Source: a virus
Reading direction: 5' to 3' (one strand)
DNA: 64,000 nucleotides
Virus record (IMG/VR): IMGVR_UViG_3300009008_000026
Span: 13,907 to 77,906 of that record
Shown: in pieces, positions 1 through 64,000 of the stretch
Layout: every line of letters starts with the position of its first letter
Numbering within the stretch: position 1 is the stretch's first letter
Notes under the pieces: generated by a model
Databases searched by the model: none
Seen by the model: only the letters and a program-made list of their open reading frames with translations
What the model was told of the DNA's origin: nothing
Translations under genes and position numbers: made by a program

Positions 1-127
1 TTTCTGTAGGTCTGGTCGTCGAAGCGCAATCATAGTAGAGGTATTGAAAAAGCTCGGCTATGAGGCACACGACATTAAATCTTTCGAGCTAGCAAAGAAA
101 ATTTACAAAAGTGCTACAAATTAAATT

Positions 128-156
128 TTGACTTTCACATCATAACGTGATAGAAT
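128..156 (+). promoter_or_regulatory. sigma70-type promoter
   Basis: TTGACT-17 bp-TAGAAT upstream of RBS AGAGGAG and ATG at 184. Confidence 0.6.
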
Positions 157-183
157 ATATTATAACAACCAGAGGAGCACAAA

Positions 184-474
184 ATGACAATTCAGCCGAT
201 TAACCAAATTCACCCCGAAGCCCTATTCTTAGAGCCTCGCGAACATTTTGATAAAGCCCTTGTAGGGGTAGTTGCCTCGCCAGAGGATCATTGGCCGAGA
301 GTTGAATCTATGAATGTTGCAGCTTACGACACTTATCTCTGCATCGCTGCAATTCAGGTGTGGCTTGAGTGTTCAGATGAGGAAGCTGCCGAGTGGTTTG
401 ATTTTAATACTGCAGGGGCATGGCTTGGCGAGGGCACTCCCACATTCATCACGACAGAAGATGATGAGTACTAA
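184..474 (+). CDS. hypothetical phage protein
   Basis: ORF with RBS; C-terminal EWFDFNTAGAWLGEGTPTFI resembles a common small phage protein. Confidence 0.7.
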   Translation: MTIQPINQIHPEALFLEPREHFDKALVGVVASPEDHWPRVESMNVAAYDTYLCIAAIQVWLECSDEEAAEWFDFNTAGAWLGEGTPTFITTEDDEY

Positions 475-697
475 CTTTATTAGGACGAGCGATGGTAAAA
501 TCTACCTACCGCGCCCAAAGGGCTGGATGCATGGGATGGGCTTGCAGAGCCTGTTCAGAAAAGCGCTTAACGAGCAAATTCACATCGCCGCCCCGACATA
601 CTGGGAAGAACTAAAGAGAGATAACGAGATGCTTACCCTAGTAAAAGTAACAGAAGACAAATACACAGTACAACCAGCGGAGGAACAAAATGATTGA
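461..697 (+). CDS. hypothetical protein
   Basis: In frame with track ORF 314..697; start moved to ATG 461, overlapping the upstream stop. Confidence 0.6.
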   Translation: MMSTNFIRTSDGKIYLPRPKGWMHGMGLQSLFRKALNEQIHIAAPTYWEELKRDNEMLTLVKVTEDKYTVQPAEEQND

Positions 698-908
698 GTT
701 TGCTTATTTAGTAATTGGATCTATTATCTTTTATAGCGTCTTTACCTTGGTGGTGGAGATACTCCATGACATCAGGAATAAAAAGTACGAACTCGCAGAC
801 GCCAGAGATACAGAAGAGCGACAAATCGCTGGTGAAGAGACGAGTGAAGTTGCTTTGGACTATTTACAATTAGCGAAAAGGTCAGGGAGCCCGCGTGAAA
901 CTCGTTAG
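690..908 (+). CDS. small membrane protein
   Basis: RBS GGAGG; N-terminal hydrophobic helix. Confidence 0.65.
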   Translation: MIEFAYLVIGSIIFYSVFTLVVEILHDIRNKKYELADARDTEERQIAGEETSEVALDYLQLAKRSGSPRETR

Positions 909-1191
909 AGATAAGATACCCCAAATAATCATAGAAGATGGAAAAACTCCGATTTATCATGTTGCCGATGTAGCAGAACATAAGCGCGAGTTATTTAATA
1001 AGGTGGCAGAGGAGCTAGAAGAGTTTCGGGCAGATCCTTCACTCGTTGAGGCAGCCGACCTTGTTGAGGCAGTCTTTTCGCTTATCGAGATTCACAGCCT
1101 TAAGATGGCTTCGGTTGCCAAGGCAGGACTTGCAAAGGCACAAGCTGCCGGAGGCTTTGGCCGCGGCATAATTCTTGAGAGAGTCGAATAA
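895..1191 (+). CDS. MazG-like / phosphoribosyl-ATP pyrophosphohydrolase-like NTP pyrophosphatase
   Basis: KLVRDKIPQII...EELEEF...EAADLVE motif. Confidence 0.75.
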   Translation: MKLVRDKIPQIIIEDGKTPIYHVADVAEHKRELFNKVAEELEEFRADPSLVEAADLVEAVFSLIEIHSLKMASVAKAGLAKAQAAGGFGRGIILERVE

Positions 1192-1429
1192 AGTGGTGAG
1201 AGCACAAATCAAATCTGGAGACTTGGTAAAACACAAGTCAACTTGGCACGACTATGGAGTTGGGCTTATTATTCGCAAAACTGGAAAGATCAATACGTGG
1301 GGAATGAGGCACGATCCAGACGAGCACATGAGATGGTGGGTTCACTGGACAAACTCACCCAGCGAACCAGAGTCTAACGGATTTTCTATAACTTACGAAA
1401 CGGACGTTACAATCGTTCATGCCGCATAA
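1175..1429 (+). CDS. SH3/KOW-like minigene family member (true start probably GTG ~1193-1196)
   Basis: IKSGDLVKH...GVGLII...WWVHW...DVTIV pattern. Confidence 0.6.
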   Translation: MRESNKVVRAQIKSGDLVKHKSTWHDYGVGLIIRKTGKINTWGMRHDPDEHMRWWVHWTNSPSEPESNGFSITYETDVTIVHAA

Positions 1430-1441
1430 AAGGAGAAATAC

Positions 1442-1558
1442 ATGTTTAAACATTTAACACAAGCAGACAACACAGTAGACTTCGAACCAGATCACGTCCC
1501 AGAGGGCGGTTCAACTATCGACATACAATACACAATAATGGGCGATTGCCAACAATAA
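1442..1558 (+). CDS. 38-aa hypothetical protein (not in ORF track)
   Basis: AAGGAG RBS, ATG 1442, TAA 1556-1558; fills the gap. Confidence 0.45.
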   Translation: MFKHLTQADNTVDFEPDHVPEGGSTIDIQYTIMGDCQQ

Positions 1559-1568
1559 AGGAAAGACA

Positions 1569-1742
1569 ATGAGAAAAGGACTAGAAGACAGAGACAGACG
1601 CCGTGAAGCCGCAGAGGACAGGGCAGAGCAGCGTGAAAACCGCACAGCACAGCAGCAACTAGACAAACTAGACGCACTCCTCGGAGAAGGCGTAGGTGCA
1701 GTCAAAGAGCGTGCCCGCCTTGAGAAACAACTCCGAGATTAA
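1569..1742 (+). CDS. 57-aa hypothetical phage protein (not in ORF track)
   Basis: AAGGA RBS; MRKGLEDRDRRREAAEDRAEQRENRTAQQQLDKLDALLGEGVGAVKERARLEKQLRD. Confidence 0.65.
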   Translation: MRKGLEDRDRRREAAEDRAEQRENRTAQQQLDKLDALLGEGVGAVKERARLEKQLRD

Positions 1743-1752
1743 AGGAAATAAA

Positions 1753-2583
1753 ATGATAGTAATAAACAATGGCGAGAAGAACCCAAGAGCAGGCGAACTC
1801 AAAGAGTGGAAGGATGTCAGAAGAACAGCAAATGGTAGGATGGGATACGCAGGACATCCAGACGCCGAACCTTCTGTTTTAGACACATTGGCGAGAGATT
1901 CGCATCACCCAGTTCGCTACGCTGTTGCCTCAAACCCAAGCACTCGTCCTGACACTCTCAAATGGTTGTATACGAGCAAAGGAAAATCTAACAATAAACA
2001 CATGAAAGCAGCATTGGCGAGCAATCCCTCTATCCCTATTGAAATGCTGGAAGAGTTATTTCTTATAGTCTCCGAACACATAGATGAAAACCAGTGGGAT
2101 ACAACGAGAGAGGAGATAGAAAAAGCGGTTGCACTAAATCCAAGCACACCCGAAAGTATGCTCCTCCGCATCGTAGAAAACCCGACTCATCCAAAGCAAC
2201 TCCAGTATGTGATGAAGAACGAAGGCGACGGACTAACAGAAGCAGTCATTCGCAAAGTGGCAGAGGACGACGGATGGGGAGTGAGTGTCGTAGCAAAGCA
2301 CCCAAGACTGCCCCTTGACTTTATTGAGGACTACTCCAAATCAAAGAAATGGGGCGTTCGGAATAGCATAGCAGAGCATCCATCAACACCTGTTGAGATA
2401 CTGCGAGAACTCGCCAATGATGAAGAACTCTCATTCGGTTTTTACACAGTGAGAAAAGCAGTGGAGAAGAACCCAAACACTCCCGAAGATGTTCTCGTAA
2501 ACATCCAGACAAGAGAAGAGAAGTGGGCGGAAGAGTTAGGATTCAAAAACGCTTACGAACAAAAACAACTCCGAGACAAGTAA
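1753..2583 (+). CDS. leucine-rich-repeat-variant (LRV/HEAT-like) repeat protein
   Basis: Repeated VRxAVAxNPSTPxxxL units; RBS AAGGA before ATG 1753. Confidence 0.75.
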   Translation: MIVINNGEKNPRAGELKEWKDVRRTANGRMGYAGHPDAEPSVLDTLARDSHHPVRYAVASNPSTRPDTLKWLYTSKGKSNNKHMKAALASNPSIPIEMLEELFLIVSEHIDENQWDTTREEIEKAVALNPSTPESMLLRIVENPTHPKQLQYVMKNEGDGLTEAVIRKVAEDDGWGVSVVAKHPRLPLDFIEDYSKSKKWGVRNSIAEHPSTPVEILRELANDEELSFGFYTVRKAVEKNPNTPEDVLVNIQTREEKWAEELGFKNAYEQKQLRDK

Positions 2584-2594
2584 AGGAAATAATA

Positions 2595-2912
2595 ATGAGC
2601 ATCGCAACAAAAAGAAAAAAACTTAGAAACAAGCACATGCTTTCTAATGACGCTAATGAATATGTCCACTCAGAAGAGACTCGTTCCGCTGGATTGGCTA
2701 AATCTGAAGACTTCATATTCAATGGAATCTCTTCAAGGAATAAAGACATAAGCGTTTATTTAGCGCAAGATGATAATAGTTATGTCATCGATCTTACCGC
2801 TGATAACATCTATGGACCATTTGATGATCTCGGTGACGCTATATTATTTTCCAACAAGGCGTTTGGAACTAAAAATCTTAAAACCCGACCTGTCTTCATA
2901 GACGCCGAATAA
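2595..2912 (+). CDS. hypothetical protein
   Basis: RBS AAGGA before ATG 2595. Confidence 0.6.
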   Translation: MSIATKRKKLRNKHMLSNDANEYVHSEETRSAGLAKSEDFIFNGISSRNKDISVYLAQDDNSYVIDLTADNIYGPFDDLGDAILFSNKAFGTKNLKTRPVFIDAE

Positions 2913-2932
2913 AATACCTTTTAGGGATAGAG

Positions 2933-3172
2933 ATGAGACTTGGCGATCTGGTAAGGGTAAGATTTAGAAGACTTATGCCACACCAACGCTTCGGCCCGCC
3001 CGAATGGGAAGAGTGGTGGGAAGAGGGCGGAGTTGTTGCTGCAGAATATCACACTTGGGAAAAGATCGTGAGTGTTCTCCATAAGGGTGAGATAATTAGA
3101 AAGGAAGCGAACGATGTGCAGCTGATCTCCAGGAGTAAAAACGCCGCGAAAACAGAAGAAACCGCCGATTAG
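2933..3172 (+). CDS. SH3/KOW-like minigene family member
   Basis: MRLGDLVRV...GGVV...DVQLIS. Confidence 0.65.
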   Translation: MRLGDLVRVRFRRLMPHQRFGPPEWEEWWEEGGVVAAEYHTWEKIVSVLHKGEIIRKEANDVQLISRSKNAAKTEETAD

Positions 3173-3173
3173 G

Positions 3174-3182
3174 ACTATTTAT
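3174..3182 (+). promoter_or_regulatory. putative late-promoter motif CTATTTAT
   Basis: ACTATTTAT 4 nt before ATG 3187; the same motif recurs at many gene starts. Confidence 0.5.
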
Positions 3183-3186
3183 TATC

Positions 3187-4092
3187 ATGAAACTTATAAT
3201 GGAATCTTGGCGTGGATACTTAAATGAGTCAGCCCCGCAGGTGGCGGACGAGAAGACAGACCTACTCTTCGATAAACAGATCACAGCGATGCTCGAAAAA
3301 GCAGGATTGCTTGAAGAAGGACCCCAGTGGGATAAGATAAAAGCCTTCGCCAGGAGGAAAGGCATTCCAATCGCCACTGCGCTCGCCTTGCTTGGTGCCC
3401 CCGTTGCCGGCGTCAAAGCCGGACAATCTCTAGCATCCAAGCATAACACAGAGATAGCCACACAGCAAGCAGAAGAAGATGCTGCAGCACAACAAGCTCG
3501 CGATGCTCGCTTTGGCGCTGACTTTGGAGAGTTGCCGGCAGAGTATAATGATCTTTCAAATGATGAGTCCACCCGGCTCGCTTGGTCTCAATACGACAAT
3601 CGCACTCCCATAGCGGCACCCGTCAGTGGGTTGTTGACCGTCCTCTCCGGCGGAAACATAGAGAATCGCCCCTTTATGGCGTATGAGGTGCTTCCAGGCG
3701 ATGTAATGCCCTTAAATCAGCTAACAGCCGAAGACTACAGGGCGCAGGTACAGGCCCAACTAGAAGACGATGGTCCTCAAGGAGTGGTGTACCTCCGAAA
3801 TCAATTATTCGGCGACACCGGCAAGTGGCTTTCGGGCTCCGGCAACGAGACGTTCAGGATGGTTGATGGCAACCCAATTCTCCCACCTTCATGGTCTGTT
3901 GCCTATGACGTCTACGCTGAAGCGGTTGTGGAGAGAGTCGCGCAGATTAGAGATATCGCGTCTATCTCTCCGGAAAATACCTTGGAAGTCGCTCGCAGGT
4001 TTAATTTAGAATCTGCCGATGAGCTGGAAGCCTTCTTACAACATGAGTTATGGAAGGTTGGCGCCGGCACACCGAGCAATGATATAGAATAA
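3187..4092 (+). CDS. putative virion-packaged protein with MKLxxExW motif
   Basis: N-terminus MKLIMESWRGYLNE; internal hydrophobic segment. Confidence 0.7.
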   Translation: MKLIMESWRGYLNESAPQVADEKTDLLFDKQITAMLEKAGLLEEGPQWDKIKAFARRKGIPIATALALLGAPVAGVKAGQSLASKHNTEIATQQAEEDAAAQQARDARFGADFGELPAEYNDLSNDESTRLAWSQYDNRTPIAAPVSGLLTVLSGGNIENRPFMAYEVLPGDVMPLNQLTAEDYRAQVQAQLEDDGPQGVVYLRNQLFGDTGKWLSGSGNETFRMVDGNPILPPSWSVAYDVYAEAVVERVAQIRDIASISPENTLEVARRFNLESADELEAFLQHELWKVGAGTPSNDIE

Positions 4093-4097
4093 ACTCC

Positions 4098-4126
4098 TTG
4101 ACAGCACCATTCGTTCATGCTATATT
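4098..4126 (+). promoter_or_regulatory. sigma70-type promoter
   Basis: TTGACA-17 bp-TATATT with TG extension. Confidence 0.65.
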
Positions 4127-4142
4127 AATAATAGGAGGAAGA

Positions 4143-4337
4143 ATGAAAACAGTTTTACTGATAGTTATGGGTTTGTCTTTAGGTTGGGGTGTTGGTTATC
4201 TACCCGTCATGCTGATAGATGACTCGTCCGCTATTATGATGATCGACCAAGCGCAACTTGATGATGAGGGGAGCAATCTGTTATGGAGTGTGGATTTAAT
4301 GGATTTACAATTGGGGGTGTGCTATGACGAATACTAG
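4143..4337 (+). CDS. small membrane protein
   Basis: AGGAGG RBS; hydrophobic N-terminus. Confidence 0.55.
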   Translation: MKTVLLIVMGLSLGWGVGYLPVMLIDDSSAIMMIDQAQLDDEGSNLLWSVDLMDLQLGVCYDEY

Positions 4338-5322
4338 TACAACTAAGAAACGAATATTAATTTTTGATGCTTTGAACGCATATTTGAGGGCATACATAGT
4401 TGACCCGAGCCTTTCAACGAACGGAGATCCGATCGGCGGAATCAAGGGGTTCATTAAGATCTTGCAACGACACGTTCGCGAGACAAGCCCGGATCAAATC
4501 GTTATCGTTTGGGACGGACCAAACGGCTCTCGCAAGCGCAAGAGCGTAGACAAGAACTACAAGGCAGGACGGAAACCCATTCGGCTAAACCGAGCTTTCC
4601 ACAACCTCACAGACGACGAAGAACTGCAAAATAAGATGTGGCAACAAACACGCCTCATAGAATATTTTAACAATATGCCGATTATCCAGTTTATGCTCCC
4701 AGAGGTAGAGGCTGATGATGTGATTGCTTTTATCACTCAGATGCCAGAGTATAAGGGTTGGCAAAAGATCGTCGTTTCAAATGACAAAGACTTTATGCAG
4801 TTGTGCGACGACGAAACAATTCTCTGGCGCCCCACCCAGAACGAGATCCTCAATAAGAAAAGTATTATTGAGAAGACCGGCGTTCACCCTGTCAATATGG
4901 CGCTAGCACGCGCAATTGTTGGCGACACTAGTGATAATCTTCCGGGTGTTAAAGGGGCTGGCTTTGCGACGGTGAGTAAACGCTTGAACTTTTTGTCAGA
5001 TTCAAAGATTTACACAATTGATGATGTTATTGAATTCTGCGAGAAGACGAGTGCGAAACTTAAAATCTTTAACAATATCACAGAGAACCGAAAACTCATT
5101 GAGCACAACTACAAGATGATGCAGCTATATGCACCCCAATTATCGGTGCAGGGTAAAGATCATGTACGATATTCTATTGAAAACTTTGAGTGCGACTTTA
5201 ACAGGACGGATGTTATTAGGATGATGAGAGAGGATGGCTTCGGCGAATTAAATTGGGAAGATCTCCGTGCCGGGTTGAATAAAGTTCGCAAGGGATGCAC
5301 TAATACAACTGGTGGAGTATAA
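4324..5322 (+). CDS. 5'-3' exonuclease / flap endonuclease (PolA N-terminal / T4 RNase H-like)
   Basis: LIFDALN, VWDG, YKAGR, EADDVI, SNDKDFMQL, GDTSDNLPGVKGAG motifs. Confidence 0.92.
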   Translation: MTNTSTTKKRILIFDALNAYLRAYIVDPSLSTNGDPIGGIKGFIKILQRHVRETSPDQIVIVWDGPNGSRKRKSVDKNYKAGRKPIRLNRAFHNLTDDEELQNKMWQQTRLIEYFNNMPIIQFMLPEVEADDVIAFITQMPEYKGWQKIVVSNDKDFMQLCDDETILWRPTQNEILNKKSIIEKTGVHPVNMALARAIVGDTSDNLPGVKGAGFATVSKRLNFLSDSKIYTIDDVIEFCEKTSAKLKIFNNITENRKLIEHNYKMMQLYAPQLSVQGKDHVRYSIENFECDFNRTDVIRMMREDGFGELNWEDLRAGLNKVRKGCTNTTGGV

Positions 5323-5336
5323 AACTTATTTTTTAC

Positions 5337-5367
5337 TTGACTTCGAGGAATTATTGAGTTATATATT
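5337..5367 (+). promoter_or_regulatory. sigma70-type promoter
   Basis: TTGACT-17 bp-TATATA in the intergenic region. Confidence 0.5.
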
Positions 5368-5387
5368 ATACAACAGTGAGGGAATAA

Positions 5388-6758
5388 ATGCGAGACGATA
5401 GGGTTGATTTTAGCAGGTACGGAAAGGCATTTCAAGAAGGGCTCGTTCAGCTTATTTTTGAAGATCGGCCCTTTGCGGACCAGATCACAGAAGTGCTGGA
5501 TATACAGTTTATAGAATTGGAATATTTACGCCTGTTTACGACCTTAATCGTTGACTATCGCGAGAAATATGAAACTCATCCCTCTGTCGATATCATGCTG
5601 GTTTTGTTAAGAACAGAAATGGACAACGAAGATGAGGTTGTACAATCGCAAACTCGCGAATACTTTGCAAAAATTCATACCAAAGAATTAACTGATATAA
5701 AGTACATTAAAGAAACTGCGCTTGATTTCTGTCGTAAACAAAACCTAAAAGAAGCGATGATGGAGTCGGTCGGACTTCTCCAGAAGTGCTCTTTCGATGA
5801 AATCTCTACAGTTATTAATAATGCGCTTAAGCTTGGCTCTGATACTAATTTTGGATACGATTATCTTAAAGACTTCGAAGCGAGATTTGTGCCCAAATAT
5901 CGAAACCCCGTTACGACTGGTTGGCCAGAAATTGACTCAATAACGGGCGGTGGACTCGGCAAGAGTGAGCTAGGAGTGGTGATCGCTCCCACTGGTGCGG
6001 GCAAGAGCATGGTGCTCGTTCACTTGGGGACCCAAGCTATTAAGGAGGGGAAAACAGTTGTACACTATACTCTCGAATTACAAGACACTGTGGTTGCAAG
6101 CAGATATGATAGTTGTTTAACGGGGTATCCACTCAGCGATATCATAAACTTTAAAGAGGAGATTTACGAAGCCATCGGAGACATTGACGGCTCTTTAATT
6201 GTTAAGGAATATCCTACTAAATCAGCTACAACTAATACGATCCGCTCTCATTTATCTCGCCTAATAAAGCGCGGCATTAAGCCCGGGCTTGTTATTGTAG
6301 ATTATGCCGATCTTTTGAAGCCAGTTGTTGTAAGAAAAGAGAAAAGAAACGAACTCGAATCTATTTATGAAGACCTAAGAGGTTTGTCAACAGAGTTTAA
6401 ATGTCCTATCTGGACAGCTTCACAAACCAATCGTTCAGGACTGAGCGCAGAGGTCATTACGATGGAACAGATTTCGGAAGCATTTAATAAATGTTTTGTA
6501 GCCGATTTTATCTTTTCTATTTCGAGAACAATCGAAGATAAACAAAACAATCAGGGTAAGATGTTCATTGCGAAAAACAGAAACGGACCAGATGGCATTA
6601 TCTATCCGATTTTCATGGACACCTCGAATGTAAAAATAAAAATACTTCCACAGACCACAACTGCGGCTGTTGGGAGCATGCCTACACAAGCGCCACTTGG
6701 GGTAAAGCAACAACAAACATTGTTGCGACAAAAATACACAAAACTAAGAAGGAAATAA
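5388..6758 (+). CDS. dnaB: replicative DNA helicase (DnaB/T4 gp41-like)
   Basis: Walker A APTGAGKS, TLE, IVDYADL, ASQTNR, KNRNG. Confidence 0.92.
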   Translation: MRDDRVDFSRYGKAFQEGLVQLIFEDRPFADQITEVLDIQFIELEYLRLFTTLIVDYREKYETHPSVDIMLVLLRTEMDNEDEVVQSQTREYFAKIHTKELTDIKYIKETALDFCRKQNLKEAMMESVGLLQKCSFDEISTVINNALKLGSDTNFGYDYLKDFEARFVPKYRNPVTTGWPEIDSITGGGLGKSELGVVIAPTGAGKSMVLVHLGTQAIKEGKTVVHYTLELQDTVVASRYDSCLTGYPLSDIINFKEEIYEAIGDIDGSLIVKEYPTKSATTNTIRSHLSRLIKRGIKPGLVIVDYADLLKPVVVRKEKRNELESIYEDLRGLSTEFKCPIWTASQTNRSGLSAEVITMEQISEAFNKCFVADFIFSISRTIEDKQNNQGKMFIAKNRNGPDGIIYPIFMDTSNVKIKILPQTTTAAVGSMPTQAPLGVKQQQTLLRQKYTKLRRK

Positions 6759-6762
6759 GAGA

Positions 6763-8727
6763 ATGAGAACACTAGCCAATACACGTAAATTCAGATTATC
6801 CGATTCGTTTGTCGACCCCTACAAAGATAAAAATGTGCCTTGGGGCCCTGTTGGGTACGTTACCTACAAGCGCACTTACTCCCGCCGACTTAGTGAATTC
6901 GATCCAGATGCTACAGGCTCAGAAGAGTGGTACCAGACATGCCGGAGAGTTGTGGAGGGTATGTTTAACACTCAGAAAGAGCACGTTGTGCGTTTGGGGC
7001 TGGAATGGAACGACTCAAAGGCACAGCGCACAGCAAAAGACGCCTACGACAGACTATTTCACCTAAAATGGACACCACCTGGACGAGGGCTCTGGATGAT
7101 GGGCACCAAGTTCGTCGAAGAGAAGACTGCTGCTGGATTGTTCAATTGTGCTTTTCGCTCTACTCGCGAATTATCAAAGAAGGGTGGTTACCTGTTTGCA
7201 TGGATGATGGACGCCCTAATGCTTGGTATTGGTGTGGGCTTCGACACAGAAGGTGCCAACACACTAACGATCCAAGAGCCACAGTACACCGATGATGTAC
7301 ACATCATTGCTGACTCACGCGAGGGCTGGGTAGACTCGGTTCACCTCCTCCTTGATGGTTTCTTTTTCGGAAGCAAGGTGCCAAAGTTCGATTACTCAGC
7401 CATCAGACCTTTCGGTGCACTTATCAAGGGTTTCGGAGGCACATCGAGCGGTTCTGGTCCTCTAGAGGAGCTACATCGCAATCTGATCGAGCTATACACT
7501 TCGAAAGTCGGAGAAGACATTACATCCGTAGACATTGTTGATACAGAGAACCTTATAGGCAGATGCGTTGTATCTGGAAACGTCCGACGTTCTGCCGCGC
7601 TAGCGATGGGCGCCCACGACGACAAGCAGTATCTCCAGATGAAGAACGATCAAGAAAAACTATACCATCACCGCTGGGGATCAAACAACTCCTTCAATGC
7701 TGTTGTCGGAATGGACTACACTTGGCACGCTAAGCAATCGCAAAAGAACGGCGAGCCCGGATACATCTGGATGAACAACGCCAGAACCAAAGGGCGGTTT
7801 AAAGATGGCACACGCCTAGACGATGTTAACGTTGCTGGTTTCAATCCTTGTGTTGAACAACAGTTGGAGGACGCAGAGTTGTGCTGTCTTTGTGAGACTT
7901 TTCCGGCTAAGCATGACGATCTAGAGGATTACCTAAAAACATTAAAGATTGCATACCTTTACGGTAAAACTATTACCTTGTCAAACACACACTGGCCAGA
8001 GACAAACGCTAAGATGCTCAAGAACAGGCGCATTGGACTCTCACAGTCTGGCGTAGTGCAGGCATTTAATAAGCACGGTCGCCGCACAATGTACGAGTGG
8101 TGTGATAAGGCTTATGCATACGTTCAAGAGTTGGACGAAGAATACTCTAACTGGCTCTGTATCCCCAAGTCTGTGCGCATGACTTCTATTAAGCCGTCCG
8201 GCACTGTTTCATTACTCAATGGCTCAACTCCCGGGATTCACTTCCCAGAGAGCGAGTATTACATTCGACGTATCAGGTTCTCTAGGGACTCAAAAGTATT
8301 AGAGCGCCTCAAGGAGGCAGGATACAATGTGGAGGAAGACGCCTACACACCAAACACAGATGTAGTGGAGTTCCCTATTCATGAGCCCTATTTCACAAAG
8401 GGCAAGAAGAGTGTCAGCATGTGGGAACAACTGGAGATTGCTGCACAATACCAGCACTACTGGGCAGACAATTCTGTATCAGTTACAGTCACCTTCAACG
8501 AAGAAGAAGCTGCCCAGATTAAAGATGCTTTAGAGATGTATGAAACACGACTCAAGGCAGTCTCTTTCCTGAAGTATGAGGAGACTGGCTATAAACAAGC
8601 GCCCTATGAGCCGATCTCTCAAAAGCAATACGAAGAAATGAGTAAAAAGATCACACCGATTCAGCGAATCGATAGTGGTGAAGCACAGGGCACGAAGTTC
8701 TGTGATGGCGAAAGCTGCATAATTTAA
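6763..8727 (+). CDS. nrdJ: class II (adenosylcobalamin-dependent) ribonucleotide reductase
   Basis: PPGRGLW, NCAF, GNVRRSA, NPCVEQ, KPSGTVS, C-terminal FCDGESC; no small subunit adjacent. Confidence 0.92.
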   Translation: MRTLANTRKFRLSDSFVDPYKDKNVPWGPVGYVTYKRTYSRRLSEFDPDATGSEEWYQTCRRVVEGMFNTQKEHVVRLGLEWNDSKAQRTAKDAYDRLFHLKWTPPGRGLWMMGTKFVEEKTAAGLFNCAFRSTRELSKKGGYLFAWMMDALMLGIGVGFDTEGANTLTIQEPQYTDDVHIIADSREGWVDSVHLLLDGFFFGSKVPKFDYSAIRPFGALIKGFGGTSSGSGPLEELHRNLIELYTSKVGEDITSVDIVDTENLIGRCVVSGNVRRSAALAMGAHDDKQYLQMKNDQEKLYHHRWGSNNSFNAVVGMDYTWHAKQSQKNGEPGYIWMNNARTKGRFKDGTRLDDVNVAGFNPCVEQQLEDAELCCLCETFPAKHDDLEDYLKTLKIAYLYGKTITLSNTHWPETNAKMLKNRRIGLSQSGVVQAFNKHGRRTMYEWCDKAYAYVQELDEEYSNWLCIPKSVRMTSIKPSGTVSLLNGSTPGIHFPESEYYIRRIRFSRDSKVLERLKEAGYNVEEDAYTPNTDVVEFPIHEPYFTKGKKSVSMWEQLEIAAQYQHYWADNSVSVTVTFNEEEAAQIKDALEMYETRLKAVSFLKYEETGYKQAPYEPISQKQYEEMSKKITPIQRIDSGEAQGTKFCDGESCII

Positions 8728-8741
8728 TAAAAGGAGAAATA

Positions 8742-9023
8742 ATGGTCAAACCAGTTAACAGATATGTTCAAATAACCTCAATGAGAACAGAAACAGAAGA
8801 AACCCCAGCAGGAATCCTCCTGCCAGCGGATTTTAAACCAAAAGAATCTCGCCACAGAACAGCCTCAGTTGTAAGTTGGGCAGATGATGTTAGGTTCGCA
8901 GAAACCCTGGCTGTAGGTGCTGAAATCGTCATTGACAATACAATGGTAGAACAAATCGACACAGCAAAAGGTACAATTAGTGTTATACAGGATAATTACG
9001 TTATAGCAATTCTCAATGATTGA
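8742..9023 (+). CDS. groES: co-chaperonin GroES-like
   Basis: VKPVNRYV...ETPAGILLP...VIAIL, 93 aa. Confidence 0.7.
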   Translation: MVKPVNRYVQITSMRTETEETPAGILLPADFKPKESRHRTASVVSWADDVRFAETLAVGAEIVIDNTMVEQIDTAKGTISVIQDNYVIAILND

Positions 9024-9043
9024 GAGTTTGGAGCAACCATGAT

Positions 9044-9991
9044 ATGCCAATTGATAAAGACTTTTATAATGAAGCTTCAGGGACTAAGCTAGGGTGGGAT
9101 CCCTCTTGGTTCGGAGAGAAGTATTATGACGACAAGCTAGTTCGAGCGGTTAAGAAGTGGCAGAGGCAGCAGGGACTATCTGTTGACGGACTCGTGGGTC
9201 CGATGACTTTTCGTAGAATCTGGACCGAGAGGCAAGCGTCAATTTCTGAACACAAGCCAGAAAACGAGAAGTATTCAAATTACATTGTATATGCCGGCGA
9301 CTTTATTCCAATTGAGTGGAAAAAGGTTGTATTGTGGTCTGAGGAGTCGGGACATAAAGCCACCCCCGGCACCTATTATGATTATAGTAGCCGCCCCAAG
9401 AGGAGCATTCGCTATTTCGTGAACCATTGGGATGTGTGTTTGAACTCACGCTCATGCCAGAGAGTCTTAGACAATAGAGGAATCTCAGTCCACTTTCTCA
9501 TCGACAATGATGGAACAATCTACCAGACTGTTGATATGCAGCACGCATGTTGGCATGCCGGCTCTGAGCGCGCCAACAGAGCCTCGGTGGGAGTAGAGAT
9601 CTCGAATGCCTATTATCCAAAATACCAAGATTGGTATGTTGAAAACGGTCACGGAGAAAGGCCGATTGTCTCCGGTGCGCGCTGTCAAGGAGAAGGGTTA
9701 CCAGACTTCACAGATTTTTACCCAGTGCAGATAGAGGCGCTTAAAGCGCTTTGGAAAGCAATCCACAATGGATTAGAAATTCCTTACAACGCACCACTAA
9801 CTCAGTTTGGCAATACCTCAACAAAGTACGAACAGGATGTGAAATATGGAACGTTCGAGGGATTCGTTAGTCACTATCACGTTTCTAAGAACAAGATTGA
9901 TTGCGCCGGTTTGGATATAAAAACTCTTTTAGAAGAGGTGGAGAATGAAAAAGAACCAGCAACCGCTCCCTCGTGCTGTTGCGATCCGTGA
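9044..9991 (+). CDS. N-acetylmuramoyl-L-alanine amidase with peptidoglycan-binding domain (endolysin-like)
   Basis: AVKKWQRQQGLSVDGLVGPMT PG-binding motif; SVHFLIDNDGTIYQ, WHAG, GVEI, SHYHV...KIDC. Confidence 0.88.
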   Translation: MPIDKDFYNEASGTKLGWDPSWFGEKYYDDKLVRAVKKWQRQQGLSVDGLVGPMTFRRIWTERQASISEHKPENEKYSNYIVYAGDFIPIEWKKVVLWSEESGHKATPGTYYDYSSRPKRSIRYFVNHWDVCLNSRSCQRVLDNRGISVHFLIDNDGTIYQTVDMQHACWHAGSERANRASVGVEISNAYYPKYQDWYVENGHGERPIVSGARCQGEGLPDFTDFYPVQIEALKALWKAIHNGLEIPYNAPLTQFGNTSTKYEQDVKYGTFEGFVSHYHVSKNKIDCAGLDIKTLLEEVENEKEPATAPSCCCDP

Positions 9992-10862
9992 ACACGAACA
10001 GATAGTAGTAGGCTCAAGCCTCGAAGCACTCCTGTACGCTTTTAAGCACCAGTTGCCAGTTTTCTATACTGGATTTGACGTGCCATTTCGGTTTGATCAT
10101 CTGTTGCCGTCTTACGATTTGTCTTGTCTTGGATTAACTAACGAATCAACGGCGATAGCGACACACGATGAGTCTTTTGTGGTAGGTGCACCCCAGTCCC
10201 TTCTTTGGGATCGTCTATTGTTCATATTGTCTCTCGCAGGACTATCTCCTCTGAGTAATCTGTGCGAGAATATCAGGTGCGATGGCGACACTATCGTCTG
10301 TTCAAATGAATATTCTAAAATCGCAGAGATTCGATTTGGTAAGATGCATTATTTTGGTGATGACAATTGTACCGGCATAATAGAGAAAGTTGTTGCGGAG
10401 CGCCATTATATATGTTATGATTGGATAGCGTTCAATCGTGGAGGTAAGCATGAAATCGACTATATCGAAACAGAAGATGAATTTGTCAAGCAAATTTGGT
10501 TCTACTCATCAGATCGTATCGATGGTAAAACAGCCGTCAAAGATGCGTGCACGGTTTCACACTTATCGGAAACACAACTCAGGGAATTTGACTTCTCGGA
10601 GACGATGGCAAGATTTAAACTGATCAACGAAATGGAAACAAGGGGAATGAAGGGTCTTTTTAACGGATATTGCCCTAAATACGGTCATGCGAAGTACTAT
10701 AAATTTAGAACAAGTAATCTTGGCCGCAAGAGAATTGAGAAACCACAGAACACACTCCCATCCTCCCCTAAGATTACGATTGCGCAAGAAGACAAAGGAA
10801 CTCTTATTGAGAGCCTTCCAGAAAGTAGTCGAAACTATCAAAGAATAATAAGTTACCTATGA
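9945..10862 (+). CDS. hypothetical protein with degenerate Rossmann-like N-terminus
   Basis: IVVGSSLEALLYA resembles a dinucleotide-binding start lacking the full GxGxxG. Confidence 0.6.
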   Translation: MKKNQQPLPRAVAIREHEQIVVGSSLEALLYAFKHQLPVFYTGFDVPFRFDHLLPSYDLSCLGLTNESTAIATHDESFVVGAPQSLLWDRLLFILSLAGLSPLSNLCENIRCDGDTIVCSNEYSKIAEIRFGKMHYFGDDNCTGIIEKVVAERHYICYDWIAFNRGGKHEIDYIETEDEFVKQIWFYSSDRIDGKTAVKDACTVSHLSETQLREFDFSETMARFKLINEMETRGMKGLFNGYCPKYGHAKYYKFRTSNLGRKRIEKPQNTLPSSPKITIAQEDKGTLIESLPESSRNYQRIISYL

Positions 10863-11752
10863 CAGCACGCTCACATTTAGCCGGGATTATCCCCGTTGCC
10901 GGACTGAAGACAGATTACGACATAGCCACACCAGAGTACCTACTACCCGTTGATCCCGGATTCACCGCTATTCAGAAGGCGGTTTATGAGTGCGCACTAG
11001 CAGGTTGCCAGACGATCTGGATTGTTGCCAACGACGACACTGCACCAATAATCCGTACGATTATTGGTGAATGGATCTACGATCCTGTGTACTTTTCGAA
11101 CCCACATATAAGATTTTCCAGTGAACACCGGCGAGAGATTCCAATATATTATGCCCCCATTCATCCGAAGGATCGTGATCGCCGCGACAGCTATGGCTGG
11201 TCCATCCTGCACGGGATTAACAGTGCGTGGAGAACAGCTACTCGCATATCTAAATGGGTTGTGCCCGATAAGTATTACGTCTCTTTCCCCATGAATGCTC
11301 ATAATGTATATAACATCAGGCGCCAGCGTTTGAAGATCTCCGACACGACTAAGAACTGGTTCATGACGCACGAGGGGAAAACCGTAAAGGATAATATCCC
11401 GCTCCCATTTACTATGTTTGGGCAGGATTATATCCATTGCCGCCGGCATGTCAACAAACAGACAACGAGGCAGTTTCTCAACCCGCCCCCCGGCGAGATG
11501 CCTACCGAGAAGCTCCCTCTCCATGAGAGGTGGTCGGCCCGCCACTTTGATTTCGAAGAGATTTTCGATGCTGTTTGCACCACTGATGCTCACATGGAAA
11601 AAGCTGATTGGTTCTATGATATTACCAATTGGGAAGGCTATAAGAGTTTCCTTGGATCAGAGAATTTTATAAAAAAACCAATAAATGACTTGATTAAACC
11701 TCACGGACATGTTAAGTTACCATATAGAGAGGGAGAAATAAATGACGATTAA
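10859..11752 (+). CDS. NTP-transferase-like (sugar nucleotidyltransferase fold) protein
   Basis: AGIIPVAG...P.YLLPV...AGCQTIWIV; C-terminal WFYDIT. Confidence 0.6.
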   Translation: MTARSHLAGIIPVAGLKTDYDIATPEYLLPVDPGFTAIQKAVYECALAGCQTIWIVANDDTAPIIRTIIGEWIYDPVYFSNPHIRFSSEHRREIPIYYAPIHPKDRDRRDSYGWSILHGINSAWRTATRISKWVVPDKYYVSFPMNAHNVYNIRRQRLKISDTTKNWFMTHEGKTVKDNIPLPFTMFGQDYIHCRRHVNKQTTRQFLNPPPGEMPTEKLPLHERWSARHFDFEEIFDAVCTTDAHMEKADWFYDITNWEGYKSFLGSENFIKKPINDLIKPHGHVKLPYREGEINDD

Positions 11753-14700
11753 GTTCGTAGGGCTTCACGCCCATAGTGTAGCAGGTTCAATTTTTGATGC
11801 GATTGGGTACCCAGACGCCCACATGAATTATTGTTTTGAGAACGGTGGAGATGCGCTAGCACTCACGGATCACGGTAATATGAACGGACTAGCCGCTCAA
11901 GTACTGCATGCAAAGAAGATGCAGGCGGAAGGTAAGAACTTCAAGCCTATCTTTGGAGTTGAAGCATATTTCACCACATCGGTTAAGGAATGGAGAGAGG
12001 CTTATGACGAGGCTATGGCTGACAAGAAGAAAGCCCGGGCTACCAAAAAGACAGCCCAATCAGGTGCAACGACAGAGGATGAGGGAAACACAAAAGCTGC
12101 GCAGCCGATCCTTAAGCGCCGGCGCCACTTAATCCTCCTCGCACAGAATCAAACTGGACTGAACAACTTGTTCAAGCTAATCTCGAAGAGCTACACGGAA
12201 GAATACTTCTATAGATACCCACGAATGGACTACGGCCTCCTTAGAGAGCACTCGGAGGGCATTATCGCCGCGTCTGCATGCTTGGGAGGGGTGTATGCCG
12301 GCAACTACTGGGAGAACCGAGAGGAAGGTTCTGAAGCCGTCCTAGAAGCTATGCGCGAAACCACACGTGAAATGGTGTCAATCTTCGGTGATCGCTGGTA
12401 CGCAGAGTTACAATGGAATAACATCCCAGAACAGCACGAACTAAACAAATACATAATCCAGATCGCCAAAGAGTTTGATCTTAAGATGATCTCAACAGCG
12501 GACAGTCACTATCCAGACCCTGACGCATGGAAAGATCGTGAGATGTATAAGCGCTTAGGCTGGCTTGGTCGCGGAACTCCATCATGGGGAGAAGGATCAG
12601 AGTTGCCGTCAGGTGTGGAAGAGATCGGATACGAGCTTTATCCCAAGAATGGCGAGCAAATGTGGGAAAGCTACAAGAGCTATTGCAAATCAACAGGATT
12701 TGAATATGATGATGACTTGGTGATGGACAGCATTACCGAGACGTACGACATCGCACACAATCGCATTGAGGACTTCTTCCCTGACACAACCGTGCGCTTG
12801 CCCGATTTTGTTGTACCGGCTGATTCTACCGCCACACAGGCGCTAGTAAACTATGCTCTAGAGGGTTTGAGGCAGAGAAATCTACACAAGAACTCAGAAT
12901 ACATGGAGCGCCTCAAACACGAGCTTAATGTTATTGATGACCGTGGCTTCTCAAAGTACTTCCTAACGATGAAAGCAATCGCCGACGAAGCTACTACGCA
13001 GATGCTGGCAGGTCCCGGTCGCGGGTCAGCAGCCGGCTCACTAGTGGCTTACTCTCTGGGGATTACACAAGTTGATCCGATTAAACATGGGCTCCTGTTC
13101 TCACGTTTCTTGCGCTCGGATGCTACTGACTATCCTGATATTGATTATGATGTGTCTGATAGTATGGCACTTAAGGAGCGCCTTGTCGAGATGTGGGGTG
13201 AAGATACAGTCGCCCCCATTTCCAACTGGAACACTCTCCAATTGAAATCTCTTATCAAGGACATCTCAAAGCTCCACGGCATTCCTTTCACAGAGGTCAA
13301 CAGTGTTACTAGTACGATGATCCGCGAAGCGACACCAGCAGCGAAACAGAGACATGGCATTAAGGCAGGTGTTTACGTGCCGACTTGGGAAGAGGTAATA
13401 GAGTTTTCACCAACCCTACAATCGTTTCTCACAAGGCATCCCGAGGTGCATGCGCGTGTTGAGGGGCTTGTGGGACAAGTCCGGTCATGCTCGCGACATG
13501 CTGGTGGGGTGGTGGTCGCTGAGAACCTCGACCAGTACATGCCGCTAATCAACTCCGGCGGTGTACGACAATCTCCGTGGGCAGAAGGGCAGAACGTTCG
13601 ACACCTTGAGCCGATGGGCTTCATTAAGTTCGATTTGCTTGGGCTCTCTACTCTTAAGATGATGGAGGGTTGCATCGAACACATCTTGCGCCGCCATCAC
13701 GGGGTAGCTGAACCAACCTTTGAACAGGTTCGAGAGTATTACAACGAGAAGTTACACCCAGACACTATCAACATGAGCGATAGCGAGGTCTATGAAAACG
13801 TCTTCCACGCTGGGAGATGGGCAGGTATTTTCCAGTTCACAGAGCAGGGTGCACAGGGTTTCTGCAAGAAAGCAAAGCCCGAAAGCATAGTTGATATCTC
13901 AGCTGTAACCTCGATTTTCCGTCCAGGACCATTGTCCGCCGGCGTTGACACTGACTATGTGGAAGCGAAGACACACCCACAGTATGTGTCGTATTTGTCA
14001 GAAGACGCTCGCGAGATCACCGAAGAGACTTTCGGGTTCCTCATCTTTCAGGAGCAGATTGCTCTACTGGCTCATAAGCTTGGTGGGCTGACGCTTGATG
14101 AGGGCAACATGCTCCGCAAGGTGTTGACCAAGAAGGGAACTGGTAAGGGTGGTATTAAAACCAAGCTTAGAGTTAAGTTCGTTGACGGCTGCAAGGCAAA
14201 CGGTATCGACAGTGATGCTGCAAATAGCCTGTGGGATAAGTTCGAGTTCTTCTCCGGCTATGGCTTCAATAAATCACATGCCGTGTCCTACAGCATCATC
14301 TCGTTCCAGTGTGCTTGGCTGTGGAACTACTATCCCGCAGAGTGGATGGCAGCGTTCCTCGACAAAGAGCCGGAGAGTAGAAAAGAGAAGGCGATCAATA
14401 TTGCAAAGAAGTATGGATTCGATATCGCACCGTTGGATATCAACAAGTCCGGTACCGTGTGGGAGATTAGCGACGATGGGAAGACCCTCATTCAACCCTT
14501 GACCTCTATCAAGGGGCTCGGCATGAGCGCCATTGAGCAGATTCTAGACAACCGACCATTCACTAACGCAGAAGATCTGTTATTCCGCGAAGGAGTATCG
14601 TACAGCAAGTTCAACAAGAAAGCTCTCGATGCTCTCTGCAGAGGCGGAGCCCTAGACAACATTATCGATGATAGGTTTACGGGACGCAAGCACTTCTGGT

Positions 14701-15152
14701 CTGCATGTGTGGTCGAGAGGCCAAAGAATTTAAAGAAGCTAGCCGAGAATATGGAAACGTATAAGCCAGAAGGCGACTTCTCTGAAGAAGAGGTGATCCA
14801 GTTCAAGACAGACCTGACTGGTATCTTCCCAATCAACCTTGTGATCAACTTAGAGACGATTGAGAAGCTGAAAGAGAAGTTTGTCCCACCAATCTCGGAG
14901 TTCGATGAGGAGTTGCAGTTGTGCTGGTTCATCCCCCGCAAAGTAACCGAGAGAAAGACGAAGAACGGAAAGCTCTATTGGGTCTTGGAAGTCATTGATA
15001 GCAATAACGAACTCACCCGGATTAGGTGCTGGGGTGTCAAGCCGCACGACTCGGTACAGGTTAACCGACCCTACATGAGCCGGCTGAACTACGATCCAGA
15101 TTGGGGCTTCTCAACGAGATCTATTCGACATAACTTTAGGTTGTTGGGGTAA
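11742..15152 (+). CDS. dnaE: DNA polymerase III alpha subunit (family C)
   Basis: PHP motifs LHAHS, ALTDHG, GVEAY; GRGSAAGS, PDIDYD, HAGGVV, KFDLLGL, FQEQ, YGFNKSHA. Confidence 0.96.
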   Translation: MTIKFVGLHAHSVAGSIFDAIGYPDAHMNYCFENGGDALALTDHGNMNGLAAQVLHAKKMQAEGKNFKPIFGVEAYFTTSVKEWREAYDEAMADKKKARATKKTAQSGATTEDEGNTKAAQPILKRRRHLILLAQNQTGLNNLFKLISKSYTEEYFYRYPRMDYGLLREHSEGIIAASACLGGVYAGNYWENREEGSEAVLEAMRETTREMVSIFGDRWYAELQWNNIPEQHELNKYIIQIAKEFDLKMISTADSHYPDPDAWKDREMYKRLGWLGRGTPSWGEGSELPSGVEEIGYELYPKNGEQMWESYKSYCKSTGFEYDDDLVMDSITETYDIAHNRIEDFFPDTTVRLPDFVVPADSTATQALVNYALEGLRQRNLHKNSEYMERLKHELNVIDDRGFSKYFLTMKAIADEATTQMLAGPGRGSAAGSLVAYSLGITQVDPIKHGLLFSRFLRSDATDYPDIDYDVSDSMALKERLVEMWGEDTVAPISNWNTLQLKSLIKDISKLHGIPFTEVNSVTSTMIREATPAAKQRHGIKAGVYVPTWEEVIEFSPTLQSFLTRHPEVHARVEGLVGQVRSCSRHAGGVVVAENLDQYMPLINSGGVRQSPWAEGQNVRHLEPMGFIKFDLLGLSTLKMMEGCIEHILRRHHGVAEPTFEQVREYYNEKLHPDTINMSDSEVYENVFHAGRWAGIFQFTEQGAQGFCKKAKPESIVDISAVTSIFRPGPLSAGVDTDYVEAKTHPQYVSYLSEDAREITEETFGFLIFQEQIALLAHKLGGLTLDEGNMLRKVLTKKGTGKGGIKTKLRVKFVDGCKANGIDSDAANSLWDKFEFFSGYGFNKSHAVSYSIISFQCAWLWNYYPAEWMAAFLDKEPESRKEKAINIAKKYGFDIAPLDINKSGTVWEISDDGKTLIQPLTSIKGLGMSAIEQILDNRPFTNAEDLLFREGVSYSKFNKKALDALCRGGALDNIIDDRFTGRKHFWSACVVERPKNLKKLAENMETYKPEGDFSEEEVIQFKTDLTGIFPINLVINLETIEKLKEKFVPPISEFDEELQLCWFIPRKVTERKTKNGKLYWVLEVIDSNNELTRIRCWGVKPHDSVQVNRPYMSRLNYDPDWGFSTRSIRHNFRLLG

Positions 15153-15154
15153 AT

Positions 15155-15667
15155 ATGAGAGAGATAAAACTATGGAAGAACAGAAATGAGCTTTCAGATA
15201 AAGTTGCCATTGTTGATGACGAAGATTATAATAGGGTTATGGAAGCTATTAGTTCGCGATCCAAGTGGTATGTTCACTCACCACCACCCAGCAAAAAATA
15301 TTATGCCTTTGACGGCAGCCACCGACTTTCAATTCACAGAGTAGTGATGAGTGCCCCGAAAGGCTTCGATGTGGATCACGTCAACGGAGACCCTTTAGAC
15401 AACAGAAAAGAGAATCTACGGATTTGTACTCGTTCTCAAAATTGTCAAAATAAGTCAGTAAGAGCCGATAGCAAATCAGGATTTAAGGGGGTCGACCAGC
15501 GAGCGACCCGATTCCGAGCTTACATAGGGGATCCCAATCGAAAAAACCGCCATATAAACTTAGGCTCCTACTCCACCCCCGAAGAAGCAGCGAGAGCATA
15601 CGACAAAAAAGCAACAGAACTCCACGGGGAGTTCGCAACGCTAAACTTCCCAAAGGTTAACACATGA
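15155..15667 (+). CDS. HNH endonuclease with AP2 DNA-binding domain (free-standing homing endonuclease-like)
   Basis: HRVVM...VDHVNGDPLDNRKENLR; SGFKGV...LGSYSTPEEAARAYD. Confidence 0.9.
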   Translation: MREIKLWKNRNELSDKVAIVDDEDYNRVMEAISSRSKWYVHSPPPSKKYYAFDGSHRLSIHRVVMSAPKGFDVDHVNGDPLDNRKENLRICTRSQNCQNKSVRADSKSGFKGVDQRATRFRAYIGDPNRKNRHINLGSYSTPEEAARAYDKKATELHGEFATLNFPKVNT

Positions 15668-16269
15668 ACATTATAAAAACATTCAGCCCATTATTAAAAG
15701 AGCCTGAACTCAAAGACGGATTGCCAACAGTAATCAGAGTGAACAAGTTCACAGAGGCATCCGCGAAAGCCTTCACAGAAAACATGTCGAAGGCACAGAA
15801 CACAGGACAAACTGTAATCCCTGTGGTTATCGATAGCTACGGTGGCTCAGTGTATGCCCTCATGACAATGATTTCAGCAATCAAGCACTCGAAGATTCCA
15901 GTAGCGACCATCGTCGAGGGCAAGGCTATGTCCTGTGGGGCAATCTTGTTCAGCTTTGGCGCTCAAGGTAAGCGGTTCATGGACCCAGATGCCACAGTGA
16001 TGATTCACGATGTCAGCAGTATGAGCTTTGGAAAGGCAGAAGAGATCAAGGCTTCCGCCGAAGAGACTGAGAGACTAAACCAGAAGATCTATCACATGAT
16101 GGCGACCAATTGTGGGCAGGATGCAGATTACTTTCTTGACATTGTGCACGAGAGGGGTCATGCCGATTGGTTCTTAGATGCGAAAGAGTCTAAGAAACAC
16201 GGACTAGCCAACCACATACGAGTGCCTACTTTCAAGATCTCTACTACAGTAAAGTTTGAGTTCAAGTGA
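15664..16269 (+). CDS. clpP: ClpP-family protease, paralog 1
   Basis: IDSYGGSV, GKAMSCG (catalytic Ser), VMIHD. Confidence 0.85.
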   Translation: MNIIKTFSPLLKEPELKDGLPTVIRVNKFTEASAKAFTENMSKAQNTGQTVIPVVIDSYGGSVYALMTMISAIKHSKIPVATIVEGKAMSCGAILFSFGAQGKRFMDPDATVMIHDVSSMSFGKAEEIKASAEETERLNQKIYHMMATNCGQDADYFLDIVHERGHADWFLDAKESKKHGLANHIRVPTFKISTTVKFEFK

Positions 16270-16303
16270 TGCCTTCGACTACTTATAGGCGGAGGTCCTT
16301 GAT

Positions 16304-16939
16304 GTGTCGACTATTGAGTTAAGATGGCGAAAAGTTGTCAACGAACTAAAATATTTATACAAGGAGTTAGAGCTATCAAAAGAGATAGGAAAGGAATCAG
16401 CTCAGTCGTTTCAGGAGTACTATGAGCAATTCTGCGCCTCCAACGAGATTGACCCTCACGACCTGTATGACAGGAACCAAGAAAGAGTTGACAATTTATA
16501 CACACCACCTCCGTTAGAAGAGCTAATAGAAGAGAACGAAGAACAGACACCAGAAGAAAAAGAAGAAGATGACGTTCACAAATCATTCTACAGGGTATAC
16601 CGTAAGCTAGCGTTTCACCTTCACCCAGATCGTCAACCAGCTGATATAACAACAGAAGAAAAGGAAGAGATGAGCCGGATGTTCAGAGAGGCTAAGGATG
16701 CGCTAGACAATAAGCACTACTTTATCCTGCTTGACTTGGCGGAGCAGTTCGGAATCGAATCACCCACCAACTATAAAGAGCAGATTCGATGGATGAGGAA
16801 GGAAGTAAAAGCAGTTGATCAAAAGATCGCCGATGAAAAAGGGACTTATAACTATCTTTTCGGTGAGACTGAGACTGACGAAGAGCGTGATAAGCTGATT
16901 AAGACGTTTTTAAAGCAAGTTTATGATTTTTCTTCTTGA
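16304..16939 (+). CDS. J-domain (DnaJ-like) protein
   Basis: YRKLAFHLHPDR...EMSRMF; preceded by ACTACTTAT (16278) and GGAGG. Confidence 0.75.
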   Translation: MSTIELRWRKVVNELKYLYKELELSKEIGKESAQSFQEYYEQFCASNEIDPHDLYDRNQERVDNLYTPPPLEELIEENEEQTPEEKEEDDVHKSFYRVYRKLAFHLHPDRQPADITTEEKEEMSRMFREAKDALDNKHYFILLDLAEQFGIESPTNYKEQIRWMRKEVKAVDQKIADEKGTYNYLFGETETDEERDKLIKTFLKQVYDFSS

Positions 16940-16964
16940 CAGCCCCTCCCCACTATGCTATATT
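16936..16964 (+). promoter_or_regulatory. sigma70-type promoter
   Basis: TTGACA-17 bp-TATATT with TG extension. Confidence 0.65.
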
Positions 16965-16994
16965 AAAAGAGTAAGTAAACCACAGGAGGTACAA

Positions 16995-17240
16995 TTGGCA
17001 AGCTCACACACTGAAAAGCAAAGATACGTTAAGGAATACATTAGGTCGCTAGCAGCGATTGAAGAGGCTATGGAGCCATACAAGGAACAGCGCAGAGAAC
17101 TGCGATCTGAGTATCGCGAAAACAGCTGGCTCGACACAGATGAGATTCGAGCAGCGGTAAAGGCTTACCGTTTGTTTAAGGGGAAGTTTAATATTGATGA
17201 GGTCGTAGAAAACTTTGAACTACTCAGCGGGGGAGAATAA
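16995..17240 (+). CDS. small helical DNA-binding-like protein (GapR/DsbA-like)
   Basis: AGGAGG then TTG 16995; YIRSLAAIEE...RRELRSEY...IRAAVK pattern. Confidence 0.5.
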   Translation: MASSHTEKQRYVKEYIRSLAAIEEAMEPYKEQRRELRSEYRENSWLDTDEIRAAVKAYRLFKGKFNIDEVVENFELLSGGE

Positions 17241-17308
17241 TAATGCAGACACTTAATGCACAACTACTATCATTTGCGCCGATGGAGCGCTAGGGAGCAC
17301 CGACTAAC

Positions 17309-18718
17309 ATGGCAGCTAGACAACAACACGGATTTGACAACGAGAAAAACGTCATCTCCAGTAATGATCTTGTTGACGTTGGCGAGATAGAGGGTTATAC
17401 TTCAAAATGGGACGCAAGGGCTCCAAAAGCTAACATACTAGAATTAAACAAGATTGTAGAAAATGTGCCGACACAGATTAAAACAATAAGATACGGAGGA
17501 AGTGTGGATATGGGTGATGTGTTTCGGCATGCTGAGAACACAGAAAATTTCATCCTTCAAGTAGATTTCTATACAGGACCCAAGAAGGATCTAAATATTG
17601 TTGAGAGCCACAAGGTTTATGTTGACGCAGACAAGTGGGCTGAATTGTTTGAGTTTGAAGATTATGGTTTCTTGAAAGAATGCTTAAAAGAAATCACAAA
17701 CGAATATTCCGATGATAGTAAGTGGAAAGGAATGATGGCTGAAATGCACAATCGCTGGGGTAAAGACCGTCGCGTAATTCACTTGGCGCCCAAGAGAGAT
17801 CACAAGAAGCAAAAGAGGATTCAGTGCACGATCCCTAACGTTAAATTTTATGAAAAGTTCTTGCCACTATTCAACCGAGTAGAATATGTCAAAAAATCCC
17901 TAGATCAGTTTTACACGAAGCCTGCAATCGTAGAGAGTGTGCTTAAGATGGTCGATTTATCAAAGTATGATTTGATTGTCGAACCCTCGGCAGGTGCCGG
18001 AGATTTTTTGAAGAGACTGCCGCTAGATAAAAGTATCGGACTCGACATAGAGCCAGCCACAAGTGGAATACTGAGAAAAGATTTTTTTGATTTCGCGCCC
18101 GAGAGAGTGAAAAATACACTCACAATTGGAAACCCACCATTTGGCAAAAACTCAAGCACAGCAATAAAATTTTTTAATCATGCGGCTCAGTTTTCAGATT
18201 GTATCGCATTTATTGTGCCCAGAACTTTTAGAAAACCATCGGTCATTAATCGCTTGAATGAGAATTTTCACATTGTAAAGCAAAAGATCTTGCCGAGTGA
18301 TTCGTTCTATACTCCGGAGGGTGAATCCCGCGCCGTCCCAACGGTATTTCAGATTTGGGAGCGCCAAGAAGCCCCGAGGACAAAAATTAAAACCTTTACT
18401 ACCCACCCGGATTTTGATTTTGTGCGTATCCAGAACAACCCAACAAGACAACAGAAGGAGCTTCAGTGTAGAAATTCAGACTTCTGTGTACGCCGGGTTG
18501 GTGGAAGCGCCGGCAAAATATATAAAGATTATGATATTATATATAGAGACTGGAAAAGCCACTATTATATCAAGCAAAAAACAGAAGGGGTTGAAAGAAT
18601 TATGTCGCTCATTAGGTGGGATGACAGAGAGAGTCCCAAATTTGACACTGCTGGAAACCCAAGCATATCAAAACACGAATTAATTAAACTTTATAAGGAA
18701 ACTAAGAAAAAACTATGA
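17309..18718 (+). CDS. fusion of a putative restriction-endonuclease-like domain and an N6-adenine DNA methyltransferase
   Basis: C-half DQFYT, EPSAGAGDF, GNPPFG; N-half HGFDNE...WDA...QIKT PD-(D/E)xK-like. Confidence 0.72.
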   Translation: MAARQQHGFDNEKNVISSNDLVDVGEIEGYTSKWDARAPKANILELNKIVENVPTQIKTIRYGGSVDMGDVFRHAENTENFILQVDFYTGPKKDLNIVESHKVYVDADKWAELFEFEDYGFLKECLKEITNEYSDDSKWKGMMAEMHNRWGKDRRVIHLAPKRDHKKQKRIQCTIPNVKFYEKFLPLFNRVEYVKKSLDQFYTKPAIVESVLKMVDLSKYDLIVEPSAGAGDFLKRLPLDKSIGLDIEPATSGILRKDFFDFAPERVKNTLTIGNPPFGKNSSTAIKFFNHAAQFSDCIAFIVPRTFRKPSVINRLNENFHIVKQKILPSDSFYTPEGESRAVPTVFQIWERQEAPRTKIKTFTTHPDFDFVRIQNNPTRQQKELQCRNSDFCVRRVGGSAGKIYKDYDIIYRDWKSHYYIKQKTEGVERIMSLIRWDDRESPKFDTAGNPSISKHELIKLYKETKKKL

Positions 18719-19206
18719 ATAAAGCAACGCAAAGGACAATGTTTAGCTCTGCCACTGGCAAATGGGCGACACCCCAAGAATTTTTCGACAAACTAAATTG
18801 GAGATTTGGTCCCTTTAGTCTTGATCCGTGCGCGTCAGAAGAAAACACAAAGTGTACAAAGTTCTTCACAGAAGCAGACGACGGGCTTACCAAGGATTGG
18901 ACAGGGCACACAGCCTTTGTTAATCCCCCATACGGACGCGGTATCGATCAGTGGATTCAGAAGGCTTATGAATCAGCCGAAGCTGACGAGAACACCAAGG
19001 TCGTTATGTTGATTCCGGCACGAACCGATACCAAGTATTGGCATGATTATGTGATGAAAGCAGAGTATATCTACTTTATCAAGGGGCGCCTTAAGTTTGG
19101 CGATAGCAAGAACTGTGCGCCATTCCCATCTGCCGTGGTGGTATTCCGCAAGCACCCCACGTGGGCAGCGGGTGCATTGCCGTCGATGGGGGTATTAACA
19201 CGATGA
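18715..19206 (+). CDS. phage DNA N6-adenine methyltransferase (Dam-type)
   Basis: WATPQEFF, LDPCA, DGL..W, NPPYG, LIPARTDT, GRLKF. Confidence 0.9.
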   Translation: MNKATQRTMFSSATGKWATPQEFFDKLNWRFGPFSLDPCASEENTKCTKFFTEADDGLTKDWTGHTAFVNPPYGRGIDQWIQKAYESAEADENTKVVMLIPARTDTKYWHDYVMKAEYIYFIKGRLKFGDSKNCAPFPSAVVVFRKHPTWAAGALPSMGVLTR

Positions 19207-19451
19207 ACCGAAAACAACGGCGCGCCGCCGAGAAGAAAGAGAAAAGTCAATCTCCAGAGGAAAAAGCGCTTGCCCAGAAATTTTTCCTTTTTGACCAGTT
19301 GCCGGACGAATGCAACACTTGCGATACTCCGTTTGATAAGAAAAGCAAGACTCAAGCGCTCAATTGGCAGGTCGTTGTGCATACCGAGCAAGAGAAAGTT
19401 AGACTCTTTTGTCCCACGTGCATCACAAGCGCAAAGAAGGCAGAGGAATGA
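19203..19451 (+). CDS. zinc-ribbon protein
   Basis: CNTC...CPTC; MNRKQRR start. Confidence 0.65.
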   Translation: MNRKQRRAAEKKEKSQSPEEKALAQKFFLFDQLPDECNTCDTPFDKKSKTQALNWQVVVHTEQEKVRLFCPTCITSAKKAEE

Positions 19452-19834
19452 AATCCGACCCAAAAGCTGTCATAAGGCTCTCGACTTCCGGATTCAAACA
19501 AATCTTGGACGGAGACACCCCCGAACCAATCACGAGCATTATAAAGGTATACTCGAATGACTGCCATTTGTGTCACAACCTTAAAGAATACTATGAGGAC
19601 CTCGCAAAGACGTACAACGGCGAACAGGGCATACACTTTTTTGCCTTTAATATTAACGACTCCCCCCGCATTAAGAAAGAGCTAGGGCTCAATGGCGTAC
19701 CGACAATCCTAAAAGTATTACCTAGCACCAACAGCAAGCCAACAGTTGCCTCACTTGAGGACCCAGATAACCCCAACAAGCACACATGGTTCCGTGTGGG
19801 CGATATAAGAGACTTTATAGAAAAGGAGAGATAA
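19448..19834 (+). CDS. thioredoxin-like protein
   Basis: CHLC, GVPTI. Confidence 0.75.
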   Translation: MKSDPKAVIRLSTSGFKQILDGDTPEPITSIIKVYSNDCHLCHNLKEYYEDLAKTYNGEQGIHFFAFNINDSPRIKKELGLNGVPTILKVLPSTNSKPTVASLEDPDNPNKHTWFRVGDIRDFIEKER

Positions 19835-19837
19835 GAA

Positions 19838-20209
19838 ATGATAAAGAACAAAAGAGCATACGAAGCGATAATCTTGCGATTGCAAGCAGAAGGCACAGCA
19901 GCCCTCGCCAACATTGAGTGCCAGTTCCGATCTGTGGACCCTGATATGGACGAGATAGTTCGACTGTCGGAGACCCTCACTAAGTGCGAAAACGCAATCA
20001 CCATGCTCCAAGGATATATTGGACCAAAGATAAATCCTCCTGCCATACCGGCTCGACCTGCGCCTGTAGTACAGTCGCCCCAAGCACCAACACGCACAGA
20101 ACCATTGGTCGTAACACCGGAGATGTCGGCAACAATGCGGCGCAACGAAGCCAAAGAAAAAATCAAGAAGACAGCATCAAAAGCAAAAACAAAGAAGGCA
20201 AAGAAATGA
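19838..20209 (+). CDS. hypothetical protein
   Basis: RBS AAGGAG; Pro-rich middle and Lys-rich tail. Confidence 0.65.
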   Translation: MIKNKRAYEAIILRLQAEGTAALANIECQFRSVDPDMDEIVRLSETLTKCENAITMLQGYIGPKINPPAIPARPAPVVQSPQAPTRTEPLVVTPEMSATMRRNEAKEKIKKTASKAKTKKAKK

Positions 20210-21231
20210 CAACCCTATCATATGATGACGTACTACTGCAGCCGCAGTATTCCGATATCCGCTCTCGTTCAGAGATTGATATGACTACTGACTTGGGTCG
20301 AGGGCTTGTGTTGGCAACTCCCATCTTCTCTTCCCCCATGGATACGGTCACAGAGGGGAGGATGGCTGTTGCTCTTGGAGAGTCTGGTGGGTGCGGTATC
20401 ATTCACCGATACAACACCACAGCCCGTCAGCAACGCTTTGTTGAGCGCGCTAAAACTTTGTCGAGGAATACTGGCATTAATGTCGGTGCTGCGATTGGCA
20501 TTACTGGTGATTATCTGGAAAGAGCAGAAGCACTAGTCAAATCGGGCGTGGCTTTCTTATGTGTCGATGTGGCCCATGGCCATCATATTCTTATGAAGGA
20601 GGCGCTAGCCGCGCTAAGGGAAAAATATCCCGATCTACACTTGATGGCTGGCAACGTCGCAACCTTGGAAGCGGTTAACGACCTGTCTGATTGGGGTGCC
20701 GATAGTGTGCGCTGTAACATCGGCGGCGGCTCCATCTGTACAACGAGAATTCAGACTGGACATGGCGTTCCCGGACTGCACACAGTCCTTGAGTGCGCGA
20801 AGACTGACCGCAATGTTAAGATTATTGCTGATGGTGGGATCCGAAATAGCGGTGATATTGTAAAAGCTCTAGCGGCCGGCGCAGATGCCGTTATGTGTGG
20901 TTCTTTGTTTGCCGGCTGCACTGAAGCGCCGGGAGAGGTCTTCCGTTCTTCTAGCGGAGAGACATGGAAAACATATCGCGGAATGGCATCTAAAGAAGCG
21001 CAGTCAGATTGGAAAGGAAATTACTCCAGCCTCGAAGGGGTTGCATCCAAAGTGCCTTATCGCGGCAGTGTATCTGTGGTGCTTAACGACCTTCGACGAG
21101 GTATTCGCTCCGGCTTTTCCTATACAGGTGCCCGCAACATAGAGGAACTGCATGCAAAAGCTCAGTTCATTGAGCAAACGACATCTGGACTAACTGAAGG
21201 TCACCCGCACATCATGGGGAGAACTTGGTAA
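20206..21231 (+). CDS. IMP dehydrogenase / GMP reductase (no CBS domains)
   Basis: LSYDDVLLQP, SSPMDTVT, DVAHGH, IGGGSICTTR, ADGGI, YRGMAS, EGV. Confidence 0.92.
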   Translation: MTTLSYDDVLLQPQYSDIRSRSEIDMTTDLGRGLVLATPIFSSPMDTVTEGRMAVALGESGGCGIIHRYNTTARQQRFVERAKTLSRNTGINVGAAIGITGDYLERAEALVKSGVAFLCVDVAHGHHILMKEALAALREKYPDLHLMAGNVATLEAVNDLSDWGADSVRCNIGGGSICTTRIQTGHGVPGLHTVLECAKTDRNVKIIADGGIRNSGDIVKALAAGADAVMCGSLFAGCTEAPGEVFRSSSGETWKTYRGMASKEAQSDWKGNYSSLEGVASKVPYRGSVSVVLNDLRRGIRSGFSYTGARNIEELHAKAQFIEQTTSGLTEGHPHIMGRTW

Positions 21232-21572
21232 TGAGCGATAATGATAATGACGCATCAATCGACTATGGCAAGTTAACAAAAAAGATTACCTTTGTTGATA
21301 ATGATCACCGTCAAGCAAAGATGCAGGTTAAACTCCAGTCAGCTAGTCTAACTCAGAGCGCCTTCTTTCGGGGGGTAATCACTGGGTTGATTGAGGGAGA
21401 CACTAGAATCGTTAGCTTTGTTGAAGATATGTCGTCAATATCAAAGGGAAGAAAATCTAAAACTCGCAAGCTGTCCGAGCAGGGAAAAACAGCCGTTGAA
21501 TCTCTTGGATTAAGCGAGCAACAAATGATTGATATCTTTGATATGATAGCAGAAGAGCACCCCGAACTATAA
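21231..21572 (+). CDS. hypothetical protein
   Basis: Translationally coupled ORF. Confidence 0.6.
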   Translation: MSDNDNDASIDYGKLTKKITFVDNDHRQAKMQVKLQSASLTQSAFFRGVITGLIEGDTRIVSFVEDMSSISKGRKSKTRKLSEQGKTAVESLGLSEQQMIDIFDMIAEEHPEL

Positions 21573-21655
21573 AAGTGCACTTTTTTTGACTTTAATGGAA
21601 CACATTACTATTTATTTTTGAGTTGAACGCATATATGTTCTAAGGAGAATACTAA

Positions 21656-22357
21656 ATGGCTCGTAAAAAACTATTATCTGAGGGCGAGGTTAGGCAATTC
21701 ATGAAATTGGCCAATCTTGGTGCCCTTTCTGAAAACTACTTTTCAAGCACCCTAGAGGAAGAAGAGGAAGAAGTCGTTGTTGACGAACTTCCTGTTGAAG
21801 ACGAAGAAATCGTCGACGAACTTCCCGGTGAAGAAGACATGGGACTCGAAGCACCAGACGAAGGCGCCGAAGGACTTGTAATGAGTCTTCTTCAACGCGT
21901 TCAAGACTGGGCTGAAGAGAACGGTGTTGAAATGGACCTAGACGGCAGCGAAGGAGGTGAACTTGAAGATGCCGAGCTAGAAGACGAAGTACCCCTCCCC
22001 GATGAGGAAATGATGGACGTGGAAGCAGTGGAAGAGATTCCAATGCAAGAAGACGATCTTTATGAAGGCGATCTCGCCGAAGTTGGTCAGGTGGCGTCTA
22101 TAAGACAACCAGAACGCCGGAAACCCGGAGTCCCCCGCAGTCAAACAAGGGATCCTAAGTCAGCATGCGCCCCAGGCGAACGCTGGAATGCCGAGCTTAA
22201 GCAATGCGATCCAGCGGCAGCTGGCGGCGAAGAAGCCATGGTTGCAGAAGTGGTACGCAGAGTTGCTGCACGCCTTAAGGGTGCAAAGCAAACAGCCACA
22301 GTAGCAGACCAGTTAGCCGAGCGCATTTTCGACCGACTGACATCAAAGTCCAAGTAA
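21656..22357 (+). CDS. very acidic putative head/scaffold-type protein
   Basis: LLSEGEVRQFMKLA start; Glu/Asp-rich; 33-nt internal duplication; preceded by ACTATTTAT at 21607. Confidence 0.65.
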   Translation: MARKKLLSEGEVRQFMKLANLGALSENYFSSTLEEEEEEVVVDELPVEDEEIVDELPGEEDMGLEAPDEGAEGLVMSLLQRVQDWAEENGVEMDLDGSEGGELEDAELEDEVPLPDEEMMDVEAVEEIPMQEDDLYEGDLAEVGQVASIRQPERRKPGVPRSQTRDPKSACAPGERWNAELKQCDPAAAGGEEAMVAEVVRRVAARLKGAKQTATVADQLAERIFDRLTSKSK

Positions 22358-22385
22358 AAACAAAACACTATTTACGAGCAAACTT

Positions 22386-22428
22386 ATTAGCCGCTGAGGA
22401 TAGCTCCTTTAGCGGCTAATTTGGTTTT
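22386..22428 (+). terminator. strong hairpin (intrinsic terminator or 5'-leader stem)
   Basis: ATTAGCCGCTGAGGA-TAGC-TCCTTTAGCGGCTAAT followed by TTGGTTTT. Confidence 0.6.
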
Positions 22429-22442
22429 AGAAAGGGAGCCCC

Positions 22443-22847
22443 ATGAGTTGGAGTCTATTTACAATCACATTTATCTTAGGATATCTTACCTGTAAAGCTT
22501 TATACTTTTTCAGAGCGGCACGACTGAGCTTATCTGTTCTACGAGCTACTCATCTTATGTCAACTGCCATATTGGCAAAATCAATGGAAGATCTTCATTA
22601 CGCAAGAATGTTCCGCATGCGCCATATGGCTGAGTCTGGCGAAACAGAGCACAATATTGATGCCTTTTCAATTCGTACGAATCAAGAGATAGGCTACTTC
22701 AAAGAAAAATCAATTAAAAACATCATAGAGTTGCACCCTCAATTCTTTAAACATATTTTAGAATTTGAGGATTGGGACGGTGCGATGAAATACTTAAATA
22801 GGAATGAGTCGATTGTGATCCATTTTCTTAAGGGGGGCGAACAATGA
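22443..22847 (+). CDS. hypothetical membrane-anchored protein
   Basis: N-terminal hydrophobic helix; RBS GGGAG. Confidence 0.65.
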   Translation: MSWSLFTITFILGYLTCKALYFFRAARLSLSVLRATHLMSTAILAKSMEDLHYARMFRMRHMAESGETEHNIDAFSIRTNQEIGYFKEKSIKNIIELHPQFFKHILEFEDWDGAMKYLNRNESIVIHFLKGGEQ

Positions 22848-23500
22848 TTAATCGCATTAAAGAGCTAATTGGTGCCGGAAGTGAAGGAGAGCCAGAAAAA
22901 ACTGAAGAGAAGCCAAAAATAATTATTATGGATCCAAGCGCCCTGAAAGAGGCAGTCGAAGCTCCAGCAGCAGAGTCTTATCTTATAGGACTCTTTGCTA
23001 CCGTTGAGGAAGAAAAGGTTTCTGAGTTGGTTCATGCATTATTGGCAGTTAGTGAAGAAAACAAGCGCCAACCAGAGGAGAAAAGAACTCCCGTTGATTT
23101 TTATATCTCCACATACGGCGGCTCGGCAGACGACATGTTTGGGCTCTATGATGTGATGCGCAGCACGAGAGAGACACAGCCAATCCGCACAGTTGGATTG
23201 GGCAAGGTAATGTCCGCAGGTGTCTTGTTGTTGGCTGCTGGCACCAAGGGACAGCGCAAGATCGCCAAGAACTGCCGCGTCATGATCCACTCAGTAGTCG
23301 GGGGCAACCACGGTGCCCTTCATAACATGCTAAATGAGATGGAAGCCATCGAGGATCTGCAACACATGTTTATAAATTGTTTGGTAGCAGAGACAAAAAT
23401 GTCGAAAACACAACTTAAAAAGATGTTGGATCGCAAGGTTAATGTCTATTTATCAGCAGAAGAAGCGGTCGAACTAGGGATCGCTGATATAATTGTTTAA
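22844..23500 (+). CDS. clpP: ClpP-family protease, paralog 2
   Basis: ISTYGGS, GKVMSAG, VMIHS, YLSAEEAVELGIAD. Confidence 0.88.
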   Translation: MINRIKELIGAGSEGEPEKTEEKPKIIIMDPSALKEAVEAPAAESYLIGLFATVEEEKVSELVHALLAVSEENKRQPEEKRTPVDFYISTYGGSADDMFGLYDVMRSTRETQPIRTVGLGKVMSAGVLLLAAGTKGQRKIAKNCRVMIHSVVGGNHGALHNMLNEMEAIEDLQHMFINCLVAETKMSKTQLKKMLDRKVNVYLSAEEAVELGIADIIV

Positions 23501-23517
23501 ATAAGAGAGTCTATATA

Positions 23518-25146
23518 ATGAGCTTACAGAAAATACTCCAAGAAGAATACGAGAAGAAACTTATTCTCACCCCAAACCACCTACTTGAGATGATTGAGGA
23601 GATAATGGCACAAGCCCCACTCACCGCAATGGACACTCTTGTTGAAGACGCAGCCACTGGCGGCCGGTTTAGTTTCAGTATTCCGATTCCCAAGCTTGTC
23701 CCCACAGAAGCCTGGGGTGATCCCGACAGCCAATCTCGCGGCGATATTGCAAGAATTTTTGATTCTATTACACGTGAGCCGGATATCCGCGCTAGAATTC
23801 AGCATGTTAATACTTTTTTGGATCCAGAGCAAGCCCTGAGAAAGGCTCCCGGCGGCAAGATTAACGCTGTTCTCAACATGATGCAGATTATCGAAGCACT
23901 TCAGGCTTGCCTTAATGACTACAATGAATCATCAGCCGGCTTTGTTTTTGAGGGCTTTATGGCTGCATTGACTGGTGGTAAGCAGATCGCCGGCAGAGTT
24001 GGGGGCACGCTCCCCATTGAAGATTTTGTTGCATTCTCCGAAACCGGGGACACGCCGGTGCCTACTAGTTTGAAGCTGTTGAGCCCTAATACACCTATTC
24101 ACGGCAGCTTTACAAACCTCGTTGATTACTTATTTATCCGCGGCGGACGAGGAGTACCAGAAATTCGATATTTGATCGCACTCAAAGACGTAGAAGCGGA
24201 AAACGTATCCAAACTTGCCTTCTTTGATTTTGTGATAAACAGAGACAATTTTATTGAGGTAATGCTTCAATCTAACAATGGAAGTTTGTTGGGTAAATCT
24301 GCAGCCGCCCTGAAGAAACATATTGCTACTTGGACTGACCCTAAATCGGATCCGGGCCCCGAATGGCGCCTTAAGATGCGCGACTTGCTTCGTTCGGCGC
24401 CGGGGTATACTGCAAACCGAGGCATGTTTTATGTAAACTTGGATAATGCCGGCACCTTCAGTGCAGACTCTGGACCAATTGCTGATCCTGATAAGAAGCG
24501 CAAACAGTATGGACTTGCCCGGGCGCAAGGTGAGACGACTGCTTTGCACAACGCAGCGCAACAGGCGGGTGCAGCTTCTTATCGAGGTGACGGTCCTCCT
24601 TTAGAGGACTGGATTAAAAACTTAGATTTAGATATGGAAGGGTATACCAAAAATAAGCGAATGAAGACCCTGCAAGCCATAGCAGATGCCTTTCAAGATG
24701 GCGTACGGCGCGCCGAAACAGAGCCGGAAGAGGAAACGGTTAAAGAGTCTTACTACGGTTTTGGTGCCTTTCACGAAAGAGAGAAACAACTAATGAAAGA
24801 GGAGCTTCTTCTGGAGGCTGGCAAATCATCAGGGGGCAGTCAGTGGGGAATTAGTCGCGGAAATATGAACGCGATGCGCACACTGGTTTCCACTGAATAC
24901 TATGGAGAGCTAGATCTGTCTCAGGCAAATATTGATGTACTCTCTAAAATTTATACTGACAAGCTGGGTGAAGACTTAATGAGTCTCTTGGAAATTACAA
25001 AGAACTTTTCCGAGAACATCGGTCGCTACTTTAGTACGCCGGATCGTGCAGAAGCTATTGAAGCCAACCAAACGGCTATTGCGCAAGGTGGTCAAATTAT
25101 TACGGGACTAGCTTCGGACCCCGCCGGCGCCAAGGAAGAAACCTAA
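23518..25146 (+). CDS. hypothetical protein, probably virion-associated
   Basis: 542-aa ORF; LQKILQEEY/LLEMIEE N-terminus; AGFVFEGFMA..D..SLK nuclease-like spacing; TCTATTTAT at 23445. Confidence 0.7.
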   Translation: MSLQKILQEEYEKKLILTPNHLLEMIEEIMAQAPLTAMDTLVEDAATGGRFSFSIPIPKLVPTEAWGDPDSQSRGDIARIFDSITREPDIRARIQHVNTFLDPEQALRKAPGGKINAVLNMMQIIEALQACLNDYNESSAGFVFEGFMAALTGGKQIAGRVGGTLPIEDFVAFSETGDTPVPTSLKLLSPNTPIHGSFTNLVDYLFIRGGRGVPEIRYLIALKDVEAENVSKLAFFDFVINRDNFIEVMLQSNNGSLLGKSAAALKKHIATWTDPKSDPGPEWRLKMRDLLRSAPGYTANRGMFYVNLDNAGTFSADSGPIADPDKKRKQYGLARAQGETTALHNAAQQAGAASYRGDGPPLEDWIKNLDLDMEGYTKNKRMKTLQAIADAFQDGVRRAETEPEEETVKESYYGFGAFHEREKQLMKEELLLEAGKSSGGSQWGISRGNMNAMRTLVSTEYYGELDLSQANIDVLSKIYTDKLGEDLMSLLEITKNFSENIGRYFSTPDRAEAIEANQTAIAQGGQIITGLASDPAGAKEET

Positions 25147-25155
25147 ATAAAGTTC

Positions 25156-25184
25156 TTGACACTAAGGACTCTGCCGGTTATAAT
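25156..25184 (+). promoter_or_regulatory. consensus sigma70 promoter
   Basis: TTGACA-17 bp-TATAAT upstream of groEL. Confidence 0.75.
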
Positions 25185-25216
25185 AAATAAGAACGTTTAA
25201 CACAAAGAGGTGAGAA

Positions 25217-26797
25217 TTGAGTAGCAGAGCATATAACAGTCAACAAGCACTACAGCAGAAGATAATGGATGGAGTTAATACGTTAGCCGATAACGTGGCT
25301 TCAACACTTGGTCCCCGCGGCCGCAACGTCCTCCTACAAGAACAGGGAAAGAAACCCTTCATTACAAAAGATGGTGTTACTGTCGCAGCATTTGTTGCAC
25401 TTGATGATCCCTTTGAAAACGCAGCAGCCCATATAATTAAGCAGGCTGCAGTGCAGACCAACTCGGATGCTGGCGATGGCACCACGACTGCCACAGTGCT
25501 AGCACGTGCTATTCTGCGAGAAGCCCAAAGATACATTGCATCAGGAATCTCCCCAATAGAACTACAAAGAGGGATTGAAGTAGCAGCCAGAAGTATTACA
25601 GCCAACCTTAAGAACATGGCAACCCCGATTACTAGCGTCGATGATATCACCCACATCGCAACCATCTCTGCCAACAATGATACTGCAATTGGAGAGCTTA
25701 TCGCTCTCGCTGTGGATCGTGTTGGGCAAGATGGCTCTATTACAATAGAGGACTCTCGCTCGCTTGAGACTTCTATCGACATAACGGAAGGGTTTCGGTT
25801 GCCATCGGGGTATTGTGCTAGCGCGTTTGTTACAGATGAGCGCCGCGCCATGATGAAATACGACGAACCTCTCATCTTGGTAACTGACTACAAAATCTCA
25901 GCAGTGGAGCCTATTCTTCCGTTGCTTGAGCTTGTTGCACGAGAGGGTCGACCGTTGATTGTGGTCGCCGAAGAGGTCGAAGGACAAGCACTGGCGGCGA
26001 TGATTATGAATGCGGTGCGAGGCTCTCTCAAGGTTGCAGCGATTAAGGCTCCCTTCTATGGCGAAGAACGCCGCACCACGATGTCAGACTTGGCACTCTC
26101 GGTGGGTGCTACCTTCGTAACGCGTGAATCAGGAGCCAAGCTCGCAGCAGTCAAACTGTCGGACTTAGGTAGCGCAAGTTCGATTGAGAGCAATAAGCAT
26201 AACACAACCATCATCGGTGGGACAGCAGACTACGAACAAATCGAACACCGCATTGAAAGCCTCAAAGAAGAAATCAAGGCAACAGAGTCGATACAGGAAG
26301 GAGAGATTCTCCAGCGTCGAATCGTACGCTTGGCGTCTGGGGTTGGAGTTATCCGTGTTGGTGGAGCCACAGAGGTGGAGATGATTGAGAAGAAGCATCG
26401 TATTGAGGACGCCCTTGAAGCAGTTAAATCTGCCCAAGAAGAGGGCACTGTTCTTGGGGGCGGTAGTGCTCTGCTTCGAGCATCAAGAGAACTCGAACTG
26501 TCAGAGCTAGATAATAGTGATCAGGCACTCGGCATTGCAATAGTAAAAGAAGCGTGCAAGGAACCAATCCGGCAGATGGCTCTGAACGCTGGGCTCTCGC
26601 CTGACTTGATTCTTAAGCAAGTTTCTGAGGCAGATGAGACGCAGGGATGGGACTTTCGTCGTAATGAGTTAACAGACCTATATGAGAACGGAGTGATAGA
26701 CCCCGTTAAAGTTACTTGTTGTGCACTGCAGAATGCAGCTAGTTGTGCGGGCACACTAATTACTACTAACTTCGGTATCATCCAGACAGGGATTTAA
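25217..26797 (+). CDS. groEL: chaperonin GroEL
   Basis: TLGPRGRNV, ITKDGVTVA, AGDGTTTATVLA, VGGATEVE, GVIDPVKV; no GGM tail. Confidence 0.96.
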   Translation: MSSRAYNSQQALQQKIMDGVNTLADNVASTLGPRGRNVLLQEQGKKPFITKDGVTVAAFVALDDPFENAAAHIIKQAAVQTNSDAGDGTTTATVLARAILREAQRYIASGISPIELQRGIEVAARSITANLKNMATPITSVDDITHIATISANNDTAIGELIALAVDRVGQDGSITIEDSRSLETSIDITEGFRLPSGYCASAFVTDERRAMMKYDEPLILVTDYKISAVEPILPLLELVAREGRPLIVVAEEVEGQALAAMIMNAVRGSLKVAAIKAPFYGEERRTTMSDLALSVGATFVTRESGAKLAAVKLSDLGSASSIESNKHNTTIIGGTADYEQIEHRIESLKEEIKATESIQEGEILQRRIVRLASGVGVIRVGGATEVEMIEKKHRIEDALEAVKSAQEEGTVLGGGSALLRASRELELSELDNSDQALGIAIVKEACKEPIRQMALNAGLSPDLILKQVSEADETQGWDFRRNELTDLYENGVIDPVKVTCCALQNAASCAGTLITTNFGIIQTGI

Positions 26798-26798
26798 T

Positions 26799-27005
26799 AT
26801 GCAAGTTGGGGATTTGTGCCACGTTCCGCAGGGAGTATATCTATATGATAACTTCCGCCTTTTTAGGAAGCGAACTGATATCCCCACCGTTGGAGTCTAT
26901 ATGGGCGAAGCCGGCTATGAAACACACGCTCTAATCTTCTTAGAGGGGCAGAAGTTCGCCGTTCGAAAAACAAACATTTATAAACTAAAGGACAAGACAT
27001 GTTAG
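26799..27005 (+). CDS. SH3/KOW-like minigene family member
   Basis: MQVGDLCHV...VGVY. Confidence 0.6.
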   Translation: MQVGDLCHVPQGVYLYDNFRLFRKRTDIPTVGVYMGEAGYETHALIFLEGQKFAVRKTNIYKLKDKTC

Positions 27006-27289
27006 TAAAACTTACAGAAGTCGTCAACAATGGCGCAGTCACAACTGGGGTGAAGTACACTCTAAGAGAAGTGATGATTAATCCCGAACACGTAATCATG
27101 ATTCGGGAAGATCATCGAATGAGTGTTCTAAATGAACAAGGGGCGATAGCAGACGGTCTAAGCGACGAACACACATTTTCCAAGCTCACGATTAATAGGG
27201 GCCACAGCGGCAGCGATATCATTGTCATCGGCTCTCCTGCGATTGTTGAGAAGCAGCTTAATAAAACTCCTACGCTTTTAAGGGGATAA
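26999..27289 (+). CDS. hypothetical protein
   Basis: MLVKLTEV...INPEHVIMIRE. Confidence 0.65.
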   Translation: MLVKLTEVVNNGAVTTGVKYTLREVMINPEHVIMIREDHRMSVLNEQGAIADGLSDEHTFSKLTINRGHSGSDIIVIGSPAIVEKQLNKTPTLLRG

Positions 27290-27290
27290 C

Positions 27291-27650
27291 GTGGGACAAC
27301 GTGTAACAATACAATATTCGATAGACATTGATAACCTGCCGAACGAGGTCAAGCGCCTCGTGGATCGGGTCGACCACGAAATTAGTACCCTGCAAGGTGT
27401 CAAGTGGTCCGCTGATCCGTTCACTCCAACTACGGGAGAACTAATCGCAGAAACAAGAGAGTCCTTGTCTGCAATCGATCATATGTTACAAGACATTGAT
27501 GTGATCATAGCGGGCTATTTACAGTATAAGGCGGGAACACGCGCAGCAGCAGAGCAAGCACCAGAGACGCTCCCTGCTGACGAGATTCAAGAAAGATTGT
27601 CGGAATTCCGCGCGAAGATGGGGCAGATCGATAATGAAGTCACCGATTAG
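27291..27650 (+). CDS. hypothetical protein
   Basis: GTG start after GGGGA; helical. Confidence 0.6.
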   Translation: MGQRVTIQYSIDIDNLPNEVKRLVDRVDHEISTLQGVKWSADPFTPTTGELIAETRESLSAIDHMLQDIDVIIAGYLQYKAGTRAAAEQAPETLPADEIQERLSEFRAKMGQIDNEVTD

Positions 27651-28398
27651 AGAGGCGATCAATAACTTTAAAGCCCTGTCTACTCTTCGCAAGATGATTC
27701 CACGTGGAAGTGTGATTCACTCATTTGCATTGTTTGACGGAGGGCTGGAAGTTGGGTTAGCGCATGATGACCGATTCGTGGTCGCACACACCACCAAATA
27801 TCCAGTGTATGAGTTTTGGTCATGTGCCTTAAAAGATCCTGTGCGCATCGCAACTCTGTCGAACTTTCTACACCCCGTAGAAGAGAATACCCACAAGGTA
27901 CTGCAGGAAAATTGGGCAAGATATCAAGACCCATACCTGCGAGCGGCACTATTCTTCTTATTAAACCAATGTTCAGACTCTGGGTTGATCTCGTCGGGGG
28001 TTCTAGACAATGATAAATATAACTCCTTCGCTGTATCTCGCTTAACCAACTTTAAATCATCAAATATTCATATAGAGTTTGATAATGATAGTACATTATC
28101 CGAAGCAATTCAAGGAGCAAGCAACGGGGACGTAGATTACCTCCTTGTTCCCGCTGGGAACTATAGCTATGGGTTTCTACATCACGGAAAGATACAAAGC
28201 TATGAGACAACTCCCATAAATCACAAAGAACTGTTCGCTACGATGAAGGCGATACAACACAAGTGGGTTCTTGTCTACAACTTCCATAAAGAAGTTAGAG
28301 ATATCTATAAAGAGTTTAAACAAACGATGATTGATAAGTATGGGAACCCTACGCTTAACGAAGAATCTTGCAAGGAGCTTATAATTGCCAACTTCTAG
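27634..28398 (+). CDS. degenerate D12-class (Dam-like) adenine methyltransferase-like protein
   Basis: MKSPI..., RAALFFLLN, HKELF...KWVLVYN layout of the D12 family; DPPY not present. Confidence 0.55.
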   Translation: MKSPIREAINNFKALSTLRKMIPRGSVIHSFALFDGGLEVGLAHDDRFVVAHTTKYPVYEFWSCALKDPVRIATLSNFLHPVEENTHKVLQENWARYQDPYLRAALFFLLNQCSDSGLISSGVLDNDKYNSFAVSRLTNFKSSNIHIEFDNDSTLSEAIQGASNGDVDYLLVPAGNYSYGFLHHGKIQSYETTPINHKELFATMKAIQHKWVLVYNFHKEVRDIYKEFKQTMIDKYGNPTLNEESCKELIIANF

Positions 28399-28735
28399 TG
28401 TAATCGCAGGCTTCGGACTGTTCGTGATGGGGCACATCTTGGCATGGTTTCAGCTAAACTCGCAGTTTGTGTGGGAATGGTGGGAGAAACACCCCGTCTT
28501 CACAGTGGCGCTATACGCCATTCCTACGGGGCTTTGCTTCTTGATGGGGTCTAAGCTCATTGTGGATGCTACGGGCGCCCTGTGGACGTCTAGGTTCCTC
28601 GCATTCTCTGCCTCCTATCTTGCGTTCCCGCTGCTTACGTGGTATTTCATGGGCGAGACTATGCTAACAACCAAGACAATGGTCTGCGTGCTTCTCTCTT
28701 GCATGATTGTAGCGGTCCAACTCTTTTGGAAGTAA
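28385..28735 (+). CDS. 4-TM small membrane protein (DMT/SMR-like)
   Basis: Four hydrophobic helices in 116 aa. Confidence 0.6.
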   Translation: MPTSSVIAGFGLFVMGHILAWFQLNSQFVWEWWEKHPVFTVALYAIPTGLCFLMGSKLIVDATGALWTSRFLAFSASYLAFPLLTWYFMGETMLTTKTMVCVLLSCMIVAVQLFWK

Positions 28736-28775
28736 TGTAAAATAACCAACTATTTATTGTATTGGAGGAAATTTG

Positions 28776-31700
28776 ATGAGTTATTCGACCGACAAGTGGT
28801 TTCGCTATCTACACGAAGGTGAGAAGCCGCAAGAGAAGAGAAAGGCTTCCACTGCGCCTAGTCCCCCCCGCCAGACTCAGCCATACTTTGATCAGGAGAT
28901 TGAAGAGTCGACTAACAGAATGAACATGTTTCTGAGTCAGGTTGATCTCCTCAATGAGATCTCGCCCCAAGAAGCAGATAATGTTATGAACTGGTTCGGT
29001 GATGATTACGACATGCTTTCGTTTGACGATCTGTTTAAGGGTAAGCTACGCAGAGCGATACCACTGCAGTCCGAGGACGCAAAGAAGCTACTGGAAGTGG
29101 TTAACCGCCTCAAGAGCGAAGGTTGGAAAGTTGGTGTCGAGGTTCCATGGGACGGAGGAACACACAATTCAGGAAAGTTCCCAGTAAAGACTGTCAAGCA
29201 GAAAGAACGCCGCAGAGTAGGAGAGCTACCAGCAGGCTTTGGCGAAGTCGACCCAGAGACAAACCCCGATCCGCGACCCGTTGAGGAGTATGAGGTTGAC
29301 ACGGAGGTTGCCGACTTGCGCCTCACGAAGACTCGCACCATCACAATCCCCAAGGGGCCAAGGGCAGGCGAGACTGTTGAGAAGAAAGACGAGACAACAA
29401 TGTCTCGCGCGATCCTCAAGAATAAAAACATGCCAATAGAACTGCAGGATTGGTGGAGAAAGAAACAGGTCTACTATACTAAAGAAGACCAATGGAAACA
29501 GATCGAGCGATTCTTTAAGGAAGATGTTGACAAAGATGATTTAGGGATGATGGCAATCTTGTCTCGCCATCCTCTCGATGTTCTCCGCATGAGCGACATT
29601 GACAAAATCAGGTCTTGCCACAGTGAGGGAGCTTCGGAGTTTCATTGTGCTATAGCCGAAAGTCGAGGACATGGACCGATTGCTTATCTTGTGTCCCCAC
29701 AGCAGTATGAGAAGCTTATGAGCGGAGATCTTGGAGTAGATCCTAGCGTAATAGAAGACATGGAGTTTAGGAAGAGCCTTATAGATACACTCGTAAAAGC
29801 TGAAGGGGCTAGCGTTCGGTGGACCTTTGAGCCTCCCGACGACATCAAACCCTTTTTAAATGATAACGGAGTCTTCTCTGGGAAACGATACGCGAGCGAG
29901 TATTTCATTCCGAAGTACGAAAAGAAGCTCGGAGATCAAAACCTAACACCAGAGAATGTATCAGCCGCCCTTGCCGTAATCTTCCGAGCCTCTAACCCCT
30001 CCGAGCGTCAAGAGATGATGCCGCGATTTGGTTATAGCTATTTAACCTCTAAAGAACAGGCTGACGATTGGCGCTTTAGAATAACCATGGTGGATAGGCT
30101 GACTCATAGCGAAAAGTTTGACCAGTATGGCGAGAAAGACTTTGATAATAAGTGGTCGCAAGCCGCACTTGACGGCGGAGAAATAGACTACGAAGAATAC
30201 GCCAAAGAACACTTCATTCCAAAATACTCACACAGTCTGGGGAACATCTCTGGGTTTGGCCCAGAGTGGCTTACCGTGAAGAATGTCGCTGCAGCAGCCG
30301 AGGCAGTCCATCGACAGAGAGACACTTCAGCCTCGCCAGAACGTGCGATGGATAAGTACGGCTATAAGAGTCCACCCACTCAACCCGTAGGACTAGAGGC
30401 TGAATACGCAGACTACGAACGAAAGAAGAAAGAGTGGGATCAGAAAGAAGAAGCCACCACTTGGTTGAAACAGTATTATGAGAAGTTTCCCAAGGTCGCA
30501 GCCCGCATCGCATCCAGCAACAGGGCAAAGAAGCACGATGATGTTGATCAGGTGATTGATGGCATTCAGGATAGTGACAGTAGCGCCTTCACATCGTTGC
30601 CCACATCTGTTCGCAAGCATCTGAATGACGAATGGTTCATCCGAGCAGCGACAGCAGCAGTTAATAAAGACAACTTCAGTCTCAACGGTTTAAATCTGCA
30701 GCCGCCTCAACCGCCGAAAGCGCCAGAAAAGAAGAAGATTACAGACATTTCCGACTTCGATGATCAAGAGATCTTCAGGGATAAACATCGTGGTATTGAG
30801 GGCATCGGCGCAAGAGCCCGCGTACGATTGCGTAAGTTTGTTGATGATGAAGAGGACATAGAGTTCGCAGTCCCAGAGCAACGCCTCTATGGTTTAAGTG
30901 TTCCTGGGTTTCTTGAGGCCGTACGTAAATGGACTTGGGATGAACAGAAAAACTTGTTCACAGGACCAAATGGAGAGGTCACCATCCCAAATTGGAACGC
31001 GCTTACTCGCCATGGTGGTAGCTACGAAGACTATAGGGACGGGACAATACTTAATAACTTCTTCGCCGAAGGCGGATTCCCTGATGAGTATAGAGATGGC
31101 GTCAACGTATCTCACGATTATGACGAAGCTGAATACGAAAATCGACAGGAAGAGATTTTTCAAGAGGCTGTTGACGAGGTTGAGAACATAGTCAGGGCGT
31201 GGAATGGGAACTTTGAAGCCTGTAGTCTAGACGCAGAAGTAGAGGAGTTTAACGACTATGACGATCAGAACATGGCGCCGTCTGTATCGGCTTGGGGCTC
31301 ATGCCGCATAGCTGTTAGACTACCGAATGCAGTATCGGTCAAGGAAGAGAGCCAAGCAGACCTAGGAGACAGCAGTGTCCCCTACTTTGTCGTTCGATTC
31401 GAAGAGGATTACTTTGAAGACGGCACAGCATCCACAGTCTTCCCAGTATCCTATCACCACAAGTCACCCGGCTCACGCGAAATAGCGGACATGCTCGCTC
31501 GCGATGAAGGAGAAGAAGAGATCTCATGGGATTTAACAATGGATCACGCGTCCGGCGAAGTCTATTTCAATGTTGAATACAGTATACCAGCGGATTACGA
31601 TTATGGCAATGGCCCTGATGTGGCGGAAAATCTAGGTCAATGGCTTCATGACGAATGGGACTCCAAGATCGACGAAATACATGAACAGATTCGCAAGGGA

Positions 31701-33803
31701 CTCGTTGAGTTAGAATACCTTGCGCCATCACATTTTGATAAGAAGGCTGAAGACGAGGACCACGAAAAGTGGGCAGAAGAACTGCGCTATTTCCGCTATC
31801 AGGGCCCCGACGATGACGGAGAGATGTGGTTCACACTCTTCCACGATTCGGGAACCGAGCGCTTCCAGACAACGGACGTTATCGTGCCCTTTGGCTTGGT
31901 CGCGACACGTGGTCAGACACAGATGGCTGCCACTGATGTTGTTGCCATAATTGGCGGCACCGTCGACCGTGATAGTGCCAGAACGCAACACGTAAAACAC
32001 ACAGGACAAGCCAAGAGAGCTTTGGCAGCCGAACTTCGCAGGCTCGAAGCAGAAGCAAACGCTTATGTTGCCCGCCAAATGAACTTTGACTTCGGAGATC
32101 CTAAATACGACAAACCTGAAGATGCGTTTGGAATCGACCTGGCGAAAACAGTGTTCTTTTCGACCTATCTCGTTGAGAACGACAGTCTGTTATCTCCCGA
32201 ACAGCGCGCTCGATTAAAGAGCGACAAAGATCGCTACCTTGGCTTTGGTATGAGGATTACTGTCAAATCAGTTGACACAGAAAAAGAAATCGAGGGTGCT
32301 TTTAAGTTTGTTGAGTACATCGACAAGAACATGGATAGAGTAAAGCTAGCCTTTGAGACAATTTACAAGGAATCCATCGAAGAGTACGAGGAACAGCGAA
32401 AGAAAGTCCTGCAAGCACGCTCGTCCAGAGGCACGATGAGCCAATACATTAACGCCCTCGACACTTACATTCGCAACGTAGGGCCCCCAGAATGGGACTC
32501 CAGAAACCACCACCGCTGGATCCAACGCCTAGCTTCGGCTATGGCGTTTGTTGAGTGGACAGATGATGCGTTCGATCACATGCGCGCATACGAAAAGCGC
32601 GCTTGGATAGAAAACTACCTAAGACCCCTTCAAGCCGGCAACGAAATGGCGTACGAGTTCGAGCCAGATCGTGAAGCGGGCACACCCCGAAACTTTGGGG
32701 AAGCGGCAAGGGCACAGCTAGCAGAAATGGGAGCATCACACAACCAAATAAACTCTTACACATGGGAGGGTCCAAAAACATACCCAGAGATTTATGACAA
32801 GATAGTAAATCCCGCCCAGAAACCAGAAATAGAAGCACCCTCACCCGATGAGGTTGCACAAGCGAGGTCAATTATGGCACAAGGCGACAGAACAGATCCA
32901 GACGCACAACTTGAAGAACAGATCATGAGAGTTCAAAAGCTCACTGAGAAGAAAAGAGATCCATCCCACGACCTTCGCATCTATCGTATGCAGCTTAGTT
33001 GCGGTGTTGTTGATGGTGTCGGTGGAACAGATGCAGAGATCATGGCAGAAATGAGAGGGATCGAAGCGGTGACTACCGTCCGTCCCATTGCTGATTCCAA
33101 ACGACGTATTACCCCAACAGAGATGTTTACCATTTTTGAGGTGAAGTTCGAGCTTCTCGGCTCACAAAGTCGTGTTGATTACCGCGATCAGGTTTTGCTG
33201 CCAGCGGTTAGAAAGATCGCAGGGATTCAGGTTATTAACTGGTCGGCAATCCACAGGACTAACACGCAGGGAACCGTGCGAACTGTGCGCGAAGCCCTCG
33301 AAAAACTACATGAACAAGGCTTTGGTGCAAGCATGGGGTCTACAGTCGGTGGTAAAACTGGGTGGGCAGGCGATATTAGGTTCCCCAACACTCCACCACG
33401 ACCAACACCAACTCCCACACTCGATAGCATTAAAGATGACTGGGTGGATGGCGGTGTACAAGTTTATGATATGCCGACAAACACTAACGAAATGCAGTAT
33501 CACACCATGATGCCTGTGAGCGAGTTGTGGCATCATTGCTCGCGTTACAGCAGGCACCCGCACGAGGTGTTCGATGTTAAACAAAGGCGCTTCGACAGTG
33601 TTTATCAAAGACTAAAAGATAAGCTAGAAGACCCGACAGCCTACCAAGACTTCATTCAGAACGGAGCCAATGGGCCCGTTTATTTGGCTATAGGAAAAAA
33701 TGGTAGAATTAAAATTACAGGGAATGAAGATTTAGTTTGGTTTGCTAAAAAAGCCGGACTCGAAGAGGTGCCAGTGTTCATTAGTTATCAAAGACAGGTG
33801 TAG
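28776..33803 (+). CDS. giant putative virion protein, paralog of 58830..61667, with ParB-like C-terminus
   Basis: DKWFRYLHE N-terminus; RHPLDVLRM/SCHS/CAIAE/RVRLR/AVPE motifs shared with 58830; ACTATTTAT at 28749 and GGAGG. Confidence 0.8.
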   Translation: MSYSTDKWFRYLHEGEKPQEKRKASTAPSPPRQTQPYFDQEIEESTNRMNMFLSQVDLLNEISPQEADNVMNWFGDDYDMLSFDDLFKGKLRRAIPLQSEDAKKLLEVVNRLKSEGWKVGVEVPWDGGTHNSGKFPVKTVKQKERRRVGELPAGFGEVDPETNPDPRPVEEYEVDTEVADLRLTKTRTITIPKGPRAGETVEKKDETTMSRAILKNKNMPIELQDWWRKKQVYYTKEDQWKQIERFFKEDVDKDDLGMMAILSRHPLDVLRMSDIDKIRSCHSEGASEFHCAIAESRGHGPIAYLVSPQQYEKLMSGDLGVDPSVIEDMEFRKSLIDTLVKAEGASVRWTFEPPDDIKPFLNDNGVFSGKRYASEYFIPKYEKKLGDQNLTPENVSAALAVIFRASNPSERQEMMPRFGYSYLTSKEQADDWRFRITMVDRLTHSEKFDQYGEKDFDNKWSQAALDGGEIDYEEYAKEHFIPKYSHSLGNISGFGPEWLTVKNVAAAAEAVHRQRDTSASPERAMDKYGYKSPPTQPVGLEAEYADYERKKKEWDQKEEATTWLKQYYEKFPKVAARIASSNRAKKHDDVDQVIDGIQDSDSSAFTSLPTSVRKHLNDEWFIRAATAAVNKDNFSLNGLNLQPPQPPKAPEKKKITDISDFDDQEIFRDKHRGIEGIGARARVRLRKFVDDEEDIEFAVPEQRLYGLSVPGFLEAVRKWTWDEQKNLFTGPNGEVTIPNWNALTRHGGSYEDYRDGTILNNFFAEGGFPDEYRDGVNVSHDYDEAEYENRQEEIFQEAVDEVENIVRAWNGNFEACSLDAEVEEFNDYDDQNMAPSVSAWGSCRIAVRLPNAVSVKEESQADLGDSSVPYFVVRFEEDYFEDGTASTVFPVSYHHKSPGSREIADMLARDEGEEEISWDLTMDHASGEVYFNVEYSIPADYDYGNGPDVAENLGQWLHDEWDSKIDEIHEQIRKGLVELEYLAPSHFDKKAEDEDHEKWAEELRYFRYQGPDDDGEMWFTLFHDSGTERFQTTDVIVPFGLVATRGQTQMAATDVVAIIGGTVDRDSARTQHVKHTGQAKRALAAELRRLEAEANAYVARQMNFDFGDPKYDKPEDAFGIDLAKTVFFSTYLVENDSLLSPEQRARLKSDKDRYLGFGMRITVKSVDTEKEIEGAFKFVEYIDKNMDRVKLAFETIYKESIEEYEEQRKKVLQARSSRGTMSQYINALDTYIRNVGPPEWDSRNHHRWIQRLASAMAFVEWTDDAFDHMRAYEKRAWIENYLRPLQAGNEMAYEFEPDREAGTPRNFGEAARAQLAEMGASHNQINSYTWEGPKTYPEIYDKIVNPAQKPEIEAPSPDEVAQARSIMAQGDRTDPDAQLEEQIMRVQKLTEKKRDPSHDLRIYRMQLSCGVVDGVGGTDAEIMAEMRGIEAVTTVRPIADSKRRITPTEMFTIFEVKFELLGSQSRVDYRDQVLLPAVRKIAGIQVINWSAIHRTNTQGTVRTVREALEKLHEQGFGASMGSTVGGKTGWAGDIRFPNTPPRPTPTPTLDSIKDDWVDGGVQVYDMPTNTNEMQYHTMMPVSELWHHCSRYSRHPHEVFDVKQRRFDSVYQRLKDKLEDPTAYQDFIQNGANGPVYLAIGKNGRIKITGNEDLVWFAKKAGLEEVPVFISYQRQV

Positions 33804-33806
33804 GGC

Positions 33807-34586
33807 ATGCTACGTACGACATTAAAAAACATAATCGCCGGACTTTTAGGAGGACTCCTGATTGTCGGTACTGTGTATATGTCTTACAAGAGTTCAGAAA
33901 AGTCACTACAACCGCCGTCAGAAGGAGAGATAACAGCAATAGATAACGTAGGCACAGGCTTATCGGATGATGAGCGCGCCACCGTCGTATTATCTCGTGC
34001 GAGCGCTGTTCAAGTTATGTCACTGAAAGTGGCAACTGGGAGAATCGCCGCATCATCTGGCACATATGTGGAGTATGGTGGGAAATACTTTGTCCTCACC
34101 ACTGCTCACGGTGTGGGAGGGCAGTGCTCAGCCACACATATTGCGGTTGATCGAGAGCTATATGACTGCGTAGCGATTACATTTAAAAACATTGTCGATG
34201 ATTGGGCAGTTATTCAAGTTGATCCTCTTCCCAATCGCACTCCCGTCCGTATTCCCGATCAGATTCCTCGACCTCAAGAACTACAGGCTGACTTTGCAAC
34301 ACAAAATACAACCTACTACACGGGATACCCCAATCATGGAGGACCATATACCTTTGACGGTAGAATTGTAGCCTACAGCGAACGCGAGGGAATCTTTATT
34401 GACTCCTACGGCTGGTCCGGCTCTTCTGGATCGGGAGTTTTCTCAGCTAGCGGAAACCTCATTGGGATCGTTATGGGGCTGGAGATCGGGGAAACAAACT
34501 TTGGGACTGCAGTTTTAGAAAATTTCATATGGGTAATCCCTATAACACGTGTCAACTGGACAGTTGTTGGCATTTTCGCGGAGTAA
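33807..34586 (+). CDS. trypsin-like serine protease with N-terminal membrane anchor
   Basis: LTTAHG, DWAVI, GSSGSGVF. Confidence 0.85.
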   Translation: MLRTTLKNIIAGLLGGLLIVGTVYMSYKSSEKSLQPPSEGEITAIDNVGTGLSDDERATVVLSRASAVQVMSLKVATGRIAASSGTYVEYGGKYFVLTTAHGVGGQCSATHIAVDRELYDCVAITFKNIVDDWAVIQVDPLPNRTPVRIPDQIPRPQELQADFATQNTTYYTGYPNHGGPYTFDGRIVAYSEREGIFIDSYGWSGSSGSGVFSASGNLIGIVMGLEIGETNFGTAVLENFIWVIPITRVNWTVVGIFAE

Positions 34587-34593
34587 TATTAGA

Positions 34594-34836
34594 ATGGTCG
34601 ATAAAAACGATAAACCTGATCGTTATCTTGGTATTTTTAACAAGATCGATCACATAGAGAGAAGGATAGTGGAGATAAAAGAGCACATAGCTCAGATTAG
34701 ATCCGCTCATTCGAACATCACTGAAGAGGAGGAGATGTGTCTTGATGAGCTAGAATCTGAAAAAGCCCTCCTTGAAATGGTGAACGTGGTAGCGATTGAT
34801 ACGATTGCAGATACTGAGCCACACGGAAGCGCATAG
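34594..34836 (+). CDS. hypothetical coiled-coil protein
   Basis: ORF between the protease and the next gene. Confidence 0.55.
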   Translation: MVDKNDKPDRYLGIFNKIDHIERRIVEIKEHIAQIRSAHSNITEEEEMCLDELESEKALLEMVNVVAIDTIADTEPHGSA

Positions 34837-35189
34837 TGGTAGACAACGAGACAACGAGCGCGCCCCAGCAAACGGAACCAGAAGACTTGAAGCCCAAGAA
34901 GCCCAGCAACAGGGCTCCTGAAGGCATTAGGACATTTACGGTATGCCGTCGCAACGACGAGACAGGTATTAGTGGAGAGGGAGTAGTCATCGAGGGTGCG
35001 ACTTTCGCGACAGGGCATACAATAATCCACTGGCTAACACCAGCGCCGCGCGGCTCGATTGCATTCTTTGATGCTTTTGATGATTTTATTAAGATACATG
35101 TAACCTCACATCCAAAAAATGGAACAATCATCACGTTTGAAGACGGCGAACAAACTATTTATGATGGAGAGAAGATAGATGAGCTATAA
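34836..35189 (+). CDS. hypothetical phage protein
   Basis: RTFTVCRRNDETGISGEGVVIEG..F..G motif. Confidence 0.7.
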   Translation: MVDNETTSAPQQTEPEDLKPKKPSNRAPEGIRTFTVCRRNDETGISGEGVVIEGATFATGHTIIHWLTPAPRGSIAFFDAFDDFIKIHVTSHPKNGTIITFEDGEQTIYDGEKIDEL

Positions 35190-35706
35190 ATATACTAGCG
35201 GGAGTGTTCGCAGAGGTGACCTCTATTACGAAGATGATCGTGTGGGTTCCCCCACCTATATTGATTTTGGTTACGATACTATTGCCTTGCGACCTAGCGG
35301 ATCAGCTATTCTTTATGCTGAAGATGACGCCGTAGGCATCGGTACGACTACACCAAATTCTACTCTAACTGTTAATGGCTCACTTCAGTTTAAAGTTGGT
35401 CAGTTGAGTGGGAACGCCACCCTTGACGACACTGATCACGTTGCAAGTGTAGATTGCAATTCGGGTAATGTTGTTGTCACGCTGCCTAGCGTTTCGGAAG
35501 AGATGGCTGGGCGTGTATATATTATTAAGCGCGCCGATACTGGCGCCAGTGGTGGTGGAAACTCTCTTATTATTGCCCGCAATGGAGCCAATATTGATGG
35601 AGCCGCCGCCAACCTTAGCGGGATTGCGAACGGCACATGTCACACCCTAATCTGTGTGGGTGGAGCAGGCTGGATCATAGTAAATAAATATGTCGGAGGA
35701 TCTTGA
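35179..35706 (+). CDS. tail-fibre/structural-type beta protein
   Basis: VGIGTTTPNSTLTVNGS; VTLP...GRVYIIK...IDG; ACTATTTAT at 35154. Confidence 0.7.
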   Translation: MSYKYTSGSVRRGDLYYEDDRVGSPTYIDFGYDTIALRPSGSAILYAEDDAVGIGTTTPNSTLTVNGSLQFKVGQLSGNATLDDTDHVASVDCNSGNVVVTLPSVSEEMAGRVYIIKRADTGASGGGNSLIIARNGANIDGAAANLSGIANGTCHTLICVGGAGWIIVNKYVGGS

Positions 35707-35707
35707 T

Positions 35708-36652
35708 ATGTTTCCTATTGATAAATGGTTTAGAATACTGAACGAGGATCGCAACAACCAGCAAGTTTCAAACGAACCTTATCAAAAGGAGGTAAGGAAG
35801 AATTATGTGAAGGACAGAAACACATACTTGAAGGGTGGACCCATACCAACAGACGCCGGCGGATCGGGGTATACTGAAAACCCCCCCAATAGCAGGGCCA
35901 AAAGCGCGCCTCCCATTGGCGAAGAGGTTGAGCCAGAATCATTTGAGATGAATCCTACACTCCAGCCAGACGTTTTTCAGGAGAACGCGATGCTCCCAGA
36001 AGTTCGTGAGCGCCTTGTAGAAATAGCCAAAGACTTCATCGATGGACTGGAAGTTGCAGTTACGATCCAAGATATAAGATTAACAGGCTCGTTAGCGAAC
36101 TACAACTGGTCAAAATACAGCGATGTGGATCTCCATATCATCGTTGACTTTTCAAAAATCGACGAGGACACTCAGTTAGTGAAAGCGTTCTTTGATGCGT
36201 CCAGAGCAAGGTGGAATGACACTCACGACATCTTACTGCATGGGTTTGAGGTAGAGATATATATTGAAAACATAGAAGAGGGTCATCAATCCAGTGGAAT
36301 CTATTCTGTTCTACACAATAAATGGATCATAGAGCCTGCCCCTCAAGATGTTGATATTGATTTTGCGACAGCGCGGAAGAAGAGCGATGATATTGAGACA
36401 CGCACAAACCTTATCGACCACATGATCAGTGCTGGGAAGTACGAATCTTCTCTAAGAAGTATCAAGAAAGTTAAAGAGAAGATAAGAAGAATGAGAAGAG
36501 CAGGACTATCCAGCGCACAAAAAGAATTCTCTGCGGAGAATATCGCTTTTAAAATCTTGCGGCGTAACGGTACACTCGCAAGGTTGTCCCAGATGAACCA
36601 CGACACTTATGATAAAACCATGTCTATGCTTGATGAAAAGGAAGAAGAATGA
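35708..36652 (+). CDS. nucleotidyltransferase (Pol beta superfamily) with the W-motif N-terminus
   Basis: TGSLANYNWSKYSDVDLH, VEIY; N-terminus DKWFRILNE. Confidence 0.8.
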   Translation: MFPIDKWFRILNEDRNNQQVSNEPYQKEVRKNYVKDRNTYLKGGPIPTDAGGSGYTENPPNSRAKSAPPIGEEVEPESFEMNPTLQPDVFQENAMLPEVRERLVEIAKDFIDGLEVAVTIQDIRLTGSLANYNWSKYSDVDLHIIVDFSKIDEDTQLVKAFFDASRARWNDTHDILLHGFEVEIYIENIEEGHQSSGIYSVLHNKWIIEPAPQDVDIDFATARKKSDDIETRTNLIDHMISAGKYESSLRSIKKVKEKIRRMRRAGLSSAQKEFSAENIAFKILRRNGTLARLSQMNHDTYDKTMSMLDEKEEE

Positions 36653-36888
36653 AATTTCGTCCGATTGAGGAAGGGGAGAAGGTATATCCCGGCGAGTATT
36701 TGCTCCACAAGCCGTCGCAGCAGATTGTTATGTGCGGAGCCCTAAAGAGAGAAGAGGGTGTCATCAGAAGCCTTTCTCGCGGGAGACTGTTAGAAGATCG
36801 GATTGAGAACTTCCAAAAAATTCATCTATCCGCCGAAGAACGTAAGAAAAGGAAGTTTAGGAAATCATGTTCAGGCTGTAAGGGTTGA
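36649..36888 (+). CDS. hypothetical protein
   Basis: Coupled ORF with C-terminal CSGC. Confidence 0.6.
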   Translation: MKFRPIEEGEKVYPGEYLLHKPSQQIVMCGALKREEGVIRSLSRGRLLEDRIENFQKIHLSAEERKKRKFRKSCSGCKG

Positions 36889-37112
36889 AAATGAATGATC
36901 CAATTAACTCAATAAAGACTTTTTGTTTGATCCAAATAGAGATTCAGAAAGATCGCGAGCTTAGACTGAGAAGAGGAATAGAAGACAGCATGATTCAAAG
37001 AGAGTTTCTTCAATCTCTCTTAAGGGACTTGGGGCATATTGATGTTTCTGACCCAAAACTTATCGGCAGCCTTCTAAGGGAGATTAAAAAAGAAACCGAG
37101 GGGAGCAAGTGA
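36885..37112 (+). CDS. hypothetical protein
   Basis: Coupled ORF. Confidence 0.55.
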   Translation: MKMNDPINSIKTFCLIQIEIQKDRELRLRRGIEDSMIQREFLQSLLRDLGHIDVSDPKLIGSLLREIKKETEGSK

Positions 37113-37381
37113 CAAAAATATATTGCTATTGTTTGTTTGACAGATCGGGCAACTTTAGGGGCGTATACAGTTCTGCGAACGCTGTTCACCGAGATGCGCT
37201 TAAACTGTGTAATAAAGGGGGAGGAAAAGTTGTTATAGAGGGAACCCAAGGAGACAGCCCAGTCGAAGCTAGTGCCACTGCACTAAGGAATATTCTCAAA
37301 GGAGCCTTTGACGTACAGGTCATCTATACATCGGGCCCCGCGTATCGAGCACATATAATTAAAACAAAACTTAAGGAATAA
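37109..37381 (+). CDS. hypothetical protein
   Basis: Coupled ORF; RBS GGGAG. Confidence 0.6.
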   Translation: MTKIYCYCLFDRSGNFRGVYSSANAVHRDALKLCNKGGGKVVIEGTQGDSPVEASATALRNILKGAFDVQVIYTSGPAYRAHIIKTKLKE

Positions 37382-37382
37382 A

Positions 37383-37631
37383 ATGGAAACCTTTATAGTA
37401 TACGGCATCTCTGATTGCCCTTCCTGCCTTTATGCATGCGCAGACTTAATGGCAAAAGATTATCAATACGTTTTTGTCAATACGGACTTCTCAAAAGATT
37501 ATCGAACTGCACTTTGCAAGAAATTTACTTGGCAAACATTTCCAATTGTGATAAGATCTATAGAGAATAATGAGGAATTTATTGGCGGATACGATGAACT
37601 GAAGGAATGGATAGCGAAAAACACTCGATAA
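37383..37631 (+). CDS. glutaredoxin-like protein
   Basis: CPSC, TFPIV, FIGGYDEL. Confidence 0.85.
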   Translation: METFIVYGISDCPSCLYACADLMAKDYQYVFVNTDFSKDYRTALCKKFTWQTFPIVIRSIENNEEFIGGYDELKEWIAKNTR

Positions 37632-37646
37632 AGTTCTATTTATTAT

Positions 37647-37883
37647 ATGATACTCAAGCGAGGGGATTTAATAAGATGGGTAGTAGATTGGGGAGTGTAT
37701 GCGATATCTACCAAAGGAGAGGCTCACGGCAGATATCCCCAGTATTGTCATGGGATTGTGATAGAAGTGTCGCGAAAAGATCCCAAAGCTGTGGTGGTGT
37801 TTTGTTACGATTGCAAAAACGAGGGGGGCTACACTATTCTCCACTCCTCGCGCGACGAGTTTGAGCTTTTAAGTGAGGGATAG
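37647..37883 (+). CDS. SH3/KOW-like minigene family member
   Basis: LKRGDLIRW...HGIVIEV...FELLSEG; CTATTTAT 3 nt upstream. Confidence 0.65.
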   Translation: MILKRGDLIRWVVDWGVYAISTKGEAHGRYPQYCHGIVIEVSRKDPKAVVVFCYDCKNEGGYTILHSSRDEFELLSEG

Positions 37884-37888
37884 ATAAA

Positions 37889-38164
37889 ATGGAGAAAGCC
37901 CCAATACAAGATGTCATCGAGGCATTAAAGAAAGAGTTTAAAATATGGTATCCCCTTGATTTCCAGCCCAAGCAATCAACCGATGATGGAGGAACTCATG
38001 TTGAAGTATTTATTGAAAGAGAAGTGCCCGACGAGAGACTAGATGGGTGGCTACTGGAGGTTATCCCTTCTGGTAAATATATGGGTTGGCGATTGATTAT
38101 TACAAAAGTTCCATTGGGCTATATTGATTTATTTATAAGAAATGAGAAGAAAAAGGATTGGTAA
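37889..38164 (+). CDS. hypothetical protein
   Basis: ORF with RBS. Confidence 0.6.
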   Translation: MEKAPIQDVIEALKKEFKIWYPLDFQPKQSTDDGGTHVEVFIEREVPDERLDGWLLEVIPSGKYMGWRLIITKVPLGYIDLFIRNEKKKDW

Positions 38165-38512
38165 GTGAAGGTAGGTGATCTAGTGGCACTCCCGCGCAGA
38201 AGAAACAAAGGCATGGGGATCATACTAAGATATAAGGAGAGTTCCGAACGACTGAATCTTCATTTTAAATCTTTGTCATCCCCGTCAGACTACTGGTCGG
38301 GTTCTCGGAACGACAATGGGATGTTTCTAGGTGAAAGTGTGGAGTTTGCTGATGCATTTTTTCTGTTTAATAATTGGACCAACCATCCCCCGCGCATTAA
38401 AACGAAGTTCGTGTACATAAAATGGTTTCAAAAACCTTCTGAATACCACGTTAAAAAGGTTCGACTCGATGAGGGATGGTATCCTTTAGAATGGGTTCAA
38501 AAAATTGAATAG
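38165..38512 (+). CDS. SH3/KOW-like minigene family member
   Basis: MKVGDLVAL...MGIIL...YIKWF. Confidence 0.7.
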   Translation: MKVGDLVALPRRRNKGMGIILRYKESSERLNLHFKSLSSPSDYWSGSRNDNGMFLGESVEFADAFFLFNNWTNHPPRIKTKFVYIKWFQKPSEYHVKKVRLDEGWYPLEWVQKIE

Positions 38513-38524
38513 TATACTTATAAT

Positions 38525-38791
38525 GTGGATAATAGTGAGGATATAGTTTTTGGTGTGGGGGATCTCGTACTTTGCACGTATGATTTATACGAAGGGTATG
38601 CCTATTTTTTCGAGTTGCCTCACGAAGACTATCCTTTTCGAGGAATTATAGTCGAGGTTCAAGAATACACTGAGTTTGCAGATCGTTTTGGCTATGATGA
38701 GCTTTATATAGTTCGCTGCTTTGACGGAAATGAGCGTTTCTTTACCCATAGTGAGCTAAAACTTCTTTCTCATGCTAAAAAAGTTCCTTGA
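38525..38791 (+). CDS. SH3/KOW-like minigene family member
   Basis: FGVGDLVLC...RGIIVEV...ELKLLS. Confidence 0.65.
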   Translation: MDNSEDIVFGVGDLVLCTYDLYEGYAYFFELPHEDYPFRGIIVEVQEYTEFADRFGYDELYIVRCFDGNERFFTHSELKLLSHAKKVP

Positions 38792-38816
38792 CAAAGAACA
38801 GACAGCGTGATAAGTT
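38788..38816 (+). promoter_or_regulatory. sigma70-type promoter
   Basis: TTGACA-17 bp-TAAGTT with TG extension. Confidence 0.55.
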
Positions 38817-38855
38817 AAATATACCATAGCAATAATGCTAATAAGGAGAGAGAGA

Positions 38856-39050
38856 ATGAGCAATAATATACCAAATACTTTGGACAATCTGATCACGCTG
38901 TTGGAAAACACCCGCGATGATTACACTAAATTCTATGATAGCGGAAACGCTAGCGCAGGAACTCGTGTTCGCAAGGTGATGCAAGAGGTTAAGGCCCTCG
39001 CACAAGAAACTCGCTTGCATGTGCAAGAGACTAAAAATAACAATACTTAA
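38856..39050 (+). CDS. histone H1-like (Hc1 family) protein
   Basis: KFYDSGNASAGTRVRKVMQEVK..AQE.R..VQ signature. Confidence 0.75.
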   Translation: MSNNIPNTLDNLITLLENTRDDYTKFYDSGNASAGTRVRKVMQEVKALAQETRLHVQETKNNNT

Positions 39051-39055
39051 TGACA

Positions 39056-39090
39056 GAATCCGCAGGGAGGCATGGGTTCACAGATGCCTC
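39056..39090 (+). other. H-type RNA pseudoknot
   Basis: GAAUCC/GGGUUC and GAGGCAU/AUGCCUC interleaved stems. Confidence 0.55.
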
Positions 39091-39122
39091 ACACATTTTT
39101 AAATAATTAAAAGGAAAAAGAA

Positions 39123-39383
39123 ATGGAAAAACTTAAATCACTTTGGTCGCGTTGGAAGGTACAGATTAGCTTTGTGGCAGGAGCCTTGGTCGTATCAACG
39201 ACGATGGGAACTTGTTCTTTCGAGCCAGCAGTATCCCCAGCAACGACTGGAACAACAACCACAGAAACCACCACTGGCACAACCACTGGCACGACTGACG
39301 GGGCGATTGTGGGTGCGGTTGACGCGATTAATGACATCGCCACCGGCACAACCGACAACACTACGGACAATAACGGTCAGTAG
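39123..39383 (+). CDS. Thr-rich membrane-anchored or lipoprotein-like protein
   Basis: Hydrophobic N-terminus followed by Cys; TTTG repeats. Confidence 0.65.
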   Translation: MEKLKSLWSRWKVQISFVAGALVVSTTMGTCSFEPAVSPATTGTTTTETTTGTTTGTTDGAIVGAVDAINDIATGTTDNTTDNNGQ

Positions 39384-39397
39384 AGAAGCGAAAGAAA

Positions 39398-39604
39398 AAA
39401 TGTAGAGTGGCTGAGTGTTGCAAGGTAGGAGTCGGGTTCAATGCCTATACTGAACTCTGAGCGGTTGAAGAATGATCTTTAACGCGAAACCTTTAACCCT
39501 TCAAGGTCAAGTGTATAGCACAAAACACACGGGAATTGAAATTAGGCTAGCGAGATGCAGACGCGGCGAAAACAGCGAGCACGACACTTGGCCACTTTAC
39601 ATTT
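39398..39604 (+). ncRNA. structured rod-like ncRNA (6S-RNA-like candidate)
   Basis: 23-bp closing helix 39398-39420/39582-39604 with 4 G-U pairs; nested inner helices. Confidence 0.6.
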
Positions 39605-39606
39605 GC

Positions 39607-39650
39607 TTTACAATTAACTTCTTGACATGTCATGCGCGGTGTGCTAAATT
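39607..39650 (+). promoter_or_regulatory. sigma70-type promoter, degenerate relative of the 56-bp repeat
   Basis: TTTACA 15 bp upstream of TTGACA, then 17 bp and TG-extended TAAATT. Confidence 0.5.
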
Positions 39651-39673
39651 GTAAAGAGATAAGAGAGAAAAAC

Positions 39674-39847
39674 ATGACATACACAGTAATCTTCGCAGAC
39701 CGCAAAAATAATCTAAAAACCGAAGTCTTCTTCGGAGCAGCATGCCACAAGAGGGCATACACAGAGGCCAAGCAAGAGTTTGGGACAGTGGTTGCCCTTA
39801 TCACGGGCAATCAGTTGGTCTACACCAGCGCGCCCAGTCGCGCGTAA
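39674..39847 (+). CDS. hypothetical protein
   Basis: ATG after GAGAG, downstream of the promoter. Confidence 0.55.
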   Translation: MTYTVIFADRKNNLKTEVFFGAACHKRAYTEAKQEFGTVVALITGNQLVYTSAPSRA

Positions 39848-39856
39848 TTAATAACG

Positions 39857-39931
39857 TGCCCTTAGCTCAGTTGGTAGAGCAATCGACTGTTAATCGATGG
39901 GTCGCAAGTTCAAGTCTTGCAGGGGCAGCCA
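39857..39931 (+). tRNA. tRNA-Asn (GTT)
   Basis: Cloverleaf: D-arm GCTC/GAGC, anticodon arm ATCGA-CTGTTAA-TCGAT, T-arm GCAAG-TTCAAGT-CTTGC, encoded CCA. Confidence 0.9.
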
Positions 39932-40087
39932 TTTTTGTAGGATATGCCGCCCTACAGATACAAACAGAATCATTCAGATTCAAAATAATTAATCATCATT
40001 GTCATTAGGCGCACAATGATTAGCGTTATAACAAGGAGTTTAAGATGCTACATAAAATGAGATGTACACGATTTTTTTCATTAAAAT

Positions 40088-40408
40088 ATGGTTAAAAAAA
40101 GTAAAACATGCAGAAATGCAAAACATGAATTTAAGAGTGAGTACGATAGCAGAGAAGAAGCACAACGATCAGCAGATTACGTCATGAAGAAGTTCGGTGG
40201 ATTCGCTGAACCAGTGAAATGCTGGAATTGCAGAAAATGGCACTTAGGAATTGATTCCTGCGAGTGTTCCTATTGCACACCCAGATACGGACTCGGAACA
40301 AAGACACTATTTACTTCGTATGCCGCGGCCAAGTTCATGGCTAGTAAATTTGACCAGTCAGTTTATGAATGCCCGCATGATTTTGGTTATCACTTAACAT
40401 CACATTAA
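40088..40408 (+). CDS. Cys/His-rich zinc-binding protein with duplicated motif
   Basis: Two K..Y/F...A...C.xC..W/YHL units. Confidence 0.65.
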   Translation: MVKKSKTCRNAKHEFKSEYDSREEAQRSADYVMKKFGGFAEPVKCWNCRKWHLGIDSCECSYCTPRYGLGTKTLFTSYAAAKFMASKFDQSVYECPHDFGYHLTSH

Positions 40409-40492
40409 CATATAGGGCATACCACTTGCATGGAGACAAGCACAGGACATAAATAGCAGTAGCTAGACGCTGAACACTAACCCCCTCAAACT

Positions 40493-40568
40493 GCGCCCGT
40501 AGCTCAGGGGTTAGAGCGTTGTTCTTATAAAGCAGATGTCATGGGTTCAAATCCCATCGGGCGCACCA
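40493..40568 (+). tRNA. tRNA-Ile (TAT)
   Basis: GCGCCCG/CGGGCGC acceptor stem, anticodon loop CTTATAA, T-arm ATGGG-TTCAAAT-CCCAT, ACCA end. Confidence 0.9.
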
Positions 40569-40595
40569 CTTCACCACCAACAAAGAGAGAGAAAC

Positions 40596-40823
40596 ATGTC
40601 GCACCATTATGCAGAATTTCGGGAATCAGTCTGGTCAGCCATGACGGGAAAAGAGGAGGATTATACTATTTTGGAGTTTAATCATAACACGAAGGAATAT
40701 AAAACGCTGACCACCATCTCGGCGGTTAGCCCTGATGTAGCTAAACTGAAATACATCAAAGAAAGCAAATGGAGTTCTTCACCAGAGACATGCTTGTTTG
40801 TTAAAACACCGATCTGTAGATAA
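40596..40823 (+). CDS. hypothetical protein
   Basis: ATG after GAGAG, downstream of the tRNA. Confidence 0.6.
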   Translation: MSHHYAEFRESVWSAMTGKEEDYTILEFNHNTKEYKTLTTISAVSPDVAKLKYIKESKWSSSPETCLFVKTPICR

Positions 40824-40835
40824 AAGGGAAAAAGA

Positions 40836-41024
40836 ATGGAAAAAGAAATAGGAACAGTTGTATGGAAATCATACCTTACTTATCTTTTGTTCGGCACTGT
40901 GCGCGAGGTTAAGATTGAAGACGGTTGGCGTTTGCTTCGGATCGAATGGGATCTGCCGCATGCTGCCTTTAAAGTTGATGAATGGCAACGTGCTGGAAAT
41001 GTAGGGGTACGGCAAAGAGCATGA
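40836..41024 (+). CDS. small beta-barrel (SH3-like) protein
   Basis: EIGTVVW...FGTVREV...LRIEW. Confidence 0.6.
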   Translation: MEKEIGTVVWKSYLTYLLFGTVREVKIEDGWRLLRIEWDLPHAAFKVDEWQRAGNVGVRQRA

Positions 41025-41245
41025 ATAAGATGAATGTAGGAGATGTGGTAAGGCTTAACGACAAGTTCGGACACATTAAAAATAAGAATAATTTGAACAA
41101 CGGGGACGTTGGATTTATTATAGCAAACGAAGTTAAGACAGAAGTAAATCCTTTCGGATCATGCATAAAAGTTCTCTTTACAGATGGAACACTTATAACT
41201 GCCCACTGGGATAACTTTGAACTTTATAAGAGATGTGCAACATGA
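41021..41245 (+). CDS. SH3/KOW-like minigene family member
   Basis: MNVGDVVRL...VGFII...KVLFTDG...FELY. Confidence 0.65.
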   Translation: MNKMNVGDVVRLNDKFGHIKNKNNLNNGDVGFIIANEVKTEVNPFGSCIKVLFTDGTLITAHWDNFELYKRCAT

Positions 41246-41427
41246 CAGACTATGAAGCGATTGGGATGGCAGAGGGATTTGTGGAGTGCCCAGATGAAAA
41301 AACTTACTTTGAGGCTTGGCAACACTTAATCAATACAGGACAATGCTGGACTCTTCAGGGATGGTTTGGACGCAGAGCGACAGAGTTAATCGAAGAGGGC
41401 GTTTGTCACCTTCCAACAGATAGTTAA
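41242..41427 (+). CDS. hypothetical phage protein
   Basis: AWQHLINTG..WTLQGWFGRRA..LIE.G motif. Confidence 0.7.
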   Translation: MTDYEAIGMAEGFVECPDEKTYFEAWQHLINTGQCWTLQGWFGRRATELIEEGVCHLPTDS

Positions 41428-41526
41428 CGAAGGTGGAAGGTAGGGATCTAAGTGCTACAATTGTATTTGGGTTGGCCGTGATCTTTGCCATAATGTTACT
41501 GTCATCATTTTTTTGGAGATAACACA

Positions 41527-41748
41527 ATGAGAGCGATTAAAGTTGGCGATCTGGTTACATGGCGACATCCACGCGAGAGAGGCAGGAGCGAGCCCAAAGG
41601 GTGTGGTCTTGTTATCATGGCTGAGATGATGGGGGCACCCGACTACAAAAGGCCATGGCTTGTGGTAAAATGGTCTAATGGAAAAACACAATCTATGCCA
41701 AAGTGGTTATTAGCTTCCAGAGTGGAGGTGATCAGTGAAAGTAGGTGA
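41527..41748 (+). CDS. SH3/KOW-like minigene family member
   Basis: IKVGDLVTW...GLVI...VKWSNG...VEVISESR. Confidence 0.75.
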   Translation: MRAIKVGDLVTWRHPRERGRSEPKGCGLVIMAEMMGAPDYKRPWLVVKWSNGKTQSMPKWLLASRVEVISESR

Positions 41749-42031
41749 TTTAGTAACACTCTCCTCAAGGGCACAAAGCCTATACTCCATGGCTCCTTGG
41801 TCGCCGTACAAAAGGCAAAAACAAGGCAAACATCCTGCGGTTATTGGGCTTGTTGTTGAAGTAAAAGAGAGTGATAATTTCTGGGATAAAGGCAGAGAAC
41901 TTTTTTATGTAAAGTGGGTCAATCACGATGGCCCTCCAAGCCGAGAAGGAAGAGCGGGAAAAAACAGGAAACCAAAAGATAAATGTTTTTGGCGCACTGA
42001 TTTAAAGTTTGTGTACAAAAAAACCTCATGA
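41735..42031 (+). CDS. SH3/KOW-like minigene family member
   Basis: MKVGDLVTLSS...IGLVVEV...YVKW...DLKFV; closest to 47627. Confidence 0.75.
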   Translation: MKVGDLVTLSSRAQSLYSMAPWSPYKRQKQGKHPAVIGLVVEVKESDNFWDKGRELFYVKWVNHDGPPSREGRAGKNRKPKDKCFWRTDLKFVYKKTS

Positions 42032-42330
42032 GCAGCTTTTATTTATTTATTTTAGTTGCGCTCGCGCTGCTTTTATGTTATTCTAATTATAGACGCTCAC
42101 AACAAATAAAAAAAAGGAAAGAAATAATGAAAATCGGACAAGTAAAAACATGGCTAGACCAAGGGCCAGTAATCTTGTTAGGACAATGCAAGATTCCAGA
42201 TCCTGTATGGATTGGAGATAAGGAGGTTTATATGAACGACCCACATGCATGGCCATCTGAAATCGGCTGGACTGTGAAGCTCCTTGAAACTAATGAGATT
42301 CTAGACGTTCACGAAGAAACACTTTCTTGA
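42028..42330 (+). CDS. hypothetical protein (may start at ATG 42127)
   Basis: Stop TGA lies inside the TTGACA of repeat copy 1. Confidence 0.55.
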   Translation: MSSFYLFILVALALLLCYSNYRRSQQIKKRKEIMKIGQVKTWLDQGPVILLGQCKIPDPVWIGDKEVYMNDPHAWPSEIGWTVKLLETNEILDVHEETLS

Positions 42331-42371
42331 CAACTTTCTTGTAGACACTCCTGTAAACCCTGTGGTATAAT
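42327..42371 (+). promoter_or_regulatory. 56-bp promoter repeat, copy 1 (partial)
   Basis: TTGACA-9 bp-TAGACA-18 bp-TATAAT with TGTGG extension. Confidence 0.75.
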
Positions 42372-42398
42372 ACAAACACTAATCAGAGAAGGCTAAAA

Positions 42399-42665
42399 AT
42401 GAATTGGAAATACGGATTAATTCTAGTGGAGGTAAGCGAGGACGGCGAGCAGTTGTGTGAACTGGTGGAGTTGTACAAGCTCGACGACAGTGATACATAC
42501 GGGGCTTTTTGCCCCGCACGGATCATGTCGCCAGAAGAATTGAGCCGCGCCAACAAAGATGTCGAGCGCGATGGTGTTAACAAATACTTTTATGATCACG
42601 GCACCTTCACCCGCCAGCCGCGCGAACTTCCGCAATACGAGTGGGATTGGCGACCCAAGGGATAA
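42399..42665 (+). CDS. hypothetical protein
   Basis: First ORF after repeat copy 1. Confidence 0.65.
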   Translation: MNWKYGLILVEVSEDGEQLCELVELYKLDDSDTYGAFCPARIMSPEELSRANKDVERDGVNKYFYDHGTFTRQPRELPQYEWDWRPKG

Positions 42666-42841
42666 ATAATGTTAAGAGAGTTCGAGCAAACAAAGAAAGC
42701 TATCGAAGATTCAGGGTGGAGCCGCCTGTTCGTTAGCTACTGAGAATAAATGCGATAACGAATGTGGTCTATAACCCGTAGCTGATCACTACACTGGGAT
42801 AGTCCACTTCCAAGCTCCGATTTATTCGTACCTCGTTCTCT

Positions 42842-42897
42842 CTGACATTCTCTTGACAATTTAGTTATAGACAACCCCACTGCACATGTGGTATAAT
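42842..42897 (+). promoter_or_regulatory. 56-bp promoter repeat, copy 2
   Basis: CTGACA/TTGACA/TAGACA...TGTGGTATAAT. Confidence 0.8.
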
Positions 42898-42926
42898 GTG
42901 TGAACATTCAAACAAAGGAACAAAGA

Positions 42927-43172
42927 ATGATTAAAGAGTGTAAACACTGTGGCGATGTATTTCGCTTAGATGCGATTGCTAAGAAGAGTGCCGGCGGCAA
43001 GATTAACGAGTGTGCTGATTGCGTGGTCGAACTAAAGACCGAGACAGCAGTCAAGTACACAGGATTAGAACTAGAGGATACTGGTTCTTTTATGATTAAT
43101 AGGCATGCAACGGTTGAAGATCGAGAAAAGTATATGCATGAGCTTAAAAATGGTGTAGACCTTTCAAAATGA
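42927..43172 (+). CDS. zinc-ribbon protein
   Basis: CKHC...CADC. Confidence 0.65.
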   Translation: MIKECKHCGDVFRLDAIAKKSAGGKINECADCVVELKTETAVKYTGLELEDTGSFMINRHATVEDREKYMHELKNGVDLSK

Positions 43173-43411
43173 TTACTGTGTTTATTATATTGGTTTCGTT
43201 CTCTTTCGGGTTTGCAGCAGGATCATGGTTTAAAGCTACGATTTATGACAATCAGCCGTGGGAAGTCTTTCGTTGGGACTCTGGGGCACTGGGCTATCGC
43301 CGTGTCCCTATGGGCGCAATGTTAGGGCGCAATGACAACGTGCTGATGGGCTTGCGCCTGAACTCCGAACAGTTTCCAGCGGAAGGTATTCGAGTTGAAG
43401 GAGGGAAATAA
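43169..43411 (+). CDS. small membrane-anchored protein
   Basis: Hydrophobic N-terminus. Confidence 0.6.
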   Translation: MITVFIILVSFSFGFAAGSWFKATIYDNQPWEVFRWDSGALGYRRVPMGAMLGRNDNVLMGLRLNSEQFPAEGIRVEGGK

Positions 43412-43491
43412 ACATGACGAAAATCGAGCTTATAGTTCTATTATCGGCTGGCGTGCTAATTGGTGCACCGCTGTCGGTAATTTTTAAACCC

Positions 43492-43547
43492 TTGACATTC
43501 ACTTAACAACTTTCCTATAGACAACCCCGATTAATCTGTGGTATAAT
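43492..43547 (+). promoter_or_regulatory. 56-bp promoter repeat, copy 3
   Basis: TTGACA/TTAACA/TAGACA...TGTGGTATAAT. Confidence 0.8.
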
Positions 43548-43579
43548 GTAGGCACAAATTAAAGAAGGAGTGAGAAGAA

Positions 43580-44197
43580 ATGCCAAACTGGTGCGACAAC
43601 ACATTAAACATTACAGGAACCTCGGAGAGTATCAAACAGATCGTCCAAGCCCTGCGCGCAAATAACTTCAACTGGAATGAAACATTTGTTCCATACGTAG
43701 ATAGGAGTAGCTGGGGAACCAAATGGGAAGTGGATAACGGAACTCTTGAAGCCCTGATAGAACAGGACTATACCGAGGGAGATGACTTTTTAAATGTTTG
43801 GTTTGATACTGCTTGGGGCCCGAATCTCCCTGTGAGCGAAGCCATAGCTAGTAAGCATGGTGTGGAGATCACACATAAATACGAAGAGGGCGGAAACGCA
43901 TTAATGGGGATAGCCCACATCGACAGTTCTGGCGATTGTTATGATGAAGAGTTTGATACTTCTGACATCAAGCAAGTTGTAGAATTTCACGAGGGTATGA
44001 TCCCAAGCCAGTATTTGGCCCTCACGAAGCCCGACGGAGCGAAAATTGCAGTAGGTGATCTCCTTTACCGCGATGATACTCCTTTTGGAGTCTTGTTAAG
44101 TGAGAGATCGCTTCTGCCTGTTGGCGCGCAAGTGCCCATCACGGTGGGAGAAATTGATGGAGTTATTTATTTTGATGAATACGGGTGTGATTTATAA
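43580..44197 (+). CDS. DUF1281/YubB ferredoxin-like domain protein
   Basis: MPNWCDNTLNITG, WGTKWE, FDTAWGP, YEEGG. Confidence 0.75.
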   Translation: MPNWCDNTLNITGTSESIKQIVQALRANNFNWNETFVPYVDRSSWGTKWEVDNGTLEALIEQDYTEGDDFLNVWFDTAWGPNLPVSEAIASKHGVEITHKYEEGGNALMGIAHIDSSGDCYDEEFDTSDIKQVVEFHEGMIPSQYLALTKPDGAKIAVGDLLYRDDTPFGVLLSERSLLPVGAQVPITVGEIDGVIYFDEYGCDL

Positions 44198-44355
44198 TGA
44201 AAGTCGGTGACTTAGTTAAATGTGTTTCTGCTGACGGTGTTATTGGCTTGGTGGTTCGTATTAAACCCAACGCACATGGTACACCCATTTATGAGGTCTT
44301 AATCGGCTCAAACTGTTACCCCTTCCGCTCTAATATGCTGTGGAAGGTGGTGTAA
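44197..44355 (+). CDS. SH3/KOW-like minigene family member (52 aa, not in ORF track)
   Basis: MKVGDLVKCVSADGVIGLVVRIKPNAHGTPIYEVLIGSNCYPFRSNMLWKVV. Confidence 0.75.
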   Translation: MKVGDLVKCVSADGVIGLVVRIKPNAHGTPIYEVLIGSNCYPFRSNMLWKVV

Positions 44356-44364
44356 AGTGAACAG

Positions 44365-44607
44365 TTGAGTGAAGAGTTACTATCACAAATTAGATGGTTG
44401 GAGGATAAAATAAAGTCGCTCCAAGATCACATCTGCGAGATAGAATTTGAAAATCATCAACTTAAATTATCAATCGGCGGCGCTATCAAAACTCTCGAAA
44501 AACAGAACGAAGAGACAAAGAAAATAATTTGGGGCGCAACAGGGGGAACGATTACAGACTCCAAGAACTTCACCCCCTTGTCCGAGAAGAACAAGACAGG
44601 CGACTAA
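44365..44607 (+). CDS. coiled-coil hypothetical protein
   Basis: Heptad pattern. Confidence 0.55.
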   Translation: MSEELLSQIRWLEDKIKSLQDHICEIEFENHQLKLSIGGAIKTLEKQNEETKKIIWGATGGTITDSKNFTPLSEKNKTGD

Positions 44608-44614
44608 TTTTCTC

Positions 44615-44670
44615 TTGACATTCACTTGACAACTTTCCTATAGACAGCCCCCATAATTCTATGGTATAAT
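44615..44670 (+). promoter_or_regulatory. 56-bp promoter repeat, copy 4
   Basis: TTGACA/TTGACA/TAGACA...TATGGTATAAT. Confidence 0.8.
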
Positions 44671-44701
44671 GTAGGCACATTCAAACAAGGGAGAGTAATT
44701 T

Positions 44702-45073
44702 ATGGGATACCGTTCAGAAGTAGTTTTAGTCGTTGGCAAGGAGATCATACCACAGTTTATGGTCACTATGGCAAAGTCGCTAGCGGCGCGCGCCATGTGT
44801 TTTGACGACGCCGATCGCGTAAAAGATTACGAGGAAGAGGGCACTATTCTCTTCCGTTGGGATAGCATTAAATGGTACGACTCCTTCGAGGAGGTGCAAG
44901 CCATCGAGGACTTTCTGGATTGGTGCGAGTGCGAAGAACTTGAGCTTGATGATGGAGTCCATTCGGCTATGGATTTCGTCCGCTTTGTTCGCATCGGCGA
45001 AGATACGGACGATGTAGTTGAGCGCGGAATGGGATTCTGGAGCGTTGGCGTACGAAGGGCGATCTCATGGTAA
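44702..45073 (+). CDS. hypothetical phage protein
   Basis: MGYRSEV...KWY...FVRIGED.DD.E.G motif. Confidence 0.7.
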   Translation: MGYRSEVVLVVGKEIIPQFMVTMAKSLAARAMCFDDADRVKDYEEEGTILFRWDSIKWYDSFEEVQAIEDFLDWCECEELELDDGVHSAMDFVRFVRIGEDTDDVVERGMGFWSVGVRRAISW

Positions 45074-45243
45074 TGAAAGTCGGTGATCTGGTAAACAACC
45101 TTAACTCGGAGTGTGGACTGTTGGGGATTATTGTGGGCTGGCATGTCTCCACCCATGGGCGCTTTCCTCTTGTACACTGGAATGACGGGCGCACAAGTTG
45201 GATTGTGGCGCATCGTGTGGAGGTGATAAGTGCGAGTAGGTGA
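45073..45243 (+). CDS. SH3/KOW-like minigene family member (56 aa, not in ORF track)
   Basis: MKVGDLVNNL...LGIIVG...LVHWNDG...VEVISASR. Confidence 0.75.
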   Translation: MKVGDLVNNLNSECGLLGIIVGWHVSTHGRFPLVHWNDGRTSWIVAHRVEVISASR

Positions 45244-45421
45244 TTTAGTAAAAGTCAAGGTGAAATACAACCGCGCCAAGATTGGCTTGGTAGTGGAAGT
45301 AGCGACTTACAACGGCAGCGGTGCCGTCTATGGATACATGGTCAAGCCTGTTGACGGAAGTCGCCCCATTATCATTATCGCGGAACCTCAAGACATGGAG
45401 ATAGTAAGTGCAAGTCGGTGA
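45230..45421 (+). CDS. SH3/KOW-like minigene family member
   Basis: MRVGDLVKV...IGLVVEV...MEIVSASR. Confidence 0.75.
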   Translation: MRVGDLVKVKVKYNRAKIGLVVEVATYNGSGAVYGYMVKPVDGSRPIIIIAEPQDMEIVSASR

Positions 45422-45596
45422 TTTGGTTCAAAGAGGAGATGTTGTCGGACTGGTTGCGGAAGTCATGATTGCCAATGAAATCCAATGGATTAAGATTATC
45501 GCCAACAATGGAAAATACGTTGGCGGCAATAATAGGTATTTTTCTCAAATAGGCTGGAAGGTAATAAACCCAGCCACAACAAAGGTAGAACAATGA
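45408..45596 (+). CDS. SH3/KOW-like minigene family member
   Basis: MQVGDLVQR...VGLVAEV...WKVIN. Confidence 0.75.
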   Translation: MQVGDLVQRGDVVGLVAEVMIANEIQWIKIIANNGKYVGGNNRYFSQIGWKVINPATTKVEQ

Positions 45597-45928
45597 GAGT
45601 TTGGGTTATGAGCGGGATTCACGAGGGTGACATGTGGGCATCCACCCACTTAACAGAGAAAGGCGCTGTACTGGCGGCCATTGCCGATGTGCTGGAGTAT
45701 TTGAACGTGAGCGATGCGGAGGGTGCCCTAGACGCTAGGAACCACTACGGGCGCTATAGCAACGAGGCAAATGGTGATCACACGGAGGCTATGCCATGGG
45801 ATCCCAGCGAGCTAAGGAAGCTGAAATCGCCTGCTTTGTGGAGAATCTTTGCACAATGGTCAGAGCTTACGTGGGATAACTGCGTGGGCTATAGCGTTGA
45901 GGTCATGAAAACGACGATTGAAGCGTGA
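45593..45928 (+). CDS. hypothetical protein
   Basis: Coupled ORF. Confidence 0.65.
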   Translation: MRVWVMSGIHEGDMWASTHLTEKGAVLAAIADVLEYLNVSDAEGALDARNHYGRYSNEANGDHTEAMPWDPSELRKLKSPALWRIFAQWSELTWDNCVGYSVEVMKTTIEA

Positions 45929-45938
45929 TAATCGTCCC

Positions 45939-45994
45939 TTGACACTCTCTTTACAACTTAACTATAGACAACCCCGATTAATCTGTGGTATAAT
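45939..45994 (+). promoter_or_regulatory. 56-bp promoter repeat, copy 5
   Basis: TTGACA/TTTACA/TAGACA...TGTGGTATAAT. Confidence 0.8.
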
Positions 45995-46023
45995 GCTAGC
46001 ACATTCGGAACAGGAGTAATAGA

Positions 46024-46527
46024 ATGAAAGTACGGAACGCCCTCAAGAAAGTCAAGTCCCATTTCAAAAAACAAGGTATTGACATCGTTATCAATCATCC
46101 AGAACAACACGGTTCTTACAAGTGGTCATTCGAGCATGATGGCTACGTCGGCTCGTTCTCTGTGAACGGCATGCATGGCTGGGATCCTGACGCCCTCGAT
46201 GGCGAAGCTACCCTGTTTCACGTTCGCCGCGAGAACGACCACAGCGACCTGTACACAGACTACCACGCCGGCTCATTCCGCGATAACATCACACAGGTAT
46301 GTGAGAGCCTTCTGTCATCGCCTCCAAAGTATCCCGTTGGATCGCTGGTGCGAGGCAGACAGAACAAGCGCGCAAAGCGTTTCAACTTCAACGGTAAGGT
46401 GGGGCTCGTAACCTCTGCGGCTGATGGCTATTGCGAAATTCAATGGGTCGGCGACACACCTAAAGTCAACGCCTACTATTATGCCGTGCAACGGTACTCT
46501 TTCCGTGACCTTGAGGTGGCATCATGA
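46024..46527 (+). CDS. two-domain protein with C-terminal SH3/KOW-like module
   Basis: YPVGSLVRG...VGLVT...EIQW...DLEVAS. Confidence 0.7.
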   Translation: MKVRNALKKVKSHFKKQGIDIVINHPEQHGSYKWSFEHDGYVGSFSVNGMHGWDPDALDGEATLFHVRRENDHSDLYTDYHAGSFRDNITQVCESLLSSPPKYPVGSLVRGRQNKRAKRFNFNGKVGLVTSAADGYCEIQWVGDTPKVNAYYYAVQRYSFRDLEVAS

Positions 46528-46736
46528 AAGTAGGTGATTTGGTACAGTTTACCTCCAGCGTTGGCGATTCTGACCAAAAGAAAGTTGGTCTTGTCTTTAT
46601 GATTGATGAAACCATCGATCACGCAGACCCAGATGTTAAGTGGTGCGGCGTACGCTGGAATGATAGTCGATTATCGCCATTAGGATACACTGTAACAGCT
46701 AGCCGTTATTTGGAGGTGATTAGTGAAAGTCGGTGA
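46524..46736 (+). CDS. SH3/KOW-like minigene family member
   Basis: MKVGDLVQF...VGLVF...VRWND...LEVISESR. Confidence 0.75.
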   Translation: MKVGDLVQFTSSVGDSDQKKVGLVFMIDETIDHADPDVKWCGVRWNDSRLSPLGYTVTASRYLEVISESR

Positions 46737-46932
46737 TTTGGTTAAATGGCGCGGTTCTGTCGCAGTCGTTGTTAGGGAGAACCGCCACTATGTCAGGGAT
46801 GGCTTCGTCGTCGATGAAGACAGCCTCACCGACGGCGCGCCGCTATTGCTGCGACATTTTAGCTGGGACATCCTTAGCGGGGATCGTGTGGTTCGTATCC
46901 TGCGTAAACTCCCAGTGGCTAATCCCTCTTGA
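46723..46932 (+). CDS. SH3/KOW-like minigene family member
   Basis: MKVGDLVKW; stop lies within repeat copy 6. Confidence 0.7.
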   Translation: MKVGDLVKWRGSVAVVVRENRHYVRDGFVVDEDSLTDGAPLLLRHFSWDILSGDRVVRILRKLPVANPS

Positions 46933-46984
46933 CACTCACTTGACAACTTAACTATAGACAACCCGAATCAAACTGTGGTATAAT
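46929..46984 (+). promoter_or_regulatory. 56-bp promoter repeat, copy 6
   Basis: TTGACA/TTGACA/TAGACA...TGTGGTATAAT. Confidence 0.8.
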
Positions 46985-47015
46985 GTGCTCACTAGTTAGA
47001 GAAGGAGACAACAGC

Positions 47016-47246
47016 ATGACATTGACACCCTCGCGCAAAGCATCGAGTCGCACGAAGAACCGCATACGGGAACATGGGCCACACTTTGAAGTGGTTCGTG
47101 TTGACAACGCCATGTGTCTTCACGGGCGACAGGCGGCGTTTGTAGAGGCTCCCGATGGCTGGAGGGGCTGGTTGCCTCTTGATGAGCTACAAGAGACTGT
47201 AAGGGTAACAGAGCGCACCCTGACTAACGATCCGATTGATTGGTAA
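47016..47246 (+). CDS. hypothetical protein
   Basis: AAGGAG RBS; SRTKNRIREHG...WRGWLP. Confidence 0.65.
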   Translation: MTLTPSRKASSRTKNRIREHGPHFEVVRVDNAMCLHGRQAAFVEAPDGWRGWLPLDELQETVRVTERTLTNDPIDW

Positions 47247-47255
47247 GGAGAGAAA

Positions 47256-47459
47256 ATGCAAGTAGGTGATCTGGTTAGATTTTATGAAAGCACCCACCCT
47301 GAATACAACGGGATTGTTATCTGGAGAGGTAGAATGGGCTCCCCAATAGAGACTGTGAAGATCCTCATGTTTGACGGATCCACCCAACTCAGATCACCGA
47401 GCAGCATTGTGGAGATCCTATCACCAGCGCACAAAGAGGTGATACATGAAAGCCGGTGA
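47256..47459 (+). CDS. SH3/KOW-like minigene family member
   Basis: MQVGDLVRF...GIVI...KEVIHESR. Confidence 0.75.
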   Translation: MQVGDLVRFYESTHPEYNGIVIWRGRMGSPIETVKILMFDGSTQLRSPSSIVEILSPAHKEVIHESR

Positions 47460-47640
47460 TTTGGTAAAATGGAGAAGCAAGACAAACCCAAACTATTACG
47501 GGGAATACCGCGAGGCTGTTGGGGTTATTGTGAAAGTGTATCACATGGCTGATAAAACTATCGTCACTGACATCTTGATGGATGGTAAAATAACCCGCTG
47601 GAGCAAAGCAAACTTTGAGGTGATCAGTGAAAGTCGGTGA
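47446..47640 (+). CDS. SH3/KOW-like minigene family member
   Basis: MKAGDLVKW...VGVIVKV...FEVISESR. Confidence 0.75.
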   Translation: MKAGDLVKWRSKTNPNYYGEYREAVGVIVKVYHMADKTIVTDILMDGKITRWSKANFEVISESR

Positions 47641-47929
47641 TTTGGTCGCGCTCTCGTCTTATGCGGAGGGATTGATAGACCTTAAAGTGTATAGCTCCTT
47701 CTGGCGCGCCGAATACTTCAACAAGAAGCCACTGATGGGTATCATTGTGGAAGAGGTAAACTGGATCTGGATTGCCAAGCCATCACAGCAGCCCTTCCGT
47801 GTTCGCTGGCTCAATGAGCCTGACCCAAGGCTGATCCCCAATGGGCGCGGAGGGAGACACAGAGAGAACTACTTCACGCGCAAGGATCTGAAGCTAGTGA
47901 GAGCCCCCAAGAAGAAAAAGACCCCTTGA
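47627..47929 (+). CDS. SH3/KOW-like minigene family member
   Basis: MKVGDLVALSS...MGIIVE...RVRW...DLKLV; stop lies within repeat copy 7. Confidence 0.75.
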   Translation: MKVGDLVALSSYAEGLIDLKVYSSFWRAEYFNKKPLMGIIVEEVNWIWIAKPSQQPFRVRWLNEPDPRLIPNGRGGRHRENYFTRKDLKLVRAPKKKKTP

Positions 47930-47981
47930 CATTCACTTGACAACTTAGCTATAGACAACCCTACTTATTTTGTGGTATAAT
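47926..47981 (+). promoter_or_regulatory. 56-bp promoter repeat, copy 7
   Basis: TTGACA/TTGACA/TAGACA...TGTGGTATAAT. Confidence 0.8.
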
Positions 47982-48030
47982 ACTCTCGTATTCACAAAGA
48001 ACCACACACCCAATCCAAGGATAACATCAC

Positions 48031-49116
48031 ATGTCAGTCGATTTTAAAACATTCCTCTCCATTGCTCCTCACATTCTCGACCAGAAACTCCCCGTGTTAG
48101 TTCGCGGGCGTCACGGTGTCGGTAAATCTGAGGTGGTCTATCAGATTGCCGCAACGCGCAATCTTCCTATCGTTGAACGCCGCGCCTCACAAATGACCGA
48201 GGGCGATCTTCTCGGCTTGCCAGATACGTGCGATACCGCTATCAGTGGTCGTAAGGCTACCACGTGGAACGCTCCAGATTGGCTTGTAACCGCTTGCGAG
48301 CAACCTGTTCTCCTGTTCCTCGATGAAGTAGACCGCGCGACCTTAGAAGTCCGTCAAGGGCTCTTCGAGCTTACTGACAGCCGCAAGATCAACGGGTGGA
48401 AACTTCACCCTGAGACTCTCATTGTTGCAGCCGTTAACGGTGGCGAGCACGGCGCGCAATACCAAGTTGGCGAGATGGATCCCGCCGAGCTTGACCGCTG
48501 GACTGTGTTTGATGTCGAGCCTTCTGTTGAAGACTGGCTTGGTTGGGCGAAGGATAACGTCGATGAGGTTCTCTGGGACTTCATTAACCACAACCGCGTC
48601 CACTTGGAGCATGCTGGTGAGTTCGAGCCTAACAAGGTTTACCCTTCACGCCGTAGCTGGAAGCGTTTCAATGACGTTGCAGTCCCTACGGGAGCCTTCA
48701 CACAAGATGGTCAGAATGGTGAGCTTCTCTATAACCTCGCGACTGCGTTTGTTGGCTTCGAGGGCGCTGTAGCTCTCAAGGACTTCGTTGAACGCTACGA
48801 GTGGCAGGTGTCGGTTGAGGATCTCCTTGACGATGGTGACTTTGCGCGCACTGAAAACTGGGGTATTAACGACCACTGCGCTATGATCGAGAAGATTGAG
48901 GCATGCGGACGCTTGTCTGAAGAGCTTACAGAGACTCAGGTTAGGAACGTAGCCACTTATTTCTGTAGCTTGCCATCTGAGGCGGCTATGAAGCTCTGGG
49001 CTGTGCTTGGAGAGGCTGACTGCATCGAGAACGTCATCGCGATTCACAAGGCAGAGTCAGCCAGTGGTCGCTCTGTGAGTGATGCGCTTGTCGAGATCCT
49101 TGAGGGGCAAGGATAA
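48031..49116 (+). CDS. MoxR-like AAA+ ATPase
   Basis: GRHGVGKS, LFLDEVDR, AAVN, MDPAELDRW, PSRRSW. Confidence 0.88.
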   Translation: MSVDFKTFLSIAPHILDQKLPVLVRGRHGVGKSEVVYQIAATRNLPIVERRASQMTEGDLLGLPDTCDTAISGRKATTWNAPDWLVTACEQPVLLFLDEVDRATLEVRQGLFELTDSRKINGWKLHPETLIVAAVNGGEHGAQYQVGEMDPAELDRWTVFDVEPSVEDWLGWAKDNVDEVLWDFINHNRVHLEHAGEFEPNKVYPSRRSWKRFNDVAVPTGAFTQDGQNGELLYNLATAFVGFEGAVALKDFVERYEWQVSVEDLLDDGDFARTENWGINDHCAMIEKIEACGRLSEELTETQVRNVATYFCSLPSEAAMKLWAVLGEADCIENVIAIHKAESASGRSVSDALVEILEGQG

Positions 49117-49120
49117 GCCC

Positions 49121-49330
49121 GTGAGAGATCTAAGGGCTGGCGACCTCCTGATCAGGCATGGCGATAATCGCCCTGTGCTGGTCGCCGAGGTTCTGGTGAG
49201 CCGCAGACCCAAGTACGGCAATACGGTCGAATACAGGAAGGTCTACAGGCTCCTAGACGGTGCCAGCGATACCTCACGGTGGATCAAAGATACTGAGATC
49301 GCCGTAAAGTACAGACTCCCCACTCCTTGA
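49121..49330 (+). CDS. SH3/KOW-like minigene family member
   Basis: LRAGDLLIR...; stop lies within repeat copy 8. Confidence 0.6.
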   Translation: MRDLRAGDLLIRHGDNRPVLVAEVLVSRRPKYGNTVEYRKVYRLLDGASDTSRWIKDTEIAVKYRLPTP

Positions 49331-49382
49331 CATTCACTTGACAACTTAACTATAGACAACCACACGATTTGTGTGGTATAAT
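49327..49382 (+). promoter_or_regulatory. 56-bp promoter repeat, copy 8
   Basis: TTGACA/TTGACA/TAGACA...TGTGGTATAAT. Confidence 0.8.
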
Positions 49383-49414
49383 ACCTTCGTATTCAGCACT
49401 TAGGAGCCCTCAAC

Positions 49415-50656
49415 ATGACCGACTCACCCAAAAAGACATATGACCTTAACGCCGACGTAGCGCGTCTTCTTATGCGTGAGCCGTTCTTCGCCTCTCTTTC
49501 GAGGAGGATCGACAAGACACGAACGACCACGATCCCAACGGCAGGTGTGAGGATCAATAAGGAGCGCGCACAATTCGAGCTTCTCTATAACCCTGAGTTT
49601 ATGGGTGCGTTGAAAGACGAGCACAAGCTGGGTGTCCTTAAGCACGAGTTCTATCACATTATCTTCGAGCATGTAACTGGTCGTGCGCCGTCTGGTGGGA
49701 TGAAGAAGATCGACAACATCGCGATGGATCTCGCGATCAACGGTCTACCAGACATGCGTAACATTCTACCACGTGAAGGCGATGAAGGCCCACTTGTAGA
49801 TGGTCAGCCTATGCTAGCATGCATCCCTGAGATGAAACCATTCGAGGATCTCCCTTGCGAGAAGTCATACGAGTGGTATCTTGCCGCGTTGAGAGACAGA
49901 CAACCAGAGGAAGAAGAGGGTGAAGGCGGCGAAGGCGGTGAAGGCGGCGACGGACTGCCTCGCGAGTTTGATGATCACAGTGCCTTCGGCGAGGGTGATG
50001 GATCTGACGCAAGTAATGAGATCGCCAAGGAGCGTCTCAAGAAAGCCGTTAAAGAAGCGGCTGAAGAAGCGATGAAGGCAAACAACTGGGGCACAGTATC
50101 GGCTGGAACGCGCCAAGACATCATTGAGCGCATCACTCCAAAGGTTGACTGGAAGAAGGTGCTTCGCTACTTCGTGAAGACCACGCAACGCTCCGACAAG
50201 ACCTCTACCCCTCGGAAGCTCAACAGACGTTTCCCTCGCGTCCACAGTGGCAAGAGAGTTCGTCGTCATGCCCGCATCGCGATTAGCATCGACCAATCTG
50301 GCTCTGTTGATGACAAGATGCTCGCCGCGTTCTTCTCGGAACTTAACAAGCTGGCGAAGATCGCAGAGTTCACTGTCGTGCCTTTTGATACGCGAGTTGC
50401 CGAGGACAAGGTATATGTTTGGAAGAAGGGCAGAGCCCACAAGACCGAACGTGTCCTAACAGGTGGAACGTGCTTTGACGCACCGACCAAGTATGTCAAT
50501 GAACAGAACTTCGACGGTCACATCATCCTGACCGACTTGATGGCCCCTAAACCCATCAGAAGCAACTGTCAGCGCATGTGGATGACCACTAAGCACTACG
50601 CAGCTAACCCATACTTCCAGACCAATGAGCGAGTAATCGCCATTGACTGCGACTAG
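49415..50656 (+). CDS. DUF2201-type metallopeptidase plus vWA domain protein
   Basis: HEFYH, NIAMDLAIN, IDQSGS, GGT.F, LTD. Confidence 0.88.
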   Translation: MTDSPKKTYDLNADVARLLMREPFFASLSRRIDKTRTTTIPTAGVRINKERAQFELLYNPEFMGALKDEHKLGVLKHEFYHIIFEHVTGRAPSGGMKKIDNIAMDLAINGLPDMRNILPREGDEGPLVDGQPMLACIPEMKPFEDLPCEKSYEWYLAALRDRQPEEEEGEGGEGGEGGDGLPREFDDHSAFGEGDGSDASNEIAKERLKKAVKEAAEEAMKANNWGTVSAGTRQDIIERITPKVDWKKVLRYFVKTTQRSDKTSTPRKLNRRFPRVHSGKRVRRHARIAISIDQSGSVDDKMLAAFFSELNKLAKIAEFTVVPFDTRVAEDKVYVWKKGRAHKTERVLTGGTCFDAPTKYVNEQNFDGHIILTDLMAPKPIRSNCQRMWMTTKHYAANPYFQTNERVIAIDCD

Positions 50657-50692
50657 CCCCACAGGAGCATCACAATGCCCCAACCTATGAAG

Positions 50693-50748
50693 TTAACAGT
50701 CACTTGACAACTTAACTATAGACAGTCGTGCTGATCTTGTGGTATAAT
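50693..50748 (+). promoter_or_regulatory. 56-bp promoter repeat, copy 9
   Basis: TTAACA/TTGACA/TAGACA...TGTGGTATAAT. Confidence 0.8.
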
Positions 50749-50780
50749 ACCCTTGTATTCAGCAATAAGGAACCCGATAC

Positions 50781-51671
50781 ATGACACAACGAATCTCTTG
50801 GAAAGCCCGCTTCTCTTCTCTTCTCGCAGGGGAAGGCTTAAGCTCTTACGACCGCAACGTGATCGAAGACATGAAACGCGGCTATGATCGCCGTGGATCT
50901 GGCTACATGAGCCCAGCCCGCAAACGCTATTTCCTTGGCATCGAAGAGCGCGCCGCAGCAACGACCCTCGCGATGGAGCAGAGAGCAGCACAGGGCAAGT
51001 CTGACCTCGCAATCCGCCTTGAGAACGTGCAGGGCTACATCACCGACGGATCCTCATGGGCCGCTGGGTTCGTTGAGAGCCTGATTGAACAGGAGCGCCA
51101 ACGTGGAAGCCTGTCATCCAAGCAGATGACAACACTGTCCAAGATCGAGAGCGAGAACAACGCAGACACCGTTAAAGCGGAACGCGATTGGTTCGCCCGT
51201 TTCGCTACAAGCCAAGAGCTACAGCTTCAGTGGCACCGCGCGATGGTCTATTACAGAGCAAACAGCCCCTACCATGCTGGACATGTCCAGAACTGGTTTA
51301 ACTTTGGAGAGCTACCTGCTGGTCGCGTAGGCACAGAGATTGCGCCGATTGACGCGCCATCACACAAGGCGTTCAATAAGGTCATCGCCAACAACTACAT
51401 TCAGAAGGTGCTGGCTGGCTATACAGCGTCCCCTGCGTTCGAGGCTGGGGCGATGGTAGCATTGCGCGCATCGGCTAACTTCACTGCTCAGAACAAGACA
51501 GCAGGTCGCCCTTGCATCGTCATGACTAACGAGCTTGACATCATCACAGCGAGCAAGGGCAACCGTCGCTATCGCTTGTTGCCTGTTGGCTCAACGCAGA
51601 CCTTCGAGATCCAAGAGAAGCACATTAAAAACTTCAAGCTACCTAAGAACAAGAGAAAGAAGAGGGCATAA
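50781..51671 (+). CDS. hypothetical protein with C-terminal SH3-like module
   Basis: FVESL.EQ...LS.KQ helical motif; FEAGAMVAL...RYRLL. Confidence 0.75.
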   Translation: MTQRISWKARFSSLLAGEGLSSYDRNVIEDMKRGYDRRGSGYMSPARKRYFLGIEERAAATTLAMEQRAAQGKSDLAIRLENVQGYITDGSSWAAGFVESLIEQERQRGSLSSKQMTTLSKIESENNADTVKAERDWFARFATSQELQLQWHRAMVYYRANSPYHAGHVQNWFNFGELPAGRVGTEIAPIDAPSHKAFNKVIANNYIQKVLAGYTASPAFEAGAMVALRASANFTAQNKTAGRPCIVMTNELDIITASKGNRRYRLLPVGSTQTFEIQEKHIKNFKLPKNKRKKRA

Positions 51672-51672
51672 A

Positions 51673-51951
51673 ATGGGTGAGTTGGTCGATATGGTAGAGA
51701 TTAGGCGACAGATTGCTGAAGTTAAGAGAGCAAAGCGCCTGTCCGAGATCGAAGCCGAAAAGAAAGAGCTTAAGATCAATCTACAGGCGATCTATGGTCG
51801 CCTCTCTCAGCTTGAACACTCCGAGGGGTGGCTGCGTAGAGCTTCAGAAGCAGAACAGTCAGACACCGAGGAGGATGAAGAGATTAATCATCGACAAAGC
51901 TGGTGGTCACGACTGTTGAAGTGGCTCGGAGTCCGCGATGGGCAGCTATAA
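51673..51951 (+). CDS. hypothetical coiled-coil protein
   Basis: ATG after GAGGG. Confidence 0.6.
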   Translation: MGELVDMVEIRRQIAEVKRAKRLSEIEAEKKELKINLQAIYGRLSQLEHSEGWLRRASEAEQSDTEEDEEINHRQSWWSRLLKWLGVRDGQL

Positions 51952-52162
51952 CCTGCGCGCTGGTATGCTGGTGAGGATCAAGGAAGGAACCCACGACGCA
52001 GCACTCCCAGAGAGCCGCGTGGGGCTGCTTATGGCTCGGCATGAGGACTTGGCTCACTACACCGACCGCGCACCAATAGAGACGAATGTGTGGCGGGTGC
52101 AGTTTGTCAACGGTAAAACCTTGATGTTCCACGCCATGTACATCGAAGTGATCAATTCTTGA
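51938..52162 (+). CDS. SH3/KOW-like minigene family member
   Basis: LRAGMLVRI...VGLLM...WRVQFVNG...IEVINS. Confidence 0.7.
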   Translation: MGSYNLRAGMLVRIKEGTHDAALPESRVGLLMARHEDLAHYTDRAPIETNVWRVQFVNGKTLMFHAMYIEVINS

Positions 52163-52197
52163 GAACAGAGTAATTAATAATAGAGGAGAAGAATAAA

Positions 52198-52407
52198 ATG
52201 GAAGAAGAAGAAAGAATGACAACATTTGAATCAGTTAGGGTAACCATGAACAATATGGCATCAGCCATTACAGTGCAATCAAAGCTGCTGGAGATCCTGA
52301 GTGGTGTTGCGGTACCGCACCCACTGTATGGTACATCATTAAGCTCCGAAGAGCTTCTTGCGTTGTTCGCCGATTCACACACCGAGAACGAAATGGGAGA
52401 GGCTTAA
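52198..52407 (+). CDS. hypothetical protein
   Basis: GAGGAG RBS. Confidence 0.55.
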   Translation: MEEEERMTTFESVRVTMNNMASAITVQSKLLEILSGVAVPHPLYGTSLSSEELLALFADSHTENEMGEA

Positions 52408-52411
52408 AAGT

Positions 52412-52744
52412 ATGAAGCCGACCGTGGTATCTGTCAACCCTGCGCTCTTTACCTCACCGAGTGGTCAACGCTATGCCGTTGCTGGCTCTGTGTGGGTTCC
52501 TGTCCCTGTTGATACAACACGGGATAACATGGGGCGCTTCGTATCGTGGGAGCCACCAGAAGCCAACCCAGCGCCAACGACAAGCTCCCGCGAATGGTCG
52601 GTGAAGGGAAGCAAAGGCAACACCTATTGTGTTGTTGAACGCGGCGGCTCATGGGGTTGTTCGTGTGTGGGGTACGGCTACCGCCGCAAGTGCCGGCACA
52701 TCGACGAGACAAAGAAGAGGATTACAGCAGAAGAGGGGAAGTAA
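52412..52744 (+). CDS. SWIM zinc-finger protein
   Basis: GSKGNTY.V...WGCSCVGYGYRRKCRHI. Confidence 0.8.
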   Translation: MKPTVVSVNPALFTSPSGQRYAVAGSVWVPVPVDTTRDNMGRFVSWEPPEANPAPTTSSREWSVKGSKGNTYCVVERGGSWGCSCVGYGYRRKCRHIDETKKRITAEEGK

Positions 52745-52751
52745 GACAAAA

Positions 52752-53249
52752 ATGCTTGACCCAAAATTTTTACTGCTTAACACATTAATGGCTACCACAT
52801 GGTGGCTTTGGACGAGATCAGGAATGAAGAAGATACAGAAAAGATGGGACGACCAACGCACAGAACTTGAAACAAAGTTCGGAAAGCGTTGCAAACGTGT
52901 CGAATGTGCCGATGGCTTTAGCATGAGCGTGCAAGCAGGGACAGCCAACTACAGCACACCACGGTCAGCACTCGGCCCATATACAGCGGTAGAGGTAGGT
53001 TTTCCATCGAGAGCAGACTATTTGCTAGAGCCTTATTTTGATGGCGACAGCAATACCGAGGACATGACAAAAGGCGTATACGCATGGGTTCCTGTTCAGG
53101 TCGTCACCAACGTGCTAGCGAAGCACGGAGGCATGATAAGTGGAGAAGTGCCAGACGGTGTTATCCCACTAACCGCCAAACGAGAGCAAGATAACTTGTT
53201 CGAGCGTGTTCTATCGTTGGGCCAAGAGCAAGAGAACAAAGATACATAA
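52752..53249 (+). CDS. hypothetical phage protein
   Basis: CADGFSMSVQA...YSTPR...VEVGFPS...VY.WVP...HGG. Confidence 0.7.
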   Translation: MLDPKFLLLNTLMATTWWLWTRSGMKKIQKRWDDQRTELETKFGKRCKRVECADGFSMSVQAGTANYSTPRSALGPYTAVEVGFPSRADYLLEPYFDGDSNTEDMTKGVYAWVPVQVVTNVLAKHGGMISGEVPDGVIPLTAKREQDNLFERVLSLGQEQENKDT

Positions 53250-53270
53250 AAACACAAAGGAAGGCCAAAC

Positions 53271-53474
53271 ATGATAAGGTTAATCGACATCGACAGGGTA
53301 AGAGAAGAGATTGGAGACAAGAAAGCTCAGAGACTTGGATTCTTAAGAGAGTACACAACGGCGATGGTAAACATGGCACGTTGCAATACCGTAGAGGGCA
53401 GCGAAGAGCTAACACAGTGCTTGATTGAAGCCAACGAGATACTAGCGGAAGCAGGGTTGGTATCCAACCGATGA
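53271..53474 (+). CDS. hypothetical protein
   Basis: AAGGAAGG RBS. Confidence 0.6.
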   Translation: MIRLIDIDRVREEIGDKKAQRLGFLREYTTAMVNMARCNTVEGSEELTQCLIEANEILAEAGLVSNR

Positions 53475-53845
53475 AACATTGGAAACCATGGTTCTTTGAG
53501 AACAGCAGATTCCCCACAGTCCTATCGAAGATTGCGCCCATTAACATATGGGCTATTAGTATTGGGCCGTTTGTATGGTGCAAGGGAACACTAAGCGAGA
53601 CAGACAAGATACACGAGACAATACACTATCAGCAGCAGCTAGAACTATTGTTTGTTGGGCAGTGGTTGTTATACCTTCTGTTCTACGTTGTAGGCTTCGT
53701 GAAGCATAGGAACGGCATGCTGGCATACCTGCACAACCGTTTTGAAGTAGAAGCCTATAACAACGAGAACAACAAAGATTATTTAATTACAAGACGGAGG
53801 TGGAGTTGGATTAATGAGCGAGAGTTAAACAAAAAAGATTATTAA
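53471..53845 (+). CDS. HExxH-containing membrane protein (putative metallopeptidase)
   Basis: HETIHYQQQLE...FEVEAY. Confidence 0.7.
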   Translation: MKHWKPWFFENSRFPTVLSKIAPINIWAISIGPFVWCKGTLSETDKIHETIHYQQQLELLFVGQWLLYLLFYVVGFVKHRNGMLAYLHNRFEVEAYNNENNKDYLITRRRWSWINERELNKKDY

Positions 53846-53849
53846 AAAG

Positions 53850-54990
53850 ATTATATTAGAAGAAAGGTATTACAGAAAGATGTTAATGTTATTGGGTATT
53901 GTTATATTCCTTATTGCATGTAAATGAATATGTTTATTGTATTGGCTGTATTAGTATTAAATGTTTGAAGCAAGTATGTAGATGGCACTGTCCCCAAAAG
54001 TGGTGTAAAGTGGTAGAAAGTGGGAAGCGGTGGATAATACATTAAGCCTTTACGCTGGTATTGTTAAAAAAGGCTTTTAATGTGTTGGGAAATGTGATGG
54101 TATGCGGTGGAAGGATCTAGCCCCCACACGCGAGTATTTTTGTATCCGTGTATAAATGTATACGCTAGCGCATTAAATGTATCACCAGCACACACCATCG
54201 CACAATAAACGTATTGATGTATCATTCCCCGCACTGCCCGTGCATTGCTCACAGCATTGCCAGCGCATGCACACCGAAACTGCCTGTATTGTGGCTGAAT
54301 CCCACTGCATCGGCGATTAAATGTGTTAATGCTGGTGAATATAATAATATATTTGTATTCTCGCCCGAAAAGCCTTAAAATAAAAGCTTAATGATTGCGC
54401 ATACTTAGTTAACCTTTCCCTTATAGGGACTAAACTTATTTAAATGTATTATCGCCGTATCAAAAGCTATCCACCCACAACCGCCAACAATAACCGTATC
54501 AAAATGTATTCGGCGAGAGCAATAAATAAAATAACAAACCAATCCAACAGGAGAACAAACATGCGACAGAGAATAAAAAGATTAATACATAAACCTATAG
54601 ACCAATCAACTACAGCCATGGCCACAGTAATCATATTCGGTATGGTATACATTGCATGCATCCCTTACCTGCTAGGGAAACGCGCAGCACCACCAGCGCA
54701 TGACCCAATAGACTTTTAATGCGCGAGACTTATAATAAATATATTAATGTAAAACCTTTTATGCTTGAGACTTATAACATTAATAAACCTTTAATGCATA
54801 AACAAAAAGCTTTTAATGCTTGATGCATAAAACATCTAATAGGGGGACCCCCCTCCTACCCCCCTTCCGGAATAAAGGTATCATATGTATTATATGTGTC
54901 AAGCGGCGGTTAGGTCCGTTCGAGAACACACCAAAAAAATCAGAGATTTAAAAAACCCGCCAAAAAATCCCCCAAAGAAAAAACACCAGC
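53850..54990. other. AT-rich largely non-coding block with short repeats, G/C runs and A-tracts (candidate origin or packaging region)
   Basis: Only long low-coding stretch in the window; repeated CTTT(T)A(A)TGC and GAGACTTATAA; GGGGGACCCCCC. Confidence 0.5.
54561..54719 (+). CDS. small membrane protein
   Basis: AGGAG RBS; one TM helix. Confidence 0.45.
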   Translation: MRQRIKRLIHKPIDQSTTAMATVIIFGMVYIACIPYLLGKRAAPPAHDPIDF

Positions 54991-55024
54991 TATGCCCTAC
55001 CTACTACAGGGGAGGTGCCAATGC

Positions 55025-55291
55025 ATGGGCAAGCAGAGACGCGTACGCCTTGTAAAGACTGTTAACGGCGGTGTATATGTCTGTCCATGGTGCAGAGCTA
55101 ACGTTGAGTGGTTCTGCCGGGGGACGAAAGGATGGGCTAGATGCGCGAACAACATTAGTGCCACGCGCATATATGTGGCAGGACAGAAGATACACATTTG
55201 CGAATGGGAAGGGCACGTGCGGCGCCGGAGAGATGGGGTAGCGGAGTTGTTCTATACAGAAGATTGTGTTGACACCACCGCGGTTCCGTGA
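55025..55291 (+). CDS. Cys-rich hypothetical protein
   Basis: GGAGG RBS; CPWC. Confidence 0.55.
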   Translation: MGKQRRVRLVKTVNGGVYVCPWCRANVEWFCRGTKGWARCANNISATRIYVAGQKIHICEWEGHVRRRRDGVAELFYTEDCVDTTAVP

Positions 55292-55297
55292 TATTAT

Positions 55298-55501
55298 ATG
55301 GATATGTTAGATAGTAGTGCCACACACAAGCATATGCGCGGGGATCTGGTCAAGTGGTACTCATATTATGATGATCAGATTATTAGCGACGCCGGCTACG
55401 GTATCGTTTTAGCCATCGATGTCAACTACTATAAGATTTACATGTTCAGGGACCAAGTGTTTAGGTGGTTTGCCGGCAGTGATGTCGAGCCGGTAGCTTA
55501 A
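55298..55501 (+). CDS. SH3/KOW-like minigene family member
   Basis: MRGDLVKW...YGIVL...YKIY...DVEPV; TTGACA-17 bp-TATTAT upstream. Confidence 0.65.
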   Translation: MDMLDSSATHKHMRGDLVKWYSYYDDQIISDAGYGIVLAIDVNYYKIYMFRDQVFRWFAGSDVEPVA

Positions 55502-55555
55502 TGGCGCCTAGGCAAATAAAAGTTCCAGTTCCCCACAGTTAAACTATTTACTTAC

Positions 55556-55843
55556 ATGAACAATGCTGACGACAAAAGCTTTCCCCTACGCAATATCCAA
55601 TATCTTATTCGTGAAGCGCTGACAAAGACAGACAAAGACGAAATCAAGCGTATTGCTAAGAAAGAGGTAGAGCGCGAGCTTAAAGCGAAGCTAACGGCTG
55701 CTGTCGAAGATGAAGTTAAAAAAGCCTTAACCGATAAGGCAACGAAACAAGAAATCGCTGAGATATCTAAGTCGATCATTAAGAAGCTTTATAAGGATCT
55801 GTCGATGCACCATCCTTATATTATTGATCGCATTAAGGTTTAG
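55556..55843 (+). CDS. helical putative virion protein
   Basis: ACTATTTAC 4 nt before ATG; LIREAL. Confidence 0.65.
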   Translation: MNNADDKSFPLRNIQYLIREALTKTDKDEIKRIAKKEVERELKAKLTAAVEDEVKKALTDKATKQEIAEISKSIIKKLYKDLSMHHPYIIDRIKV

Positions 55844-55951
55844 CAACAAGATTTAACATATTAATAATATTACCGGTTTTTTGAAATAAATAGGACTATT
55901 TATCACTCAATAAAGCATTAAAAAACTTTAAGTTTAAGGACTTATTCTCTC

Positions 55952-56239
55952 ATGAAAAACTTTTATATACTTGGTGGCGCTGTGGTGGTTGGGCTTGTTG
56001 CTGTTGGACTCAATAGAGCAATCGTTGACTATGATGGTATCCCGGATATAACACTTGCCCCACAAAGAACTATTGCTCTCGCTAGCGATCAACTGACTGA
56101 GTTGGTTTACTTGCCCGACAATACATGCCGGTTTACCGGAGACTTTGATGCAGATATCGATGACTACCGTGCAATCGTAAAATCATGTCTTGATCTTCGC
56201 CACCGCGAAATGAGAATCGAACCGATTTATATGCACTAA
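55952..56239 (+). CDS. membrane-anchored hypothetical protein
   Basis: Hydrophobic N-terminus; ACTATTTAT at 55895. Confidence 0.65.
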   Translation: MKNFYILGGAVVVGLVAVGLNRAIVDYDGIPDITLAPQRTIALASDQLTELVYLPDNTCRFTGDFDADIDDYRAIVKSCLDLRHREMRIEPIYMH

Positions 56240-56256
56240 ATCATCGACACTGTGCT

Positions 56257-56499
56257 ATGGAAGTTGTGAGTCTCCGAGTCGGCGACATCATCGTCGACCA
56301 AATCACTGGAAATATCGGATTGTTAATGGAGCGCGTGTTGCTTACTAACGGCGGAGCTGACGATGTGCTGGCGCTGTGGGCATGGGAAGTGTATTGGATA
56401 GGTGCTGGTATTCATCCCGGAAGTCGACTAACCACGTGGACTGAATTTGGGTTGCTTAGCATTATAAAAACTGGGACTTATCGCCACCATGGAAGCTAG
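56257..56499 (+). CDS. SH3/KOW-like minigene family member
   Basis: LRVGDIIVD...IGLLM...WEVYW. Confidence 0.65.
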   Translation: MEVVSLRVGDIIVDQITGNIGLLMERVLLTNGGADDVLALWAWEVYWIGAGIHPGSRLTTWTEFGLLSIIKTGTYRHHGS

Positions 56500-56506
56500 T
56501 TATGGT

Positions 56507-56800
56507 ATGTCTGATAAAAGTAAGTTGCAAACTCAACTCGAACGCGTTATACTATGTGTAGGTGATATTATTGTCGACACGATAAGTGGCGGCGGTGGAA
56601 CCTTAATTGCGCGTAGGAGACATATTGACATTGAAGAGGATGATGTTTACCTCTGGGAAATCAAGTGGTTTAACATTGCTTCTCAAGAACATGTCCCCTC
56701 TCCCATAAGAGAAGAATCGGAACTTAAGCTTTCAATTGTAGCTGGAACCTATATATTACACTCTGTGAATGGAAAAACCTTTGAGCGCTTACACATTTAG
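56507..56800 (+). CDS. SH3/KOW-like minigene family member (paralog of 56257)
   Basis: LCVGDIIVD...WEIKW...L.LSI..GTY. Confidence 0.65.
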   Translation: MSDKSKLQTQLERVILCVGDIIVDTISGGGGTLIARRRHIDIEEDDVYLWEIKWFNIASQEHVPSPIREESELKLSIVAGTYILHSVNGKTFERLHI

Positions 56801-56815
56801 TTTAGGAAAAATTTA

Positions 56816-57082
56816 GTGGAAAAATTTGATCGATTGGCGGGCGAAAAAGGGCTGATTTTGAGAAGGGACATGTCCGACACTGTTGTCTCTCTTGCCGCCG
56901 CGGGCGGTGTTGCTTTGGAGGGTGCCAATGCGTGCGGGGGCTTGGTGTTTGCCGCGCTTTCTCACTGGAAGTGGCAGTGGGCTGTTCTCGACTCTCAAAC
57001 TCTGAGCTACCTGCATGGAATCTCGCCGCGGTTTGATACCGCCGAGGAGGCAGAAAAGTGGATAGAGCGCGCTTCGAGATGA
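56816..57082 (+). CDS. hypothetical protein
   Basis: ORF; start uncertain. Confidence 0.45.
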   Translation: MEKFDRLAGEKGLILRRDMSDTVVSLAAAGGVALEGANACGGLVFAALSHWKWQWAVLDSQTLSYLHGISPRFDTAEEAEKWIERASR

Positions 57083-57300
57083 AAGACGTTGAGTGGTTAA
57101 TCTCTATCGGTGATTTAATAAAAGTCATAACGTATTCTGTTGATGACTATGGCAAAGTCTCCTATGGGATCGTCGTTGCAAAAACGGACGAAGATCAAAT
57201 GTTTCTTTTTCCCTCTGTTGATGTGTATATGTTTGGATCGAAAAAGATAACAACATATGCGGCTGGGCGTGTGGAAGTGATCTCGGGGAAATATCTCTAA
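57079..57300 (+). CDS. SH3/KOW-like minigene family member
   Basis: ISIGDLIKV...YGIVV...VEVISG. Confidence 0.65.
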   Translation: MKDVEWLISIGDLIKVITYSVDDYGKVSYGIVVAKTDEDQMFLFPSVDVYMFGSKKITTYAAGRVEVISGKYL

Positions 57301-57367
57301 GATTTATTTCAGCAGCCGGCACTTTGACTACTTACTACAGAACTTGTTTAACTATTAGGGGTGTTGT

Positions 57368-58102
57368 ATGAAGTATTTATTTTTTGTGTTAAGTTTGCTC
57401 GGGGTTGTTTTCACCTCCACAAGTGTTGAGGCGTCAGGAACAAATATAGGCGCTGAAGTCCACCGCACCATCGAAATAAGTTCGCAGTTTAGTGAAGTCG
57501 AAACAAAAGTTCGAAACGCAGCAGTAAGGGTTATAACTGCTGAAGGCGGTCACGGATCTGGGTCGTTGATCCAATACAAAGATATGCAGCTTATTGTTAC
57601 AGCACAGCATGTTGCCTCTGATTTGGTTGGAACGGTATATCGAGTCATTCGTGGCACAGAATTAAGAACCGCGGTTTTGGTATATTCAAACGAGGCGCGC
57701 GATCATGCAATTCTCTGGGTTGATTCTCCTTATGAAGACGGCGCTATTCGATGGGACCCCCGACGCGAAATCGCGCCAGTAGGACAAAGGATAACATATT
57801 CTGGTTATCCGGGTGCACACAATTTAATGACTTTTAGGGGACGAGTTGCCGGGTATGAAACAATGAGCGATGGCTCTACGAATATCTTACTACACACTTA
57901 TGGTTATTTTGGATGTTCAGGCTCTTTAGTTTATGATGGGTCCGGCGAAATAGTAGGAGTCTTGTGGGGCATTGATGTGGGTCGAGGAGGAGTACCGGTA
58001 GAAAGCATGGTCTGGGTATCTCCGATACAAAACCTTAATATAACCTATGCACTGCGGTCTATCTGCAGGACGCTAGGTGATGGTCCTCGGGCATGCCGAT
58101 AG
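57368..58102 (+). CDS. secreted trypsin-like serine protease
   Basis: Signal peptide; VTAQHV, DHAIL, GCSGSLV. Confidence 0.82.
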   Translation: MKYLFFVLSLLGVVFTSTSVEASGTNIGAEVHRTIEISSQFSEVETKVRNAAVRVITAEGGHGSGSLIQYKDMQLIVTAQHVASDLVGTVYRVIRGTELRTAVLVYSNEARDHAILWVDSPYEDGAIRWDPRREIAPVGQRITYSGYPGAHNLMTFRGRVAGYETMSDGSTNILLHTYGYFGCSGSLVYDGSGEIVGVLWGIDVGRGGVPVESMVWVSPIQNLNITYALRSICRTLGDGPRACR

Positions 58103-58563
58103 AAGCGCCATCATGGCGCCGGTTCTTAAACGAAAGCAAAAATGAAGAATATGCTGCTGGAATTGTTGTGTGTCTTGACGAAAACGCGCGGTTTCTCGTT
58201 ATACGACGAGGACCTAACGATGATCGAGAAGGGCAATGGACAATCCCAGGCGGACATATAGACGACGAGGACGCGTCAATCGAGTCTGGTGCGCAGAGAG
58301 AGCTTAAGGAAGAGACTAATTTACATGTAGAACTTAGTGATATGCGGTATATTGGCATGCCAAAGCCAAAAAAGTATTATTATCTGGCTTTCTCTTGGCA
58401 AGGTGAGGTGAAAATTGACATACCTAACCCCAAAACTGGTGTCATTGAACATGACGATTATAAGTGGGCAACCATTAAAGAGATAAAAGGATTGGATAAT
58501 ACCGAAATACCAATCTATTTATTGGAAGAAGCATTAGAATATTATAAGGAACACAAAAAATGA
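58093..58563 (+). CDS. NUDIX hydrolase with the W-motif N-terminus
   Basis: PGGHID...AQRELKEETNL Nudix box; SWRRFLNE. Confidence 0.88.
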   Translation: MPIEAPSWRRFLNESKNEEYAAGIVVCLDENARFLVIRRGPNDDREGQWTIPGGHIDDEDASIESGAQRELKEETNLHVELSDMRYIGMPKPKKYYYLAFSWQGEVKIDIPNPKTGVIEHDDYKWATIKEIKGLDNTEIPIYLLEEALEYYKEHKK

Positions 58564-58817
58564 GATTTTTATTGGCGGCTGCAGTCTTTTTTAGTGGATT
58601 TGCATATGCAGACCCCCCTGAAACATCTGAAGATGTTGAAATACGCTATCGCGCGCGAACTGAAATTGACTTTGAGGGTGTGGATGTCGCGGGAACATTA
58701 GTTCGTCCCCAAGGATCCTTAATTCTTGATAGAAAAAAGGGTGCATTCAATCCATTGATTAGATTAAGGGAAGAATTTAACGACGAAATTTCGGATTCAA
58801 CCGGATTAATTAGATAA
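58560..58817 (+). CDS. CglF/GltF-like small secreted protein (adventurous gliding motility protein homolog)
   Basis: Signal peptide; YRARTEIDFEGVDVAGTLVRPQG...FNPLIRLREEFNDEI. Confidence 0.6.
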   Translation: MRFLLAAAVFFSGFAYADPPETSEDVEIRYRARTEIDFEGVDVAGTLVRPQGSLILDRKKGAFNPLIRLREEFNDEISDSTGLIR

Positions 58818-58829
58818 GGTAGGAAACCT

Positions 58830-61667
58830 GTGGCACTTAAAGTTAGAATTGGCAAAAAACGCTCCAAATTATGCATTGCTGAGTCGAAAAAACGTGTAAT
58901 TGTTGAAAATACGCTTATACAAGAGCTTGAAGAGGATGAATTAGAACACATTCGTGGCATTCTTGACAAGATGGAAGACGATCCAGACTCGGTTGCCTTC
59001 CGAGAGTTGTTTGATGATAAATTTCGTCGGATAATTGACTTTCCAACAACAGATAGCGCCACCGAGACCGGTCGATTTGTCTCTTTGTGGGATCAAATGG
59101 GTTATGACGTCAATTGGAACAAGGGTATCATCTCTGCAGAGAGAGAGCTAAAGTCAGGGACACCCGAACAAGAGCTTTTAGCAACAATGGGGTTTGGGGA
59201 AGCTCCAATAAAGAAAAAACGCAAAATTCAGATGAAAATCGGCAAATTCTTCGGTAAATTGGCAGATTTGACTGCTAAAAAGAAAGTTTTGACCGATAAA
59301 GTGCTTGATTTTGCTAAAAATAACAGAGATAAGCTCCCTACGAAGTTTGGAGCGAGATTCCCTAGGTCTGCTCGTGACATCACAGGTGAGATGTTAGAGA
59401 CAGCGCTTACGCCGGAAGAAATAAAGAGATTTAATCAAATTGATAATCAACTCGACATGTATGGTGTTGACAAGATTAAATTACCAAACTTTCGTGCTAC
59501 AGAGGCTGAATTTAAGGATTTACAAGCTTATTGGCAAAAAAATGCCGATTATTTGAAAAAGAACATTGAGAAACTTAGGGATTCTGACACTTACTCAATT
59601 ATCCTCACAAGACACCCAATTGATGTTTTACGTATGGCAGACTTTCAGGAGTTTGCTTCATGTCATAGTCCACCCTCGCAGGGATACGGCGATGGTGAGT
59701 ACTATAAGTGTGCGGTCGCCGAAGCACACGGTGAAGGTGCTGTTGCTTATGTTGTAAATACTGACGAACTTTTGGCTATGACTGATTCCGGTACAATTGA
59801 TGAAGCAGAAGAAAAGATAAATACAGTTGAAGAGATTTTCGATGATAAAGTGAGAGATGTTGAAGGACTACCTTATAGTTACTCACCTACCGGCAGACCC
59901 CTAGGCGGAACAATCATGCCTGTGTCGCGGTTGCGGTTGCGATTGGCAAAAGTAATGAGGGAAATGGGACAAGATCAATTCTTGAAAAAGAAACTTAAAG
60001 ATATGTCTCCAGAGGAAGTCGAGGCGTTTAAATCGGGAGACTATAAAAACCTCCCAGCGAATTCAAAAATGAGCACAGAGATAGCTGTACCAGAGACGCG
60101 AGTTTATGGTGAGAAGCTTCCCGGCATTGGAGATCGACTATTACGCTGGGCGCAAGAACAACAAGCTGACATTATCGAAAATCTACCAAGAGCCGAAGAT
60201 GGCAAGATTGATTTAAATCAAATTACCTTCTTTGGCGGGCACTATTCAGATAGTGGAGGCTTGAAGGGACTAGATCAAAGATTCCGCGACCTCATAGGAT
60301 TGACGTCAAACGAGACATACGGCAAAAGCCGCCAAGATAGATCTGTGGAAGATAGTTTAGACGATGATTTGTTGTATAGTTCAAGAGAGAGGGTCCTTCA
60401 TAACGAATGTGAAGAAATTGCAGACGAGTTCAACAATCTCATGAAGTATTTTACAGTTGGATTTGAGGTAATGGATGATGGGGGTGGAGATTTTTATATA
60501 AAAGTCGATGCTGCTCTAGAGTTAAGTTTTGATGATTTTGAAAGACTACCAAATGTACACCAAGCTTTCGACATCGCACAAGAAGCCATAGGACAAATGA
60601 ATGATTATCCTTATTCGAGAGATGGGGTGATAAGAGATGTCTTCAATGATTACCCTAGGATCGTTAACAAACCGGGGAGTACGGGTATTCCGACGCGCTA
60701 TCGGAAAATCGCTGGTGGTTCCGGAAAGACTTATAAGAATGAACCCAAAATAACTTTCTTCATAGATGTTGAGCCAGAGGGGATAGATGACCTGGAAGTG
60801 GGGTATGTGTTTGGTCCCGACGGGTTTGCATCCTTTTGTGCAGAAATCAATAAGTTTGACGACATGGAAAATGATCACGACGCATTTTCCAAGCTCTTCG
60901 AAAAGTTATTTAAGACCGAAGGTTTTATGTCCGGAGGGGCTTTTATACAGTGGGCTAATGAGCTTTCCGTAGATTCAAATCTGTATTATGAGTGGGGTTA
61001 TGACGTAGGAGACTCTTACGACGGCGATCATTTCGAAAGTATAGACATTTATACAACTGACACGTATCTAGACCTCTCCGAGTATGTTGATAAAGAGAAG
61101 TTTGCAGTTAAATGGGATACCAGCGGTACTCCCATAAAAGCTTTTGTGAACAACTATCCCGTGGCGTATGTCTATCGTGCAGATGATGGCAGTTTTGAAG
61201 TAACAGAATCAGAGAACATGAATGGTTATTATGAGTCTTTTGAAACAGTTAAGGCATCTATTGAAGCAGGACAAGCAAATAATGAGTATGCTTACGACAT
61301 GATCAAAAAAGTGCTTGGAAGTAGAGAGTTCTCTCTCGCGCTTAAACAAAAGTTAGTGGGACCACATTTAGATGAGTCCGGGTATTGGCCTCCCAACTGG
61401 AGTGTGAAGTATCGAGTGATGCCTTCTGATGATGGTGAAATAGAAATCCTTATCCGCATGGAGGCAGATTCTGATGCCCCTGACGGCGCCATACGTTCTA
61501 TGAGAGAAACTGTCGAAGAGTGGGAAGATCAAGACGAGTTGAGAGCAGCTGTTAAAAGTGTGGTCGATGCGTCGATGAGAAAAGTAAGTCAAAATAAACA
61601 ATCTAAAGATCCTCTTTCGGAAAGTAAGAGGATAGTAAATATATGGAAGGAGTTCTTAAGAACATGA
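58830..61667 (+). CDS. large putative virion protein, paralog of 28776..33803
   Basis: RHPIDVLRM, SCHS, CAVAEAHG, RLRLR, AVPETRVYG; C-terminal LSESKRIVNIWKEFL. Confidence 0.8.
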   Translation: MALKVRIGKKRSKLCIAESKKRVIVENTLIQELEEDELEHIRGILDKMEDDPDSVAFRELFDDKFRRIIDFPTTDSATETGRFVSLWDQMGYDVNWNKGIISAERELKSGTPEQELLATMGFGEAPIKKKRKIQMKIGKFFGKLADLTAKKKVLTDKVLDFAKNNRDKLPTKFGARFPRSARDITGEMLETALTPEEIKRFNQIDNQLDMYGVDKIKLPNFRATEAEFKDLQAYWQKNADYLKKNIEKLRDSDTYSIILTRHPIDVLRMADFQEFASCHSPPSQGYGDGEYYKCAVAEAHGEGAVAYVVNTDELLAMTDSGTIDEAEEKINTVEEIFDDKVRDVEGLPYSYSPTGRPLGGTIMPVSRLRLRLAKVMREMGQDQFLKKKLKDMSPEEVEAFKSGDYKNLPANSKMSTEIAVPETRVYGEKLPGIGDRLLRWAQEQQADIIENLPRAEDGKIDLNQITFFGGHYSDSGGLKGLDQRFRDLIGLTSNETYGKSRQDRSVEDSLDDDLLYSSRERVLHNECEEIADEFNNLMKYFTVGFEVMDDGGGDFYIKVDAALELSFDDFERLPNVHQAFDIAQEAIGQMNDYPYSRDGVIRDVFNDYPRIVNKPGSTGIPTRYRKIAGGSGKTYKNEPKITFFIDVEPEGIDDLEVGYVFGPDGFASFCAEINKFDDMENDHDAFSKLFEKLFKTEGFMSGGAFIQWANELSVDSNLYYEWGYDVGDSYDGDHFESIDIYTTDTYLDLSEYVDKEKFAVKWDTSGTPIKAFVNNYPVAYVYRADDGSFEVTESENMNGYYESFETVKASIEAGQANNEYAYDMIKKVLGSREFSLALKQKLVGPHLDESGYWPPNWSVKYRVMPSDDGEIEILIRMEADSDAPDGAIRSMRETVEEWEDQDELRAAVKSVVDASMRKVSQNKQSKDPLSESKRIVNIWKEFLRT

Positions 61668-62083
61668 AACTAATAATAGAAAACTGGCAAAAATTTATGG
61701 CTGAGGCTTATATGAGAGATTTATCTCCCGAAGAAGAAGAAAAGGCGACAAAGCTTATCGCACAGATCGGAAAAGAGTATGTCGGATATCCTGAAGAAGT
61801 ACAAACGATCCTTCACCTATTGGACAATTTTTTAAGTTTAGATAGCAACGCTATGCACGATGTAGTAATAAAAGTTAATAAAGAATTAAAAGATTGGCAT
61901 GCCGCTTGTTATTGGAATGATGACTGCGAATGGAACACCCAAGGAGAGCATTCCAACAAATACAGTCGAGGGCGCCCAACAAAACCGTTATTGACACAAA
62001 CCGTTGACGCAGCTTTAAGGTCCCTTGCGATGGTGGCCACCGATGCGAAGGGCGGCACTATGCACAAGGCGCTTAAACGTTGA
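61664..62083 (+). CDS. MKLxxExW-motif protein
   Basis: MKLIIENWQKFMAE. Confidence 0.7.
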   Translation: MKLIIENWQKFMAEAYMRDLSPEEEEKATKLIAQIGKEYVGYPEEVQTILHLLDNFLSLDSNAMHDVVIKVNKELKDWHAACYWNDDCEWNTQGEHSNKYSRGRPTKPLLTQTVDAALRSLAMVATDAKGGTMHKALKR

Positions 62084-62262
62084 AAGCTTTATTTAAAAAA
62101 CTTTATCGCGATCTTTGTTTAGTTGCAATCGGAATGAACATCAGTTTTGTTGCTATTGCTGTAATTACAAAGGAACCAAACTTAGTTTTATTAGGATCTG
62201 TCTCGGCAATTCTTTGCGGTGTTGGAGCATGGCATAACTTTCCAAAGGAAAAAGAAGAATGA
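62080..62262 (+). CDS. 2-TM small membrane protein
   Basis: Two hydrophobic helices. Confidence 0.55.
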   Translation: MKALFKKLYRDLCLVAIGMNISFVAIAVITKEPNLVLLGSVSAILCGVGAWHNFPKEKEE

Positions 62263-62714
62263 AATTATTAATGGAAAATTGGCGTACGTACGTGAATGAA
62301 GAAACACTCAAGTCCGAAATGCTTGAATTGCTTACGAACAATGGAATAGTGCTCTCTGAAGAACAATTAAATGAGATTAAATGGAAAGATCTGCTGAGTA
62401 AGTATGGGACTAAAGCTGCTGTATTGGCAGCCCTAGCCTTACCCGGCGCGCCCGCCCAAGCCGGCATAGGCGATTGGTTTGGAGGAGGAGGCGCAGAATC
62501 TAGCCAAGAACAAGCAGCGCCAGAAGAAGGCCCATCTGAGGATGGAAACTCTTTCACTGCTAAATTTGAGGTAGCGGGTGATATACAACTGTCTATGCAA
62601 GCAGCAGATTCATTAGCTTTAGAGGGAGCCGCTGATAACGGTTTGCAAGGAGCAGAGGTTACTTCCAGAATGCAGTCTGGCGGCTTCATTTATTCAACGG
62701 CGTCAGTAAACTAA
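62259..62714 (+). CDS. MKLxxExW-motif protein with internal signal-like segment
   Basis: MKLLMENWRTYVNEE...LSEEQLNE...AAVLAALALPGAPAQA. Confidence 0.7.
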   Translation: MKLLMENWRTYVNEETLKSEMLELLTNNGIVLSEEQLNEIKWKDLLSKYGTKAAVLAALALPGAPAQAGIGDWFGGGGAESSQEQAAPEEGPSEDGNSFTAKFEVAGDIQLSMQAADSLALEGAADNGLQGAEVTSRMQSGGFIYSTASVN

Positions 62715-62716
62715 AT

Positions 62717-63826
62717 ATGAAACTCCTGTTTGAAAGCTGGCGAAGGTTCTATTCAGACAGACCTCGATTTGTTCTGTCCGAAGAACGCGAGGAGTTTCCC
62801 ACTATGACCCCCATAGAGGGTCCGGGTAGGCAAACCCCTAGGGCAGTCGAAGAACAGTGGTTAAAAGACGCTACAGAGGGCTTAAAACCGTATGGATACT
62901 ACCCCATCAAGAAGCTTGGTGAGGGACAGTACGGGAAAGTCTATCTTTCGAAGGATTTTAAGACAGAAACACCGGTTGCTGTCAAGATTGTCTCGAAAAT
63001 GAGTGATAAATGGGGACGCGAACGCGATAACTACGCATTTGCTATGGAAAATGCTAGTTCTATGGACCCTAAATTTGCTGGCTATCTACCTGTAGTTTAT
63101 GACATTAAGGAAGATGAATACGCTGTATACATTATAATGGAGCTTTTGGAGCCGGCACCAAAGGAAGTAATCAACCAACTTCTTGCAAGAGATAACTCTT
63201 ATGACACAGATCCCGACAAAGAAAAGAGGATTTTTGCCTCTGAAGCCGCAATTAATGACTTAATTGATATGGCGTTGAACAAAATGCCCGAATCGCCTAG
63301 ATTAACGATGTCCCAGATTGGATTTAAACAAGAACACATTGATGGAATCCGGCGTATAGCTCTCAATAGGTTTCTGAAAGGAGCAGTTCTTACTTCGGAA
63401 GAGAAAGAGAAACTAGATTTTATTGATTTTGCCAAGATGGGAGATCCACAGTCCGAGCGCATGCGACTCCATCGGTTGTTGGGCGCAGAGATTTATCACA
63501 TGACTGCACAGGTCTCGCCGTACCCAGTAGAAATGATGGCGAGGTCAATAATAGAGATGTTAGAAGATTCAATCCACCAAGCAATCTATAAACAGATTGT
63601 TCCTATTCACCAGGCCACCAGCGTTCACGATACCACCACTTCTGGTGCTAGTGCTGGGATGTTAAGCGCTTTCCCAGAGGCAGAGGGAATTATGTCCGCT
63701 ATGAAATACTTTGATAAGAGGCACCATTTTGAACCGAAAGACGTACATTTTAAAAATGTTATGATGAGACCAAAGGACGGCCATCTAGTTATTGTAGATC
63801 TCGGATTGTTTGTGATAAAGAGGTAA
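62717..63826 (+). CDS. Ser/Thr protein kinase-like protein with MKLxxExW motif
   Basis: LGEGQYGKVY, VAVK, E, IIMELL, DVHFKNVM, VDLG. Confidence 0.85.
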   Translation: MKLLFESWRRFYSDRPRFVLSEEREEFPTMTPIEGPGRQTPRAVEEQWLKDATEGLKPYGYYPIKKLGEGQYGKVYLSKDFKTETPVAVKIVSKMSDKWGRERDNYAFAMENASSMDPKFAGYLPVVYDIKEDEYAVYIIMELLEPAPKEVINQLLARDNSYDTDPDKEKRIFASEAAINDLIDMALNKMPESPRLTMSQIGFKQEHIDGIRRIALNRFLKGAVLTSEEKEKLDFIDFAKMGDPQSERMRLHRLLGAEIYHMTAQVSPYPVEMMARSIIEMLEDSIHQAIYKQIVPIHQATSVHDTTTSGASAGMLSAFPEAEGIMSAMKYFDKRHHFEPKDVHFKNVMMRPKDGHLVIVDLGLFVIKR

Positions 63827-63830
63827 ATGA

Positions 63831-64000
63831 ATGAAACTCCTACTTGAACAATGGCGAGAGTATTTGAAAGAGCAAGAGACGATTGCTGTGGGGCAATGCT
63901 ATCCGTTCGCTGTTGAAATGTCAAACAATTCATCAAAGTCTGAATTTGCTGACTTGTCCAAGTTCAAGGTTGTGCATGGTAGAGTCACTGATAAGTTCAG
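63831..64000 (+). CDS. MKLxxExW-motif protein (partial, runs off the window)
   Basis: MKLLLEQWREYLKEQ...GQCYPFA...VVHG. Confidence 0.7.
   Translation, partial: MKLLLEQWREYLKEQETIAVGQCYPFAVEMSNNSSKSEFADLSKFKVVHGRVTDKF

Follow-up and report, generated by a model that had tools for sequence, protein, structure and literature searches.

A stretch of 207 bases in the DNA analysed here, a window of 64,000 nucleotides from an IMG/VR virus record, encodes a folded non-coding RNA, conserved among uncultured large marine phages and outside all catalogued families. Its carriers are an uncultured marine phage lineage with genomes of ~170-205 kb. An initial annotation of the same DNA had proposed a phage-encoded structured RNA, which is borne out here. 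These phages retain the RNA in most of the near-complete genomes examined, sometimes twice, and it is better conserved than its neighbouring protein genes, yet without a match in Rfam 15. With a minimal form of ~130 nt, it is a compact addition to the growing set of orphan phage RNAs found in or near tRNA islands. The design of its gene is also unusual, in that the helix formed by the two ends appears to serve also in termination or processing, and shares sequence with the upstream box of the following promoter. We favour the view that this is the gene of a small, stable and pseudoknotted RNA of an uncatalogued family, probably a trans-acting free-standing particle, a composite reading to which we give about even chances.

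Structure of the RNA and its support across the family

The ends of the window element form the gapless closing stem of 23 bp that had been annotated initially, in which AAAUGUAGAGUGGCUGAGUGUUG (39398-39420) pairs with CGACACUUGGCCACUUUACAUUU (39582-39604) through 19 Watson-Crick and four G-U pairs on the + strand. On this strand the 207 nt fold with -65.2 kcal/mol (z = -3.87), a value reached by 0/200 shuffles, and the fold of the - strand is weaker (z = -2.87). The parts of the element, some of them compared with the closest relative, L157, are the following.

39398..39420, + strand: 5' arm of P1, the terminal clamp helix of 23 bp; a family-wide helix whose sequence differs per member
39391-39394 with 39606-39609, + strand: AAAG and CUUU, which may pair as a possible extension of P1
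39421..39433, + strand: J1/2, an unpaired linker, A/U- or purine-rich, CAAGGUAGGAGUC
39434-39440 with 39451-39457, + strand: P2 hairpin, GGGUUCA with UGAACUC; covariation
39441-39450, + strand: P2 loop of 10 nt, AUGCCUAUAC
39443..39447, + strand: 5' strand of the pseudoknot, GCCUA, within the P2 loop; covariation (alignment columns 41-46 with 182-187)
39458..39530, + strand: P3, a variable insert of ~73 nt in the window; compensatory changes relative to L157
39461-39485, + strand: local hairpin inside P3, GCG-G-UUGAAGA-AUGA-UCUUUAA-CGC; compensatory changes relative to L157
39531..39542, + strand: purine-rich conserved strand, GGGAAUUGAAAU, with family consensus g-n-a-g-U-n-R-a-a-a; conservation
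39543..39547, + strand: 3' strand of the pseudoknot, UAGGC; covariation
39548..39555, + strand: conserved linker, UAGCGAGA, with family consensus c-U-R-g-C-g-A; conservation
39556..39581, + strand: P4 hairpin, UGC / AGA / CGC-G-G-[CGAAAA]-C-A-GCG / A / GCA; covariation
39582..39604, + strand: 3' arm of P1, whose outer part holds TTTACA (39596-39601) of the next promoter module

Measured from P1 to P1, members of the family are 128-222 nt long. Covariation backs the P1 clamp, the P2 hairpin, a pseudoknot of 5-6 bp between the P2 loop and a downstream strand, and the P4 hairpin. In an alignment of 52 sequences, termed A5, the named structure is 95.9% paired, versus 83.8% in shuffles, with pair counts for P2 and P4 that lean toward the structure because A5 was aligned to a model already containing these two helices; the pseudoknot was left out of that model. 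When the partners are slid by 1-3 columns, no more than 41.5% of A5 is paired. The covariation score for P2, the pseudoknot and P4 in this alignment is 0.349, compared with 0.128 in shuffles, none of which scored as high (0/500).

The individual helices combine variable and invariant pairs. First, in P2 (GGGUUCA/UGAACYC) the three basal pairs covary (GC, GU, CG, UA, AU), the upper UUC/GAA pairs (U-A, U-A, C-G) are invariant in 52/52 sequences and the top A-U is present in 38/52. Second, the pseudoknot pair at columns 45/183 occurs as CG (15), AU (14), GC (13) and UA (3), and that at columns 44/184 as UA (26), AU (12) and GC (5); the partner strand is found ~90-140 nt downstream of the P2 loop across the family. 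Third, the three outer pairs of P4 covary (GC, AU, UA, CG, GU), and its top is nearly invariant, namely, CGC-G-G-YNARRA-C-R-GCG, with the CGC/GCG pairs and an inner G-C pair. Altogether, ~35 near-invariant positions are kept across very divergent phages, and the P3 insert ranges from CCC-UUCG-GGG in the smallest members up to ~100 nt.

The arms of P1 were not alignable with MAFFT, and this helix was therefore analysed sequence by sequence, free of any alignment. It has 8-29 bp in 34 distinct stems, with a sequence that is different in nearly every member, and cognate arms pair with a mean of -27.6 kcal/mol, as opposed to -14.3 kcal/mol for non-cognate arms. With G-U and A-C scored alike, the mismatches of P1 amount to 27 G-U versus 5 A-C, in agreement with the earlier proposal that the G-U wobbles of the window stem reflect selection at the RNA level on the + strand. 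The window and L157 differ in P1 by three transitions, and pairing is preserved in all of them.

Beside P1, the single-stranded linker spans 13-25 nt at the 5' side and, in most members, 0-5 nt at the 3' side; it shows no sequence conservation. Since P4 joins the 3' arm of P1 without a linker in most members, the window element included (junction J3 = 0 nt), P4 and P1 probably stack. P2, the pseudoknot and P3 would then make up a compact side domain, with the A-rich strand in the groove of P2; from the geometry of H-type pseudoknots, the purine-rich strand at 39531-39542 would lie in the minor groove of this helix.

Two other readings of these parts were rejected. The pairing required to read GGGUUCAAUG as a T-arm is broken in L102 and L036, whereas P2 and the pseudoknot covary. 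As for a small peptide, the frames that start at the AUG of the P2 loop run for 10, 13, and 21 or more codons; as judged by eye, they share no stop and have no third-position pattern.

Distribution and comparison with known RNA families

Among the matches listed, ~15 phage contigs from IMG/VR and 53 contigs from marine metagenomes were verified as carriers of the family with a covariance model. The first model, R1, was built from five sequences including the window element, which scores 126.3 bits as one of these five seeds; non-seed members score 20-163 bits. All the family-defining features are present at 39398-39604, that is, P1, P2 with UUC/GAA, a pseudoknot 5' of cURgCgA, and P4 with CGC-GG-YNARRA-C-R-GCG. 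The contigs were reached by several routes: a scan for conserved motifs found 13 viral contigs; a pattern scan of metagenomes gave at least 120 marine contigs, from which 80 loci were kept, with the 53 R1 matches being among these; and a neighbouring nucleotidyltransferase gene led to 80 related loci, among which nhmmer found two homologs of the element.

A second model, R2, has a match in eight of ten genomes of related phages with a completeness of at least 90% (~170-205 kb), three of the eight being weak, and no match in the two others. Two diverged copies are present in G040 (C1:23024-23149 and 181544-181706), in G052 (C1:168583-168739 and 194921-195054) and on contig L213 (83-240 and 4255-4387). 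Other searches were less productive. Comparison with 50,697 phage records by blastn and megablast returned no relative of the element, the only matches being to tRNA-Asn; a scan for the closing-stem motif gave no match; and a 16-base P4 pattern matched 36 contigs, only four of them real. The same holds for 185,579 genomes of prokaryote species, where 91 pattern matches, mostly in high-GC genomes, include a single copy confirmed by the model (85.6 bits). This copy is on L263 (CAZKIP010000019.1; 5261 bp), from the bin of an uncultured Methanosarcinales MAG, and L263 is probably a phage contig that was misbinned with this MAG.

An Infernal search against Rfam (6S, tmRNA, SRP) and an analysis of covariation among homologs had been put forward initially as checks of the annotation. 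In the former nothing matches the element, and the latter revealed covariation in P2, the pseudoknot and P4. The absence of a match to any Rfam 15 family in a conserved and covarying RNA supports a new RNA class, which had been offered as the alternative to 6S RNA. Specifically, cmscan of the whole window with Rfam 15 at gathering scores gave only two tRNAs, as did ARAGORN, which found no tmRNA in the window; at E <= 10 there was nothing on the element within 39000-40000, and at E <= 1 nothing on the homologous element of nine other members. The Rfam models for tmRNA, SRP RNA, RNase P RNA and YrlA do not match the element. Leaving aside the 2023 IMG/VR catalogue of 8495 candidate RNAs (PMC10690425), a description of this family was not found in the literature.

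Several known RNAs nevertheless resemble the new family in general terms. The rnaC and rnaD of T4 are stable phage RNAs of 119-139 nt and unknown function, which adjoin phage tRNA genes on the same strand. Unlike the new family, rnaC has a tRNA-like T-arm at its end, and both RNAs were rejected as relatives, given that R1 with filters off reached a best score of 6.5 bits over the T4 tRNA region. YrlA (RF02553) shares with our RNA two ends that form a long stem, together with a compact structured domain, and YrlA-type RNAs reportedly occur in phages as well, an observation said to be that of Chen et al. in 2014. In contrast with YrlA, the new family lacks a tRNA-like module of T-arm and D-arm, and its P1 is devoid of a conserved protein-binding bulge; the sole YrlA hit is weak (22.6 bits, for a cut-off of 69) and lies on two neighbouring tRNA genes in L108, off the element. 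GOLLD, ROOL and manA are likewise conserved and intricate phage RNAs with pseudoknots, often in or near tRNA arrays and with no obvious regulated gene, whose function is unknown or only structural. GOLLD and ROOL are far larger than the new RNA, and the consensus of this orphan set differs from it; manA (RF01745) was discarded as a relative, its model having found nothing at E <= 10 anywhere in the 77.9-kb record. A preprint reports RNA-only assemblies for GOLLD and ROOL (bioRxiv 10.1101/2024.12.08.627333).

Genomic context of the RNA gene

The window is part of a 77.9-kb IMG/VR record that is estimated to be 40% complete and in which the element occurs once. The larger ORFs of the record are nearly all on the + strand, and it encodes DnaB, a class II ribonucleotide reductase, a DnaE-type polymerase, a GMP-reductase-like enzyme and a GroEL-type chaperonin. 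The polymerase, which is the sole protein compared, is at most 31% identical to any from a cultured phage. On one side the element is flanked by a small Thr-rich ORF (39123-39383), and on the other by a sigma-70-type promoter, TTGACA-N17-TAAATT (39622-39650). The features in the vicinity of the RNA are given below.

39596..39650, + strand: downstream sigma-70-type promoter module, outside the RNA core; consensus match
39596-39601, 39607-39612, 39622-39627 and 39645-39650, + strand: boxes of this module, TTTACA, TTTACA, TTGACA and a TG-extended -10 box TAAATT, respectively
39857..39931, + strand: tRNA-Asn(GUU), 250 nt downstream of the element
40493-40568, + strand: tRNA-Ile(UAU), 890 nt downstream of the element
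L169:6049-6060; L006, ~25-45 nt upstream of 14149; L189 and L175, upstream of the RNA: sites of a TGACGT(G/A)AC-like word in relatives

In ~40% of the members there are tRNA genes on the same strand within 3 kb, usually downstream and sometimes only 42-63 nt away, and none on the opposite strand. That all neighbouring tRNA genes share the strand of the RNA would favour our strand assignment. Many related phages again have tRNA-Ile(UAU) beside the RNA, along with tRNAs for Leu(UAA), Arg(UCU), Lys(UUU) and Asn(GUU), and all of them read A/U-ending codons. As for proteins, no neighbour is common to the whole family, neighbours differ between clades, and no protein co-occurs consistently with the RNA among the family loci.

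Promoter and terminator calls, which are consensus matches only, place a promoter-like sigma-70 site within 110 nt downstream in 26 of 47 distinct flanks, versus 34 of 235 control windows, and a box of the TTGACA/TTTACA type inside the 3' arm of P1 or no more than 12 nt past it in 20 of 36 distinct P1 stems. U-runs follow P1 directly in several clades. Upstream, the arrangement depends on the clade. In that of L169, TATAAT is found 5 nt before P1 and U7 directly after it, so that the RNA looks like a stand-alone gene, although with a -35 region that is not canonical; in L020, a full promoter module is located ~25 nt upstream of the RNA. In the window and in the L102/L119 clades, the RNA is directly behind the stop of an ORF. 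The window, L157 and L119/L204, which have no promoter-like site directly upstream and follow an ORF, also have the longest P1 (21-29 bp), in comparison with 8-12 bp in the self-promoted clades.

Other observations relate to the surroundings. The TGACGT(G/A)AC-like word is found ~25-30 nt upstream of P1 in three clades that seem to be self-promoted, where it might act as a -35 element of non-canonical type or as the site of a regulator. For the small ORF after the promoter of the window (39674-39847; MTYTVIFADRKNNLK...), homologs occupy the corresponding position in at least nine related loci. In one clade (L102, L118, L119 and L120), a conserved protein of 124 aa ending in ...IHIER(S/T)ATY, present in 14 loci, has its stop ~20 nt before P1. 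A 39.8-kb contig from DNA run X5, belonging to a close relative, has 12 extra nucleotides (ACCACTGGCACA) at 39269 in the Thr-rich ORF; it also lacks 39882-40411 of the window, where 35 other letters stand instead, so the stretch between the tRNAs, including ORF 40088-40408, is variable. The best-matching sequencing runs are DNA metagenomes, and the contigs of two RNA-library runs that could be aligned to the window cover only its tRNA parts.

Possible modes of action

We consider that the product is probably a free-standing stable RNA that acts in trans. It would be made early, by one of two routes. In the first, the RNA would have its own promoter and terminator, with P1 plus the U-run acting in termination. 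In the second, which would apply to the window, it would arise by read-through from the preceding small gene and be released by cleavage in the long P1, RNase III being a likely agent. P1 would then shield both RNA ends against exonucleases, and the invariant core and the top of P4 could serve as the binding surface for a partner, which implies action in trans, and not as a switch of the neighbouring gene. A free-standing gene is suggested by the promoter and U7 of the L169 clade, the promoter of L020, the genomes with double copies, the neighbours that are not universal, and the occurrence in 8/10 genomes. Release from longer transcripts, in turn, may be read from the longest P1 being found where there is no upstream promoter-like site, and from P1 transitions that keep the pairing. 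This RNA should lend itself well to structure determination, pull-downs and activity screens, since it is small and has a clear pseudoknot and a long clamp helix.

Some departures from this scheme, under which the RNA would be the founder of a new functional class and not a further orphan, deserve mention, although we regard it as unlikely that any of them applies: the pairing of 5-6 bp between loop and strand may be intermolecular, leading to RNA-only oligomers like those of GOLLD and ROOL, as covariation cannot separate pairing within one molecule from pairing between molecules; the core may be a new ribozyme or aptamer; or it may be a decoy for a host protein. In the latter case, the target could be a protein of host translation, tRNA processing or defence.

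The main rival of the free-standing RNA is a purely cis-acting 3'-end module, which would end, insulate or stabilise the upstream transcript, either as a long-range terminator, as a site for RNase III cleavage or as a barrier to exonucleases just ahead of the following promoter or tRNA, and whose released RNA would have no function of its own. We judge this to be rather unlikely, even if the context accommodates it well: the RNA always comes last in its transcription unit and usually abuts the next promoter or tRNA, with a sigma-70-like promoter within 110 nt in 26/47 flanks and a promoter box in or within 12 nt of the 3' arm in 20/36 stems, U-runs come after P1 in several clades, and P1 attains 21-29 bp where the RNA follows an ORF. 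For such a task, however, a plain hairpin would suffice, yet the phages have kept a covarying pseudoknot, an invariant top of P4 and ~35 positions that hardly vary. Moreover, the L169 clade has its own -10 box, and therefore no upstream message to protect; in members where a tRNA lies at +42 to +63 and the interval showed no promoter-like site, the RNA must be read through; and second copies exist elsewhere in the same genome.

That the pseudoknot core itself is catalytic or binds a small molecule, as in a unit that cleaves itself in order to process tRNA or early transcripts, or in a metabolite sensor, seems to us distinctly improbable. The invariant unpaired nucleotides are indeed dense around the pseudoknot, as is typical of ribozymes and riboswitches, and the putative ribozyme or aptamer would sit in polycistronic tRNA or early transcripts. 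Nonetheless, no Rfam model of a known ribozyme or riboswitch matches, and the 8-29 perfect pairs of P1 are far too stable for a switch helix operated by a ligand. There is no expression platform either, the next gene usually having its own promoter, and no conserved candidate cleavage site could be defined.

The likeness to 6S RNA that had been annotated initially did not withstand comparison, and we now see it as very improbable. According to this reading, the RNA would bind the sigma-70 holoenzyme of the host by mimicking an open promoter, and would thereby titrate it. 6S RNA (RF00013 and related models) is also a non-coding RNA of ~200 nt with its ends paired in a long closing stem, probably abundant and stable, so that the size (207 nt here), the paired ends and the probable early expression of our RNA are compatible with it, and a TTGACA-like word is double-stranded inside P1 in many members. 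But no Rfam 6S model matches the window or nine other members. In contrast to 6S RNA, which has a large two-sided central bubble in a rod, the fold of the new RNA consists of a clamp, an H-type pseudoknot and a short hairpin, P4, of only ~10 bp; the unpaired region beside P1 is one-sided and not conserved, and there are no conserved promoter-like single strands. Promoter mimicry by the 5' arm of P1 plus J1/2 was rejected for want of consistent -35/-10 words, and the TTGACA-like word in P1 is explained at the DNA level, because the first box of the next promoter overlaps the stem.

The three inner word pairs from which a rod had been drawn are all present at 39437/39535, 39445/39513 and 39465/39499, but the rod with its central bubble is not what they form. 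First, UUCAAU (39437) lies in the 5' strand and loop of the covarying P2. Second, CUAUAC (39445) belongs to the P2 loop that forms the pseudoknot; the loop of L157 reads CUAAAA, which breaks the CUAUAC/GUAUAG pairing, and the GUAUAG partner lies within a clade-specific insert, kept in L157 and absent in shorter members. Third, UUGAAG pairs locally (UUGAAGA/UCUUUAA), and L157 has AUGAGGA/UCCUCAU at this place, i.e. two double compensatory changes. Since L157 has lost the inner helices of the rod or has a covarying local hairpin in their place, the 6S reading finds no support.

Finally, a DNA-level element, either a miniature transposon or a protein-binding palindrome with terminal inverted repeats that mimic an RNA stem, can hardly be entertained despite its apparent repeats of 8-29 bp around a unit of 130-220 bp and the two copies in some genomes, as near-identical dispersed copies were not found, with a single occurrence in the record of the window, the mismatches of the arms follow one strand (27 G-U against 5 A-C), the interior contains covarying RNA helices and a pseudoknot, and the arms vary between genomes around a conserved interior, which is the reverse of a transposon.
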